A stretch of 64,000 nt of DNA. Origin: Parasitella parasitica NRRL 2501 (lineage: Eukaryota > Fungi > Mucoromycota). The stretch is taken from positions 166,584-230,583 of the forward strand of contig MU619249.1 of assembly GCA_025201805.1 (NCBI GenBank). The letters run 5' to 3'. How positions within the stretch are numbered: the first letter of the stretch is position 1; every line of letters begins with the position of its first letter. The notes beneath the pieces are model-generated. The model did no database searches, was not told the origin of the DNA, and worked only from the letters and a program-made list of their open reading frames with translations. A program made the position numbers and the translations under genes. Positions 1 to 64,000 of this stretch are shown here, piece by piece.

Positions 1-342
1 TTGCTGCTGTTGTTGCTGTTGCATTTGGCGATGATTTTCTTCCATGTGATTCACAGCTTCGACTGTACGCGTTGGAGAATGCGTAGGAGATGGCAGGAAA
101 TCCAAAAAATCAACTACATCAGCAGCACTTGGCTCAGGACCTAATTCTGCCAGTATCTCTGTCTCACTTTTTTGATTTGTAGGCGATATTGGCGAACCAG
201 GATTCGAAACATCTGCTAACAAACTGGCCTTTTTTTTTTCAAATCCCTTTAGTGTAATATCACCATCTTCCAACTCCAACTCTAGGTCTCTTAGTTTTTC
301 CAGGATATCGTCTGGTAAATCTTGGGCATTATCTGATTCCAT
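1..342 (-). CDS. 5' end of a DIP2/Cps1-family protein (N-terminal DMAP1-binding domain), truncated by the window edge
   Basis: Not in the ORF track. ATG at 342 opens a frame running off position 1: MESDNAQDLPDDILEKLRDLELELEDGDITLKGFEKKKASLL..., matching the DMAP1-binding motif (L..LELEL..GDIT.KG(Y/F)EKK) of DIP2/Cps1/Cmr2 proteins. Confidence 0.8.
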   Translation of the reverse strand, partial: MESDNAQDLPDDILEKLRDLELELEDGDITLKGFEKKKASLLADVSNPGSPISPTNQKSETEILAELGPEPSAADVVDFLDFLPSPTHSPTRTVEAVNHMEENHRQMQQQQQQQ

Positions 343-2619
343 TTTGTTGCCGTTTTATAATAATAATAATAACAATAATAATAATAAAAAGATAGAGAAA
401 GAAAGAAAAAGAATATAATGAGAAAAAGAGATTAAGGAGAAGATCGGGGGTCTTTGTTATTTTGAGTTTTGGGTGAAAGGGGAAAGAAAAAAGTTTTGCT
501 TTTTTAAAATTGGGGAGATATATATTTATCTTTTGAGGCAACCGTAGCTGAGTGGTTTGAAACGCAGTAGGCGAAAGATATGTAAGATGGCTCGTGTATT
601 TCTCTGTCTAGTGTAGCACAATGCACAACTTTAATATCACTTTGTGAATCAAAAAACATGTAAAGACTACTACAGAAACAAATGGGATCCCTTGATTTAT
701 TGTCAATCCTACTCTATATTCAATCCTTCTTTCTTCTTGAGAACTATCGTTATCATATATAGCAACCCGTTTAGTATGATATCATTTGGCAACTCCTGGG
801 CACGCTTGGTTTGGTGTACTCTCAAGTTTGAGGTTAAAAATCACATTGGACAAAGTCTTATCGTACAAATAATGGTCAATTCATGTCATTAAGATGTTTA
901 TTTTTAAAGAGTGGCGTACATCAGCTAACCTCATGGTTTATGTGTGACAAAGAGTCCTTTATTTTTCTCTCGTAGCACTTAACTGGTTACATATATACTC
1001 TCTTTTCAATAATTTATCCAAACTATATGCAACAAATTCAGGAACAGGGTTGCAACAAAAGATTCAGGTACCGGCTTGAGATGCACATTTGGCTATTGCA
1101 AATGTATAGATGGATTGCTCTTTTTGTTATTTATACTATCCGTTTCATGTTGACCATATATACCTGTTGGATTGCTTAACTAGGTCTTACCTTTACGTGG
1201 TATGCTATGGTAATTTTTACCATAAATAGGTTCAACTCCATAAAGCTCCGAACAAAGGTATTACTATAATGTCATAGATCAAATTTGGAAACAATCCAAA
1301 AATAGCAAAAATATGGGCGCCCTGATGTTGTTTTTCGAGCCCATTTCTTCATTGTTGTTGTGAAATTGAAGTACATTGTACGCATTACAGCCTCGGTTAA
1401 ATTTGTGAATTTTAATGCAGCTCTTTTGGGCTCAATGTGTACGCAATCCCTCCTTGAATATAATCTAGACACGTGTAGTCGAACGGCAACACTCGTTGGA
1501 AAACAAATACAGTATTTAATGCTGATGGCACAATTCGGCTACGCGGTTTTTATGATATTGGAGTTATCTTATTAGAGATGGCAGGTTACCTTAGAACAAG
1601 GACGCGAGAAAAATCTGCTTCGAAAACAGCAAAGGTATGCTCGCTCTTTTCGCCATGCTCAAAAGTACATCAATCACTTTAACCGTGCTACACCTGAGGC
1701 TTTTCGAAATCTTAAGCTTTAGGCTAGCGGTAAGATAACAAGCAAAAAGGAAGAACACAATAAAAGAAAAATAAAATAACTAACCAAACCCTTAGTATAG
1801 ATGAGCACATTCATCTTTGGTCAGTTCAGTATGCCAGCAATGGCATCTATAAGTTTACTCTTTGGGACAAAGTTAAAGTAACAGAAGACAGATAGCATGT
1901 CCAACAATCATCAGTCTCGCGGCTAGACTTTTGTTTTTAATGTGAAGGTAATACTTTTCCAGTTGTTTGAGCTATATAAAAATTCTTGTATGAACAGCTA
2001 TATAGGGTTGTTTAACAAAGACTGTTGCTATGTTACAAAACTTCAACGTGAGAATGAGGAAACAGCGGCGTCAGCAGCCAGGAAGTTCTACTTTCTGACA
2101 TTATTTGTCCGTTTGACTTACAATACCCATGAAAAGGGTTTTGGAGCGCAAAAAATTGAATGATATATATAAATATGTCTAATCTATAATTTCCAAAAAG
2201 AATGTCAGCGTATTTAACATTGAGTTGTATTAACAGCTTATTACTGTGTAGTGTACTGAGCTTGGCTTTATTCATGTCAATTGTAATTTCCTCCAGATTC
2301 AAAACAAACTAAATTATTCAATGTACCAAAATCAAGCTCATAGTTATCAACTTCCATCTCACATTATGCTCTTAGCAAATGTTCAGTTTCTGGGCTTTAC
2401 TTAATTTAGTCCATTAAGTAAGAAGTTTCAAGAAAAAAGAAAACGTCTAAAAACTTGAGTCCTAATATTTAAAGTATGATCTAAATGTAACTTAGTTATC
2501 CATAAATGTGTATATTCGGTTCCTATTTTTTTCGCAATATTTATTGATGTAATAGTAGAACAACTTCTGGTTGGGCTCGCTATATATGCATCACTGTCAA
2601 ATTATCATCTCAATGTGCA

Positions 2620-3775
2620 TTATTGTTTAATTTTTCTAGCACCAAAAATAGCTGTGCCAACTCTGACATTGTTTGATCCATCTTTCAAAGCTTCTTGATA
2701 ATCACCAGACATACCAAAGCTCGCTTCAAATATATCAAGATTTAACTTTGACTTAATGTCCTGTCTAAGCTCGACAATTTTCTAACATAAAAAAGGGGGG
2801 GGGGGGTTATGAGTTATTCTTTTGTTTCGTATCTACAACATTTCGTACCTCGAAATCAGGGTTGTTGGCAGCATCACGATCTCTCATACCAATAGTCATT
2901 AGCCCGTATAATTCCAAATCTGGGCAGTTTTCCTTGATGTGTTTACAAACGTCCAGAGCATCGGTGGGTTCAACACCGCTTTTAGCTAAATATATTTGTC
3001 AAATCCTCAGTATTATTGTTGCCTCTCGGTTTCGCCAAGTTTTACCTTCTTCTCCACTTGTGTTGACTTGAACATATATTTTCAATTTGTTTTCACGCTT
3101 GGCGTCGGAACAAGCTTTGTTTAATTTATTTGCCAACTTTATACTATCGACAGTTTCCACAATAAACAAGTTAGGAATTCCTAAAACGGTAACATTTAAG
3201 CAAAAAAGGACCAGAATAATTAAATCCCTCAGACTAACCAGCAACATCTTTACATTTGTTTGATTGAAGATGTCCGATAAAATGCCAATCAATCGACGAA
3301 GGTAGCTGATTTAATACGCACTTGATTAATTGAATTGCTGATAAAGGAGCTTCTTTAAGTTACCTTTTGGCTTTTTTCTACCAATTCTTGAACCTATACA
3401 TCAGCCCATTACCAACATGTAGTTTACTTGAAAATCAAGAATAGTTACATAGTTTTCTCCAAAATGTGTTTGACCAGTTTCCATGGCGTACTCAATATCT
3501 TCTGCGGGTTTGTACTTACTAACAGCAACTAAGCGAGCCTTAAAAAAAAGCCAGTTACTAACATTGATTCGTATCAAGTTCATGTAACTTACAGCGTTGG
3601 AACCCTTAAGCTGGTCAACTATTTCTCTAACTTCGCTTAGATTGTTTATAATTTCCTGCTTACGGCCAGCAGCAGAGATGGTAGTGGACATTTGTTGTAT
3701 TATATTTGATTTGCGATAGACCAAATGTGGTGAATAATAAAACAATCTCTTCGACGAAATACGAGACAAAAGCAT
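2620..3775 (-). CDS. Pyridoxal phosphate homeostasis protein (YggS/PLPBP/YBL036C family), multi-exon
   Basis: Exon translations contain RLVAVSKYKP, HFGENY, IDWHFIGHLQSNK, IYVQVNTSGEE, LYGLMTIG, SFGMSGDY and VRVGTAIFGARK; stop TAA at 2620-2622. Alternative start at 3691. Confidence 0.92.
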
Positions 3776-3863
3776 AAAAACGAAAAATCAAAACCAACAA
3801 AAAACACCCTGACATAACACAAAGCTTGTCACCAATATTCTTATTCACCAAACGCAAATTTAT

Positions 3864-6127
3864 TCAATGGCCTCGTTTAATGTTGACGTTAGAGCTCTTT
3901 CTAGACATTTTACTGCTTAAGCTTCTAAACCCCAAGCCATGGCCATAAAATGAGCTATTACTACTACCAACTTGCAGATTTTTAATGCCATCCTCAAAAG
4001 GCAATCCTAATGTAGTGGCATCTTCGGTGCCAGCTTTCTTAGCATATCGCTCTATGTCTGTTTTCGATAAGTTGATGCGGAAAGCAGTTTCTAGGAGTGT
4101 GTCAGGCTGCAGATATTCGTGTGGTATATGTAATAAGAAGGCCAATAATTCAGAATTGGTAGGACACGAATGTAGTAGATGGTCTTTGCAAATGTCCATG
4201 ATGGCTAGACTGACGCGATAAAATACTTTGATGCCTACGCAGAGCATTAGTATTGAAAAGCAGATGCAATGACAGCAAATATACCTTCAAAATAAAACGC
4301 ATCCCATACGCGCAGCACAGAATCCCAAGGCAGTGTCATTGTGAATGCTGTTAAAAACCATTGTGCTATATACATGATGGGTAAAACATCATTGTTCTCT
4401 AAATGTTCTGCTAGCTTTGGGTTTTTGTCTTTGAGAAGCTGCCCAATGATATATGCATCAATTCTTAGTTGCGACAAAGTAGGTGTAAAATATCCATTCA
4501 TGTAGCGATCAATAGTTGACACCAGCAGCCAAAATGTTTCTTCAACTGTCATTTGCATCAACATCAATCCTACTAATCGACCCATTCCCTGACAGTATTC
4601 CAAATGGGAGTTGTATTGCGAATAGGCCTTCAAGATCATACTCAAATCCTTTTGACCTTGCCCCTTTTTGTCCATAAATTGAGTATGGTCTGGGTAACAA
4701 CGAGCAATGTCTCGTTCGATCACATCGTAAATACTGGTTTCTGGCTTCTCTACTAATATCTCGAATTGACCTGCCTTACGGTAATCATCAGAGCCAGCCA
4801 AAAATTGCCATACTTTTGATCTAACCGAGCCAGGAATGCCATTTCGAACCATCTTCTTAAACTTTGCATCTTTTTTTACTGAACCAGCATCCAATTTGTT
4901 TAAAATAGACAGCCATTTGAGTTCATTCTCTCGATACTCTTTCATCGATTTTGATGTCATATTAGATCGTATCGAACCCATACCGGGCCTTGGGCTATCA
5001 GGCTTGATTATAAAACCGTATTCATCTACAGGCATCCTTTCTATTGAAATACTTTTAGGCGATTCTTCTGATACTGATCTGATGGGTGTATCAGCACGTT
5101 CCATGGAATTTCCTGTGCTATCATCTTCCTCTGTCGAATTTCTGTCAGACTCATAAGTTACAATGTATTTGTTATTTAGTTTGGTGGGCGGTAATGGCTT
5201 TGTAAAACCAGTAGTTCCTAGATAGTTGTCGAGATTTTCATCTTCTTCGTCCGAGTAATTCACATTGAACGCTGAAGTATCATATGGGTCGTGATTGTCG
5301 TTATGAATCAGATTTTCATCTGAATAAATTGATGAAGCCTGAGATTGCTGTTGAATTGGTAAATGGGAGATAGAAGATGAGTTGTTGGTGCCGAAACTCT
5401 CATAGCTTGGCTTTCCTGAAGCCCAATGAGGTTGCCCTATACTGTTTTGAAGATGCTGTTGCTGCTGGAGACCGAGATGATCTGAACTCGAAGAACATGA
5501 CTGCAGCGAATCTGTAAGTGTAAAATGCTGTTGCTGCTGATGTTGCTGTAATTGTTGTTGATGATAAAAATGAGGATCTGTTGTTCCATAACTACTCGCT
5601 GAATTTCTATATTGCGAATTATCCGTAGTGAAATCTAATTCAGTATCCAGCGAGTCCAAAACACGAGGATCCAACTCCACAAAATGAACACTTTCAGCAT
5701 TGAAGTTGCCAATTACACCTTCACAATATCCCATATAGATATCATTTTCAATGTGCTTCAGGACAATAATACGTTCTCCTGAAACCCTGCTATTTAGTTG
5801 ATTGTATAAAAACACATTGCCAATATCCTACCTTGGAGATACATAAGTTCTTGCGGCGTGGTTGCAAGAACATCAGCTTTGGATACACATGCTCCTAGTC
5901 CACCTTGATAAAATACAAAGTATCCTTAAATAATCCGGGTATCACCTCCGTTTTCTGTTTATGCTCGTACCTTTTTCTGCAAACTCTTTTAGTTGAGATA
6001 ATGTCATGGTGTCTATATTTATTGGTGAGTTGTCCAATGCTCCAGCTGGATCTTTCAATAGCTGTGCAATTTTCTCATTTATTTCTTCCAAATTTGTTGA
6101 AGTATGTCTGGTTAATTTAGATTCCAT
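3864..6127 (-). CDS. Rab-GAP TBC-domain protein with an N-terminal SH3-like domain, multi-exon
   Basis: TBC motifs GIPGSVRSKVWQFL, IERDIARCYP, YCQGMG and LRVWDAFYFEG. Exons 2-3 splice to ...KADVLATTPQELMYLQGERIIVLKHIENDIYMGYCEGVIGNF (SH3-like). Confidence 0.88.
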
Positions 6128-9100
6128 ATTGAGATGATAAAGAAGAAGAAAGAATAAGGGAAAAAGGTTGGAGTCAACAAATCTATTAAGGAGAAAGTTA
6201 TCTGTGAATTGTGTATTTGTTGTTTGAGATTAGAAGGATTGAGAAGAGGGGTCATTTTGCAATACCCAAATAAAATAGAGTCCATACGAAAAAGGAAAGC
6301 AACCTTCATGTCAACATCCGACAAAAAAAGTAAGTCGCAAATGTAACATTAATGTGTTATTATCCCTGTGCACTATTTCCTGCGAATTTCAGCAATTTGG
6401 ATTTGCAAATACTTTCATACACTTTACCATCACCAACTCTTTGAATTAGAAACTTTTCACTTGTTTCTTAATATCTTAACCAATTAAATGTAATATGCAC
6501 CAAGTTTGTTGTGCATGGATAATAATCATTTTTTGATCCGATTCAAAGTATAAACGTAAAATCTTCTCTGATTACGGCAGTTACTCTGTTCATATAAGTA
6601 GTATTCGATCATGACAGGAAAATACGATATGGATATGAGTGTATATATTATGTCGAATCCCTTTTTTTAGTACATATATACTAGATTAGTTTACATTATT
6701 GAGACGAGTTGTCTTCGCCTCCTGAACTATGGTGAAAAAAACTCGACCTCGCTTCGCTACAATAGTTTTTTTCGACCTTCGTTCTAATGAGGGTTTCCAT
6801 TAATTACAAAACAAAATGCTAATTAAATAGTTTTTTTTAAGAGGGATCTGTTGGCTCGATAATTGGGTCGGCAACATTCGATGGACTCTTATCGCAATCC
6901 CTATTACTTTATAATTTTTCAAATGACCTAATTACAATCCATAAGAAAAACGTAACAGATTTTTTAGCAGCTAGTGAAGTCTTTAGTAATATCTGTTGTA
7001 TCCTTAGAACATATAACGAATACAATGGTCGCCATTATTTTGACTACACTGCCATAGCAACCGCCCCTGGATCGGGTCTAGCGTTTAATGTTGGTAACTT
7101 TGCTGTATACATAGAATTCCATGGTTACCACTATTTATCTCAAATGTCTGACAATCGTTCCTAATTGTATCTAAGGTTGATACCGCCGGTCATACTATAC
7201 AGTAATTAGAAGTAATTAGTAAAATGTCTTGTATAAGAAACCATCTATTTGGGTTCTACTTATTCTAAATTACGAAGCTAAACTTAACGTTGAATGATTC
7301 ATATTCATAATGATTAGCTAAGTGAAATATAATAGGTCTTGGGAGACTATTATTGTGTTATAATTTTGTTTGACACTCATAAAATGTGAAACATGATTTG
7401 ATTGTACTCATAAATTGATTCATGTAGATTTACTGTATTTAAACAGACAGTTTTTTAAAAAGTAATAAGCTCATAGTCAAAAGGTAAAATTAATCAGATA
7501 TAGAATATCATTTATCAATGGGTCAAAGAGGTTTATAGCATATTCAAACTGAGGCAATTTATATAATAAGATCTGCTTAAACGGGGAAATTTATTGTATC
7601 TACTGTATACAACGCGCCATTGTTGTGGATTCATGATATGATCTGGAACAGATTAAGCATTAATTTGATATTTGACTTCTGCGGTTTGGAGCATTCAGTC
7701 AGCTTCCTAAAAACTTTCAACGCCCAAGCTGGATAAACCAATAAAAACAAGTGATTTGAATTACAAACACCGATATCCAATTTGCGAAAATGTTTTTGCA
7801 TACAACTTTTGGTTGACACATTGCCCAGTGGAAAACAAGTAATGCTCATATAGCGATGATCATGCATCTTCTTATAAAGCATGAGACAGTCTTTATCTTT
7901 CTTTTTATTGTAGCCTATAAGCGTTTATATATGATTTTTGCTGATAACTTTATAGATAGCAATAAAAACATCAACACAAATGTCTTTGCTAGATAGCTGT
8001 AAGTGAATACACTATGTTTTCCATATTAGATTGCGGTTCTACGGTTCTTTTAACAGAAGTTATGACGAAATTAGGCCCCCACTTGAACATATTAAAATGT
8101 TAACTTCTACACAATGTTCTCTCGTCATTGTAATCATAGGTATGGTATACTACATATCTCTCACAAACACCAAATTTTCCAGAGGAATAATATTCCTTCT
8201 ATTGCCATACATAAATTCAACCAACATACTTCATTAAGTTGAAGCCCTTGGAATTTTTGACTATGATGTGATACTCGAACATTCCCTACCAGGGATATTA
8301 TGGGTTTATTGATGGTGAAAAAAAGACTACTGTTCATAGTGGATTTTTTAACGCACTTTCTTTTACAAGCAAGAATATTTTGAAGGGTACTGAGTGCATC
8401 AAGTAGCCAGCACTTTTTAATTTGGTCAATTATATATTCATCCAGGTATACGCATTCCCCTTTTCTGTGTATGTGTATTCGCTTGAAATTACTGCCCTAT
8501 TAGGACTGTAAATCAAATGTGAAAAGTTTACACGAATAGCATTTGCTCAAAAATGCTGTTGCTCTTAGTGAGTTGATTAAAATAAAAATGGGCGTTCTTT
8601 ATGCTCTGTAGATAACGCAGCTGCACGTTTATAGCACATTAATTAAAACTGCCTGATAAGATATAATCAAAACGTATAACTTTTGTATGATATGATGAGA
8701 AGTGGGATTGTCCAATTTAGTAAAATTAATAATACACAAAAATCTTCGATTTATAAATACGACAAACGATTAAATAAAATGATGTTTTATTTTTCAAATG
8801 AGGAGATATGAGCATTACAACTGACTATATGAATAAAGCGAGGATATACGTCTTAAATAGAAAAAAGATGATTGAATCACTAGACTTGTCCATATAAACA
8901 ATATTTGTCCGTCCAAATAGAGAGATGCAAAATGGATCTACCCTACATGTACATGTAACTAAACTTTTAGCAAAACAACGTGGATTTGAGCAGCCGCTTT
9001 CGATGTGAAGGATCATCTTTGCTTTTGTATATAGTTAATGGCACTTAACCGATATATATATACTGCATAATTACCTACGCACGCAACAACATCCCTTTAA

Positions 9101-9315
9101 AAAATAAATAAAGAGCCATGCTATCCAAACTATATGTTCTGGTATTCTCTAAATGGTGATATTATAGGCTCAAACTTGTCACACGGCCTTTCAGTCAGGT
9201 GATGGACAGCTTGTTGTAAAAGCAAATGCCGTTGTTTCCCCCTTTTTTGTTATATTTCTTTTCTCTCTTTCTACCTCTTTTCATTCTCTCAAGCTCAACT
9301 GTACATATCATCCCT

Positions 9316-10559
9316 ATGTTCAACTCATTTGCAGCCATATTTATTATCGGCATAATTGTGTTTTTCATAATCACTGTATTCCTGCTTTGTTTTACAAGGT
9401 CTTCTATCGAGTTGCCGATATCACTAGGTGGCTACTCTGAATTTGATGAATGGCCGCTTGATTCAGACGAAGCAATAGCTTGTCTACCAGAAGACGCAAG
9501 ACTAAGTTATGATAGAGCCAAAGGTGAATTTTACTGCACCTATAAGAATTATAAAGCTAATAATGACATGCACAGTTTGGCAAGATAGGCACCCACCAGA
9601 TAGTATTCCAACGGATATAACTCCACCGCAATTCCTGTCGATTCAGGAGAAAGGGGTTTCTGCGTTTGAATTCGAAGGCGAGCCTGATGCAAACGTCTAT
9701 GTAGCAGGAAGGACAGAACTGCAATTCATTGGTGGCGAATGCTCGATTCAGACAAACTTACCGCTGCCTAGACACCAAGAAGTTTACTATTGGGAGGTAA
9801 GAATGAGAGATTACTCATGAATATTCCGTATATTCATCCAAAATCCAATGTCGAGATAGGCCAAAATGTTTGAAAAGCCCGAAACAACAACAGTTTCTGT
9901 GGGCGTTGCAACAAAACCATACCCAACATGGAGACTACCAGGTAATTGCGCTTGATGTGGGATATATAGTATAGCAATAGTAATTTGATATCAAAGGTTG
10001 GAACCGTTATTCAATTGGCTACTTTTCAAATAACGGATGTAAATATTTCTCGTCGCCCTTCAACGGCAAGCCGTACGGCATCCCATTCAACCACGGCGAT
10101 ATTATTGGGGTTGGATATAGACATAGAACAGGCACAGTATTCTTCACTCGAAATGGCCGCAGATTAGAAGATGCTTACACTGGATTACGGTGGAATCTGT
10201 TTCCCACGATAGGTGCCAATGGCCCATGCCAAATACATGTCAATTTGGGTCAGTCTGGTTTTGTGTTTGTGGAAGCCAATGTAAAAAAGTGGGGATTGGC
10301 ACCATCTCAGGGCACATTAGCGCCTCCACCTGCTTATGGTATTGAAATTGACACAATTTTGCTAGCAACTGCGGGCGGACAACTATCATCTTCTTCATCC
10401 AGCAGACCATTGGAAAACGACAACTATTCGATGCATAGTAATCGGCAATTAAGCACATTAATCACTGTGGATGACGACGATCGTGAAGCAAATCAATCCA
10501 TACCAGACCCACCACCTTACTCAAACAACAATAACGCAAGAGATAATTTGCTGGATTAA
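9316..10559 (+). CDS. SSH4: Ssh4/Ear1-like single-pass SPRY-domain Rsp5 adaptor, multi-exon
   Basis: N-terminal TM helix, IQEKGVSAFEFE, IQTNLPLP, YYWE, GVATKPYPTWRLPG, VNLGQSGFVFVEANVKKWGLAP..GTL, and PPxY motifs (PPPAY, PPPY). Confidence 0.9.
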
Positions 10560-10612
10560 GAAATCATACCCCACCCTCCCCTTTTTCTTTTAATCATCAT
10601 CATGTATATTTT

Positions 10613-11823
10613 TTAAAGGTATGCTAAAACAAGAGCAGCAGATGGCACCAAATCTATAGGAAATAAGATCAATCATTCGGCCTTCTTTTTTTTAATAGTA
10701 AAAACAGTATATAAGCAAAAACTTACTCAGCTCTTTCAATGATTTTTGCTGATCTTCAGAGCCAAACGTCTTTCTAGGGAAAGTGGTGGACAAAGTAAAA
10801 GGATTGGCTAAACCTTGAGATTGCAGATAATCGAATACCTGATTCAAAGGCGCATTGGCATCAAATGTGTGAGTGATGGGCGCTGCTCCAGGAGCACGAA
10901 TTTGAATTCTTGCTTCGTTGTATTCCTTTTTGACAGGAGGTTGAGCTGAACCAACAGTCTCTACTTGAGCTTGTGCAGCTTGGTGCGCTTGTTTAGCTGC
11001 CTTCTTTGCGGCACGTTCCTTTCTGTCTTGTTCGATCTGTGCTTTGATCTTTGCCTTGGCAATTCTATCTTGCTCCTTTTCCTTCTTTTTCAAGTCGAAT
11101 ATTTTCTTTATTTCTTTAGCTTCTATGGCTTCTTTTGCGGCGCTGATGTCTTGCGCGGCCTTTCTTCTTATTTTTTCAGCTTGCTTGCGATCTTCAATCT
11201 CTTGTAGATGGCTTTCAGCACGTTTAGATGCCAGGCGAGTTTTCAACTCGGCTAATTTGGCCTTCTTCTCTTCATCTGTCAATGGCTTAATTGGTTCTGT
11301 GCTTTCTGCAAAGTCTTGGTGACCAGTGAAAGTAGCATGTCTCTCGGCTCCAACAGCATCGCGGAATAATTTCTTACATTCGTTACATATTAAACTCTGA
11401 GCCGTTTGCTCACCATCCTTAATTTCTCCTATAAAAAGAAGCTGTCAAACCATAGATACACTTTATACACTACTGGATATAAGTATATACCTGGTTCGTC
11501 AGTAGTAGCTGTTACTAATGTACTACTGGCACTTCCTAGTGCTTGAGGAGGCGTTACTTCTTCGTCAGGCTCATCAGAAACTTCCGGATGAGCAAGGATC
11601 CTAATGATATAGTAATATTAGCAGATGAAAATCAATTGATAGCCTGCCGCCCACAATACCAATCCATAGCAGGCTGAAGACCAGCGCCATTCGTTGCTTT
11701 AATAGCCTTCTTTCTGTATATTGACAAATAGAAATTAAAAATCGCGTCCAACGTTTGCGCCAAAACCTACGCTTTAACAGGAGAGAATCCCATGTCGATG
11801 AGAGTATCTAGATCGCTTGCCAT
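10613..11823 (-). CDS. UBA / C2H2-finger / coiled-coil / UBX protein (UBXN1-like Cdc48 cofactor), multi-exon
   Basis: MASDLDTLIDMGFS (UBA), CNECKKLFR...HATFTGH (C2H2), ARIQIR...TTFPRK...LVPSAAL (UBX). Confidence 0.88.
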
Positions 11824-12646
11824 TTTAATGTATAGTTATTAATACAAAAGGGCACAATGCATTAGATTACGAATACGCTTATGCTATGTACCCCTCCCCA
11901 TCACACCGTCACGAAAATCTTCAGACATGTGCCCATTGTTTCCATTGTAGCCTGTGCATGGTAGTAAACCTCCTCTAAAGCTCATGATCTACCTCCCCCC
12001 CCTCTCTCTCTCTTAGGTCTCCTACTGTAAACTGAATCTCTTGATTGCTTACATGCCTTTATTAGTCAGACGACTATCAACATAGTTGCGCACTTGTCAT
12101 TATCCTAGTAAAAACTGTTCAACATTCTCGCATCGTATGAGCTATAATTTTTGGTTTGCAATATTTCCCTTGCTGAGTAATTCCATCTAACTCGCTTCCA
12201 ACTTTCTGCGGACTCCAACCTTGTCTTTCGCCATGCTTTACACTGGGATTTGCTTGATGAGTTTGATTCAGCCAGTCTGAATCTTGCATATGCTCATCTT
12301 TGGGCGAACCGCTTTAGTCTGGATCGAAGCTGTATATATAATGCACGTCAAGAGCAGACATGTACATAGACCAACGCGGATACAATAAATATTGACATTT
12401 ATCAACTTCATTATTTTGCAATGCCTAATCAAGCAACTAAGTATAAAGGATGCAACCTTTTGATTTGTTGTGGGGGATGACCCAGGCCCTTTTTAAGCTC
12501 GAGTAACCTGCGACGCCACACATACAATGGTATCATGATTTACTACTGGGCTGCAGCAGCATATGTGGGGTCATAAAAAGAGGATCATTTGCAGTTTAAT
12601 TGTTTGCTTCTTTCTCTTTTTCTCATATACTTTTATCTACACATAA

Positions 12647-13279
12647 ATGACATCAAATCAATCAATTTCATTTTCTCCTCAGAAATCACATCAATTGGCT
12701 CAAGAAGTAGTAACTTTTAAACCAATTCCAACTGTAGATTTTAATGTAGTCAAAAACAGCATGGCATCAAAGGTAAAAAGACTCGGCTCTCTGCTAGTTA
12801 GGAATAAGTCAAGGCCCTGGGCCACTGACAGGTTGACAATAACATCGTCCACGTCGGCATTGTCGCTACTATCAACCACAACCGACGATGATTCAGAGGA
12901 AGAGCATGTTGCGACACCAAATGCTTCCACAACTGAATTCAAAGACATTTTGACAATCCCTAACAGTAACACTGTCAATCAGATGAATCTGGATGTTGTG
13001 TCTGTTACACCAAAAGATCAATCCAATCAGTCGTCAGTCGTGGTTGTTGACACAATCGAGCCATCGGCAAAGCAGCAGACTAGATATAAAAGAAGGATAG
13101 TGTCATCGCTTGAAAAACGAGATCCAAACAACCGCAAACCCTTGTCGGATGTTTTCATGGTCATACACCATCTAAGGATGGCATTTGAAGAAGCCGATAG
13201 CGAAATAGACCAACAAATCGAATACGGCCACCGTCAGATGTTGAATTCGATTATAATCACACCGTTTACATTGTGTTGA
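12647..13279 (+). CDS. Hypothetical intronless S/T-rich 210-aa protein
   Basis: ATG in A-rich context after a pyrimidine-rich leader; 210-codon ORF; no recognisable domain. Confidence 0.6.
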   Translation: MTSNQSISFSPQKSHQLAQEVVTFKPIPTVDFNVVKNSMASKVKRLGSLLVRNKSRPWATDRLTITSSTSALSLLSTTTDDDSEEEHVATPNASTTEFKDILTIPNSNTVNQMNLDVVSVTPKDQSNQSSVVVVDTIEPSAKQQTRYKRRIVSSLEKRDPNNRKPLSDVFMVIHHLRMAFEEADSEIDQQIEYGHRQMLNSIIITPFTLC

Positions 13280-14070
13280 CTATTTACCGTATTAGTATCA
13301 TATAAATTCTATTTAGTAATAATAAAGAAAAGAACCTATAATTAATTACATTGTAACAACATTGTCATTTTCAAAGCTGATATAACCCGTGCACACAGAA
13401 AATTACCAATAACAGGTTATCTGTCCACACAACTGCCCATGAACACATCTGCCCGGATGTGTTGCCAAAGTAGCTTTTTAACTGAAATAGTTTGATGAGG
13501 GGGAGGGGGGGACACAATGTGGACTTGACACAAGCAGTGAACATTTAACGAAACACTGACAGCTGTTGGATGAATAGTATGCTTTGAAAAATAATGTGTA
13601 TTGGAAGCTAGTATTGTTATTACTTTTCAGGGCCGTGTAGATCTGAACAAAATTGCCGGCTTCATTTAAGACTTAAATTTTTAGAGCCTTCAAAGAAGAT
13701 ATTACTTGTAGTAAGGTAAAAAAAAAAGGGGGGGGCGTGGAGCAATTGAATTTCGTCAAGCCTTTGGGGATGTAAAATTTGCATTTTACTGATAAAAATT
13801 ATACAGTTGAGTTGCGATGCAGCATTAATTTTTGTACATTTGATAAATTACCGTTCACGAAAGTATCTTATTAAGATATCTTGTTTCAAGATATCATGAG
13901 AAAGAGTATTCTCCACATTCAATCTCCACATTCCGTTTTTGTACAGTTGTCTAGACAGATCATCATTACTGGAATCTTTTGGTTTAGGCAGTTGACCAAC
14001 TTTGAAGTCATTTTTATATATGATAAGGGCGAATCTAATCTACATTTTATTTATCATAGATGTATCAAAG

Positions 14071-14180
14071 TAGTGGCAGTAGCGGGAAAAGTAACAGTAG
14101 TGGTAGTAATAATAATAGTAGTAGTAGTAATAGTAGTAATAACAATAGTAATAGTAGTAGCTGCATCAGTAGCAGTAGTA
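14071..14180. repeat. Imperfect (TAG/TAA/TGG)n trinucleotide low-complexity tract downstream of BUD6
   Basis: tagtagtagtagtaatagtagtaataacaatagtaatagtagtag visible directly. Confidence 0.7.
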
Positions 14181-14201
14181 TTTAGCATTATATAATGAAG
14201 T

Positions 14202-17176
14202 TTAGCCTTCTGTTGGTTGGTCTTCTGTTGTTGCAACTGTTTCAACTGCAGTCTCATCAGACACTGTGGAACTGGAAGGCGCCAATGCACCACGAACGGT
14301 AGCAGCTGCCCTTTTTTCAGCAAACATGGCCTTCATCATCTCCTCGTCTTTTTGTTTACGCAATCTATCAATCTCCATGGTTCCACCTGTCTTCTTCAGC
14401 TTTTTAGTTTCGACAAAGCCAACCAGTTCCTTTTCGAAATCATCTATTCGAGTCGCTAGCTCTCTCTGTCTCAATTTCTCTGCCTGTTCTAGGGCACGTA
14501 AGCGACGAGTATGGTCAACATCGATGGAAGAAACCTGTTTGAATACGCTAGACATGCCCTCAAAACCCTCCTCGGCTGGTGCTACTCTGAATTCGCGCGG
14601 CTGTGGTCTAGCATTAGCCTGGTAAGCGTAGATTTTTTCCAACTGCTCAAACACCTCCAACAAAGCATCCAAATCATCCTTCATATCTGACAACAAATAC
14701 TCTTGGTCTTTCAGTGTTTGCTGCTCCTTGACAATGGTCTGCAGCTCCAACTCCCACGTCTTTTTCCATCTTGGCTTCACTTGAGCAATGTATTTGCCAA
14801 ACTCCTCGATTTCTTGCGAAAGCGCCTTGCGCTCGTTTGCGCAGTGCGTCATTTGAGCTTCGGAAGGACGGCATTTGCGTTGAGTTACATCCAGCTTGAG
14901 CTGGTCGATGGTATCTTGGAGCTCTTCCAGGCGACTGGTTACTTTGTCAGATTTCTCTAATAGCATCGTTTTACCCTCTTCCAGCGTAGACCGAGCAGTG
15001 GAGGTTTGGCTCAGCTCTGCGTCTGCCTTCTTTAGAGCCTCCTCCTTGACAGCTTCTGCTTTTTCTTTGATTTCTGCAACGACTGCCGCTGTACCATCAC
15101 GGAGCTCTCTTTCTAATTGACGAAGGACAGCAACATCTCGACGCAGCGTTTCAATTTCTAATAGTTGGGCATCAAATTGCTCTTTGGATATCGCGGGTCT
15201 TACTGAATTCACTACAGCCAAGGTAGTGGTTGTGGTAGTCTCGGGTAAAGCAGTACTCGGATTTGGCTTTATCTCTTTTTCATCTTCTACATTTTTGTCC
15301 CCTGACTCTTCTTGGTGAGAGTTTAATTCTTGCTGCTGACTCAAAAGGTGTGCTGCAACTTGCTGTATCAAATTTCGCTCCTTCTCCTGATCTGCTAACT
15401 GAGTGTTGGCGTTGGACTCCAAGATTTGCTTTTTGATGTCATCCATTTGCTCTGTAAACATGCGGCGAGTTTCGCCAAGCTCCTTGTTGAATGCGGCGGT
15501 GACCTGATTGAGCCATTCCTTTTGGTCTTCTTTTTCTTTAAAAAAGTAAAACATGATTAGTATAAAACCGAGAATGTACCTGAATATATATATACGATAC
15601 GCTACCATTGATATTAAAAGACAGCATGGATTTATCGCCAACTTCTGACAAGTCGACTAATTCGTAAGACACGCCAACAACAGGATCTCGGATGTATATT
15701 TTGGGGAAATCGTTTTGTCCAACAGAATAGCTGAATTTCTCCAGGAATAACATGTTCAAAGCAGGAATGCTGATTTCGCCGCTGTATTTGACCTTTTGTA
15801 CTTCTTTTCCTATCTGCAGAAACAGGGTTATTTCTGCAATGTAAACATTGTCAGTCTCGTTAAATAGATCTCGATGTTTTCATTCACACAAATACCTCCA
15901 TCTTCTGCGTGATTATCTCCTTCTTTTGCTTCTGGTACTGTGTTTAAATTGTCGGGTGCAGTTGTCGTAGATGTGGCGACTGTATAATCCACGTTTTTCA
16001 ACGGCAAATGCTTGTGCACGGGCAATGAAGGTACAGGAGGCACATTACTGTTTTCATAGACAGGCTGAAACATTTGCTGTCCCTTGGCTCTTGATATACT
16101 GCCTCCGCTATACTCACCACCAGCTCTGAACATGGAAGCACGGCGCACTGACGATCGACGGGCTAAATTCTCTTGTCTCTTCAACGCTGCCAATGCACTG
16201 GCTGTGTTGGCATCGCTTTCGTCAAACGGTTGCATGTTTTGTCGAGGAAGGGGAGTTGTTGTGGAAGCAGCAGGAATAATAGGAGGTGGTGGGGGCGGCG
16301 GGGGAGTTGGCATCTGCTGGATATTACTGCGATTTGAGGAGGTGGAGCGACTATGTAATGGTAATGGCTGGTTTTGCATATTAGGCGAATTGGAAGGAGA
16401 ATATGACCTATGCGTCGAGCTATTGCGTGGCATTATGCGAGATGAGAGGTCATTGGTAGGCATTGATGGACGTGGCATGCCACCTGACCATGGCTCGTAT
16501 TCTGCAGAGGGGCCCATGCTGGGCGAAATGGGAGGGTAAGGCGGTAAAGGAGGAGATGACGGTGGCTGTGGATGCATAATAATACGTTGAGAGTTGCTGC
16601 TTCTGTTCAAGGCAGCCAAAGGTACCTCTCTGTTCCAAGAATCCGTGTTGTTGGATCTAATAGATCCACGTGATTCTCTTCCTCGCTCCCTCAGTGTAGC
16701 TTGTTTGCTTTTCAGACCCTGCAATAACAGGACAATGACTTCTCGAATACCAGGGAGCCACTTGTCCAATGTGCTCGGGGAAGGCAGTTCCAGCATGGTT
16801 TCTGAAACTGAATTTCGAAGGTTTTGAGGAATGTATTGTAAATCGCTACAGTAAAAGAAAGCTGTGAGTATGCAAAATTTATAGCCTGCTTGACCCTATC
16901 AATTTACTCCATAGGCACGCCTGCTTCTTCAAATGTTTGAGAGACTAAAAAGAACTGTCTTTCTAGTATGTCGCAAATTTCAAAAATCTCTGTGTTTGTT
17001 CGACGGTGAAGAGACCACTGAGTCAGGGCTTCAAGCAAACTTTTGGTGGTCCTTAGCAGGTTGGTCACCACCTGCTCTATCTCGCCCGACTACAGAAAAT
17101 GTATGATTAGCAGGGGGACATCTGAAGCTTCCTCGCCTCTTCTTACCATGCCAGATGTGCTGTTTGCTCTTCTCAT
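14202..17176 (-). CDS. BUD6: Bud6/Aip3 actin-interacting polarity protein, multi-exon
   Basis: N-terminal IEQVVTNLLRTTKSLLEALTQWS; ALAALKRQENLARRSSVRR; LFLQIG; FPKIYIRDP; LRRDVAVLRQ; VKPRWKKTWELELQ and RLRALEQAEK of the AIP3 domain. Confidence 0.9.
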
Positions 17177-18061
17177 TATATATTATAAGCCAGGTAGTTT
17201 GAAAGAAGAAGGGGAAAAGGAAAACGAGCGTTGGAGAAACAATTAAGGATTATTGTAGATTCAACCGCCCTTTCTAAATGTTTATAAATAAAACGTCGCC
17301 GCAGTTACACAGAGTGAAAACAAGTCTAGTTACAATGTAGAAGGTTTGGTGCAAAACTACCTAAATCCTTTGGGTGGGTAGATAGACTATAAAACGGGGA
17401 GTCAGTGTTTGCAAAAAGAGTATATAAAGTGAATTTTGTATATTCTCAACAATAGGTATGCTTGCTATAAAAAAGGCTATAAATATGTTGATGAGCCCTG
17501 GGATTGAGTGTTTTAATAATCATCAGAAATTCTACCCGAGTGTCTCTATTATGGTACTATGGAGCTTATAGTCTCTCCTTCTACGCATCGAAAATGAATT
17601 TAGAGTTGATAACACAAGGAGCGCCCTGTGAAACACTGTTGACATACTTTGGTGAGCAATAGCACCGCTGCTGCTGTATGCAAATGAACCAAACAGTACC
17701 TTCTTATACAAAGTCACCAAAATAAGGTTGCTATCTTTAATCACTCGGCCCCAACAACAATAATGTCTACAATGAATATCATGAGCCTCTCCTTAATCAT
17801 ATTCCAGGAAAAAATTTAAACTCGAATTCAGGTCAGACAAGTGCACATGGAATCGACTCACAATGAGCGTTGATGTGAGTAAAATAAATCATATGAAAAG
17901 CCCATCATGCCAGATGTCAGATGAGTTGCTCATTATAATCAAATTTGGCAAATGCACACTATAGTTGCTGCGCAACTTTGCTTTGTACGAACTCACACAA
18001 CACATGCGGTACATATCTTGTTTATTATTTTACAGTAAAAGTGATGTTAGCCAGCCTTCAT

Positions 18062-19411
18062 CTAGACCCAAATCATAATCTTGACTTGCACAGAACTCAC
18101 GCAGTGCTTTTCCAAAAGAAAAATACTGAACAGCAAATTCACTAAATTTCTGTCGCAATTCGTCTCTCTCAAAGAGCGATTCTCCTCGATCCAATTTTGC
18201 TTGACTTCTTGGATTTCTTTAGACGCATTTTCCCTGATAGCTGTCAGGCTCCTTTGCAAATCAGACATCCTTTTTTCGCAATCTTCTTCTTGTCTCTGAA
18301 GCCTACGATTTGTCTCCAGAGATGTTTTTAATGCTGCCTTTATCAGGTTCTTTGCTTCCTTCATTGCATCCAGGTCTGATTCCAGCTTGATTTTTTCTTG
18401 TCTCGAGATATTCAACTCTTTTACCGCATTTTGTTGGACCTCATTACGTTCCAAAAGCGCTTCAAGTCGATGCTCTCTTGTTGCCGAATCTTCAAGCCGG
18501 ATTTCGAGATTTTTAATATAGGTTTTGGCGTTGGTCTCTTCTGTAAGTCCAGCACTGACTATGGACATCTCACGGTACACGGCTACGAGACAATAGTACT
18601 TTTCCTGCAGATCGCGATATCGAGTCTTCAGTTCAGTTCAGCTCAATTTCTCCAGATTTTCAGGTGTTGAATGTCGGTCGTCTTTCACGTCAGTGTCATC
18701 AAAAGATCCCAACTTATTGCAAGCAGTACAATTTGATTTGTTTGTCAATTTGAAATGCTGCTGGAATAGCATCAGGTTTTGGTGGGCAACATGTTGTTCC
18801 AAATTCGCGCAATTCTCTTTGGACACGGTAAGTTTTTTCGCTTGTTTCTCGTTGGCTAGCTTTAGTTTTGCTATTGTCGATCCAGCTTCGTTGATTTGAA
18901 GAATAAGTTCCGTGTGCGATAGCTTAACCCTCGCCAAATCCTTGAGAGCCGAATCCAGCTTGCTCTTATTCTGCTTTGACACTTTTACTGAATATTAAAA
19001 ATCACGCCGAACCATTGTGGCTTGATTAGACACAATGTCTAGCTCCTTTTCAAGGGCTCTTACACGATTATTAGCGGCTTCAAGTTCTTCCTTCAACTCT
19101 CTGCATTTTTTGTTGTTGTTGCCATTGTCAGTGGTCAAGTACACACGATAATACGGTTGTTGTCTGTGATGTTGGTGGTCGTATATCTTTTTGCGACAGA
19201 TTGGGCAGTTGCCGCTTATTGCCAAACATTTTAACGCACTGAAGATGGGGGGGGGGTTTGTATCAGAAATAGAAAAAAAAGTTTTTTGATCGTGTTGCGA
19301 TTTTACAGAGCGTCTTTCTTACCAATCTTCATCGAAAATATGACCACAGTTTGTAAACGCTATTAAGGAATCTCCTGCTTCATCTAAGCAAATGCTGCAG
19401 ATAGTTTTCAT
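18062..19411 (-). pseudogene. RING-finger plus long coiled-coil gene (TRAIP-like architecture) interrupted by two in-frame stops
   Basis: Spliced N-terminus MKTICSICLDE...CGHIFDEDC...NCPICRK. ORFs 18995-19225, 18638-18982 and 18062-18580 are in one frame, separated only by TAA (18995-18997) and TGA (18638-18640). 3' end uncertain. Confidence 0.65.
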
Positions 19412-20318
19412 TTGAGTTTCAATAAGATACGCAAAACAAAAAAAGCTTTTATAGCGATAATTCGCAGTTTGTTCACATAACTCGCTGGCAGTTTGTCCAC
19501 ATCGCTCATGCCACACAAGTTTTGAAAAATTGTGAAACCATGTCCAATTTCGGAAGTGCACATATTTTTTTGTATAATTTTCTGTACCTTTTCTTGAAAA
19601 TGGAAAGATTCAACGCTGACTTCTCGAAAATTATTCCTCATTGTTTTGTGTTTATTTTATTATGTCGTTGTTGTCATTATCTACTTAATCAGAATATGTA
19701 CGTCATAACATTAACGAATATTTTGGTCGCGATGTCTAAAAATTCTTTAATTCATCAATTTTACAAGGGTTTGAAATATACCAAATCCTGGTTGCATTTC
19801 TAAGTGGAAATGATTTATGATACTTATAAAAAAAACCATTAATAGACCTCTTAAATGAACAAATTCTGCAAAGAGGCTATAGAAATGGCTGCATTATTTC
19901 AGAAATTGTGTAAATAGCAGTATCCACTCGCTTAGTTCATCGAAATCACAAAGAGTGATTGTGCATTTTGTGATTGTCTTTATGTACAAAAAAAGTCGAT
20001 TCATTAGAGCTACAAATGTAATGAAAATGAAGAGCTGTGCAACAATGTCATCTGATTAGGCTATGACACTCATCATACCTCCAGGTACGATATGCAATCG
20101 TTAAAATCAAAATAGAGTTGTGACATTATTTAAGCAATACTTTGGTATTATCATATGTAAAAAGACAAAAAAAAATATGCGAGCCCAATATGCTGATAGT
20201 CATAAAAAGTTATTTTGCAAGACAATGTACAATGAACTTAATTAAAAGCTTCTTTGTGTTAACACACTTCAAAAAAGGGAACGCTTGGATGCTTCATTAG
20301 TTAATCAGTTATTAATTT

Positions 20319-20331
20319 TATATAAAATGCA
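20319..20331 (+). promoter_or_regulatory. TATA box of secreted-protein paralog A
   Basis: TATATAAAATGCA about 107 nt before the ATG; equivalents precede the other three paralogs. Confidence 0.6.
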
Positions 20332-20358
20332 TCAAAATTTAATTCAAAAGGAAAATAC

Positions 20359-20423
20359 AAATCAAATCAAATCAAATCAAATCAAATCAAATCAAATCAA
20401 ATCAAATCAAATCAAATCAAATC
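20359..20423 (+). repeat. (AAATC)13 microsatellite abutting the start codon
   Basis: Perfect pentamer array followed by AA-ATG at 20426. Confidence 0.95.
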
Positions 20424-20425
20424 AA

Positions 20426-20719
20426 ATGGTACTCAAGTCTTTCTCAATCGCCCTACTTTTAGCTACTGTCTCTGCTGTTTCTGCTATCCAAGCCGAGGGC
20501 TATGTGCAGATTTTTGAATATCCACAATATTTTCAAAAAACTGTTAAAAGATGCTACAAACTTAGGGACACTAGCCTCACATCTGTTCAAGTACAAAATT
20601 TGAGTAATTACAATGTCAGAGTATTTGTAAACAATCGTTGCTCAGGTGAATCCACAGTGATACCTTCTGGTAAATTAGATAAAATTCCCGGTTTACATCA
20701 ATCTTGGAGATTGGAGTAA
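20426..20719 (+). CDS. Small secreted 2-Cys protein, paralog A (97 aa)
   Basis: Signal peptide MVLKSFSIALLLATVSAVSA; C-x28-C; C-terminal QSWRLE; clear paralog of 23593-23901. Confidence 0.85.
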   Translation: MVLKSFSIALLLATVSAVSAIQAEGYVQIFEYPQYFQKTVKRCYKLRDTSLTSVQVQNLSNYNVRVFVNNRCSGESTVIPSGKLDKIPGLHQSWRLE

Positions 20720-21440
20720 TCTTGAAAATATATTATAGATTGAAAAAATTTCGCCTAATAAAACGAATATCAAATATTATGCCTTGATCAGTTTTTTTTT
20801 TTTTTTTTTCTAAATTTTTCATTATCATACTTTTCAACATGGTTAATATAAGACGACATTAGACTCTGGTAACATTGATCATTCTCTTTTTTTTGTTTTT
20901 TTTTTTTTTTTTTTTTTTTTTTCTAAACTTCACTGATATATTACCAATTTTTTGCTACTGTAAATACGATTTATAAGCAAATTTATTGATCCCTATACCT
21001 GTCAGAAATTGAACCTTGTTGTTGTACCAAATATGTGCTCAGAGATGCTGTATAGAATTGGAAAAAAAATCATGAAAGCAACTTAGATTTCATCGTAGCA
21101 AAGAGATGTTCATAAACTACTGAATCCTTATAACTGTTGACTAATAGTGACAAAAAACCGTTGTTGGAAAAGTGGATACAGTCAGAGTAATGCGCTAGTA
21201 AATGAAACCTTACAATGCTACCAACTTTTCTCGTGATTACAATGATCCACCACTACGTCTCGCAAAAAAAAAAGACAATAAAACAATTCAGCTGTGCCAT
21301 ATTCTCCTTGACAAAGCATGGCAAGTGTTTGCTCATTTTCATTGTACACATGATGTTCTTCAATCCTCATTCATTAATTTTCTATAAAAGCACCAAACTT
21401 TATCGGCTCGATTGATAGAAAATATCAACACGTTATTAAA

Positions 21441-21848
21441 ATGTTACTGAAGTCTCTGTCAATTGCATTACTTTTCACTGCGACCTCTTCTGTGTCTGCT
21501 AACGCAATTCCCTCTGTCCCTTCTACTGCCCTTCCTTCTGTCCCTTCTACTTCCCTTCCATCTGTTTCCTCTACTGCCTCGTCTCCTGTCCCCACCGCTA
21601 AACTCGATGGTACTCAAGTCGAAGGCTATCTTATAATCTGGGAGAATCCCCAATATGATAGTAAAACTATTGGAGAATGTTTCCCAATCGACTATAAAGA
21701 CAGGGGTATCAGATGGCAAAACCTTAGTAACCGTAATGCTACGTTTTATAAAGGTAGTCTTTGTGAACTCGATCCCCAGCCAGCATCAAACTTAAATAGC
21801 ACCTACCAGATGCTCTCAGGAGACTATAAATCTTGGAAATTTGTTTAA
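21441..21848 (+). CDS. Small secreted 2-Cys protein, paralog B (135 aa) with P/S/T-rich repeat linker
   Basis: Signal peptide MLLKSLSIALLFTATSSVSA; (PSVPST)-type repeats; EGY..I.E.PQY..KT...C, QNLSN and KSWK shared with paralog A. Confidence 0.82.
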   Translation: MLLKSLSIALLFTATSSVSANAIPSVPSTALPSVPSTSLPSVSSTASSPVPTAKLDGTQVEGYLIIWENPQYDSKTIGECFPIDYKDRGIRWQNLSNRNATFYKGSLCELDPQPASNLNSTYQMLSGDYKSWKFV

Positions 21849-22009
21849 TTCAAATAGATATGTAGTGCTTGATCTATAAAAAATTAAAATATTTTAATAT
21901 ATGTGTGAAAGTAGCAATAAAATTAGTTTTGCCAAAATGGCAAAATTTTTGTTGGCATCGTATCAAAGCGGGCTAGATTGGATTGCACATTACAAGGGTA
22001 AAGTAACAT

Positions 22010-22594
22010 TTATACCTTCACCATTAACCTAAGTTGCAGCTCTTTTGTATGAAGGATATTTGCCAGCTTGGATTGGCCATAGGTATTGGCAGGGCTGTGT
22101 ATTTTCTCTGCATTCAAGTTGTCAAAATCAATACCAGCACTATCTGAAAACTGACTATTTTCGCTTGAACCAACAATGAGTACATGAGAAGAAGCACTTG
22201 AATTTAATGTGTCAGTCAATAAACTTGTGAGATAAAAGTAGCCGGGATGATTGATACTGGATTGTGTCTCAAACCTGTCTTTGCTGTAAGACCTAGGCAC
22301 AAGACATGATACCAGAATTGTTGACAAAAATGCATTAGCAAAAACTTTAATAGAGGAAAGGTCAGACAAGTCGAGTTGCATAAACATCAAGCCGGCTTGT
22401 GGTATAGTCTATTTCATTAATATTCTCGACAGCTCTATTTGTTTTTCAAGTGTTTCGCGAAGGAAGATGGCTTTAGATCCTACAGAAAAAAGTACACGAG
22501 CTGTTTCCTCAGAATTTGATCCAGTACTATTGACAACTTTACCTGTCAGACCTGTTTTGTAAAACTGAGCAGTATTTTTGCCAGCGGTAGGCAT
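22010..22594 (-). pseudogene. Decayed RDH/WWOX-like short-chain dehydrogenase
   Basis: Fragments LTGKVV..TGSNS-EETARVL (TGxxxGxG eroded), LDLSDLSSIK.FA, D.FETQ..INH.GYFYLT.LL and YGQSKLANIL. NNAG is absent and the frames are broken. Confidence 0.75.
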
Positions 22595-23592
22595 TATTCA
22601 ACTGAAGAAAAATAAAAACTTAATTGACCTGTGTACATGGAACTTGGATATAGGATTGTACAAAATATCAATTCCTTCAAATGGTAATCTATGCCCGAAA
22701 GATGATAGTGGCTACAGCATTGAAAGGACTTGTAATAAATAGAATCTGGAGCACAAATGCTAGAAACTACGAAAAGATTGCCTGATAAGACATCCGTAGT
22801 TAGACATTGATGAGATATGTCTAGTCATCCAAAAATAAGTTCGATTGGTACTCAATATAAATGAGCATAATTCAACAATCAATAAATGATATTCTTTGTT
22901 CTATAGAACTACGGTACATCATCTCATTATCTCAGATGTTGCATTTGAGTATCTGTATATAATTTTATGAAGGATTTGGAAGAATGAATGCCCTATAATG
23001 GCATTTCCAAGTTACAAAGTTCTAAGATGCTTATAAAAACCCACGGATAGAAAAAAAAAAAAAGAAGTTTGATTAACGAGCTCTCGAAATGACTGTGTCG
23101 TTACCAAAAACTGTGTAAATATAACATCTACTAGCTTAGTTCATCGAAAACACAATCAATTATCATCAAATGAGCACGATAGGTCAATTAGTGTCTATTT
23201 GTAAAAAGAAAAAAAAGAAAAGTCGTATCAGGTTATTCCTCATGGCTCCAGGGACGATGTCTTGAAACAAAAAGTTGATAAGACCATATGTAGAAAAAAT
23301 ATGCAAATGACTCCCCCCTAAAAAGCTGATTGGTCTTGAAAGGTCATTTCGCTAAACATTGTACAATGAATTACTATGCATACCATGCTGACACAATTTA
23401 TAATCTCTTTGTATTGTTGATCATATTATAATGAATAAAATATTGTATTAATTCATGATTATTTCATTGTTTGGGATAGTATCATTACTCCTCGTATATA
23501 AAAAGCATCAAAATTGAATTCACAAAAGAAAAAAAAAACCAAACCAAACCAAACCAAACCCAATCAAGTCGAATCAAGTCGAATAAAATCAA

Positions 23593-23901
23593 ATGGTACT
23601 CAAGTCGTTCTCAATCGCGCTACTTTTAACTGCTGTCTCTGTTGTCTCTGCTATTCAGGCCCAGGGCGTTGTGCAAATTTTTGATACTGAGCAGAAATAT
23701 CAGAAGACCATTGGGAGATGCTACAAGCTTCACATCGGTGATCTCGATCACGTTGATGTAACAAATAAGAGTAATTACGATGTCAGAGTATTCGTAAACG
23801 ATAACTGTTCAGGCGATTACGTAGTGGTAGAGTACACTAATAAAGACAGGACACCAGTACTGGGTAAACGTCAGTCTTGGAAACTGGTGAAACCCCAATA
23901 A
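23593..23901 (+). CDS. Small secreted 2-Cys protein, paralog C (102 aa)
   Basis: Signal peptide 17/20 identical to paralog A; mature region about 41/77 identical by manual alignment; C-x28-C; QSWK. Confidence 0.85.
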   Translation: MVLKSFSIALLLTAVSVVSAIQAQGVVQIFDTEQKYQKTIGRCYKLHIGDLDHVDVTNKSNYDVRVFVNDNCSGDYVVVEYTNKDRTPVLGKRQSWKLVKPQ

Positions 23902-24779
23902 AACGATTATTAAACCAATTGTTTTGAATTGAGCATACGTTAAATAAAAACTGGAGTAAACTCTTATAAAAATCGAGCAAACGTTGATTTAAACAGTTTT
24001 ATTTTCTTTTCTTTTTTCATTTGACAGTGATAGAATTCACTGACATCTTATCAAGTTGTTGCCATGTACGATGTGTAAACAAGTTTGCTGATCTTTTTCT
24101 TGGAGGCAGAAAAATCGCCCTAAACCTATCAAGAGTTTTATACACAAAATGTGCGTAAGTTTGGAGCCTCGCTTAAATACGTTTGCTATCACTTTTTGAG
24201 ACTTGTATCGTTTTCTTTGACTTAATTTACTGGGATATCTTGGTTTTGATATGAATATGAATTGAAAATGGTGCTTGACTTAGTTACTTCTACGAGTATC
24301 TTTCTTCGATAGGTATCGCATGCCAGGAAGGCACATAAAGTATACTATAACTTGGTCATGTACCATTCATCACAAGTAAAATAATGAACCAGAAGAAATG
24401 GGATTCCTTTTCACGATCACAAATCAAAGTTATCCTCTCTTCCTTTACGGTTAACTTGTTTTTGTAAAAAAAAAAGTTACACTGCGGCAGCAAAGATGAA
24501 TACTAAAAATATTGCATCTCATACCGCAAAGACGTATTTGACAAGGAGTTAGGCTTTTATTAGCTTCAAATTTTAACATAACTCAATGTCTGTCTCATGA
24601 AAAAGGTCTATGTACGTTTGCATTTCAGGTTCATTTCGCCTACATACCTGAGCCATTTGCCATCTTGATATAAAACAATGCCATCTTTCCACAAAGGACG
24701 CCCAATCAAAACTTGTGCCCAAATATAAAAAATGAGAGTGTGCGATCCAGTCTTTTCTTCCTCTTGGCATCTACTCTCA

Positions 24780-25894
24780 ATGACGGTCATTAGCATTGAA
24801 AACATTATTCAAGCCAGTGAGCGTATCCAAGTCCATAGGACTCCTATTCAAACATGCACAGCCATGAATGAACGTGCCTCCGCGCAAGGTGCACCTGTTG
24901 AACTCTTTTTTAAATGTGAATTACTTCAAAAAACAGGATGTACGTAATAATGCTGCATGAGCGTATAAAATATGCTAAACTTTTTTTTTTATAGCATTCA
25001 AATTTAGAGGCGCCAGTAACGCTGTTGCTCTTTTAAGTGATTTAGAAGCTGCAAATGGTGTCGTGACGCATTCTAGTGGTAATCATGCGCAAGCGTTAGC
25101 TCTGGCAGCTAAAAACCGAGGCATTCCAGCTTACATTGTCATGCCAACAACTACACCTGATATAAAGAAAGCAGCTGTGCTCGGTTTTGGGGCAACCGTT
25201 ATCGAATGCCAGCCTATTCAATCTGTGCGCGAGGAAACGGTAATTTGCTTCTATCAGACTCCAAAACTTGAACAACTCAATTCTTTTGTCTGTATAAACT
25301 CAACAGGCAGAGAAAGTCAAATCAGAAACAGGAGCTACATTAATCCATCCTTTCAATAACCGAAATGTCATTGCTGGCCAAGGAACAATCGCACTTGAAT
25401 TACTATCCCAGGTCGAAAACCTCGATGCAATTGTCATACCTGTTGGTGGCGGCGGTATGTTGACCGGTTGTGCAATTGCAGCAAAGGCGTTGAAACCAGG
25501 AATCAAAGTTTTTGCTGCTGAACCTGCTGCTGTGGATGATACATACAGAAGCTTTAAAAACAAGAAACGTGCCACAAACGACATTGCAAAATCTGTGGCG
25601 GATGGCTTATTAACTAATATTGGGGATATCGCTTATTCCCAGATCCAGGGAAACGTAAACGATGTCTTTACAGTGTCTGAAAAAGAAATAATCAATGCGA
25701 TGGGATTGGTATGGAGTCGCATGAAGCTTTGTATTGAGCCTAGTGCTGCAGTTGGTGTTGCTGTCACTCTGTATAACCAGGATTTCAAACACGTTGTCAA
25801 AAAGGAGAGTATAAAAAGAATAGGCGTTGTTCTTTGCGGCGGAAACGTAGATTTGGCCAAAGCTACAGAGCTTTTCCAAAAATACAAAGATTGA
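24780..25894 (+). CDS. Serine racemase / threo-3-hydroxyaspartate ammonia-lyase (PLP fold II), 3 exons
   Basis: HRTP, FKCELLQKTG/AFKFRGA, THSSGNHAQA, AGQGT, PVGGGG, EPSAAV and CGGNVD motifs. Confidence 0.92.
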
Positions 25895-26092
25895 TGACTT
25901 TCAGAAATTGATTGGCATTTAAGTAATTGTAAAAGAATCTTTGTTTAACAAGTTCAGTAGCTGTTTAGTATTAATGATATGTGGCATTAAGAAGGGGGTT
26001 TATTAATAAATTTATAACTTATATAGTATGTAAAAGAAAACAGAAAAAAGAAAATGGGGAAAGGGTATAAGCTGTTTAAGCTATATCATTAT

Positions 26093-27547
26093 TCAAACAC
26101 TAGTCGTTTTCTGAGACGACGATGGCAAATCTGAAGTTGACATGGAACGATTCTTGGAAGAATGACCTTGTACCCGTTCATGTCTTCTCAGGGCATCCAT
26201 GCGAGTAAACTTTTTACCACATTTGTCACAGTAGCAAAAGGGTCTGTTTTCCAAATGAATTGTTTGATGGCGGGAAAGATCATAGGAACGTCTGAAAGTT
26301 TGTCCACACACTTTCCCAGGGCCAGTGACATGTTCACACAGGTGAAGTGTGTTTTGCTGGATATTATGCATGTGGTGTGTACTTGCAACACTGGCTCGAG
26401 TTCTTTTGTTATTGCTGCTGCTGCTGTTGCTGCTGCTGCTGCCACTGCCACTGCCACTACCACTGCCACTGCTGCCACCGCTGTTAATGTTGGCATAAAA
26501 TTGACGTTGATTATGAATGGGCGCAAGTTGAGGATGCAGTGGTGGATGAATTGGAGATGTGATGGACGAAATTGCAGGTAGAGTAGGCGCTGCATGAATT
26601 CTTGGAAATGGAGATGTAGGAGGAGACGAAGGCAGAGGAGCAGTAGAGGGTCTCCTTATTTCAAGCGGATGTAAATTAGTGTTGCTATGATGATCCAAAT
26701 TGATGCTATTTCGTAAGGAAGGTAAAGGGGAGGTAGATGGATCAGGCAACTTCCGAGGATGGTCAGCTGACATGACTCTTTGCTTCTTTCTGTGTGGCTG
26801 CTCATCGTTATGCTCTTCGAGTGAGATAGCTGAATCTTTTCTCGAATCAAAGGCACTGGTCTCGTCATGATTGCTGCTAAATCTTCTAACATGGCTTAGC
26901 TTGAAGCAGTTGTTGGGGCTATTGCCTGACGATAAAATGGCAGGTGTCCATCTGAGAACAGTCGGTTTGATAACCGGTACTGCATCATTTGGCGAAATAA
27001 ACGCATTTGTTTCGGTGGTATTTATTGGTTCAAAGGATGAATGTCGACGTGAATGCAGGTCATCTGTCAAAACACATTTAGCAACTGAAAGATCCTTGTC
27101 TATTTAGAATTTACCTGAATCTTGTACTACTGTCATTAATGTATTCTTGGGTTGCTCATCTTTATGATAGAATATGATATCAAGTCGATGTTGTTTGTCT
27201 GATTTCAAAGTATTTCTTAGGCTAGTATTATCATTGATCAAAATCGAATTAGATGTTGCGATTCGATAATCAGATAAGTCTTGTTTCTGAATACATACTA
27301 TGTCAGCGCTTGTATGTCATACAAGTAATATCTCGCTTACCTCTGTAATGCGTTGTATCTTTCTTATCAAGTCATCAAATGTTGGCTCTTTGTCCTTGAG
27401 GGCGCAAAGATGAAGGGGGTGATATTGTCGAGATTCTTGTATGAAAATTCTATGTGAAGAGTGTATGTGTGTGAGCAATTTTACATCATTGCGTGCATTG
27501 TGGATGCTCAATGAGGCGTACCTTAATCTGTAGATGGTGTTGAACAT
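26093..27547 (-). CDS. C2H2 zinc-finger transcription factor (two fingers) with a possible N-terminal PB1-like domain, 4 exons
   Basis: CEHVTGPGKVCGQTFRRSYDLSRHQTIH and CDKCGKKFTRMDALRRHERVQGH; upstream exons join in frame through GT-AG introns to ATG 27547. Confidence 0.82.
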
Positions 27548-28370
27548 TGTATGGTTCCGTTATTAAAAAAAATCGTTATTATTAGTGTTTAAATGAGTGG
27601 AGATGGCAATTATAAAGAATGGAAAGGGTTTTATTGAAAAAGAAAGAAAAGAGAATTAGATGAAAAGGGAAAACAAAAAAAAAAAAAGGAAAAAGGGCTA
27701 GATGGTTAGATATATGTTGCAAAGAAAGGGGTGGCGAATAATTTGTCTGGAAGGAGCTCCATACTCTACACCTACTGTGATTTAGTCTTATTCTAAAATG
27801 AACTATAAATTTTGCCTTTATGAAGAAGCCTTTCCTTATAATTACATTGTACAACTAGTCTCTGCTCCTATTCTACAGAAGCCTCAGTCGACATAATGGA
27901 CTCTTTTTTGTTTTTCATTCAAAAGCATGTGGCAATGTCTTTTTATATATAATACATGCAGAACGTGAGTTCTATGAGTTTTTAATGTAATTTCCGTGTA
28001 GAGGTTAGAAATACCTCCCTATGATGGATATGGCAACATATTCACTTGCTGCCTTTGACATTTTGCCACAAGCAAAGCTCAAAGAAAGGCGATGGTAGTG
28101 CTAGCGATCATATACTCCTTGATGAAACATAGCTCCAAAAAAGATATAAATTCATTTGATTCACCAACCAAACTCCTATCATAGGAAATAGAATGAATTA
28201 TATATAAAATACACGTTTTATATTCGTCTCCTTATATCTATTTATTTATTTATTTTTTATTCGTATGTTGTCAAAAAAAAAAGAAAAAAAGAAATGAACC
28301 CTGGATAGTGTGTAACATGGTGGGCAAAATCACATTAAAATGCTACAATAGTTATATGTTGGCATGCATG

Positions 28371-28380
28371 NNNNNNNNNN

Positions 28381-28461
<81 letters not shown>
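28371..28461. other. Assembly gap (10 N) followed by a poly(A) run of about 80 nt
   Basis: nnnnnnnnnn then an uninterrupted A tract. Confidence 0.9.
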
Positions 28462-28463
<2 letters not shown>

Positions 28464-29241
28464 GAGCTAATAAAAGCTACTACTAATGTACGTTCTTCGT
28501 TTGTATTTCAAGGAGCTTGCATCGTCTCTACTACTCTCTCCCTTTTCATCTTCTTATTATAGACCTTTATACAAAAAAAGAAAGTTTCTCCTGATAGATT
28601 TCAAGATGGATTGCCTAGTAAATAGGCTAGATTTTCCATGCACTTATTGATCTTGTATTTGACAACGAATATCTATATACAAATTAAAAAAAAAAGTCAT
28701 CCAGGCATAGGAGATGATATAAAAGATGATAAACTTCAAGGGCCTTCATGTACAAACAAGTTTTATATCTAGACATTTATATTTACGCAAAAAATGTAAG
28801 GGATTTCCATAGATGATCTACAATTCATCGCACAGATGCTCATTGTGCAACACTCCAGAAAAACTGTCAAAAACAACCAAATAAAATATTTACACATCCA
28901 ATCCACGAGATGGTACGGCATGTTTTTTTTCCAATAAAGATAACAGCATGCTCAGATGCTTGTGCGATCCTCAAAATACCCAGATCCAGATGTCCAAGAG
29001 ACTTGAAATCTCCCCGCCCCACTTCTATAACGTTTTTTAATACTACTCCTTTCGCTCTTGCAAAAAAAGGGTCTACTAACATGCTCCTACTACTACTCTT
29101 AGTAGTACTAGTACTGCTACTATTACTAGGCTTATTAAAGTGTACAAAAAGATCTAAAAAGACAAGACCCTTTTTTCTGTTTTTAAACAAATCTCTCCCT
29201 CTTTCTCCCCTCCCCCCTTTTTTTTCAAGATTTGATCTTTT

Positions 29242-31127
29242 TTATTGTTCATAGGTAGTAATCACATCGTCAATCTTTAAAATCATCTTGACTAGTTGAG
29301 TGGCCAGCAAATACTGTTGGCGCTTGGAAATCAATGGGTCATATACGTGCTGTTCCTTCATGTCTATAGCGAGCCGAAATTAGTTGAAAATTATAAAAAC
29401 ACTCCTTAATAAAAAATAAAAAAAAATAAAAACTTACCGTTGGAGCCCTTATTGAGACAGTCAATACCGAGTTTAGAGTTACCCGTGGTTGCTTGTTCTG
29501 CCTTTACTTGGGCTAACGTTTCAATAGGAGAAAGACCAGAGTTTTCAGAGAGTGCAAGAGGTGTAGCATCTAAAGCTTCAGCAAAGGCACGCATAGCATA
29601 TTGCTCAATTGTGGAAATTTCATCTGCAACCTTGGCAACGGCAAGAGAGCAGCTGATTTCGGCAGCTCCACCACCGTAAACAACACGGTTGTCACGAACC
29701 AAATTGCGGACAGCACACATGGCGTCATGAAGAGATCGCTTGGCCTCATCAATGATCATTTTGTTACCACCACGGACAAACACAGTAACAGCGCGACTAT
29801 TGGCACACTCTTCGATAACCAACATGCGGTCCTTGGTAGTGCCAAAGCTCAGTTCACGAACAACACCGGCACTGCCCAACTTGTCGGCAGATAAATCTTC
29901 GAAGCGGGGGACAATGCGGCCATTAGTAGCGATAGCGATCAGTTCAATTTCAGGGCCACCAACCCATCTCACAGCAGGCAGCTTGTTTTGTAACAATAAA
30001 TGGTTTGCTTCGTCATCAAAGCCCCACTGGCAAATGACTAGATTGGCGCCAGAGTTCTTAACTTGGTCAATCATCAAGGTAAACTTTTCTTTTTCGTAGG
30101 CCTTCAACTTTTCGTACTCTTCAACAGATGTGATGTCTAGCTTGTGTTTGGTCTTGGGCCTGGGAGGCTCAAATGCGCATGTCAGAATGGCAATCTTGGC
30201 ATCATTAACTTCACGGGGCATTTGGGGATGCGACATGTCTTTGTCAATGACAACGCCCTTTACCAAAATGGTATCTTCTAAGGAGCCACCTACTTTACCG
30301 TCTACCTTGATCAACTCGAAATCAACGTCTTTGCGTTCCAAGTCAGCGACCGATAAAACTGCACTGACAGCAATATCGGCGTATTTTTCGTGGAATTTGG
30401 AGACACTAAACACGCAAATGTTTTAGGCCACGTCCGATACACGCACACAAAGAAGGCTTACATTTTACTGCCAAGACTGGTCATGGCCGTCTTTTTCAAA
30501 TTGGAGACGTTTTCTTTGCTGAATTCAATGGTATCTGAAATTTCGTCTAAATGCTTCACAGCAACGGCACAGGCGCGTTCGAAACCGTCAGCAATACGGA
30601 TAGGGTGGATGCCGCGATCTAAAAGCTGTTCACACTGCTCTAATAAGGCACCAGCAAGAACAACCACGCCTGTAGTGCCATCGCCAATTTCTTGATCTTG
30701 GCTTTGAGACAACTGTACAAGCAGCTTGGCGATTTGGTGCTCGACAGACATTTGGTCCAGGATAGTAGCACCGTCATTAGTGACAGTAATGTCGCCATCA
30801 GGAGAGATCAGGATCTTATCGAGGCCTGTTGTAGATGTTCAACGATTTTAAGGTACCATAAATGGCAGCATGTATAATACTTACCGCGAGGACCGAGAGA
30901 AGTTTTGATGATGTTTGAGACGGTTTTAGCAGCAAGGATATGAGACTATATTATAGTGTTATCAGCACAAGATGTCACGTCCCTTGAACCGAGCCAGGAC
31001 AACTTACACGAATAGCAGCGAGGCCACTCAATCTCGACTTTTGTTGGCCTTCTCGGACGATAATAAAGGGTCTGCCATATTCATCAGTAGCGTAAACAGC
31101 AGAGTTAGGATCGATATTGGCTGCCAT
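29242..31127 (-). CDS. CCT5: T-complex protein 1 subunit epsilon, multi-exon
   Basis: [54 protein letters not shown] and MILKIDDVI. Confidence 0.97.
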
Positions 31128-31461
31128 GTTGTGGTTTTAAGAAAGAACAAATATGACAAGGAGAACAACAGAGAAGGTGAAAGAATTTTTGGAATAAAAC
31201 GCGCAACTCTGGTGATGGGCTAGTCCCGAGTCACTAACATAATGGCAAAAAAGTTTTCTACTGTGCAGAAGAGGCGCTGCCCAATAGCCAACACCAACTC
31301 TGTATGCTTAGAGACAATCCCAGCATGCTTCAGACCTTTGTCAATAAAGCTTTCTGCTCAATAAATAGTATTCCCTTGCTGGTTCATTAGAGCGAATGTA
31401 CCACCTTTTTTTTTTATTATTAAAATTATGTATATTATTATTCTGGGTGGTTGCAGACACC

Positions 31462-31773
31462 TTATTTATGACGAGCGTGGAATTTGTATGACTTGGCGCC
31501 CCTGAAATTTAATGTCTGACTAGTGTCTTGACGGACAGTATCTGAGTGTTGTCCCTTACAGTCGAATCTCTTATAGACCCAAAGATCGTGGTCAACGATT
31601 CTGTTTTCCAAGATATTAGCGCCTAGCTTATTGTTTTCGAGGTTGAAACAGTGTCCATCAAAAACATTAAATTTCTCTTCCCAATTGAGGTAAAAATTGC
31701 CTCTAACTTTTTTGGCAGAAACAGTAGATAGGACAGCAGCGACGAGAAGTGAGATTGTAGACTTGGATACCAT
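31462..31773 (-). CDS. Small secreted 2-Cys protein, divergent paralog D (103 aa)
   Basis: Signal peptide MVSKSTISLLVAAVLSTVSA; C-x29-C followed by xG; C-terminal KSYKF; TATATAAAAGCA and an AAATC-like leader upstream. Confidence 0.75.
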   Translation of the reverse strand: MVSKSTISLLVAAVLSTVSAKKVRGNFYLNWEEKFNVFDGHCFNLENNKLGANILENRIVDHDLWVYKRFDCKGQHSDTVRQDTSQTLNFRGAKSYKFHARHK

Positions 31774-33481
31774 TTTCTTAATATATTTTGTGATTTAGTT
31801 TTGATTGATTTAATTTAATGTAATTTGCTTTGATTTGATTTAATCTAGTTGCTTTTATATATAGAAAACAGGAGAGTTAGAATAGCACATTTGATCACGT
31901 GTAAGATGTGAATGAGCACAATCATGCTGCCTTGATAAAAATGAATGAAGGCACAATTACGCTGCGTTTGCTACTTTCACTATGTTACCACTCACTATCA
32001 ATATCAAGGTGTGCACATGCAAGCTGTCTAGCAGCTACCTCATTGTGCAAATCCCCGTTAAATCAAGTGATTTGTGATGATTCTTGTGGTTGTATCATAT
32101 CGGTTGGTGAATTTTTACTCTTCAACATACGATATGTAAGGACTAGATAATCATCAACTTATGCTGATGGTTCTATTGTACACTCTCCATTTTCAGAAGA
32201 CAACATCGATAATACGGCTGGACCTTCAATTTTTGGTTCAAGTGGATCATTGTTTCCCAACTTTAAACATCAACCGGCGATGCTTGGTATATATACCAAG
32301 GAGCAAACAAAGACAACGCTTTTATTATACGTGATACTCTTAATGGTCTCTACCTTCAGACGCACTGCAGCAGTGCATAAAAAAGAACAAATGGATCCAA
32401 CCAGTCGGTACCTGTTACATTTTTTATTCTAACCTTCTTGATCTGATTTGCAATGCCTGGCTCTATATGTTTGATGCTTGTCTTTTCTATTTGAAAAACA
32501 TGTTGCGATCTATATACAGCTGGTTTTTTTTTAGTGTTTATCAACGTACTAGAATTATTAATGTTGATCTTAGAGATGATTAAACAATAACATCCTTCAA
32601 TAAATGACCGCTCTTTCATAATGAATCATTTTATTCGTAACTTTACTTCTAGCTCCATGAAGTGTACCATTTTTGCTGAATTTTCAATCTCTGGATACAG
32701 ATATGAGGCACTAAATTAAGAGCCGTATAGAATGAATATACAACACCTACGGCTTATAGACAAAAAAAAAAAAGGATATATCTGGATCCAACAAACCAGA
32801 GTAAGGTTGTTGTGTTGATTTGCAAGCTACTTGTAGATAAGCTGTTCGTTCCTAAATACCTGGGATATTTCCTTGAAGATACGTTACACTTTGGGCCAAG
32901 ATTAAAACGATAACTTTGAGGAGAAGTATCATACGCAACTAAATCATACACAAAACTCTTTCAAAATTAAAAGATGATATCGTTCAAGCATCGGATACTG
33001 TGATGTTAGAGGCTTGGAATGATGGCTCAAGTGGCTCGAGATACCAACGTGGTCGTTACAAACTCATGCTTGAATACAAATTCAACATCTTTGCAAACAA
33101 AAGAAACCCTTTAGATCTTGCTGTAAATACATTGTCTGCTATGGCAACTAGTGATATTCACAACAAAAGATTTACAACTGTTTATTACTTGCAATAAGTT
33201 TATGTGGTATAATGAGTCATATTTTCATAATATTTCTTTTTTGGATAGGTCCAATGCAATATTGGCTTGGAATTATTGCCTCAAAGCTTCAATGTATTGA
33301 CTAATTCATATGTGAAAAGAGAGGAAGCAAAACTCAATATATATGGCAATATTGAGGATTCATCTATTGGCAAAATCGTCTCGAGTCTGAAGTTTAATTG
33401 CTGTAACAAGGTCCCCCTCCCCTCGACTCTATTGCTCTGTTGGTTTTTTTGTATTCTCCACATCATTTCATTTGTGCAAGC

Positions 33482-34123
33482 ATGTTTTCAGCCTTTAGAA
33501 AGAATGCTTTAAGCACCTACAATACCACCTCAAGCATAATCAGCAACGTTTTCCAGCGTCAACCTGCGGCACTCACACAAACAGTTCGTTTTGCTTCTAA
33601 TTTTTCACCAAAGCGTACCAAATATCGCAAAGCACACAAAGGAAAAATCCCAATTCCCATCGGTGGATCTACCAAGGGAACTACAGTTGAATTTGGCGAT
33701 TATGGTTTGCGAGTGAAAGAAGGAGCTCGTCTCACAGGTCGTCAATTGACAGCAGTTCACAACGCTCTCAAGCGCAAGATCAAACCTGTCAAGGGCTCAC
33801 AATTATGGATGCGTGTATTCCCTGACATTCCTGTCTCAAGCAAAGGTAATGAGGTCCGTATGGGTAAGGGTAAGGGTACTTTTGAATACTGGGCCTGTCG
33901 TGTTCCTTTGAATCGTATCATCTTTGAGATTAGTGGCATGAGAAAGGAAATTGCCAAGGAGGCATTTCGCTTGGCTTCGCACAAGCTGCCAGTCAAGGTT
34001 GAGATGGTTGAACGTGGTGCCAAACCTATTGTTGGAGCTGGCTACGCCCCTGCCAGAGCAGTGGTTGCCAAGGAAACAGCACCCTCAGCAACAGCATCTT
34101 CATCAGCAGCAGCTTCTTTCTAA
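33482..34123 (+). CDS. MRPL16: Mitochondrial ribosomal protein uL16m
   Basis: Presequence-like N-terminus, PKRTKYRKAHKG, WMRVFPDIPVS.KGNEVRMGKGKG and KLP. Confidence 0.95.
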   Translation: MFSAFRKNALSTYNTTSSIISNVFQRQPAALTQTVRFASNFSPKRTKYRKAHKGKIPIPIGGSTKGTTVEFGDYGLRVKEGARLTGRQLTAVHNALKRKIKPVKGSQLWMRVFPDIPVSSKGNEVRMGKGKGTFEYWACRVPLNRIIFEISGMRKEIAKEAFRLASHKLPVKVEMVERGAKPIVGAGYAPARAVVAKETAPSATASSSAAASF

Positions 34124-34499
34124 AAACACCGTTTTTTGCCATGTTTTTTTTTTCTGTATTATAAAATAAATATAACATTGTATTTAAACACACACTCTGG
34201 ATGATTTTGAAAAACAATTTTTATTTATAAAGAGATAGGAAGAGATTTGGATGTGGAGAAATCACTTTCCAGCTGTCAAATGTTGTTGGTATTTACACAA
34301 TAGCAACTGAAAAACAAAGAATTAAGAAAGAGAACAGAAAAATATATGTATCAAATAAAAATAAAATAAAAAGAAGGTCTAATGCTATTACAAATTGTTC
34401 TCTCATTAATGCAATGAATAGATTTTCGTCACAAAACAAGATTAATTGAATTTTTCTGTTTTAAAAAAAAAAAAAAAAAAGCACCAGGTCATTCTGTTG

Positions 34500-35917
34500 T
34501 TATTGTTGAGCTTGAGCTTGAGCTTGCTGAGGTTGTTGCTGTTGTTGCTGAGGTTGTGGTGGAACAGGAGAAGCAGCAGGAGATGATCCAGGCGTGCCAT
34601 AAACACTGTTAGAAGCACTAGTGCTGCTAGTAACATGAGACAGATGACTGTTAACATAAGTATGGGTTGAATCGGCAGCAAAACTTGGTCCAGCAATACT
34701 GTTGTTTTCGTGGGACGCTTCACGGGAGTGAGGACGGCTGGGAGGAGGTGTGTTTTGGTGGGATTCGTCTGTCTTGGTTTCATCGATAGTCTCTAGCTTA
34801 GGACCATCGTTATTAGCCAAAACAGAGCTACAGAGCTGAGACAAGATGGTCAGCTTTGATCCCTCATCGTCGTCATCCTCTTCAACTTTGGCAACAAGAT
34901 TTCCATCGTTCATTACGGGGGTAGAGTTCGAAGGAGTAGCGTCAGTGCTGTTGCTGCTGTTAACATTGCTGTTGAGAACAGGCGACTGTTGTTGTTGAGG
35001 CGAGATGATGTTCATAGCAGCTTGGTAAGACAAAACAGGAGGATTGGTAGGGTACATTTGTGAGAGGTTGTTGGGCACCATGTAGGCTTGAGGCATCATG
35101 GCGTTGCTGCTATTATAGCCGTAGGGATCGTAAGCTTGAGTAGTTTGAAAAGGCTGATAATGGAGAGGCATTGTGTTTGACGTTGTGGGAGTAGTGGTAG
35201 TGGACGTGGTTGTGGGAGTAGAGCCATCATTGATTTGAGCAGGGGCACTGTAAAGGCTGTTGTTGACTACAGGAGCTTGCATAGGAGTAGAGGCACCAGA
35301 CGAGGTAACGCTTTCACCACCAACTAATTACACATATTAACTAACATTGCAGTCTTACAATTCCAAAAATTTAAACCAACCATTCTTATTCCTCTTTTTG
35401 TAGGGACCACGCTTAATGCCCTTCTTACGCTCCTTGCGGACAGAATTGACACAGGTCTCTGTCAATCCATATTTGATGCATCTTTGACAAGGTCTACCCA
35501 CATCACATTTTTTGCAAGCCTTTTGACAATTGACTATGGTACACATATATATATATATATCAGCCAATTATCAGCCATTGATATGATGATAAACTTACCA
35601 CATGCATTCTTGACTTGCTTTCTCTTTGGTTTGCCATGGGCGCCAATGTCTGATCCTAGAGGCTGCTGTTGATTATCCATATTGACTTGCGTGGCAGCTA
35701 ATACCGATAGTGAGGGCATAGAGGCAGGGCTGTATATGGCGAGATTTGCGCCACTCAATGACATGGGTGATTGCAGCTGTTGATGTTGTTGTTGTGTTTG
35801 ATTATTCTGAGTCTGCTGGCCTGGACTTTGGCTTTGGCTTTGGCTTTGGCCTTGATTTTGTTGCTGCTGTTGTTGCTGATTGTCAAAACCAGGAAAGTAA
35901 GGTGTAAATTGCTGCAT
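34500..35917 (-). CDS. Zn(II)2Cys6 transcription factor, Q-rich, 3 coding exons
   Basis: Spliced KRKQVKNAC/VNCQKACKKCDVGRPCQRCIKYGLTETC...RKKGIKRGPYKKR. Confidence 0.88.
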
Positions 35918-36472
35918 TGAGGATAGTTTTGCTGCTCAAGAAATATTGATTGTCAGTGTCAGTGTATGCAGAGGAGTTTTTATTTTCTGAAATATGAAAA
36001 TACATGTCAGTTATACTTACATCTTTAGATTTTGATAGAACTGAAAAGAGAGATCTTTGATGAAAGATTTTTGTTTTGATTTTTTTTTTGTTTCAAATTT
36101 TTTCGCAGCAAGTCAAATTTGGAATTTTCTTTTCGATTGGAAAAATTATATCAGATGTCGAGTTTCCAGAAAGGTTAGAACAGGCGAAGCGTCTTTTTTT
36201 TCTGCTTTGTTGTATTAAAGTGTTTGTATATGATTATAAAAGTAGTAACGGAGTCTCTTTAATTATCGAAAAATCGGAGCACCAAAGGCCTTCTGTTTAA
36301 TAGCAGCGACTATGATGGTTTGTACAAAGAGAAAGAAAGACTACAAGGGAGAAAATTTTTCTTGTATTATGATTCAAAGCCATCTATCCTTGACCGCTTC
36401 TGTGATTGCTTATTCTTTTTTTTTTTTTTTAATATTCATGTTTTATTGGTGATATTTTTGATCCATCACATT

Positions 36473-37499
36473 CTATGAATTTGTAATGAATCGAAAGATG
36501 AATTTATTCAATTCTTTTCGACTTGTAGGATTAGATGGTAAGTAATGCCTATTGAAAGCATTTAATACTTGAGTATGAAAAAAAAATGAAAAAAAATAAA
36601 GGTAGCATTTGTTTACCCTCCAGGATGACGAAAAACATTGGGATTTTCAAAAGTTTCGGCCAGAGAGATCATTGCCTCGGGTAAAACTAACGTATCCAAA
36701 TCTCCAATAAAGTGCATGCTTGGAGTTTTTACTTTTTTGCTCTTATTCAGCATGATGTTAGTTGCTTCCTGCATCGTGGGTTTGAACCCTGCAACGATGA
36801 TCGAGAATTTGAACGGTGGATGTCCAAATGTTGGAGAAATCAGATCAGGAAAGTAACTTCTGTCTTCCAATAATTCTGTCAAAAGTGCAGCAAAGCAAGC
36901 ACCTGTTGTTAAATTTACGAATCAATAAATTAGTTTCTGATATGTGATCGTCTATGCATACCTTGAGAGAATCCCATGATACCATCGAAGGGCCCCTGAC
37001 GTGATTTTGTACATTACTATGCATTCATTTGACTTGTACAGGCTGCTTTTACCTCTTTAATCAAAACGTCTTTTATGAATTCGATTGATTCTTTAAACCC
37101 TACAAAGAATCCACCTTGGGTGGGTCTGTATTTAGGCGAAAACCACCAGCCAAATGGCTTGTGCTCTATGATTGGAAAGAGACAACAAAAAGAGTGTAAG
37201 TAGCAGATGTTTCTTTGGCAACAGTGTAGCAACTACCTTCAGATGATTCTTCTTTAGCTGCTTCTTCTCTTTCTCCGATTGTGGAATATGTGGGCGGACT
37301 GATATGATGTGGCCCAGTAACGTACACTATTTTACATGTCAATGCGTTGTACTGGCAGTCTAGCATTCTGCCATCAAATCATACCAAACTCTGCTAAATC
37401 GTCGACACTCTTACGAGCTGCTGCCGTCTTTTTACGAAACATGATGGCATTATGTGTATAACCATGAAGACAGAGGATTCGCAGCTTGTTGGATGTCAT
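36473..37499 (-). CDS. FSH1/OVCA2-family serine hydrolase, multi-exon
   Basis: LRILCLHGY, GPFDGIMGFSQG, PSMHFIGDLD and HPGGHYLP (Ser-Asp-His triad). Confidence 0.9.
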
Positions 37500-37900
37500 T
37501 ACAAAAAGTGCGCGAAAAAGTGTGAGCCGTATTGACGACGCCCTTATTGATCGATATATGGAACAGCGCTCTTGACGAAGTGAGACAAAAGTTGACGCAA
37601 TTACCATCCCAGCATAGATAATCAATAATGATAATGATAAGATCACCTGAGATTATGTAGTTTCGATAAAGAAGTATAGCAATAATGATATTCAGAAGCA
37701 TGTTGACTATCGTGAAACACTCTAATGGCTAAATTCACTTGGGAATATCCTGAAAACGCAAGTGTAGAAGCTTTACCTGAGACCATGCCGTAGATCTGGT
37801 ATGATGTGTACATGTAAGTGGGATTATAATTTATTAAAATATTTACAAATCTAATCTAATCATGAAGAAGGGCGCGATAAAGCGTGCTGCAAGAAGAGAA

Positions 37901-39070
37901 TCAATTTTTGAGCACTGCCCTATAACGAGGATGGCCATGTCTAACATATTCAATCGCTTCATTGGCTTGATCCATAGGAAACGTATGGCCCCAGGTACGG
38001 ACGCCATGCTTTGCAGCAAAGTCTAATGATTCCCTGATATCATCTGGGGAGCCAATGAATGAACCTACGACACTGATTTGTTTGGCTGCCATAGTTAGTG
38101 CATTCAAGCCAGATAATGGAAATTCAGGGATATCGCACAAGATGAATACGCCATTCTTCTTGAGAAGGCCAAAGTAATCATCCCAACTCTTGTTGATGAT
38201 CTTGGTAGCAAGAATATGAGTAAAAGAGTCCATATGGCGTCCCACTTCAGCAGGCTGATCAACTAGAATATAGTCATCACAGCCAAGCGCCTTTGCATCA
38301 TCAGCTTTACCAGGTACCACGTCGTAAGCAACAACCTGAGCACCCATTGCTTTGGCCCATTGTGCGCCTAAATGGCCAAGCCCACCTAACCCGAGTATAG
38401 CAACCTTGCTACCACTGCCTACACCATAGCGCTTCATAGGCGCAAAAGTTGTGACACCACCGCACAAAATAGAGGAAGCGTCTACGCTATCAAGCGCATC
38501 AGGGATCTTGAAAACAAAGTCTTTATCTCCTCTCCAGCGATCCGCAAACCCACCATAAGTAGTATCACCATTAGCCCAATGATCGTTAAACGTCCAAATA
38601 GCATGATCCTCGCATAAATTTTCCTTGTGGTCCTTACAATTGGTGCAATGATGACAGGATCCACATTGGCAACCTACACCTGCTCTGTCACCTACTCTAA
38701 GGTGTGTCACGTTCTTTCCAACCCTAGTAACTTTTCCAATGATTTCGTGGCCGACTACGGCAGGATAATTTGTTGGAGTCCAACCAGAGTCAATGCAATG
38801 GATATCAGTACCACAAATACCACAGCATATAATGTCCATGTCAACAGAATCGTCACCAAATTGAGTCAGTGGGAACTCGGCCTTTTGCAATTGTTCGCCT
38901 TTGCCATAGCACGCCCAACCATTCAATGTCTGAGGAAAGTCTTGCGTAGTATAGGCTCTTTGTACAAAACTAAAGGTAACACGAGGAATCATGTGAGACG
39001 ATTTTCTCAAAAACCCAGTTCTTGCTTGCTGAGTAAATGCTGTTAGACCTAAAGCTCTGAACCTGTTCAT
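37901..39070 (-). CDS. Zn-dependent medium-chain alcohol dehydrogenase (CAD/ADH6 family) with mitochondrial presequence, intronless
   Basis: CGICGTDIH, VGHEIIG, C-x2-C-x2-C-x7-C structural Zn site, LCGGVT, GLGGLGH and PRYR.VL; R/S/T-rich N-terminus lacking acidic residues. Confidence 0.92.
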   Translation of the reverse strand: MNRFRALGLTAFTQQARTGFLRKSSHMIPRVTFSFVQRAYTTQDFPQTLNGWACYGKGEQLQKAEFPLTQFGDDSVDMDIICCGICGTDIHCIDSGWTPTNYPAVVGHEIIGKVTRVGKNVTHLRVGDRAGVGCQCGSCHHCTNCKDHKENLCEDHAIWTFNDHWANGDTTYGGFADRWRGDKDFVFKIPDALDSVDASSILCGGVTTFAPMKRYGVGSGSKVAILGLGGLGHLGAQWAKAMGAQVVAYDVVPGKADDAKALGCDDYILVDQPAEVGRHMDSFTHILATKIINKSWDDYFGLLKKNGVFILCDIPEFPLSGLNALTMAAKQISVVGSFIGSPDDIRESLDFAAKHGVRTWGHTFPMDQANEAIEYVRHGHPRYRAVLKN

Positions 39071-39520
39071 TGTGTATCTGTATTGCGTTTTCAGTGTAGG
39101 TAAGCGATGAAAGGACGAAATGGATGTTCTGGTTTTCTTTATATATACGGTACTCATTAGATGTGACCGGGACCTACAACACATTTGCGCTCCATGTTTC
39201 AGAAAAGAAGATAATGATAATCTTTTTGATTCAATGTGAAGACATTATCAGTCGTACGATTTATCCTGTGCCTGTAGAGTATATGGAAATGAAAGATAGC
39301 AAATAGATTTTTCTATCGAATCCCATTTTTCGAATATGGTCCTTTTTTTAAAGCTTTGACATGTTGCTTAACTCTTCAGCCAGCAAGGCCTTTATAGTAT
39401 GTGGATTTGACATAGCTAGATTTGATCTCAGGCTTTATACACTTCTGATATTATTCTCCCGCTTTTGCTAACATCGGTCAGACAGCAAGTATATTTATAG
39501 TAAAAATTCTTACAATAAAA

Positions 39521-39657
39521 TACAGTCTTTTTATGGTTTCTGAAATAAAAGTTCAAGTAATTGATACATGTCACGGTGTTTGTGATAATATGTATTAGGG
39601 TTTCTGATAACAAACCTTTTACTTCTGGTGAAAGCTAAGAAGTTTCTAAGGGAAGAG
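39521..39657 (+). repeat. Inverted repeat, left arm
   Basis: Reverse complement of 41303-41435; 75-nt core 39547-39621 differs at 2 positions. Confidence 0.9.
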
Positions 39658-41302
39658 AAATGTCCCCTAAAAAGATTTTAAGTGGGAATTTCATATTTAG
39701 AGAAAAAGAGTAATTGCTTTGTTTTATTCATAGTGAAAATACAAAGAGAATGTGTTGTGAAATAAAGCTCTCTACATCATGTCTTTAAGTTCAAGGTATT
39801 CTTCCAAAAAAGGTTACGGTTGTCTATGGACAAACATCTGTAATTTTGGGTGTAAGTGTGTCTGTTGATTTTGGATCAAAAATCTTTAGCTGGATTCAGA
39901 AATGAAGAGCGAGATTAAAGACAAACACATTTATGTCCTTGGGATTTCATAAATTTTTATACAGATAATTTTTTATGAAGGAGTGTGTTATCCTGGTGGC
40001 AGATTGTTTCCTTTTCTCTGGTATTTTCTAGTGTAGAAGATCTTGCCAGACAAGTACCAAGCTGGATTCTCTGTATCCCGTTGCACAGTAGAACAGCTAG
40101 TCAAACCTGTGCCATCTTTTCCATAATATTGAAGTGGTTCAAAAGTGTATGCCTTTGCAAAGCCAGCGTAGATTTCAGGCGCCTGATTTTTTTTTTTTTT
40201 TTTTTTGGCCTACAAAAAGACAAAAAACTGCAAGAAAACAATATTTAGTGATCTCAAACATAAAAAAAAGTAATGCATTAGACTATAAGACACCTTTTAA
40301 TAATATATTTGCGTAGCTTAGAGCAAATTTTTGTACTTTTCAAGTTGACATAAGATGTAGGTAGCGACTTTTCTAACTCTTTTTGGCAAAGTATTTTTCA
40401 AGATCGGAGCGTGAGATCGTTAGGCCAGTTAAAGACATGGAAGCACCACCATTAGAAAGTCAAGAAGCACACCATTTGAATAAACTATTTGCAATTGTTT
40501 TTCTCTCAATTTGGTTAATCTATAACTTCCCAAAACTAATGCTTCCTTCAAAAAAAAACATCATTTTTCTCTGCTAGCGGAGATTAAACGCGTCCAAAAT
40601 CAGGAAGGAAAAATTCTTTCAGAGACTCAATTTGGACATTTCGAAAACAAAATTACTCTTTTGAGGCAAGATATCATCCTCTGATACTATGCATACTACG
40701 GCTGTCAGTCTATGATAATAACTGTATTTTTGGGCGCTCTATACGATGGTATCATTTCATAATTCCGGTATGCTTATGGAATTAGTTCTGTTGAGAAAAC
40801 CTCGAAAACAGATTAAGAGAGAAAAGTCATCATTTCGCTTAATCAGAGCACATTTCCAGTCTTTCAGATCAAGGAATGACCTTTTACGATCATTTTTCTC
40901 TAATATATGATGTAGTAAAAAGTTGCATTTTTGAGGTCAAAATCGAGGATAATGCATAATCGACGATTTTGGATGTATGGATACAAGGAAAATATCGAAA
41001 AAATCCGTCATTTTGCATCGAAAAAAAAATCATGCTCAAATTGCACAAAAATCATATATAATATAGTTTCTTCCAAATAGATACTATTTCTGGTGTTTTC
41101 AAGACACTTTCGATTATGAAAATCAATCAAAAAATGGCACACAAAGCTAAATTCCATGCTTTTAAGCTGTAAAAAATATCTATTTGGAGATGATATCACG
41201 TCAATATCAATTCTAGTGAATGACACAGCTCTATAAACTAAATATTTTTGATGCCACAAGTATACCTTTCTTCATAGTAAAATGATAGAACAGGTGTGGC
41301 TC

Positions 41303-41435
41303 CTCTCCCAGAAATTTCTCAGCTTTTATCAGAATAAAAGGTTTGTTATCAGAAACCCGAATACATATTATCACAAACACCGTGACATGTATCATTTACT
41401 TGAACTTTTTTTCCAGAAACTGCAAAATGACAGTA
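41303..41435 (-). repeat. Inverted repeat, right arm
   Basis: Core 41335-41409 pairs with 39547-39621. Confidence 0.9.
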
Positions 41436-43889
41436 TAACATATTATCATCCTCAGGATACACGTGCATTGAATTTTTGAGTATTCTTTTTTCAGGTTATC
41501 CGTAACTTTACAACCTCAACGCTCACACTCTCTTTATCTCACTTGAAATTTGAAGCGATGGATCAATCAATTAGTCTAATTAAATTGCCTCTCAAGCTGC
41601 TTATTTTCTACAGATATTCAAACAAGTTTTGTTAAATACGTCGCCCAGTGGAAATCAAATGATGCTCAGATAGTTCTGGTTGTGCCTGTATCAGCCAAAC
41701 GTAAATTAATCCATATTTTGCTCTTTATCGAAACCTATAGCGCTTTATATGCAATTTTTATATGTAAATTGTTGTTCTCTGCTGATATCTATAAAGTTTA
41801 TTTCGATCATAAAGCATGCAGTAGTAAAGCATGATAGAGAAGGTAGTGAACAAGCAAACATATGAAAGTAAACTATGGTTTGTGCAAGAATTAAGGATGG
41901 CTTTCAACGTGCCCAACAAGTTCATTGACAATATTCCTCTCCAGCCCAGCCAGTAAGACATAACCCAAAAGGACCTGATGCTATCCTCGTTACAAGTTGT
42001 ATATCGCGGCCACGTATCGTTGTTCCTTCACTGCACAGGAGCTTCGTTTTTTTTTCTCCCAGTATTCGTATATCTTACATTCGCAGCTAGTGTTTTCATG
42101 CAACGTATAAAATATGTTGATGCCTCCTCTTGCATACAGAGATTTGACTGATATACTAAACTGTTTTCTTCAAACACCTTCAGAATTTTCATTGATATTC
42201 CATTTAAAAGTAAAAAGTCAAGATTAGAGGTCAAAGTAGAAGTTAAAGGTTAGAGATGACCTCCAACCACTAACATCTAATCTTTGACCTTTGACCTTTA
42301 GCTTTTAATCTTGACCTTTAAGCTTTAACCTTCTTATCAATTGCGCTAATTTCGAGAAATCATGCATCAGGTTTCACAGGAGCGCGTGATATATCCGTTT
42401 TAGAAAAATAATGGAAACAAGCAGCTATTGCATGATTTTAAATCTTTGATTGCCATCATTGTCGATTGCTGATCGTCTTCCTGATGCAATCAAGTTGATT
42501 TTAAAAACGATATTTAAACATATTATTATTTAGAACGGAGTGTACAGCTTAAAAAATCGCCTTTTTTGGATTTCGAACCTCCTAATTTGGTTGATTCAAT
42601 CTATTTCGCCCGACTTTCAACATGATTTACTCTGTTGAAAGAGCTCTTATTTCAAATCAAAATACATGAAATTTATTTCACGCTTTGTTGCATACGCACA
42701 TATTTTTTTTATAGTTTTCTAAAGCTTCTATATATTATTAATTAGTTTTTGAAAATGTGATATACTTGATTTAACGCCGACTTCTCAAAAATTCGAAACT
42801 TGAATGGGAATTACAAAACCAAACAAAGCATTTATACACTCTATTCCTCGCTGGATTGTGTTTATTTTGCTTTGTTCTTGTAGCCTTTATTAGTTTTATT
42901 CAAGATGAGCCATGATATACTTTAGTATCACACAGCCACAAAAACCTTGGCTATTTTAAAATTAGAAATTCCAAACGTATAGTAATTTAGCAGAAAAATC
43001 AATATAACGAGGTTTCATATGTATAACTTCATTGCTTATTACTATATCATTAAGATATGGGTAAGTTGATGATCCTCTCTTATATTCTATCCAATTTTTC
43101 ATTAAGAAATAAAATTTGTAACGAAAGACCTTCTATTTCTTATTCATACTAATAATCATTGGATGTTTACATTCATAGATGGAGCTGGATTCAAATGATG
43201 CATGCAGCACTATAGAATAATAATATAAGATTGCAAAAACAAACATCCAATCTGATATCATTAACCCATTGGGAGGTGTAAAACGACCAATGGAGTTCAG
43301 AAAGTTGGCCGATTTTTCCAGCAGTGGCCATTGAGAGTATAAGGTATCAGATTTTGGTACATCCAATTTAACGATATTGTTTTCCCAAAGGTTTTCATTC
43401 GATGTCTGTACTTGTTTATAATAATCAAATCAGTCTCCCTTTTTTTACGCACAAAAATTGAGGTTTTCGTAAAAAAAAAATGTGTCATTGCTTATTCATT
43501 TGAAGTGGCTGTGGACGAAGATGCGTGACAATTTGGACAAAATAATCAAGGCCCTGAAAACCCTCATTGGATCGTTTCCATGGCAAGCAAAAGAAAATTT
43601 AATCCATGATATCATGTCTACTTCAAAAGCATATTTATATTGACTTTTCACTGACAAGGATTTTAAGGAAAGATCAACATGTGTGTAGCAATGCATACAC
43701 AGGCTGCTTAACTTGCTTGCACTCTTCCAATTATTTGTTTTCTAACTGGAAGACAAACGCCATTCATCGAACACATCGGAGTTGATGGTGAGGGGAATTT
43801 GGGGTATTTCATTCCCTTTCTGCAAAATGCGTTGGTTTTAGTACTTGTTTCTTTCCTTCATTCAAAAAAAAAAAAGAAAAAAAGGGTTA

Positions 43890-45685
<1,796 letters not shown>

Positions 45686-47984
45686 CATATTACTATATAT
45701 TCTATTTCATATATCCGTTTTTATTGTCCTTTAAAAAATTAAATGTCATCCAGATAAAGACAAAGTGTAAATATTTTGTAATATGTAGTTTACAGCACGA
45801 AATCCGGAAGCAATGATGTTAAATTATAAGACATTGCAACTTCTTTAAGTCGCATCATATAACAAGCAAACCTTTTTTTTTTTTTTTTTACCTATTTCGA
45901 AAGCGCACGAGCTTACCAAGCATTAAGATAATTACATCATATTTGTTCATTATAAGTGATCAAGCACCGTATTGCTGAGGAGAGAATCAGTGTTGATATG
46001 TTTAGCAAGTTCTTGACATAGTTGAAACTTTCACATCAGGTAGTCAAATTAATGCGAATTTTTATCAGATTACATAGATGCTATACGTTGAATGCAACCA
46101 TCAGACCTTGCGAAATGACACGAAAAATCCCAATATTCCTTCCACAGTGAGATTTGCTTGCTCAGCTTCGACTCTTGCGCAATAAAAATTGGTAAATCTG
46201 TATCTATAAAAATAACCTATGTAAGTCATTATATACAATCGTATTCTATACAGCATCTTCAACAAGACTCTTGTTTATGCGAAACATATTTTCCCGAGTT
46301 TGTAGAATATATACGCACTGATCTTGGGTGGTACAGTGATTTGTAATATTTTAAATCTTGTTCTGCGAACACAGACATGCTTGAATCTAAGACATACTAA
46401 AAAGTACACACGAGGGAAGTTACCCTTCGAGAAATGACCCTTTTCGTTCGACATGATATATATCTTAAGAGGTCTTAAAAAAAAGGGGGAACAAAAAAGC
46501 TCAAGCGGATCGCTCAAAAATGATGTGATGGATATTTTATACGATGGACCATGTATATACAAAGAAAAAAGTTACCATCTCCCATGGCTATCTATTATGA
46601 AAGGCGGGCAATGTTTCGGATATAACATTAGCGCTGGTTTTCCAACACCAATGTAAAAGCGTATCATTTTTTTTTTATGGGCCAAAATGCTACGAAGAAC
46701 AACAACAAAAAAAAAAGGTAACAATGTGAATTGATACTATCGTAATCGTGCGTCTGGGTGATTGAACTAGATCTATCCTTTGTCTTTAGAAGTATCTGCA
46801 TTTTTCTGTACATATCTTTTAGTCTCGATTCGATAGAACAGGGCAAATAATACCTAGAAATAATCCCACAAAAAAGTTATTGTCTACATTTCATTTTGAT
46901 CAGCTCTTTTAGAGCATTATTCCTACTCCTTGATGATCAAGTACAAATTTTTCATCTGAATACCGTACAGGAAACGCTAGATCAAAAAGCTTCTTTTTTC
47001 CTTGTGACAAATGTCAATCATCCAGCTGAAGCCTGGCGACTTGAGCTGGATGGTTTGCAGATGGAAAATAACCTCGTGCGCCATGTCAAAGTTGTAACTA
47101 GAGATATAATTACATACTAAGCCAAATGCACCATACTCAGAGTCCAAAAAAGAGATATATGCTATTTATACATAAAAAAAAAGTGCCTCTGGTCACTTTA
47201 AATCATACCATAATATGCATAGCCATTATTCGTCATTGTGATTAAGCAAACGACATAATTGCACGCGCATATCCTGACTAATTCCCGCTCAGTTTATGAA
47301 GTGTATCTTTATAGATCCATAAGCAAAATTAAGCTTGGGAACGTCTCTAGGAGCCATTGCTTCCACCTATTTCTATCAATTCATTTGTTATTTTGTGTCG
47401 TGTCAATGCTAATTGAAATGGATAATTAAAAGCCTTGTGTATCTTGGCTGCTCAAAATAAAACGTCTGTAAATATGAAAAATTGTCTATGGCAACTTGTT
47501 TCAGTTGAGATACGAACCGCAAAAAGAGAGCATCCAAATAGAGCTATTCAGCAACAAAAGTCTATGTTACTTTCTTATTGTATAGTGAGAGCAAGAACCA
47601 AGTAGAAGAAATTAGAGAGCAGTTGTGGTACAGAAGAGGGCAACACAAAATCCAACAACTGAATGAAATGTGCCATTTAAACATACGTCGCAATTGCTTC
47701 AACCAAAGTGCATGTACTAAATGCAGTTTTATGTCGCCGTTCTTAGTCGGTGATTTTGGCTTTTTTGATGACAGATTAGTTGTTGGCATTGATTGCTGTT
47801 ACTGCTGCTGTAGTAGGATGGATGTAATGAATGTGCTATATGAATAACTTTCGTATATAAAGCCATTTCATGCTTTTTATTTTCTTTTATTTTACCTCTT
47901 TTTATTTACTTTCTTTTTTTGAAATTGTTTTGTTAATCAAAATACTTGCCTATTTATTCCGTTTTATATATCATTGCATCCAAC

Positions 47985-49159
47985 ATGTTTCCCGCCCAAA
48001 GAGGTTTATACGGCCATAGATCTACTATGAACCAGTTTGCAAAACCAGGATTTCCCTTAATAAATTGCGATCCTTTTCCATTTACAAATGCCAATTTTAC
48101 TGGCATACCTAGTGTTGGTGACAAATCACCTTTGATGCAACACTTCGCCCCTGATAATGATCTTTTTGACACTGATTTGACAAAAGAAGGTCCAAAAAAT
48201 TCATTAAATATTCAAAAGTAAGTATACTTGTATGCCACATCTGATATGTACAGAACTTAAATCAGTCTCTTTAAACTAGGCCGCTTAGTAAAGCTGAACG
48301 TCGCGCTGAACATAATGCCATTGAACGCGCTCGCCGTGAAAGCTTGAATACCAAGTTCCAAACTCTTGCGCAGGCTCTTCCTAATCTCGTCAATTACCGT
48401 AGACCTTCAAAAAGTCAGATTGTTGAGAAAGCTCTTGACTGGGTCAAACAGGGCATTTCTAGAGAAGAGCGTTATCGCTATCAGGTACTCCAACTTCAAA
48501 GAGAAAACAAAAATTTGCTAGCTCGATTGATGCATCAAGAAAATCCAACTACGTCCACATCTGCTTTCGTCCCTTCTTTAACAGGACAACAATCCGTGCC
48601 TATGCCTTCTGTTTCTCTAGAAAATACTCCAACTAATGCCAATACTCCCAACATATATACCGATTTATCTACTAATAACGGCTGGTCCATTGATAACTCA
48701 AACCAATACGCAGCTTCTACTCTTCAAATGACCCCATGCAGCAGTACTGAGGACGTGTTAAAGCAAGACTTCATTTCCAAAAATGACGATGAGGATAATG
48801 CCTCGAGTGGAAATGAAGATGACATTGAAAATCAGTCTTCGCCATGTTATTCCTCTTGTTGGCATGGGTCTCCTCAAACCCAATATGAAGCAAATCATCA
48901 ACAAACCCTCCACGCTATGATGGCTGCTGATCTTTATTGTAAATTTCCAAAGAAGCTCGTCATCTTCATACGTTAAAAAACTAACACTCACTCTTTGTAC
49001 ATAGCTTTAGGCTGTCAATCGGATGGTACCCATTTTGACACCCACACGATGAATACTTGGAATGCCTCCAAGTTTCCTCCTTCCTCACTGATGATAAATT
49101 CTGTCAATGTTGGACATGGACTGGGCAGTAGATCTGCGTCAGTCCAACTTCTGTCGTAA
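47985..49159 (+). CDS. bHLH-Zip transcription factor (Max-like), 3 exons
   Basis: KAERRAEHNAIERARRESLNTKFQ.L...PSKSQIVEKALDWV followed by a zipper (QLQRENKNLLARL). Confidence 0.88.
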
Positions 49160-49811
49160 TCGTACTACCGATATCTTTCTTACATACATATAACCTTTTC
49201 TTCCATATTATTATTAACCTATATATACTAGTATACTATACTTTACACATCCATTTATCTTTTTTATTTCTTATATCACCATATACTTTACTCATCATCT
49301 TATACAATCTATATATCTTAACAATACTCGAAAAATTCTAAAATTACACGCGTGTACATTTTCTTCACTGTACATACATTTTGAGAAAATAAAACGTCTT
49401 GACCCATAACTAAAGTTCAGAAATAATAATAGCTTGCTTTATTTGACTCCAATTGTCAAATTATATCGTAGCGGTAGGCGGGGGCAAAGATTATCAAGAT
49501 GGTATGATGATTTCTGCACTATTATAATATGATGCTGGCCAAAAAGTGACGCAGAACGTATGATGCAGGTTGTCAAAACAGTGTAATTTGGCTTTTATTA
49601 CAAAATACAGACTGTGCAATTCGAGTTAAACATGAACAGTAATATGAATAAAAAAAATGTCGTTTGCACATGTGCTCATATATCTAGCTTTTATGACATG
49701 TAAAAGGCGCTTGCAAAATTCAAATGCAAAGTTTTGTTTTGTTCGAGTTCATGATGTCTATATACAAATGAGTGTTTTGGTAGAAAAGGGGGGCGGGGCG
49801 AGATTTTTTTT

Positions 49812-51426
49812 TCAGCTGCTTCGCTTCTTTGATAGACCGAACCTGGGTCTTCTCCTCGTATCCACTTGAGATTTATTCATATCCTCGTTGCTGCTGAGAG
49901 TAAATGAGGCTGTGCTGGACTCTTTGCCAATGTCTTGCCCTGTCATATAATAATGGGTGTGAGGAAAATAGGCTCACAAGGAACTATGTATATCGTCATT
50001 ACCTGTTTGGCTATTAATAGCACTTGAATGCAAAAAGTAATCGTCGATAGTGGTAGGCTTTTTAACCACACTTGTTCGAATCTGCTTTTTATCTAATTTG
50101 ACAATTTGGCTCTCAAGAGCAACGGGAACAGGTGAAGCGGCCCGTCTCTTTCCTTTCCGTGTCGATTTAATCTTGATTGCTGCTTGTTGTTCTAACTGAA
50201 GAATGTCATTTTCTGTCAAATCGTCAAAATCTTCTTGTACGTCTTCTTCTTTTTCCGATGGCAGCGACATTGGAGGTGATGAAATATCATATTCAGCATT
50301 ATTCTGATCGTTATCACCAGCATCATTGACAGAAGTTAAAGGGGATATATAGTCACTGTCATCGATATAGTCTGGCATGTCCAATACTAGTGCAAAATCA
50401 TCCTTGGGAATTTCGTATGGAATCTCCTCTAATCTATCCGTCGCTGCCTTTTGGCTGTAGGGTAGCGTGCCAATATTTTGCGGGGGAACCTCTTCTGCAT
50501 CATCTGGATCATACGCTTCTGTGTCTTGATCCTCTTCGTCTGGGTAATAAGGTCGTGTATCTTGGTCTTCATCATCGGCATTGTATGGCTGCGTGTCTCC
50601 ATCATCAACTTCATCCGCCAAATATGGGATCGTATCCTGAGAATCAGCTTCAAAAGGTTGATTGAAGCATGGAGCAGAATGAGGTCGACATAGCTCCTCG
50701 ATTTCATCATGCTCTTGAAGTGTTGTTGAAGCGGTTTTATACTCGGCAGTTATTTCTTCCTCTTCTTCTTCATCTCCTCCATCAGGCTGAGGAATAATAG
50801 GATTTGTCGTTGCCGTGATGGAATAATCAATTGCTGAAAACTGTGAAAAATCATCATGTTTTTCTGTCTCTTCTTGTTTGGTATAGAATGCTTTGCTAAC
50901 CGCTGCTGCTTTTTCTTGTTGAATAACAACAGACTTCCTAGAGCTATGCCAATATGAATTCGGTTTGCATGAAGAGGCCCAAGGTGGTGAATCGCTACTA
51001 TCTGCATCCAAGGCATCGACGGCGTCGTCTTCTTGCTCATTATTTACATGCTCAAAATTATGCTGATTTGAAGTCGTGAAGAGCCAATCCTCAATAAAGG
51101 TTTGATGCTGACGAGTTGCTGATGGCGGTGATGTTGACAAAAGTCCCATAGGATAATGCGGAAGTGTACTCTGATATAGAATCCAAAAATTAGTATTAAA
51201 AAAAAAAAAGCGTGAAAAAGGGAATGGTTAATTTACGATGGAGGTTGTTGAAACTGAGAAAGACAAAAGTTAGTCAACGAAACCAAAATCATGTTTAGGA
51301 ACATAACATGACTTTACCTCCCGAGTTGGTCCTATCTCCTATTCTTGTAATATATGATACTGTGCTTGATTGCCGCCTGGGAGGGATTTCGCTGACTGTA
51401 ATGGGAGTGTCGTTCGACAAATCCAT
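49812..51426 (-). CDS. Acidic, disordered hypothetical protein with D-T-x-x-Y repeats, multi-exon
   Basis: 391-aa open exon, 5' exon from ATG 51426 and predicted last exon ending RRRPRFGLSKKRSS* at 49812; internal 5' exon boundaries uncertain. Confidence 0.7.
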
Positions 51427-52333
51427 TATAGATGTATGTTTCAATTTGAAAAAAAAAAAAAAAAAAAAAAGGAAACGCGCCTGAAGAATAGTAGAGACAA
51501 CCCCTGATTGATCATGATATTTGTCTTGCCTTGTCAGTAGCGTCACATTATTTATTTTAATGCAAGACATAGTAAGTTGAATCGCATAAACTCTTGACAT
51601 AAAATAGCATGTTGAATATTTGGGCGCTCAAGCTAATCAAGTGCTCTCCAAAAAATAAGAACAAAAGTGGGTTGATTTTGTCAATTCATCAGAAGATTAT
51701 ACGCAAGGCTTATCCTGTTGCCGTTTATAAAGTAGTCGGTTCTCGATTCAATGCACTTTCAATTGATAGAGTGCTGTCTAAATCAAATCACACCGATGTG
51801 TACTTGTATTGTTGTCGTGTTCTGCTAGTTGGATTCCCAAGGAGCAAAGGGAAACGCTCTGCTTGGCTTGGACTTCTATACATGCATGCTTTGTTGGAGA
51901 CCATCTGTTTTCAAATTAGGAGCAAGGCATGAACCCAATATATATCTTGAGTGTGTTAAAAATAAATCAATATTTGCAAACTTGTAGAATATGGTTTCAA
52001 AACTTATTTTCTTGGAATTTTATTTTCTGGCTAAACTAAATCGCTTACACCGCTGCATTCATATTCCAAATCATTATAAAAGTGACGAGCCAAAGTATTT
52101 TCAGACAAATACGACCCTTTATAATCAGATACAGATACTCAAATGTAACATTTGTTATTATGATCATTTTATTGATTGTTTGAATTATACTTCACTTTGA
52201 AACAGAGCATTTTCTAGTTGCTGTAGTCAGATAAACCAATTAGATTCTTTTTCCACTATTTAGCAAATGACAAAAAGAAAAAAAAAAAAAAATTGTTCAT
52301 ATTCTCTCTTTCTAATATTAATAAACAACAACC

Positions 52334-52897
52334 ATGTCGCAAAACCTTATCAACGCTAATCCCACCATCTACAACACAAAGACGTTTGTCCGCAAAGAAA
52401 CTGAGGCAGAGTATGACGACGATATTGAAGATGCTATTGATTCACAAGAAGTGTTTGATCTTATCCGCTCCATCTCAGACCCTGAGCATCCGTTGACTTT
52501 GGAACAGTTGAATGTTACCCAGTTTGATCATATTGAGGTGAATAATGAGACCAACAAAGTCTTGATTGAATTCACACCTACTATCCCTCATTGCTCAATG
52601 GCTACGTTGATTGGTTTGTGTATTCGAGTTCGATTATTGCGTAGTTTACCTGATAGGTTCAAGGTCTGTTTGTGCGTTTGAGTTTGTGCCATAAAATGAT
52701 GACTAATACATGAGTTAAATCAACAGGTTGATATCAGAGTACGCAAAGGGACTCATCAATCTGAAGGAGCAGTGAACAAGCAATTGAACGACAAGGAAAG
52801 AGTTGCGGCAGCCTTGGAAAATAATCACTTGTTGGAAGTTGTTAATCAATGCTTAGCAACAGCAAGTCTTCGAGGCATGGAAGTTACTTCCAATTAA
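52334..52897 (+). CDS. CIA2: Cytosolic Fe-S assembly component CIA2/FAM96B, 2 exons
   Basis: [34 protein letters not shown] and [17 protein letters not shown]. Confidence 0.96.
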
Positions 52898-52967
52898 GTT
52901 GTTCATACTCTTGAATAAAAAAAATATATATTTTACACATTTTATTACTATTCTTTAGCCTTTAAAT

Positions 52968-55292
52968 TCATGAATGTCCAACTTCCAAATCCTCAGTCTG
53001 TTCTTCCTCCGCTTCTTGCTCCAGTAACTCTAATCGACGAGTATCTTCGATCAATTCAATCATGTCGTCTGTCGTGCCGACAGATCGAAGGAATGGATGT
53101 TTCAATAAGGTGTCTGCATCGGGTCTCTCTTCACGGTCTACAGTCGTACAAAGCTTAAGAAAGTCTTTGAATTGATCAGACCAGCGATTTGGCTCCTTTA
53201 ATGGTGGTATGCCGTTGGACACAATCAAGAATAATGCCTACATGCAACTGTTAATACAACCAAAAAAAAAAAAAAAAAAAAAAATAGCATTGCGCAGTAG
53301 AGACTCACTCTCAACGGGGGGTATTCAACATACGGTGGGTCTCCTTCAGCCATTTCAATCAATACAACGCCCAGACTCCAAATATCCACTTTGGCATTGT
53401 ATTGCAACCCTTTTATAACTTCAGGCGCCATCCAATATGGTGTGCCTACAATTGAATTTCTTTCAGGCTGTGATTTTGATAGTTGTGCACAATGACCAAA
53501 GTCAGCTTTAATATCACGTTAGTTTCCTTTTGTTTTGCAGATTACTGATTTACTTACCTAATTTTATTTCGCCTCGCATGTTCAACAAGATATTGTCACT
53601 TCGGATATCTCTATGAATACGATTTAATCGATGTATTCTACACAGAGCTCTGAGTGTATCTCGAGCTACTCGCGCAATCTGATCCTCTCGCATACGGGGG
53701 CTCTCCGAGATTGAGATGATATCGGCCAAAGAGACATCCATGCACTCCATCACAACCCAAATATCATCAGATGTGGTATGGCAGGCAATGAATTCGACCA
53801 CATTTGGGTGTCTGCTCATCTTCATGGTGGTTAATTCATTTCGGACCTTGCTTAGTTTTTCAAGCGCGGTGTGGGGAATCCTTTTGATGGCGACAATTCG
53901 TTTGGTGGTGATGTGTTTGCCAGCATACATTGGGCCTGACTCGCCTTCTGCTATAAGTATAAGGTCGGTATATAGTTTTGTGGGATCCGCTGCGTCCACA
54001 AGATCATCTGTAGCAGCACTGTGAGTAACTATGTGGAAATGGATTTCATCAAAAAATAGTTACCAATAAAATTTGAATCCAAGGCTAAATGCGATTCGGT
54101 GCTGTTGCTGTTATTAATGGAGGTATTATTACTATTAGTATTATTATTGAAAATTGCTGGATCCTCTATCTCTGGTAGAGGTGGTATATCTGTGGATGAC
54201 TTGAATAATGAGAGATGTAGTAGTTTGGATGATCTTGCACGCGATGGCGGTGCATATCCTATCGGTAGCAGTTCATGTTGCTGCTGCCTTTGCTGCTGCC
54301 TTTGATAGTCCTCATGATCTTGTTCGTCTGAAGGCTCCTCCTCGATGGTATGTGTTGACAGGGAAGATGAAATGGTGGTGGTGGTCGAAGTCGATGGTTT
54401 GCGAGGTGATGTACTGCTTGCAGCGTTGGACTGAAGTGAATCAGGCATACGTATATTATGCATCAATTTTTCGACTGTAGCTGGATTATTTTTAACCACA
54501 TCCTCAGGCACTCCCGAAGCCATCAAAATCTTTTGCCATTTAATAGGTAATCCTTTGAATCCGTATTTCCCTACTTGAACATGCACATTGTGTTGGACGT
54601 TGTATGGTTTTCCAATAAGTGTAGGTGCTTTTTGTAGTGTGCTTGGATCGCCTAAATGAATCAAAGGAAGAAAAAGAAAACGGGAGGTTAGAAGGGGAGC
54701 AAACACACACGCACAAAAAGAAGAAAAAAAAAAAAAGAAGAGCAAGGCCATAAACACATGTTTGCACTCTTTTTTTAAAAAAAATGTATAACTATATAAA
54801 ATACATTACGTTCTGGCTTTACTGGAGAAGGTACAAGGTGAGGAGTAACATAATGTGTGTCTAAAACATCATCGCTTGGTAAATTGGATTGCCATACATC
54901 AGGTAGACCCTACACACACAAAAGAGTGAATCATACTGTTGCGTATATATTCCTATAGTACATACCATGTACTTCCCACTGTCTCTATTGAATTCTACAT
55001 GAATGCCATGTTCAAACTTCGTAGGTTTACCAATATCTAGTATTTTTTCCCCAAAGCTTGCTGTGGCTCTGCTAGTTGACTTGCTCGAAATTTTGGATGA
55101 TAACGAAGTCTCTGACCTATTATTCTGTCTGTACATCTTTAAGCTGGATAAAGTGGATGAAGAATTCATTTTTCGTAGACTTCTGGTGGAAGAAGATTTG
55201 TGAGAGGGTCTTCTCAAGCTGTGGGATATTGAGTTTCCATGATGAAAATGGTATTGGTCTTGTTCATTAGGCGTGGAGATGGTATTGCCCAT
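52968..55292 (-). CDS. PAK/STE20-family kinase with two CRIB motifs, multi-exon
   Basis: CRIBs [13 protein letters not shown] and [13 protein letters not shown]; kinase [27 protein letters not shown] and EMAEGDPPY. Confidence 0.9.
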
Positions 55293-55375
55293 TGAAATGA
55301 ATGATTCACAAAGTATATATAATTATGTATTATATATATATATTTGATGCAAATTGACAATGTTGGTTTAGTTGG

Positions 55376-55446
<71 letters not shown>

Positions 55447-55500
55447 AAAAAAAAAAAAAAAAAAAAAAAAAATATTAAAAAAAAAAAAAAAAAAAAAAAA
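55376..55500. repeat. T16 followed by about 110 nt of interrupted poly(A), upstream of the PAK gene
   Basis: Directly visible homopolymer tracts. Confidence 0.85.
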
Positions 55501-55803
55501 CGCTCCCTCTTTTTTATCGAGCCGGATACCTTTTTACAGTTGCCAATCATCTCACGCACAATTAAGGTTTTGTGCAAAGAGAAACTTAACTCTTGTATGA
55601 CCAAACATATTTCAGAATAATTTATTGTGTGGGGATTCTTTGATCTGGTAAGCTGGTTTCCATGGGGACAGACGAAATGCAAACAGTGATTGCCTGGGCT
55701 GCTTCCTCTTCCTTCTTACCATGGTAAAGGGTAATTTGAGTGTTTAAAAATGCTTTCAATGTAGAATGTAGTAGCACGGAAATGGAGCGAATACATATGA
55801 TAA

Positions 55804-58310
55804 TTAACAAGCAGGTAAATATGCTCGACAAACAGGACATTCTAGTTTGATCCTCATCCACTATCAAAGAAATTTAATATTTTGATCTGGTAGGCAATTT
55901 GACTTTTTATAATATATATATACCTTCTCCAGACATTCAGTATGGAACATATGGTGACAGGGTGTCATCATATAATTTGTCCTCGACAACACATTGAGGC
56001 TAGAATGACCATGGCTATTCGTGTCTATAGGCAGCATACAAATAGCACAATCCTTTGGCTGCTGTGCTTTACTGTCTGGGTTTTCAGTTGTTTCTTCATC
56101 GTCTACTGCGATGATTGGATGGTAGTTGTACGTCTGGGGTAAATAACGAGATGGTACAAAGAATCTAGGGCCAAATGAATCTTGGAGGAACAAAACGATG
56201 ACCTGCAGTGCCACATAAGCGACAAGAGCGTATACCCAAGGTGTGCTTTCGTGGCCAACTAAATTTTTGGGACATCCATAAAAGTACAATGGAATACTTA
56301 GACGAGTTGTGCTCATAACTAGAATGTAACGATGGCTGAGAGGATGTCTACAGCCTCTAGTGACATTTCGTACAATTTGCGGCACCCAAAATGAGTAGAA
56401 CAGAAATCCCAGTGTCCCTACAATGACATTTTGTACAAATGCTGATCTGGTTACTGACTGATAAAATAAGAAAAGTCCGAGCAGTAATATAGCGTATAGT
56501 CTATAATACAGGTAGGTGATGTCTCGTTGAGGATTTGGTACCTCGGTTGTATCAGGTCTCCTCACGTTAGCTACAGGTATGAGATTCTCACTGTCAGGAG
56601 CACGTTGATCAGTACCAAACTCGGCAGGAGGAGTAGGAGAACTAGGACGAATAGATTCTGGTCTCTGTATTCTCCACACGACCAGTAAATAACGCATACC
56701 AAAGACAGATACCAGTACAAATGTGAAGAATGCTGCAGTAGCAAATGGTATAAACACATTTTCAATCACTACACCTGTCGTAAGATAGAGTAAACACAAA
56801 TAGCCATCCATGATTGCTTGCATAGCAATAGTCCAGTAAGACACATTAGATACACTCTATATCATTTAGTCAAGTTCAGTATACGACTATACTGGAACCA
56901 CCATGTCCTTACCGATGGAGTGGGCGTGTATTCCATTTGGCGAATCAGCGAAAATATCTGTATCACAGCAATAACACTCGCGATGCCAGCATATATCACC
57001 GCTTTATTGTAATAATTTTCGATTTTGATGCCATCAGTTTTTCTGCTAGAAATCAGTAGCTGGCAATTGGAAGAATACATTTCAGTGGATATCAAGAGAG
57101 GTGGAGGGCTGATTGTGGAAATGCCTAGAGGAAATTCAAGCTCTATATTCAAGGTCGAGTAAGTCTCCACATTCATACGCTCTTGGCAAAAATCACAGAC
57201 CCATTTCGTATTCTAATAATTCAGACATTTGAATGTTGGAAGGCACCGGCTGTAATTGGCCAAAGAATTGAAAATTGCAGGTAAACGGTAAATTCGTTGT
57301 ATCTTCAGAATCGCCTAGCCCTTGCCAATCCCAATATTTCTCTTGGTTTAATTCCTGAATCCTCTTTTCGATCTGCTCGTCAATTACATATCTAGTAGAA
57401 ACGAGTGTGTCATTGGTGGGAAGCATGTGCAGTAAATCATCTAAAGGAATAGCAAGCCTATTCACGAGAATTGGTGTCAGTAAATAAAGTAAAGTTTTAA
57501 CCTCAAAAAACACGCATTACCCCTCTGGAACAGCCATCATGTACAGCGACCCGTTGTTCAAGAAATGTACACCTCCTGCCAACAGTAATGCACCAGAATC
57601 GCTCTTACCTGCATCTTTAAGGCGAATGTATCCCTTTGTAAATGTAAAGTTAGATACGTTTTTTAAAAATTTCAATGTTAGAGTACTAGGGCTACCTCAA
57701 TGTAATTGATATTTTTATCCAATGTAATTGTGGATTTTAAATTTAGCGTGAAAGAACCAGGTCCATCAAACTGAAATGTCTTTCTAGCCTGTTCCATTTC
57801 GGTCCTATTAATGTAGCCGGGTACGCTAATGTTGCTATTCTCCCATTCACCTAAAATAAATGAAGTGTGAGATGTCTAGTATACAAGATCAAATGCTTTA
57901 GCGCACAACTATTTGTACCTCTAAAGATGCCTGTGATGTTGTGGTAAAAAAGTGAGTCTGATCCTCCTTCAATAGCCCATAAATCATGCAGAGGCGCTTC
58001 TACCGAGACAGGTAAAGGCTATTAAATGTATATATGAATATGCATTGACACTTTGCTGTGGAATTTTTCTTGTGTTTACATGAGTAACATTGACACCGAA
58101 CGTCAAGTTATCCAGTAGCTCTTTTTCGTGCTGTAAATCGTCCAGTACATCACTTTTTGTCGGCTTTCCAGTTCTAGCAGAAGTATCGTCTGAAAAGTTG
58201 AAGAATAAGAAAGCGAGTAAAAACAGAAGCATGTAGAAGCTCGTTCTCTGTGTCTGCTGTTCTCTCGCTACTCTGAGTTGTTCATTTGTTGGAACTGCTG
58301 CTGTGTCCAT
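55804..58310 (-). CDS. TUL1: Tul1/Dsc1 transmembrane RING-H2 E3 ubiquitin ligase, multi-exon
   Basis: YHNITGIFRG, multiple TM helices, QAIMDGYLC, SFWVPQI.RN, Q..FGPRFF.P and CAICM...MMTPCHHMFHTECLEKWM.IKLECPVCR. Confidence 0.92.
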
Positions 58311-58492
58311 ATTTTGCTATTTGCCCATATAATAACCAAGATACCGTACAACAAGAAAGAAAGAGGAAAATGAGAATGATGGCCCAGCTTCAAGTCACAG
58401 TGATACAGCAACCTGCATTATACAGTAATAAAAGCTTGGTTAAGCATCTGGTTTCATTTCTGTCCTTCTTCCCAGTACATACCTACCTACTT

Positions 58493-59844
58493 ATGTCGAA
58501 TCTTTCTGCTACCGCTGATTGCAACTCGACTCTTTCCAAGGTCAACACTTCTGATGCTTCTCCAATTGAGAAGACTCCAGCTGCTCTTGTGGAACAAGAA
58601 CCCAAGGCGCTTGAAAAAGATAACCTAGATGTTGGTGCCAAGAAGCCCGAACAAGGCCACAAAGAGATTCATGTAGCCCAAGATGAACCTGCCTCTGCTT
58701 CCGCTACAGCTACAGCTACAGCTAATGATAATACCATCAATAGACGCAATAGCGCCATTCATCCTTCGGCCATTTTGGAAACAACAATGGAGGGCTTGGC
58801 CACCATAACACATAAAATCAACCCTCTCACACGAAAACTTGGCAAGGGACTGGGACAAGTGAGACAAGTAAGTGAATGGTTTTACAACCCCCCCCTCCCG
58901 CTTTGAATTGACCAAATAACATTGGGCATAGTTTGCGCAAGAAAAACTTGGTACAGCAGATGATATCACCGAGTTGCCTAACGAATACAAGGATTTAGAA
59001 AAGGTAAAGTGATCATCAGCATAAGTACATATGTCACGAGGTAACACTGTATGTAGCGGATTGACGCAGTTGCACAAGTCCATCAAAATCTCCTCAAAGT
59101 AGCCAAGACGTACAACACTCCTAACTATGATTACCCGGTTCAGATCCAAGAGTCTCTTATTGGATTCACAAACACTGTGACAAACCAGATCCAGCAATTA
59201 AGAAGTAAGCCTGAGCAACGTGCACAGACAATCGAACATCCCAAGACTCTCTCCCACGCCATCGGCCGTGTTGCTACTGATGGAGCCATGCTAGTCGGGC
59301 AGGACGAATCTTTTGGTGCCGCTCTTAGCAAGCTTGGTGATGTTTCCAACAAATTGGGAGATGTCAGGCTTGCCATGGACAGCGAAGTTGTCAGCAAATT
59401 CAATACACCTATGCAGGTTACACTCAAGACAGCTATTGAAGGCGCTTATAAGGCAAGACGTACTGTTCAATCGAAACGCTTGGCTCTTGATGCAGCAAAG
59501 ACCAATTACCGGGAATCACCTACAAACAAGTTGGATGAGGCTCGCCGAGAGGTGGAGCAAGCTGAAGATCAATTTGTTGGAGCAGTGGAGGAAGCCACTC
59601 AATCAATGAAAGCCGTATTAGAAGACGTGAGTAATTAAATATAGAAATGGATGGGGGAGGAAAAGAGCGCTAATAATACCTGTGGTGCATAATATAGCCT
59701 GAGCCTCTGCGTGATATAGCAGACTACGCTCGAATCCAACTTGCTTTCTTTACACACGCCCAAGATCTGTTCAGTGGATTAGTACCAGAGCTGGAGGAAA
59801 TTCGAGTGACTCAAGAGTCCATGTATCGTGACACTGATGAATAG
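58493..59844 (+). CDS. Gvp36-like BAR-domain protein, multi-exon
   Basis: QFAQEKLGTADDITELPNEYKDLEKRID, YDYP.QIQES, PKTLSHAI, RLALDAAK and EQAEDQFVGAVEEA. Confidence 0.85.
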
Positions 59845-60040
59845 CTGCGTACAATTATATATCATGAATCGGTCATGAACAACGGCTAATGCTTGTATAT
59901 ACGAAATTGTGTAGATCACATGGCTTGCATCACTCTACTTTTGGTTTCTGCCTCCCCCTCCCCCTTAATAAATTCAGTGCACCTCTTTTGATTTCTCTAC
60001 ATTTCTTTCTCTTGTTGCAACATTTTTTACATATTTTGTA

Positions 60041-61306
60041 ATGTTTCGTAGCTGGTTCGCAACCCCTACTACTATAGACACCAAACCATTGTCTACCACT
60101 ACTGAAAGCATTCCGGCAATCGACACAACAAGGATTCAGGGTGAAAAAACAATCAATCATACCCCATACACAAGCATCGCTACAATGACCATGATGGTAA
60201 GTCCAAAGGTACCTCCTTCAGCCAAATCAACGTCTGTCAATGTCAACATGGACGAGCGACACAGCTTTGTAAATAATGACTCTATCATATCATCAGAGTT
60301 TGAGATAGAACCTCTTCGATCAGCCTCTATATCACTATCAATCGAATTGGCCAAAAAGACTTCGTCTTCGTCGTTAAATAGCCCTTGCAGTGTTCATAAC
60401 ACAACAATAAGCAAACCCATATTTATGCAGAAACCAGACAACATCACTCCGCAATCCAGCTTGCCCAAATATATTCAGCAACAACAACAACAACAACAAC
60501 AACAACAAAGGCCTTCTTCCATAGCAAGTCATTCTTCAAATTCATTATTACAGCGTATGGCTCATTCACCAAAGGCTGCACCAGCAACATTCTCGACTGG
60601 TGTATCTGCAAATGGGGAAAACAATCTACACCAAGATGATGGCAGCAACAAATCCGCGGTTGTTGAAAGCCTATCAAGGCAAATCAATCCCCCCTCAGTT
60701 GTGGAAGATATGGATGAATTGACAGAGCAAGATATACATAACGTAACTAGCAGTACAACTACGCCCACTGTATCCATGAGCACCGCTACTGATGACGAGC
60801 AAGAAGATGCACAAGACCAGCATCTATCCCAACATAATGTAGATTCCTCTCAATCGTCCACGTGTGAAAATAGGTTTATTCTCCAAAAGTCTTCTACAAC
60901 TACGACTGCTGCCGTAAAAGAAAAAGGAGACGAAAAAGCTGTAGGATTTTGGTCTTGGCTTGGTTTTCCATCCTCGGAAAACGATAATATTACAACGAGG
61001 GGTGCAGTTGCTACTGTGGAAAAGAATTTAGCGTCAAAAGGAGACATTGTTCAGCAACAGCAGCAGCAACAGCAGCAGCAGCAGCAGCAGCAGGAGATTG
61101 AACCACAAGACGCAGAGGAGACGTTCAACCTGAGAAATGAATTAGATTCAAATAATACGTCAACAGTAGCTGCTGCTGCTGCAACTGCATCATACACAGG
61201 CATAGAAAAGCCAAGTCAAAAAACCATGACCTCTACATGGTCATCGTTTTTATTTTCATCAAAACCGTCTTCCGCCCAGCGAAAACAAGCACAACAGAAA
61301 CAACAA

Positions 61307-61348
<42 letters not shown>

Positions 61349-62926
61349 CAACCTGCCATTCCTGCGATAACAACTTTAGAAACAGCAGTACCAACCACAG
61401 CAGCTTCATCTGTAACGGCAGCAGCAGCAGCAACGTTAATAGCAGACGACTCGGCCTCTGATGCAAATCTTCGTAAAGTTAAAAGCGCATCGTCATTACC
61501 ATCTTCACCATTATCAGCTACACAGACCCTACGATATTCAGCCTCGATTTCTTCTTTTCATCAACTACCCAAAAAGAAAAACTTTGTGCTGCCACCATTC
61601 GAATCGCAGTTCCTGGAAAATGACGCAACAGATACAAACACGATATCAACGTCTAATGCATCCACAATCACAACCAGCAGTAGTAATTTGATTACCAAAG
61701 CGATGGATGCTATCAATTACATCTTGATACCTGCTGCTGCTCCTACGACACCGTCGATGGAAGAAGAAAGCACCTCTAGCTGGATAGCAAAACGAATGCG
61801 AGCTAAATTCTCCAGTTTTGTTGAGGATTTGAAGCGGTCGACAGCTATTAAAGACCCTGTCCAATCTGCTATGTTGGATAAGCGTATTGTAGTTGTTGGA
61901 GTGCATGGCTGGTTTCCTATGAAGGTATGTGCACACATATATATCTACACACCTTTTTTTGGCTCACTCACTGTACATAGCTCGTGTCTAAAATGATTGG
62001 TGAGCCCACAGGAACATCGATCAAGTTTTGTGAGCAGATGGCATTGGGTGTTAAACTCTATTTTGAATCTGAGCACCAGGTCACATTACCAGATGACGCT
62101 ATTACACTAGTGCCTTTAGAAGGAGAAGGAAAAGTAGAGGATAGAGTGAATCAACTGTACACAAAGCTGATTGATAACTCAAAATGGCTGGAAGCAGTGT
62201 CATCGGCAGACGTAGTGCTATGGGCGACACACTCACAGGGAACCCCAGTTTCCATCATGCTTCTGCAAAGATTGCTAGAGCGAGGACACATTCATGTTAT
62301 TCGACAATCCATCTGCGTGCTTGCTATGGCGGGAATCTCAAATGGTCCCTTTCCTGCTTTAAAAGGCAGCCTTATTGTCAAGGTAAAATGCAGAGCAGAA
62401 AGTTTTCAGTACTTAATCACTCACGCTGTCTTTCATTTTTCCAGTATTTTGAAGCAGATGCCGCACGTGAACTGTTTGAATTCATGGATTCTAACAGCCC
62501 TATATCAGTAAATTTCCGCCAATCACTTGCCTATGTACTAAAATGCGGAACAAAGATGGTGCTCACAGGCTCTATGCAAGATCAAGTGGTTCCATTATAT
62601 TCTGCAATCATGTCATCGGTGAACCACTCTAGTATCTTGCGTTCTGTCTACATTGACGGCCATATTTATTCTCAGGATGACTTTTTGATTAACCTAATTG
62701 TATTCGCTCTGAAGTTGCGCAACACGGGACTTTCTGACCATGACTTGCTGACGCACTTGAGTGAAGTATTAGCAGGTAGTCTTTATGCATTGGAGGGTGG
62801 TCACTCTACCATCTACGAGGAGTTGGAGGTTTACATGACAGCCATACGTTATACTTTTGAAACTGCACCTTTTGGTAAATATACTCGACGCACGTGCTCG
62901 CTATCACCACCACCACCACCACCACC

Positions 62927-63020
<94 letters not shown>

Positions 63021-63031
63021 CNNNNNNNNNN

Positions 63032-63127
<96 letters not shown>

Positions 63128-63383
63128 GCAGCAGCAGCAGCCAAAAAGACTGGCCGTAGAAGACGCAATTCTGCACCCATTCCAAGCTAAACAACAGCAA
63201 AATCCATTTTATTTACCTTGGGCATTACATGCCCTATGTACAGATCCATTGATCCTCGCAGATGACTTGCTGAAAGCGGACCTAACTCGCTTGCTGATTT
63301 TGTTTGAACAATGGAGTCCCACCAGTGCCAGATTAAGAGAGCTGAAATTTAGATTAGATCCCCTTAGAACTATCAAATTGTGA
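60041..63383 (+). CDS. YML020W-like alpha/beta-hydrolase-fold protein with a long disordered polyQ N-terminus, 3 exons
   Basis: IVVVGVHGWFP, GEPTGTS.KF, LEGEGKV..RV, ATHSQGTPV (nucleophile elbow), DQVVPLYSA, GGHSTIY and NPFYLPW. Confidence 0.82.
62928..63140 (+). repeat. (CAA)n/(CAG)n polyglutamine tract spanning a 10-N gap
   Basis: Pure CAA run on both sides of N at 63022-63031. Confidence 0.9.
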
Positions 63384-63735
63384 GCAAATGAGCAGCCTTT
63401 TTCGTACATATTTACATAGCTTTTTTTATATACCTATTCTCACTGATTTATCTCATTTATCTTAATAATAATATCGAAAGAGGTGCTTCATAGTTCTCCT
63501 CCCGTCTTGCAGGACAAAAGTGATATCGTTTACACAAAAGTCTGTATATCAAACTAAGAGAGTGTCATTTGTAATAATTAAATATAAAATGTCACTTTGA
63601 TCTACAACTATACTTTTTTTCACCCTTATAAGGCCTAATAGATCAAATATACGCATTATCAACTACCTTTCAAACAGTCAGCAAAAAATAATGTCACTCA
63701 TCTTGGCGCATTTGTATTCAAATACTATCAAATGC

Positions 63736-63743
63736 AAAAAAAA
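63736..63743 (-). terminator. Pol III oligo-T terminator of tRNA-Asn
   Basis: T8 immediately 3' of the tRNA on the minus strand. Confidence 0.85.
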
Positions 63744-63817
63744 CGCTCCCAGGTGGGCTTGAACCACCAACCTCCTGATTAACAGTCAGACGCGCTAGCC
63801 AATTGCGCCATGGAAGC
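63744..63817 (-). tRNA. tRNA-Asn (GTT)
   Basis: GCTTCCATGGCGCAATTGGCTAGCGCGTCTGACTGTTAATCAGGAGGTTGGTGGTTCAAGCCCACCTGGGAGCG folds into a cloverleaf; anticodon loop CTGTTAA; A and B boxes present. Confidence 0.97.
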
Positions 63818-64000
63818 GTGTACGAATTTTGTCAGATGTAGAATTTAATACTAGGTAACCAGCAAATATAATATGGAGGAAAAACACGTGATATACACTA
63901 TGCAATGTTTGGGCAAATGTTAGATAAGAGAGAATATAATAGGTTTTGATTAACAGAATAAAGATGATGTTTATTTAATAAATTTTATGTTATATTTATA

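What the first reader, a model, noticed from the sequence alone, without database searches (positions are those of the whole stretch)
20426..31773. Family of four small secreted 2-Cys proteins: candidate beta-gamma-crystallin/killer-toxin-like effector system
Seen: four intronless genes (20426-20719, 21441-21848, 23593-23901 on +; 31462-31773 on -) with signal peptides ending VSA and a mature domain of about 80 aa with pattern G-[aromatic/hydrophobic strand]...C-[YF]-x-[LI]...N...[VF]-[FY]-x4-C...S-[WY]-[KR] (Cys spacing 27-29). A and C keep 17/20 signal residues but only about 53% mature identity; B and D are far more diverged. Known: single-domain beta-gamma-crystallin-like folds occur in secreted antimicrobials (Williopsis killer toxin, Streptomyces SKLP, plant MiAMP1), and a conserved signal with a variable mature region is typical of toxin families. 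Inference: an undescribed, diversifying Mucorales secreted effector or antimicrobial family. Fold and function are not demonstrated.
Basis: partly seen in the sequence, partly recalled or inferred. Interest (0 to 1): 0.8.

Follow-up and report, generated by a model that had tools for sequence, protein, structure and literature searches.

The report
Crystallin-fold secreted proteins of mould parasite
Four neighbouring genes, most likely from the mould-parasitising mould Parasitella, encode small, fast-changing proteins that are likely secreted and are predicted to fold like eye-lens crystallins and some known antifungal proteins; they likely act by sticking to the cell walls of other fungi or microbes, but that is untested.

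Summary
The four genes are real and lie at the stated coordinates. B and C are covered by unspliced contigs of an RNA run, which also holds two further paralogue transcripts. The window most likely comes from Parasitella, a fusion mycoparasite of other Mucorales. The only full-domain relatives among 1.84 billion representatives are three Parasitella proteins, one of them syntenic. An AlphaFold model of A (pLDDT 81-93 over residues 41-97) and the ESM Atlas model of B both point to a single beta-gamma-crystallin-like domain. The scores are modest (best VIA Z 6.8-7.0, no Foldseek E<=0.001), and lens crystallins score as high as or higher than the antimicrobials WmKT, MiAMP1, AFP1 and SKLP. The family lacks the Ca2+ motif and the 6-Cys MiAMP1 pattern, has no Pfam hit, and its pI spans 4.6-9.4. 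Mature domains change fast (orthologues about 50% identical; A/C omega 0.73, CI 0.41-1.31), but positive selection is not shown. Crystallin-fold secreted proteins are already a known, widespread class in Ascomycota, so this is a new member of a known kind in a new lineage. Likeliest role, inferred: binding wall polysaccharide of host or competitor fungi.

The parts
20426..20719 (+). Gene A: 20-aa leader (20426-20485) plus 77-aa crystallin-like domain; Cys43/Cys72; pI 9.3; one N-glycosylation sequon
   Evidence: AlphaFold model, fold searches; not covered by run X1; exact protein not in the collection
20321..20425 (+). TATA-GCA box of A followed by an (AAATC)13 repeat in the likely 5' UTR
   Evidence: box-to-domain region 74.6% identical to that of C over 346 columns
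21441..21848 (+). Gene B: leader (21441-21500), Ser/Thr/Pro-rich spacer (21501-21608), 79-aa acidic domain (pI 5.2) with three sequons kept in its Parasitella orthologue P0022
   Evidence: unspliced RNA contig 21411-22123 with 0 differences; ESM Atlas model TM 0.62-0.79 to small beta proteins including MiAMP1 and I36 clusters
21383..21392 (+). TATA-GCA box of B
23593..23901 (+). Gene C: leader (23593-23652) plus 82-aa domain, pI 8.6; closest paralogue of A
   Evidence: unspliced RNA contig 23483-23850 with 0 differences; annotated protein in NCBI
23497..23592 (+). TATA-GCA box of C and degenerate AAACC/AAATC repeat
31462..31773 (-). Gene D: leader (31773-31714) plus 83-aa basic domain (pI 9.4), no sequon; the divergent member; lies between CCT5 and rpl16; orthologue P0020
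   Evidence: not covered by run X1
31850..31861 (-). TATA-GCA box of D, followed by AAATC-like units

Best explanation
These are four paralogous genes, likely of the fusion mycoparasite Parasitella, whose products are likely secreted, are predicted to be single Ca2+-independent beta-gamma-crystallin-like domains likely closed by one disulfide, and likely work outside the cell by binding wall polysaccharide or wall proteins of host or competitor fungi and microbes and so disturbing or preparing that wall. Shown: genes, paralogy, RNA cover of B and C, relatives, synteny of D, fast change of the mature part. Predicted: secretion, fold, disulfide. Inferred by analogy only: the target and the effect. 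The model is AFP1 (binds chitin, chitosan and fungal walls, alters morphogenesis) and Sp-AMP3 (binds beta-1,3-glucan). The conserved core (strand hydrophobics, two Cys, terminal S-W/Y-K) would hold the fold while the surfaces diverge, giving basic unglycosylated or lightly glycosylated members (A, C, D) and an acidic, stalked, heavily glycosylated member (B) with different ligands. The family grows by local duplication and dispersal: at least six members if run X1 is the same organism.
For: Fold: the AlphaFold model of A from a 7-sequence alignment is all-beta, mean pLDDT 77, blocks 81-93 over residues 41-97, five models 73.5-77.1. Foldseek ranks 1-9 are all crystallin-fold entries at prob 0.91-1.00. 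Of the 25 VIA rows at Z>=5.0, 15 name a crystallin in the title, 5 more are known members (Protein S twice, AIM1g1, WmKT, MiAMP1) and 3 more are members by recall; best Z 6.8, rmsd 2.2-3.0 A over 66-73 residues for the compact rows. The independent ESM Atlas model of B matches MiAMP1 (TM 0.62) and Inhibitor_I36 (TM 0.67) clusters and unnamed actinobacterial secreted proteins (TM 0.77-0.79). A modified Greek-key signature [FY]xxxxC is in 7 of 7 members, with the following Gly in 4 of 7 (canonical form from PMC3551895). Host: the rpl16 next to D groups with Parasitella at 98/98 among 14 rows; the 3 non-self full-domain homologues are all named Parasitella parasitica; an X1 contig that shares C's leader continues with 10 of 10 residues of P0027. 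Parasitella is a facultative fusion parasite of many zygomycetes (PMC4241652). Fast evolution: D and B orthologues are 41/81 and 39/78 identical in the domain against 94-96% for rpl16; A/C dN about 0.5, omega 0.73. Analogy: characterised secreted, single-domain, Ca2+-motif-free crystallin proteins bind wall glycans and inhibit fungi; Mucorales hyphal walls are rich in chitin/chitosan.
Against: No functional data at all. Fold scores are modest: 0 Foldseek matches at E<=0.001, 0 VIA matches at Z>=8, and the tool warns that Z under 8 can mean only a common arrangement; the best rows not known as crystallins reach Z 5.0-5.3. The antimicrobials score lower than lens crystallins (WmKT 5.9, MiAMP1 5.4, SKLP 4.6, AFP1 4.2 against 6.8), so the structure does not select them. 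The same fold serves as spore-coat protein, adhesin, protease inhibitor and perithecial protein. 4 of 7 members are acidic (pI 4.6-6.2), unlike MiAMP1 (pI 10). Omega for A/C does not differ from 1 and its interval spans 0.41-1.31, which fits relaxed constraint as well as an arms race, and two neighbouring genes are decayed. The C contig begins 14 bases upstream of the TATA box and the B contig runs into the convergent pseudogene, so their RNA cover need not be their own mRNA. D was not modelled by itself, and the disulfide was not measured on the model.
Confidence: 0.4

Rival explanations
1. Structural or adhesive proteins of the fungus's own wall, spores or sexual and parasitic contact cells, like Protein S, spherulin 3a, Neurospora abundant perithecial protein or DdCAD-1; they would bind self wall glycan or each other.
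For: These proteins score as well as or better than the antimicrobials in the fold search (Protein S 6.4, Neurospora APP 6.2). B has a mucin-like spacer and three sequons conserved in its orthologue, as surface glycoproteins do. B and C have RNA cover in the one run found.
Against: Protein S and spherulin carry the Ca2+ motif (PMC3551895 passage), which 0 of 7 members have. A structural wall protein should be detectable in the many Mucor proteomes of the collection (one search lists eight Mucor species for rpl16), yet none was hit. Orthologues at 50% identity are fast for a structural role.
Confidence: 0.25
2. Secreted inhibitors of host or competitor enzymes (SMPI/I36-like protease inhibitors, or inhibitors of wall hydrolases), or protein-protein adaptors like UmbB.
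For: The ESM Atlas model of B matches an Inhibitor_I36 cluster at TM 0.67. UmbB1, a small beta-sandwich adaptor (PMC11062931), scores Z 5.3-6.0. Variable surfaces on a fixed core suit enzyme-inhibitor races.
Against: The Atlas marks the I36 row as under its bar for naming a family; there is no Pfam I36 hit; no partner gene lies in the window.
Confidence: 0.15
3. Largely dispensable duplicates drifting in a labile stretch of genome; only one or two copies matter.
For: A/C omega is not distinguishable from 1. A decayed short-chain dehydrogenase lies between B and C, and a RING/coiled-coil frame with two in-frame stops lies left of A.
Against: All four frames, leaders, Cys pairs and TATA boxes are intact. 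B and D have intact orthologues in another Parasitella record, with core residues and sequons kept at about 50% identity. 11 mature columns are hydrophobic or Cys in 7 of 7 members.
Confidence: 0.1

Closest known systems
Crystallin-fold orphan candidate effectors of Pezizomycotina, including Cladosporium fulvum Ecp4, Ecp7, CfCE44 and CfCE72-CTR (10.1101/127746; PMC10462633; PMC13525658)
   Same: Small, signal peptide, no Pfam domain, predicted double Greek key, no Ca2+ motif, paralogous, function mostly untested.
   Different: Ecp4/Ecp7 have six Cys in the MiAMP1 spacing; these have two (one relative four). No sequence link was found. The host is a Mucoromycota mycoparasite; that survey covered Pezizomycotina only.
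Streptomyces tendae AFP1 (1gh5) and SKLP (1f53)
   Same: Secreted single crystallin-like domain (VIA Z 4.2 and 4.6); AFP1 binds chitin, chitosan and fungal walls (PMC9558229 passage).
   Different: 11-12% identity, bacterial, and low in the ranking; binding is not tested here.
Williopsis mrakii killer toxin WmKT (1wkt)
   Same: Fungal, secreted, about 88 aa, Foldseek rank 6 (prob 0.98), VIA Z 5.9, rmsd 2.7 A over 68 residues.
   Different: 13% identity, no profile match; killing activity is unknown here.
Plant MiAMP1/Sp-AMP3 (PF09117)
   Same: VIA Z 5.4 over 65 of 76 residues, Atlas TM 0.62. The one Cys pair (mature 23/52 in A) may correspond to MiAMP1 Cys23-Cys49 (inferred from position).
   Different: No PF09117 hit; 2 Cys rather than 6; not uniformly basic.
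Canonical Ca2+-binding and lens beta-gamma-crystallins (Protein S, spherulin 3a, geodin, beta/gamma-crystallins)
   Same: Highest structural scores, Z 6.0-6.8.
   Different: No N/D-N/D-x-x-S/T-S motif; the first Greek key lacks the signature Gly; Cys replaces the second aromatic in the second key; secreted.

Membership tests
beta-gamma-crystallin superfamily (fold level) | All-beta sandwich of two Greek-key motifs covering the domain | tested here: met
   Model of A, 7 strands of 3 or more residues and no helix; crystallin-fold entries fill Foldseek ranks 1-9 and 23 of 25 VIA rows at Z>=5.0, 3 of them by recall; ESM model of B agrees. Caveat: Z<8, E>0.001, predicted models, C and D not modelled.
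canonical beta-gamma-crystallin | YxxxxY/FxG signature in both Greek keys (PMC3551895) | tested here: not met
   second key [FY]xxxxC in 7 of 7, followed by xG in 4 of 7, with Cys for the aromatic; first key [FW]xxxxY in 2 of 7, never with Gly.
Ca2+-binding beta-gamma-crystallins | N/D-N/D-x-x-S/T-S motif | tested here: not met
   0 of 7 members.
MiAMP1 / Ecp4-Ecp7 group | Six Cys in three disulfides; PF09117 match | tested here: not met
   2 Cys in 6 of 7 members and 4 in one; no PF09117 hit.
WmKT / SKLP / AFP1 / SMPI sequence families | Detectable sequence or profile match | tested here: not met
   No PDB sequence hit at E<=10 with A1 or P0027; 4 unrelated hits at E 0.08-1.5 with A7; no Pfam or NCBIfam hit above cut-off.
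crystallin-fold antimicrobials (functional class) | Binding to chitin, chitosan or glucan, and growth inhibition | not testable with these tools
   Needs recombinant protein.
fungal orphan candidate effectors (criteria of PMC10462633) | Secretion signal, mature size under 300 aa, no Pfam domain, under 50% disorder | tested here: met
   Leader judged by hydropathy and an AxA-type cleavage site only; sizes 77-115 aa; no Pfam hit; ordered model; B's spacer is 36 of 115 mature residues.
toxin-type gene families (conserved leader, hypervariable mature part) | Positive selection on the mature part; homogenised leader even at silent sites | tested here: inconclusive
   A/C only: mature omega 0.73, CI 0.41-1.31, p=0.35 against 1. 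Silent differences 3/16 in the leader and 15/40 in the mature part, Fisher p=0.22; four-fold sites 3/12 and 3/17.

The most novel reading that the evidence does not exclude
A Parasitella-specific, diversifying set of crystallin-fold effectors that lets this fusion parasite recognise, loosen or disarm the chitosan- and polyuronide-rich walls of its mucoralean hosts. These would be the first protein determinants of host range and wall fusion in a parasite that hands nuclei and genes to its host.
Probability: 0.15. Interest if true: 0.72.

Novelty: new member of a known kind. Interest (0 to 1): 0.37.

Why it matters
If the best reading holds, the crystallin/killer-toxin scaffold, known from plants, streptomycetes, yeasts and ascomycete effectors, is also used for conflict between organisms in an early-diverging fungal lineage. 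The proteins would be small candidate binders of Mucorales walls and possible antifungal leads. If the bold reading holds, it supplies testable effector genes for Parasitella's fusion parasitism, a laboratory model of gene transfer between fungi; none of my searches turned up a described protein effector for it. As it stands it is a well-defined, unannotated family with a predicted fold and no shown function.

Tried and rejected
No whole genome is held for the window, so copy number and Mucor synteny could not be counted. Single-sequence AlphaFold of A gave pLDDT 49.8 and was not used. Word-index searches: A alone found nothing; alignments A1 and A2 found only self and P0020 among 708 and 1059 candidates; longer or shorter forms were not searched there. 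In the profile search 5 of 11 hits (P0021, P0023-P0026) were dropped: they are 599-3273-aa proteins, mostly HYR/PKD repeat proteins, matched by 18-47-position stretches. Metagenome scans found nothing (255 and 394 pattern matches, none confirmed). The viral fold library gave no match at E<=0.001. ESM Atlas feature hits all score under 0.9 and are leads only: top rows are unnamed clusters, commonest Mucoromycota for A (0.83) and Zoopagomycota for B (0.87); they warn that the class may be wider than Parasitella. Run search: one run listed, none on record as RNA; its 12 spliced joints in the region show that it is RNA. The lack of cover over A and D is no evidence of silence. My first Nei-Gojobori estimate (mature omega 0.47; silent divergence 0.17 in the leader and 0.51 in the mature part) suggested gene conversion of the leader; stricter counts and a codon model did not hold that up, so the claim is dropped. 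The TATA-GCA box is not enriched as a plain 10-mer (14 found, 12 expected), although 4 of the 6 window matches to a fitted pattern are these genes. Horizontal transfer from Actinobacteria was considered because of the Atlas structure rows, but no bacterial single-domain sequence relative appeared and GC is 37-43% against 41-46% for neighbours; not supported. No complex prediction was run, as no partner is proposed. Earlier-finding look-ups returned nothing.
Full report
Observation. The four ORFs exist as described. A (20426-20719 +), B (21441-21848 +) and C (23593-23901 +) lie within 3.5 kb; D (31462-31773 -) lies 7.6 kb further on, between CCT5 and mitochondrial rpl16. Each has a 20-aa hydrophobic leader ending VSA and two Cys with 27-29 residues between. 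A, B and C are clearly homologous in the mature part (0/1000 shuffles reach the score); D is marginal in pairwise tests (7/1000 against C, 63/1000 against A, 245/1000 against B) and is tied in by leader, promoter box, motif pattern and HHalign (prob 76%). A hydropathy scan of 312 small ORFs in the window returned 8, among them all four genes. All four have a TATA box followed by GCA 58-105 bases before the ATG, and A, C and D have AAATC-type repeats between box and ATG.

Expression. One public run holds the region. Its contigs show 12 spliced joints in neighbouring genes and no depth over several intergenic stretches, so it behaves as RNA; 18 of 21 contigs laid are at least 99% alike. B is covered end to end by one unspliced contig and C over most of its length, both with 0 differences. 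A and D are not covered, which shows nothing. Two caveats: the C contig starts 14 bases upstream of the TATA box, and the B contig runs into a convergent pseudogene. Two further contigs (877 and 395 bases) match only C's leader, with 6 differences each, and then run on unlike the window. One continues with residues 21-30 of P0027 (10 of 10), the other with a different peptide that has Cys at the same position. If the run is one organism, the genome holds at least six members.

Relatives and host. Word-index searches found one non-self relative, P0020. A profile of five mature domains against 1.84 billion representatives gave 11 hits at E<=0.001: three self, P0020 (which was in the query), two new full-domain relatives (P0022, E 3e-8; P0027, E 9e-4) and five long proteins, mostly repeat proteins, matched by short stretches, which I dropped. 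P0020, P0022 and P0027 are all named Parasitella parasitica. P0020 is CEP14963.1, the accession next to that genome's rpl16, CEP14962.1, on a contig of the same length, so D's position is conserved. The window's rpl16 groups with the Parasitella one at 98/98 in a 14-row single-gene tree that is otherwise Mucor or unnamed. The window is therefore most likely Parasitella (inference), a facultative fusion parasite of many zygomycetes that passes nuclei and genes to its hosts (PMC4241652, whole text). No Mucor protein was hit although eight Mucor species appear in the rpl16 cluster. This is absence at a strict threshold only: D itself shares just 9-14 of about 78 mature residues with A, B and C, and the Atlas's nearest feature clusters are unnamed Mucoromycota and Zoopagomycota proteins (0.83 and 0.87, below its bar).

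Fold. Single-sequence AlphaFold failed. With the 7-sequence alignment A5, A gave mean pLDDT 77, 70 over residues 21-40 and 81-93 over 41-97, all beta. Foldseek found nothing at E<=0.001, but ranks 1-9 are crystallin-fold entries, WmKT sixth. VIA against 48,161 chains gave 24 at Z>=5 and none at Z>=8. Of the 25 rows shown at Z>=5.0, 15 name a crystallin, 5 are known members and 3 (GH29 fucosidase C-terminal domain, IPSE, X409) are members by my recall; the other two are UmbB1 and PirA (the second look agrees, best Z 7.0). The Atlas's own model of B independently matches MiAMP1 and I36 clusters and unnamed actinobacterial secreted proteins at TM 0.62-0.79. The sequence keeps a modified Greek-key hairpin signature in the second motif and a terminal Ser (canonical signature from PMC3551895, passages) but lacks the Ca2+ motif in 7 of 7 members. 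I put the fold at about 0.85. The structure does not rank antimicrobials above other members: lens crystallins 6.8, Protein S 6.4, Neurospora APP 6.2, WmKT 5.9, MiAMP1 5.4, SKLP 4.6, AFP1 4.2.

Evolution. Between the window and the other Parasitella record, D and B orthologues keep 41/81 and 39/78 domain residues while rpl16 keeps 94-96%. For A against C a codon model gives dN 0.50, dS 0.68, omega 0.73 (CI 0.41-1.31) in the mature part and omega 0.39 (CI 0.07-1.92) in the leader. That is fast, but it cannot separate positive selection from loose constraint. An apparent lack of silent change in the leader was not significant on stricter counting (p=0.22). A pattern of conserved leader and variable mature part is described for parasite secreted families (PMC2955719, abstract), but a conserved signal peptide among young paralogues needs no special mechanism. 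Members differ in chemistry: pI 8.6-9.4 for A, C and D, and 4.6-6.2 for B and the three relatives; B and P0022 carry a Ser/Thr-rich spacer and three shared sequons.

Mechanism. Shown: genes, family, RNA cover of two, fast divergence. Predicted: secretion, fold, one disulfide. Inferred: function. [quoted passage not shown] Mucorales hyphal walls are rich in chitin/chitosan and polyuronides (PMC6433966, passages). With a mycoparasitic host and lineage-limited, fast-changing paralogues, binding to foreign walls is the likeliest role (0.4). Rivals are own-wall or adhesion protein (0.25), enzyme inhibitor or adaptor (0.15; UmbB1 is an adaptor, PMC11062931, passages) and near-neutral duplicates (0.1).

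Comparison and novelty. A crystallin family is among eighteen orphan-effector families found in over 80% of 20 Pezizomycotina species (PMC10462633, passages and section 6). Ecp4, Ecp7, CfCE44 and CfCE72 are predicted to have the fold without the Ca2+ motif, and such effectors are called widespread across fungi (PMC13525658, passages). The class is known. This family fails membership of every named sequence family tested. I found no description of it in 10 full-text searches, and the main texts of a zygomycete secretome survey (PMC9391592, passages) and a mycoparasite effector study (PMC13188720, abstract and passages) contain no 'crystallin'. I did not open their supplements, where these proteins may sit as unnamed orthogroups, and the library lacks most subscription papers. 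Verdict: new member of a known kind, interest 0.37; the parasite-effector reading has probability about 0.15 and would merit about 0.72.

Noticed in passing
window 22010-22594 (-): Decayed short-chain dehydrogenase between B and C: matches PDB 3rd5 at E 2e-11 and protochlorophyllide reductases weakly, has an in-frame stop and only a faint Pfam adh_short hit (E 0.13); partly covered by an unspliced X1 contig.
   Followed up: partly
window 18062-19410 (-): RING-finger plus coiled-coil frame left of A, spliced at 19238/19323 and covered by X1 with 0 differences, yet with two in-frame stops in an otherwise long open frame: a transcribed pseudogene, or stop readthrough; only the last 168 aa are annotated. 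The RING label is by eye.
   Followed up: partly
window 23586-23652: Two X1 contigs share only C's leader at about 90% and continue as other genes; one is P0027, the other an apparently unlisted member with Cys at mature position 3, possibly a second four-Cys form.
   Followed up: partly
window 20426-20719: Gene A is intact but, unlike B, C and D, its exact protein is not in the 15-billion collection in either start form, so it may have been missed by annotation.
   Followed up: partly
P0020 residues about 75-100: The Parasitella orthologue of D carries a 25-residue insertion after the second Cys.
   Followed up: no
window 19876-19951 and 23080-23155; 20896-20991 and 23998-24093: Two further short repeats (77% and 69%) upstream and downstream of A and C suggest that the A/C duplication unit was larger than the gene.
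   Followed up: no
PDB 8w20/8w22 chain B: The Streptomyces umbrella-toxin adaptor UmbB1 aligns with the crystallin-like model at Z 5.3-6.0, although its paper reports no structural relatedness to characterised proteins and never uses the word crystallin.
   Followed up: no
window 31997-33300: Transcribed stretch between D and rpl16 (X1 contigs) with no long ORF; probably a multi-exon gene, not identified.
   Followed up: no
window 62700-63180, 28371-28380, 63022-63031: Very long CAG/CAA (poly-Gln) tract and two 10-base N gaps in the assembly.
   Followed up: no
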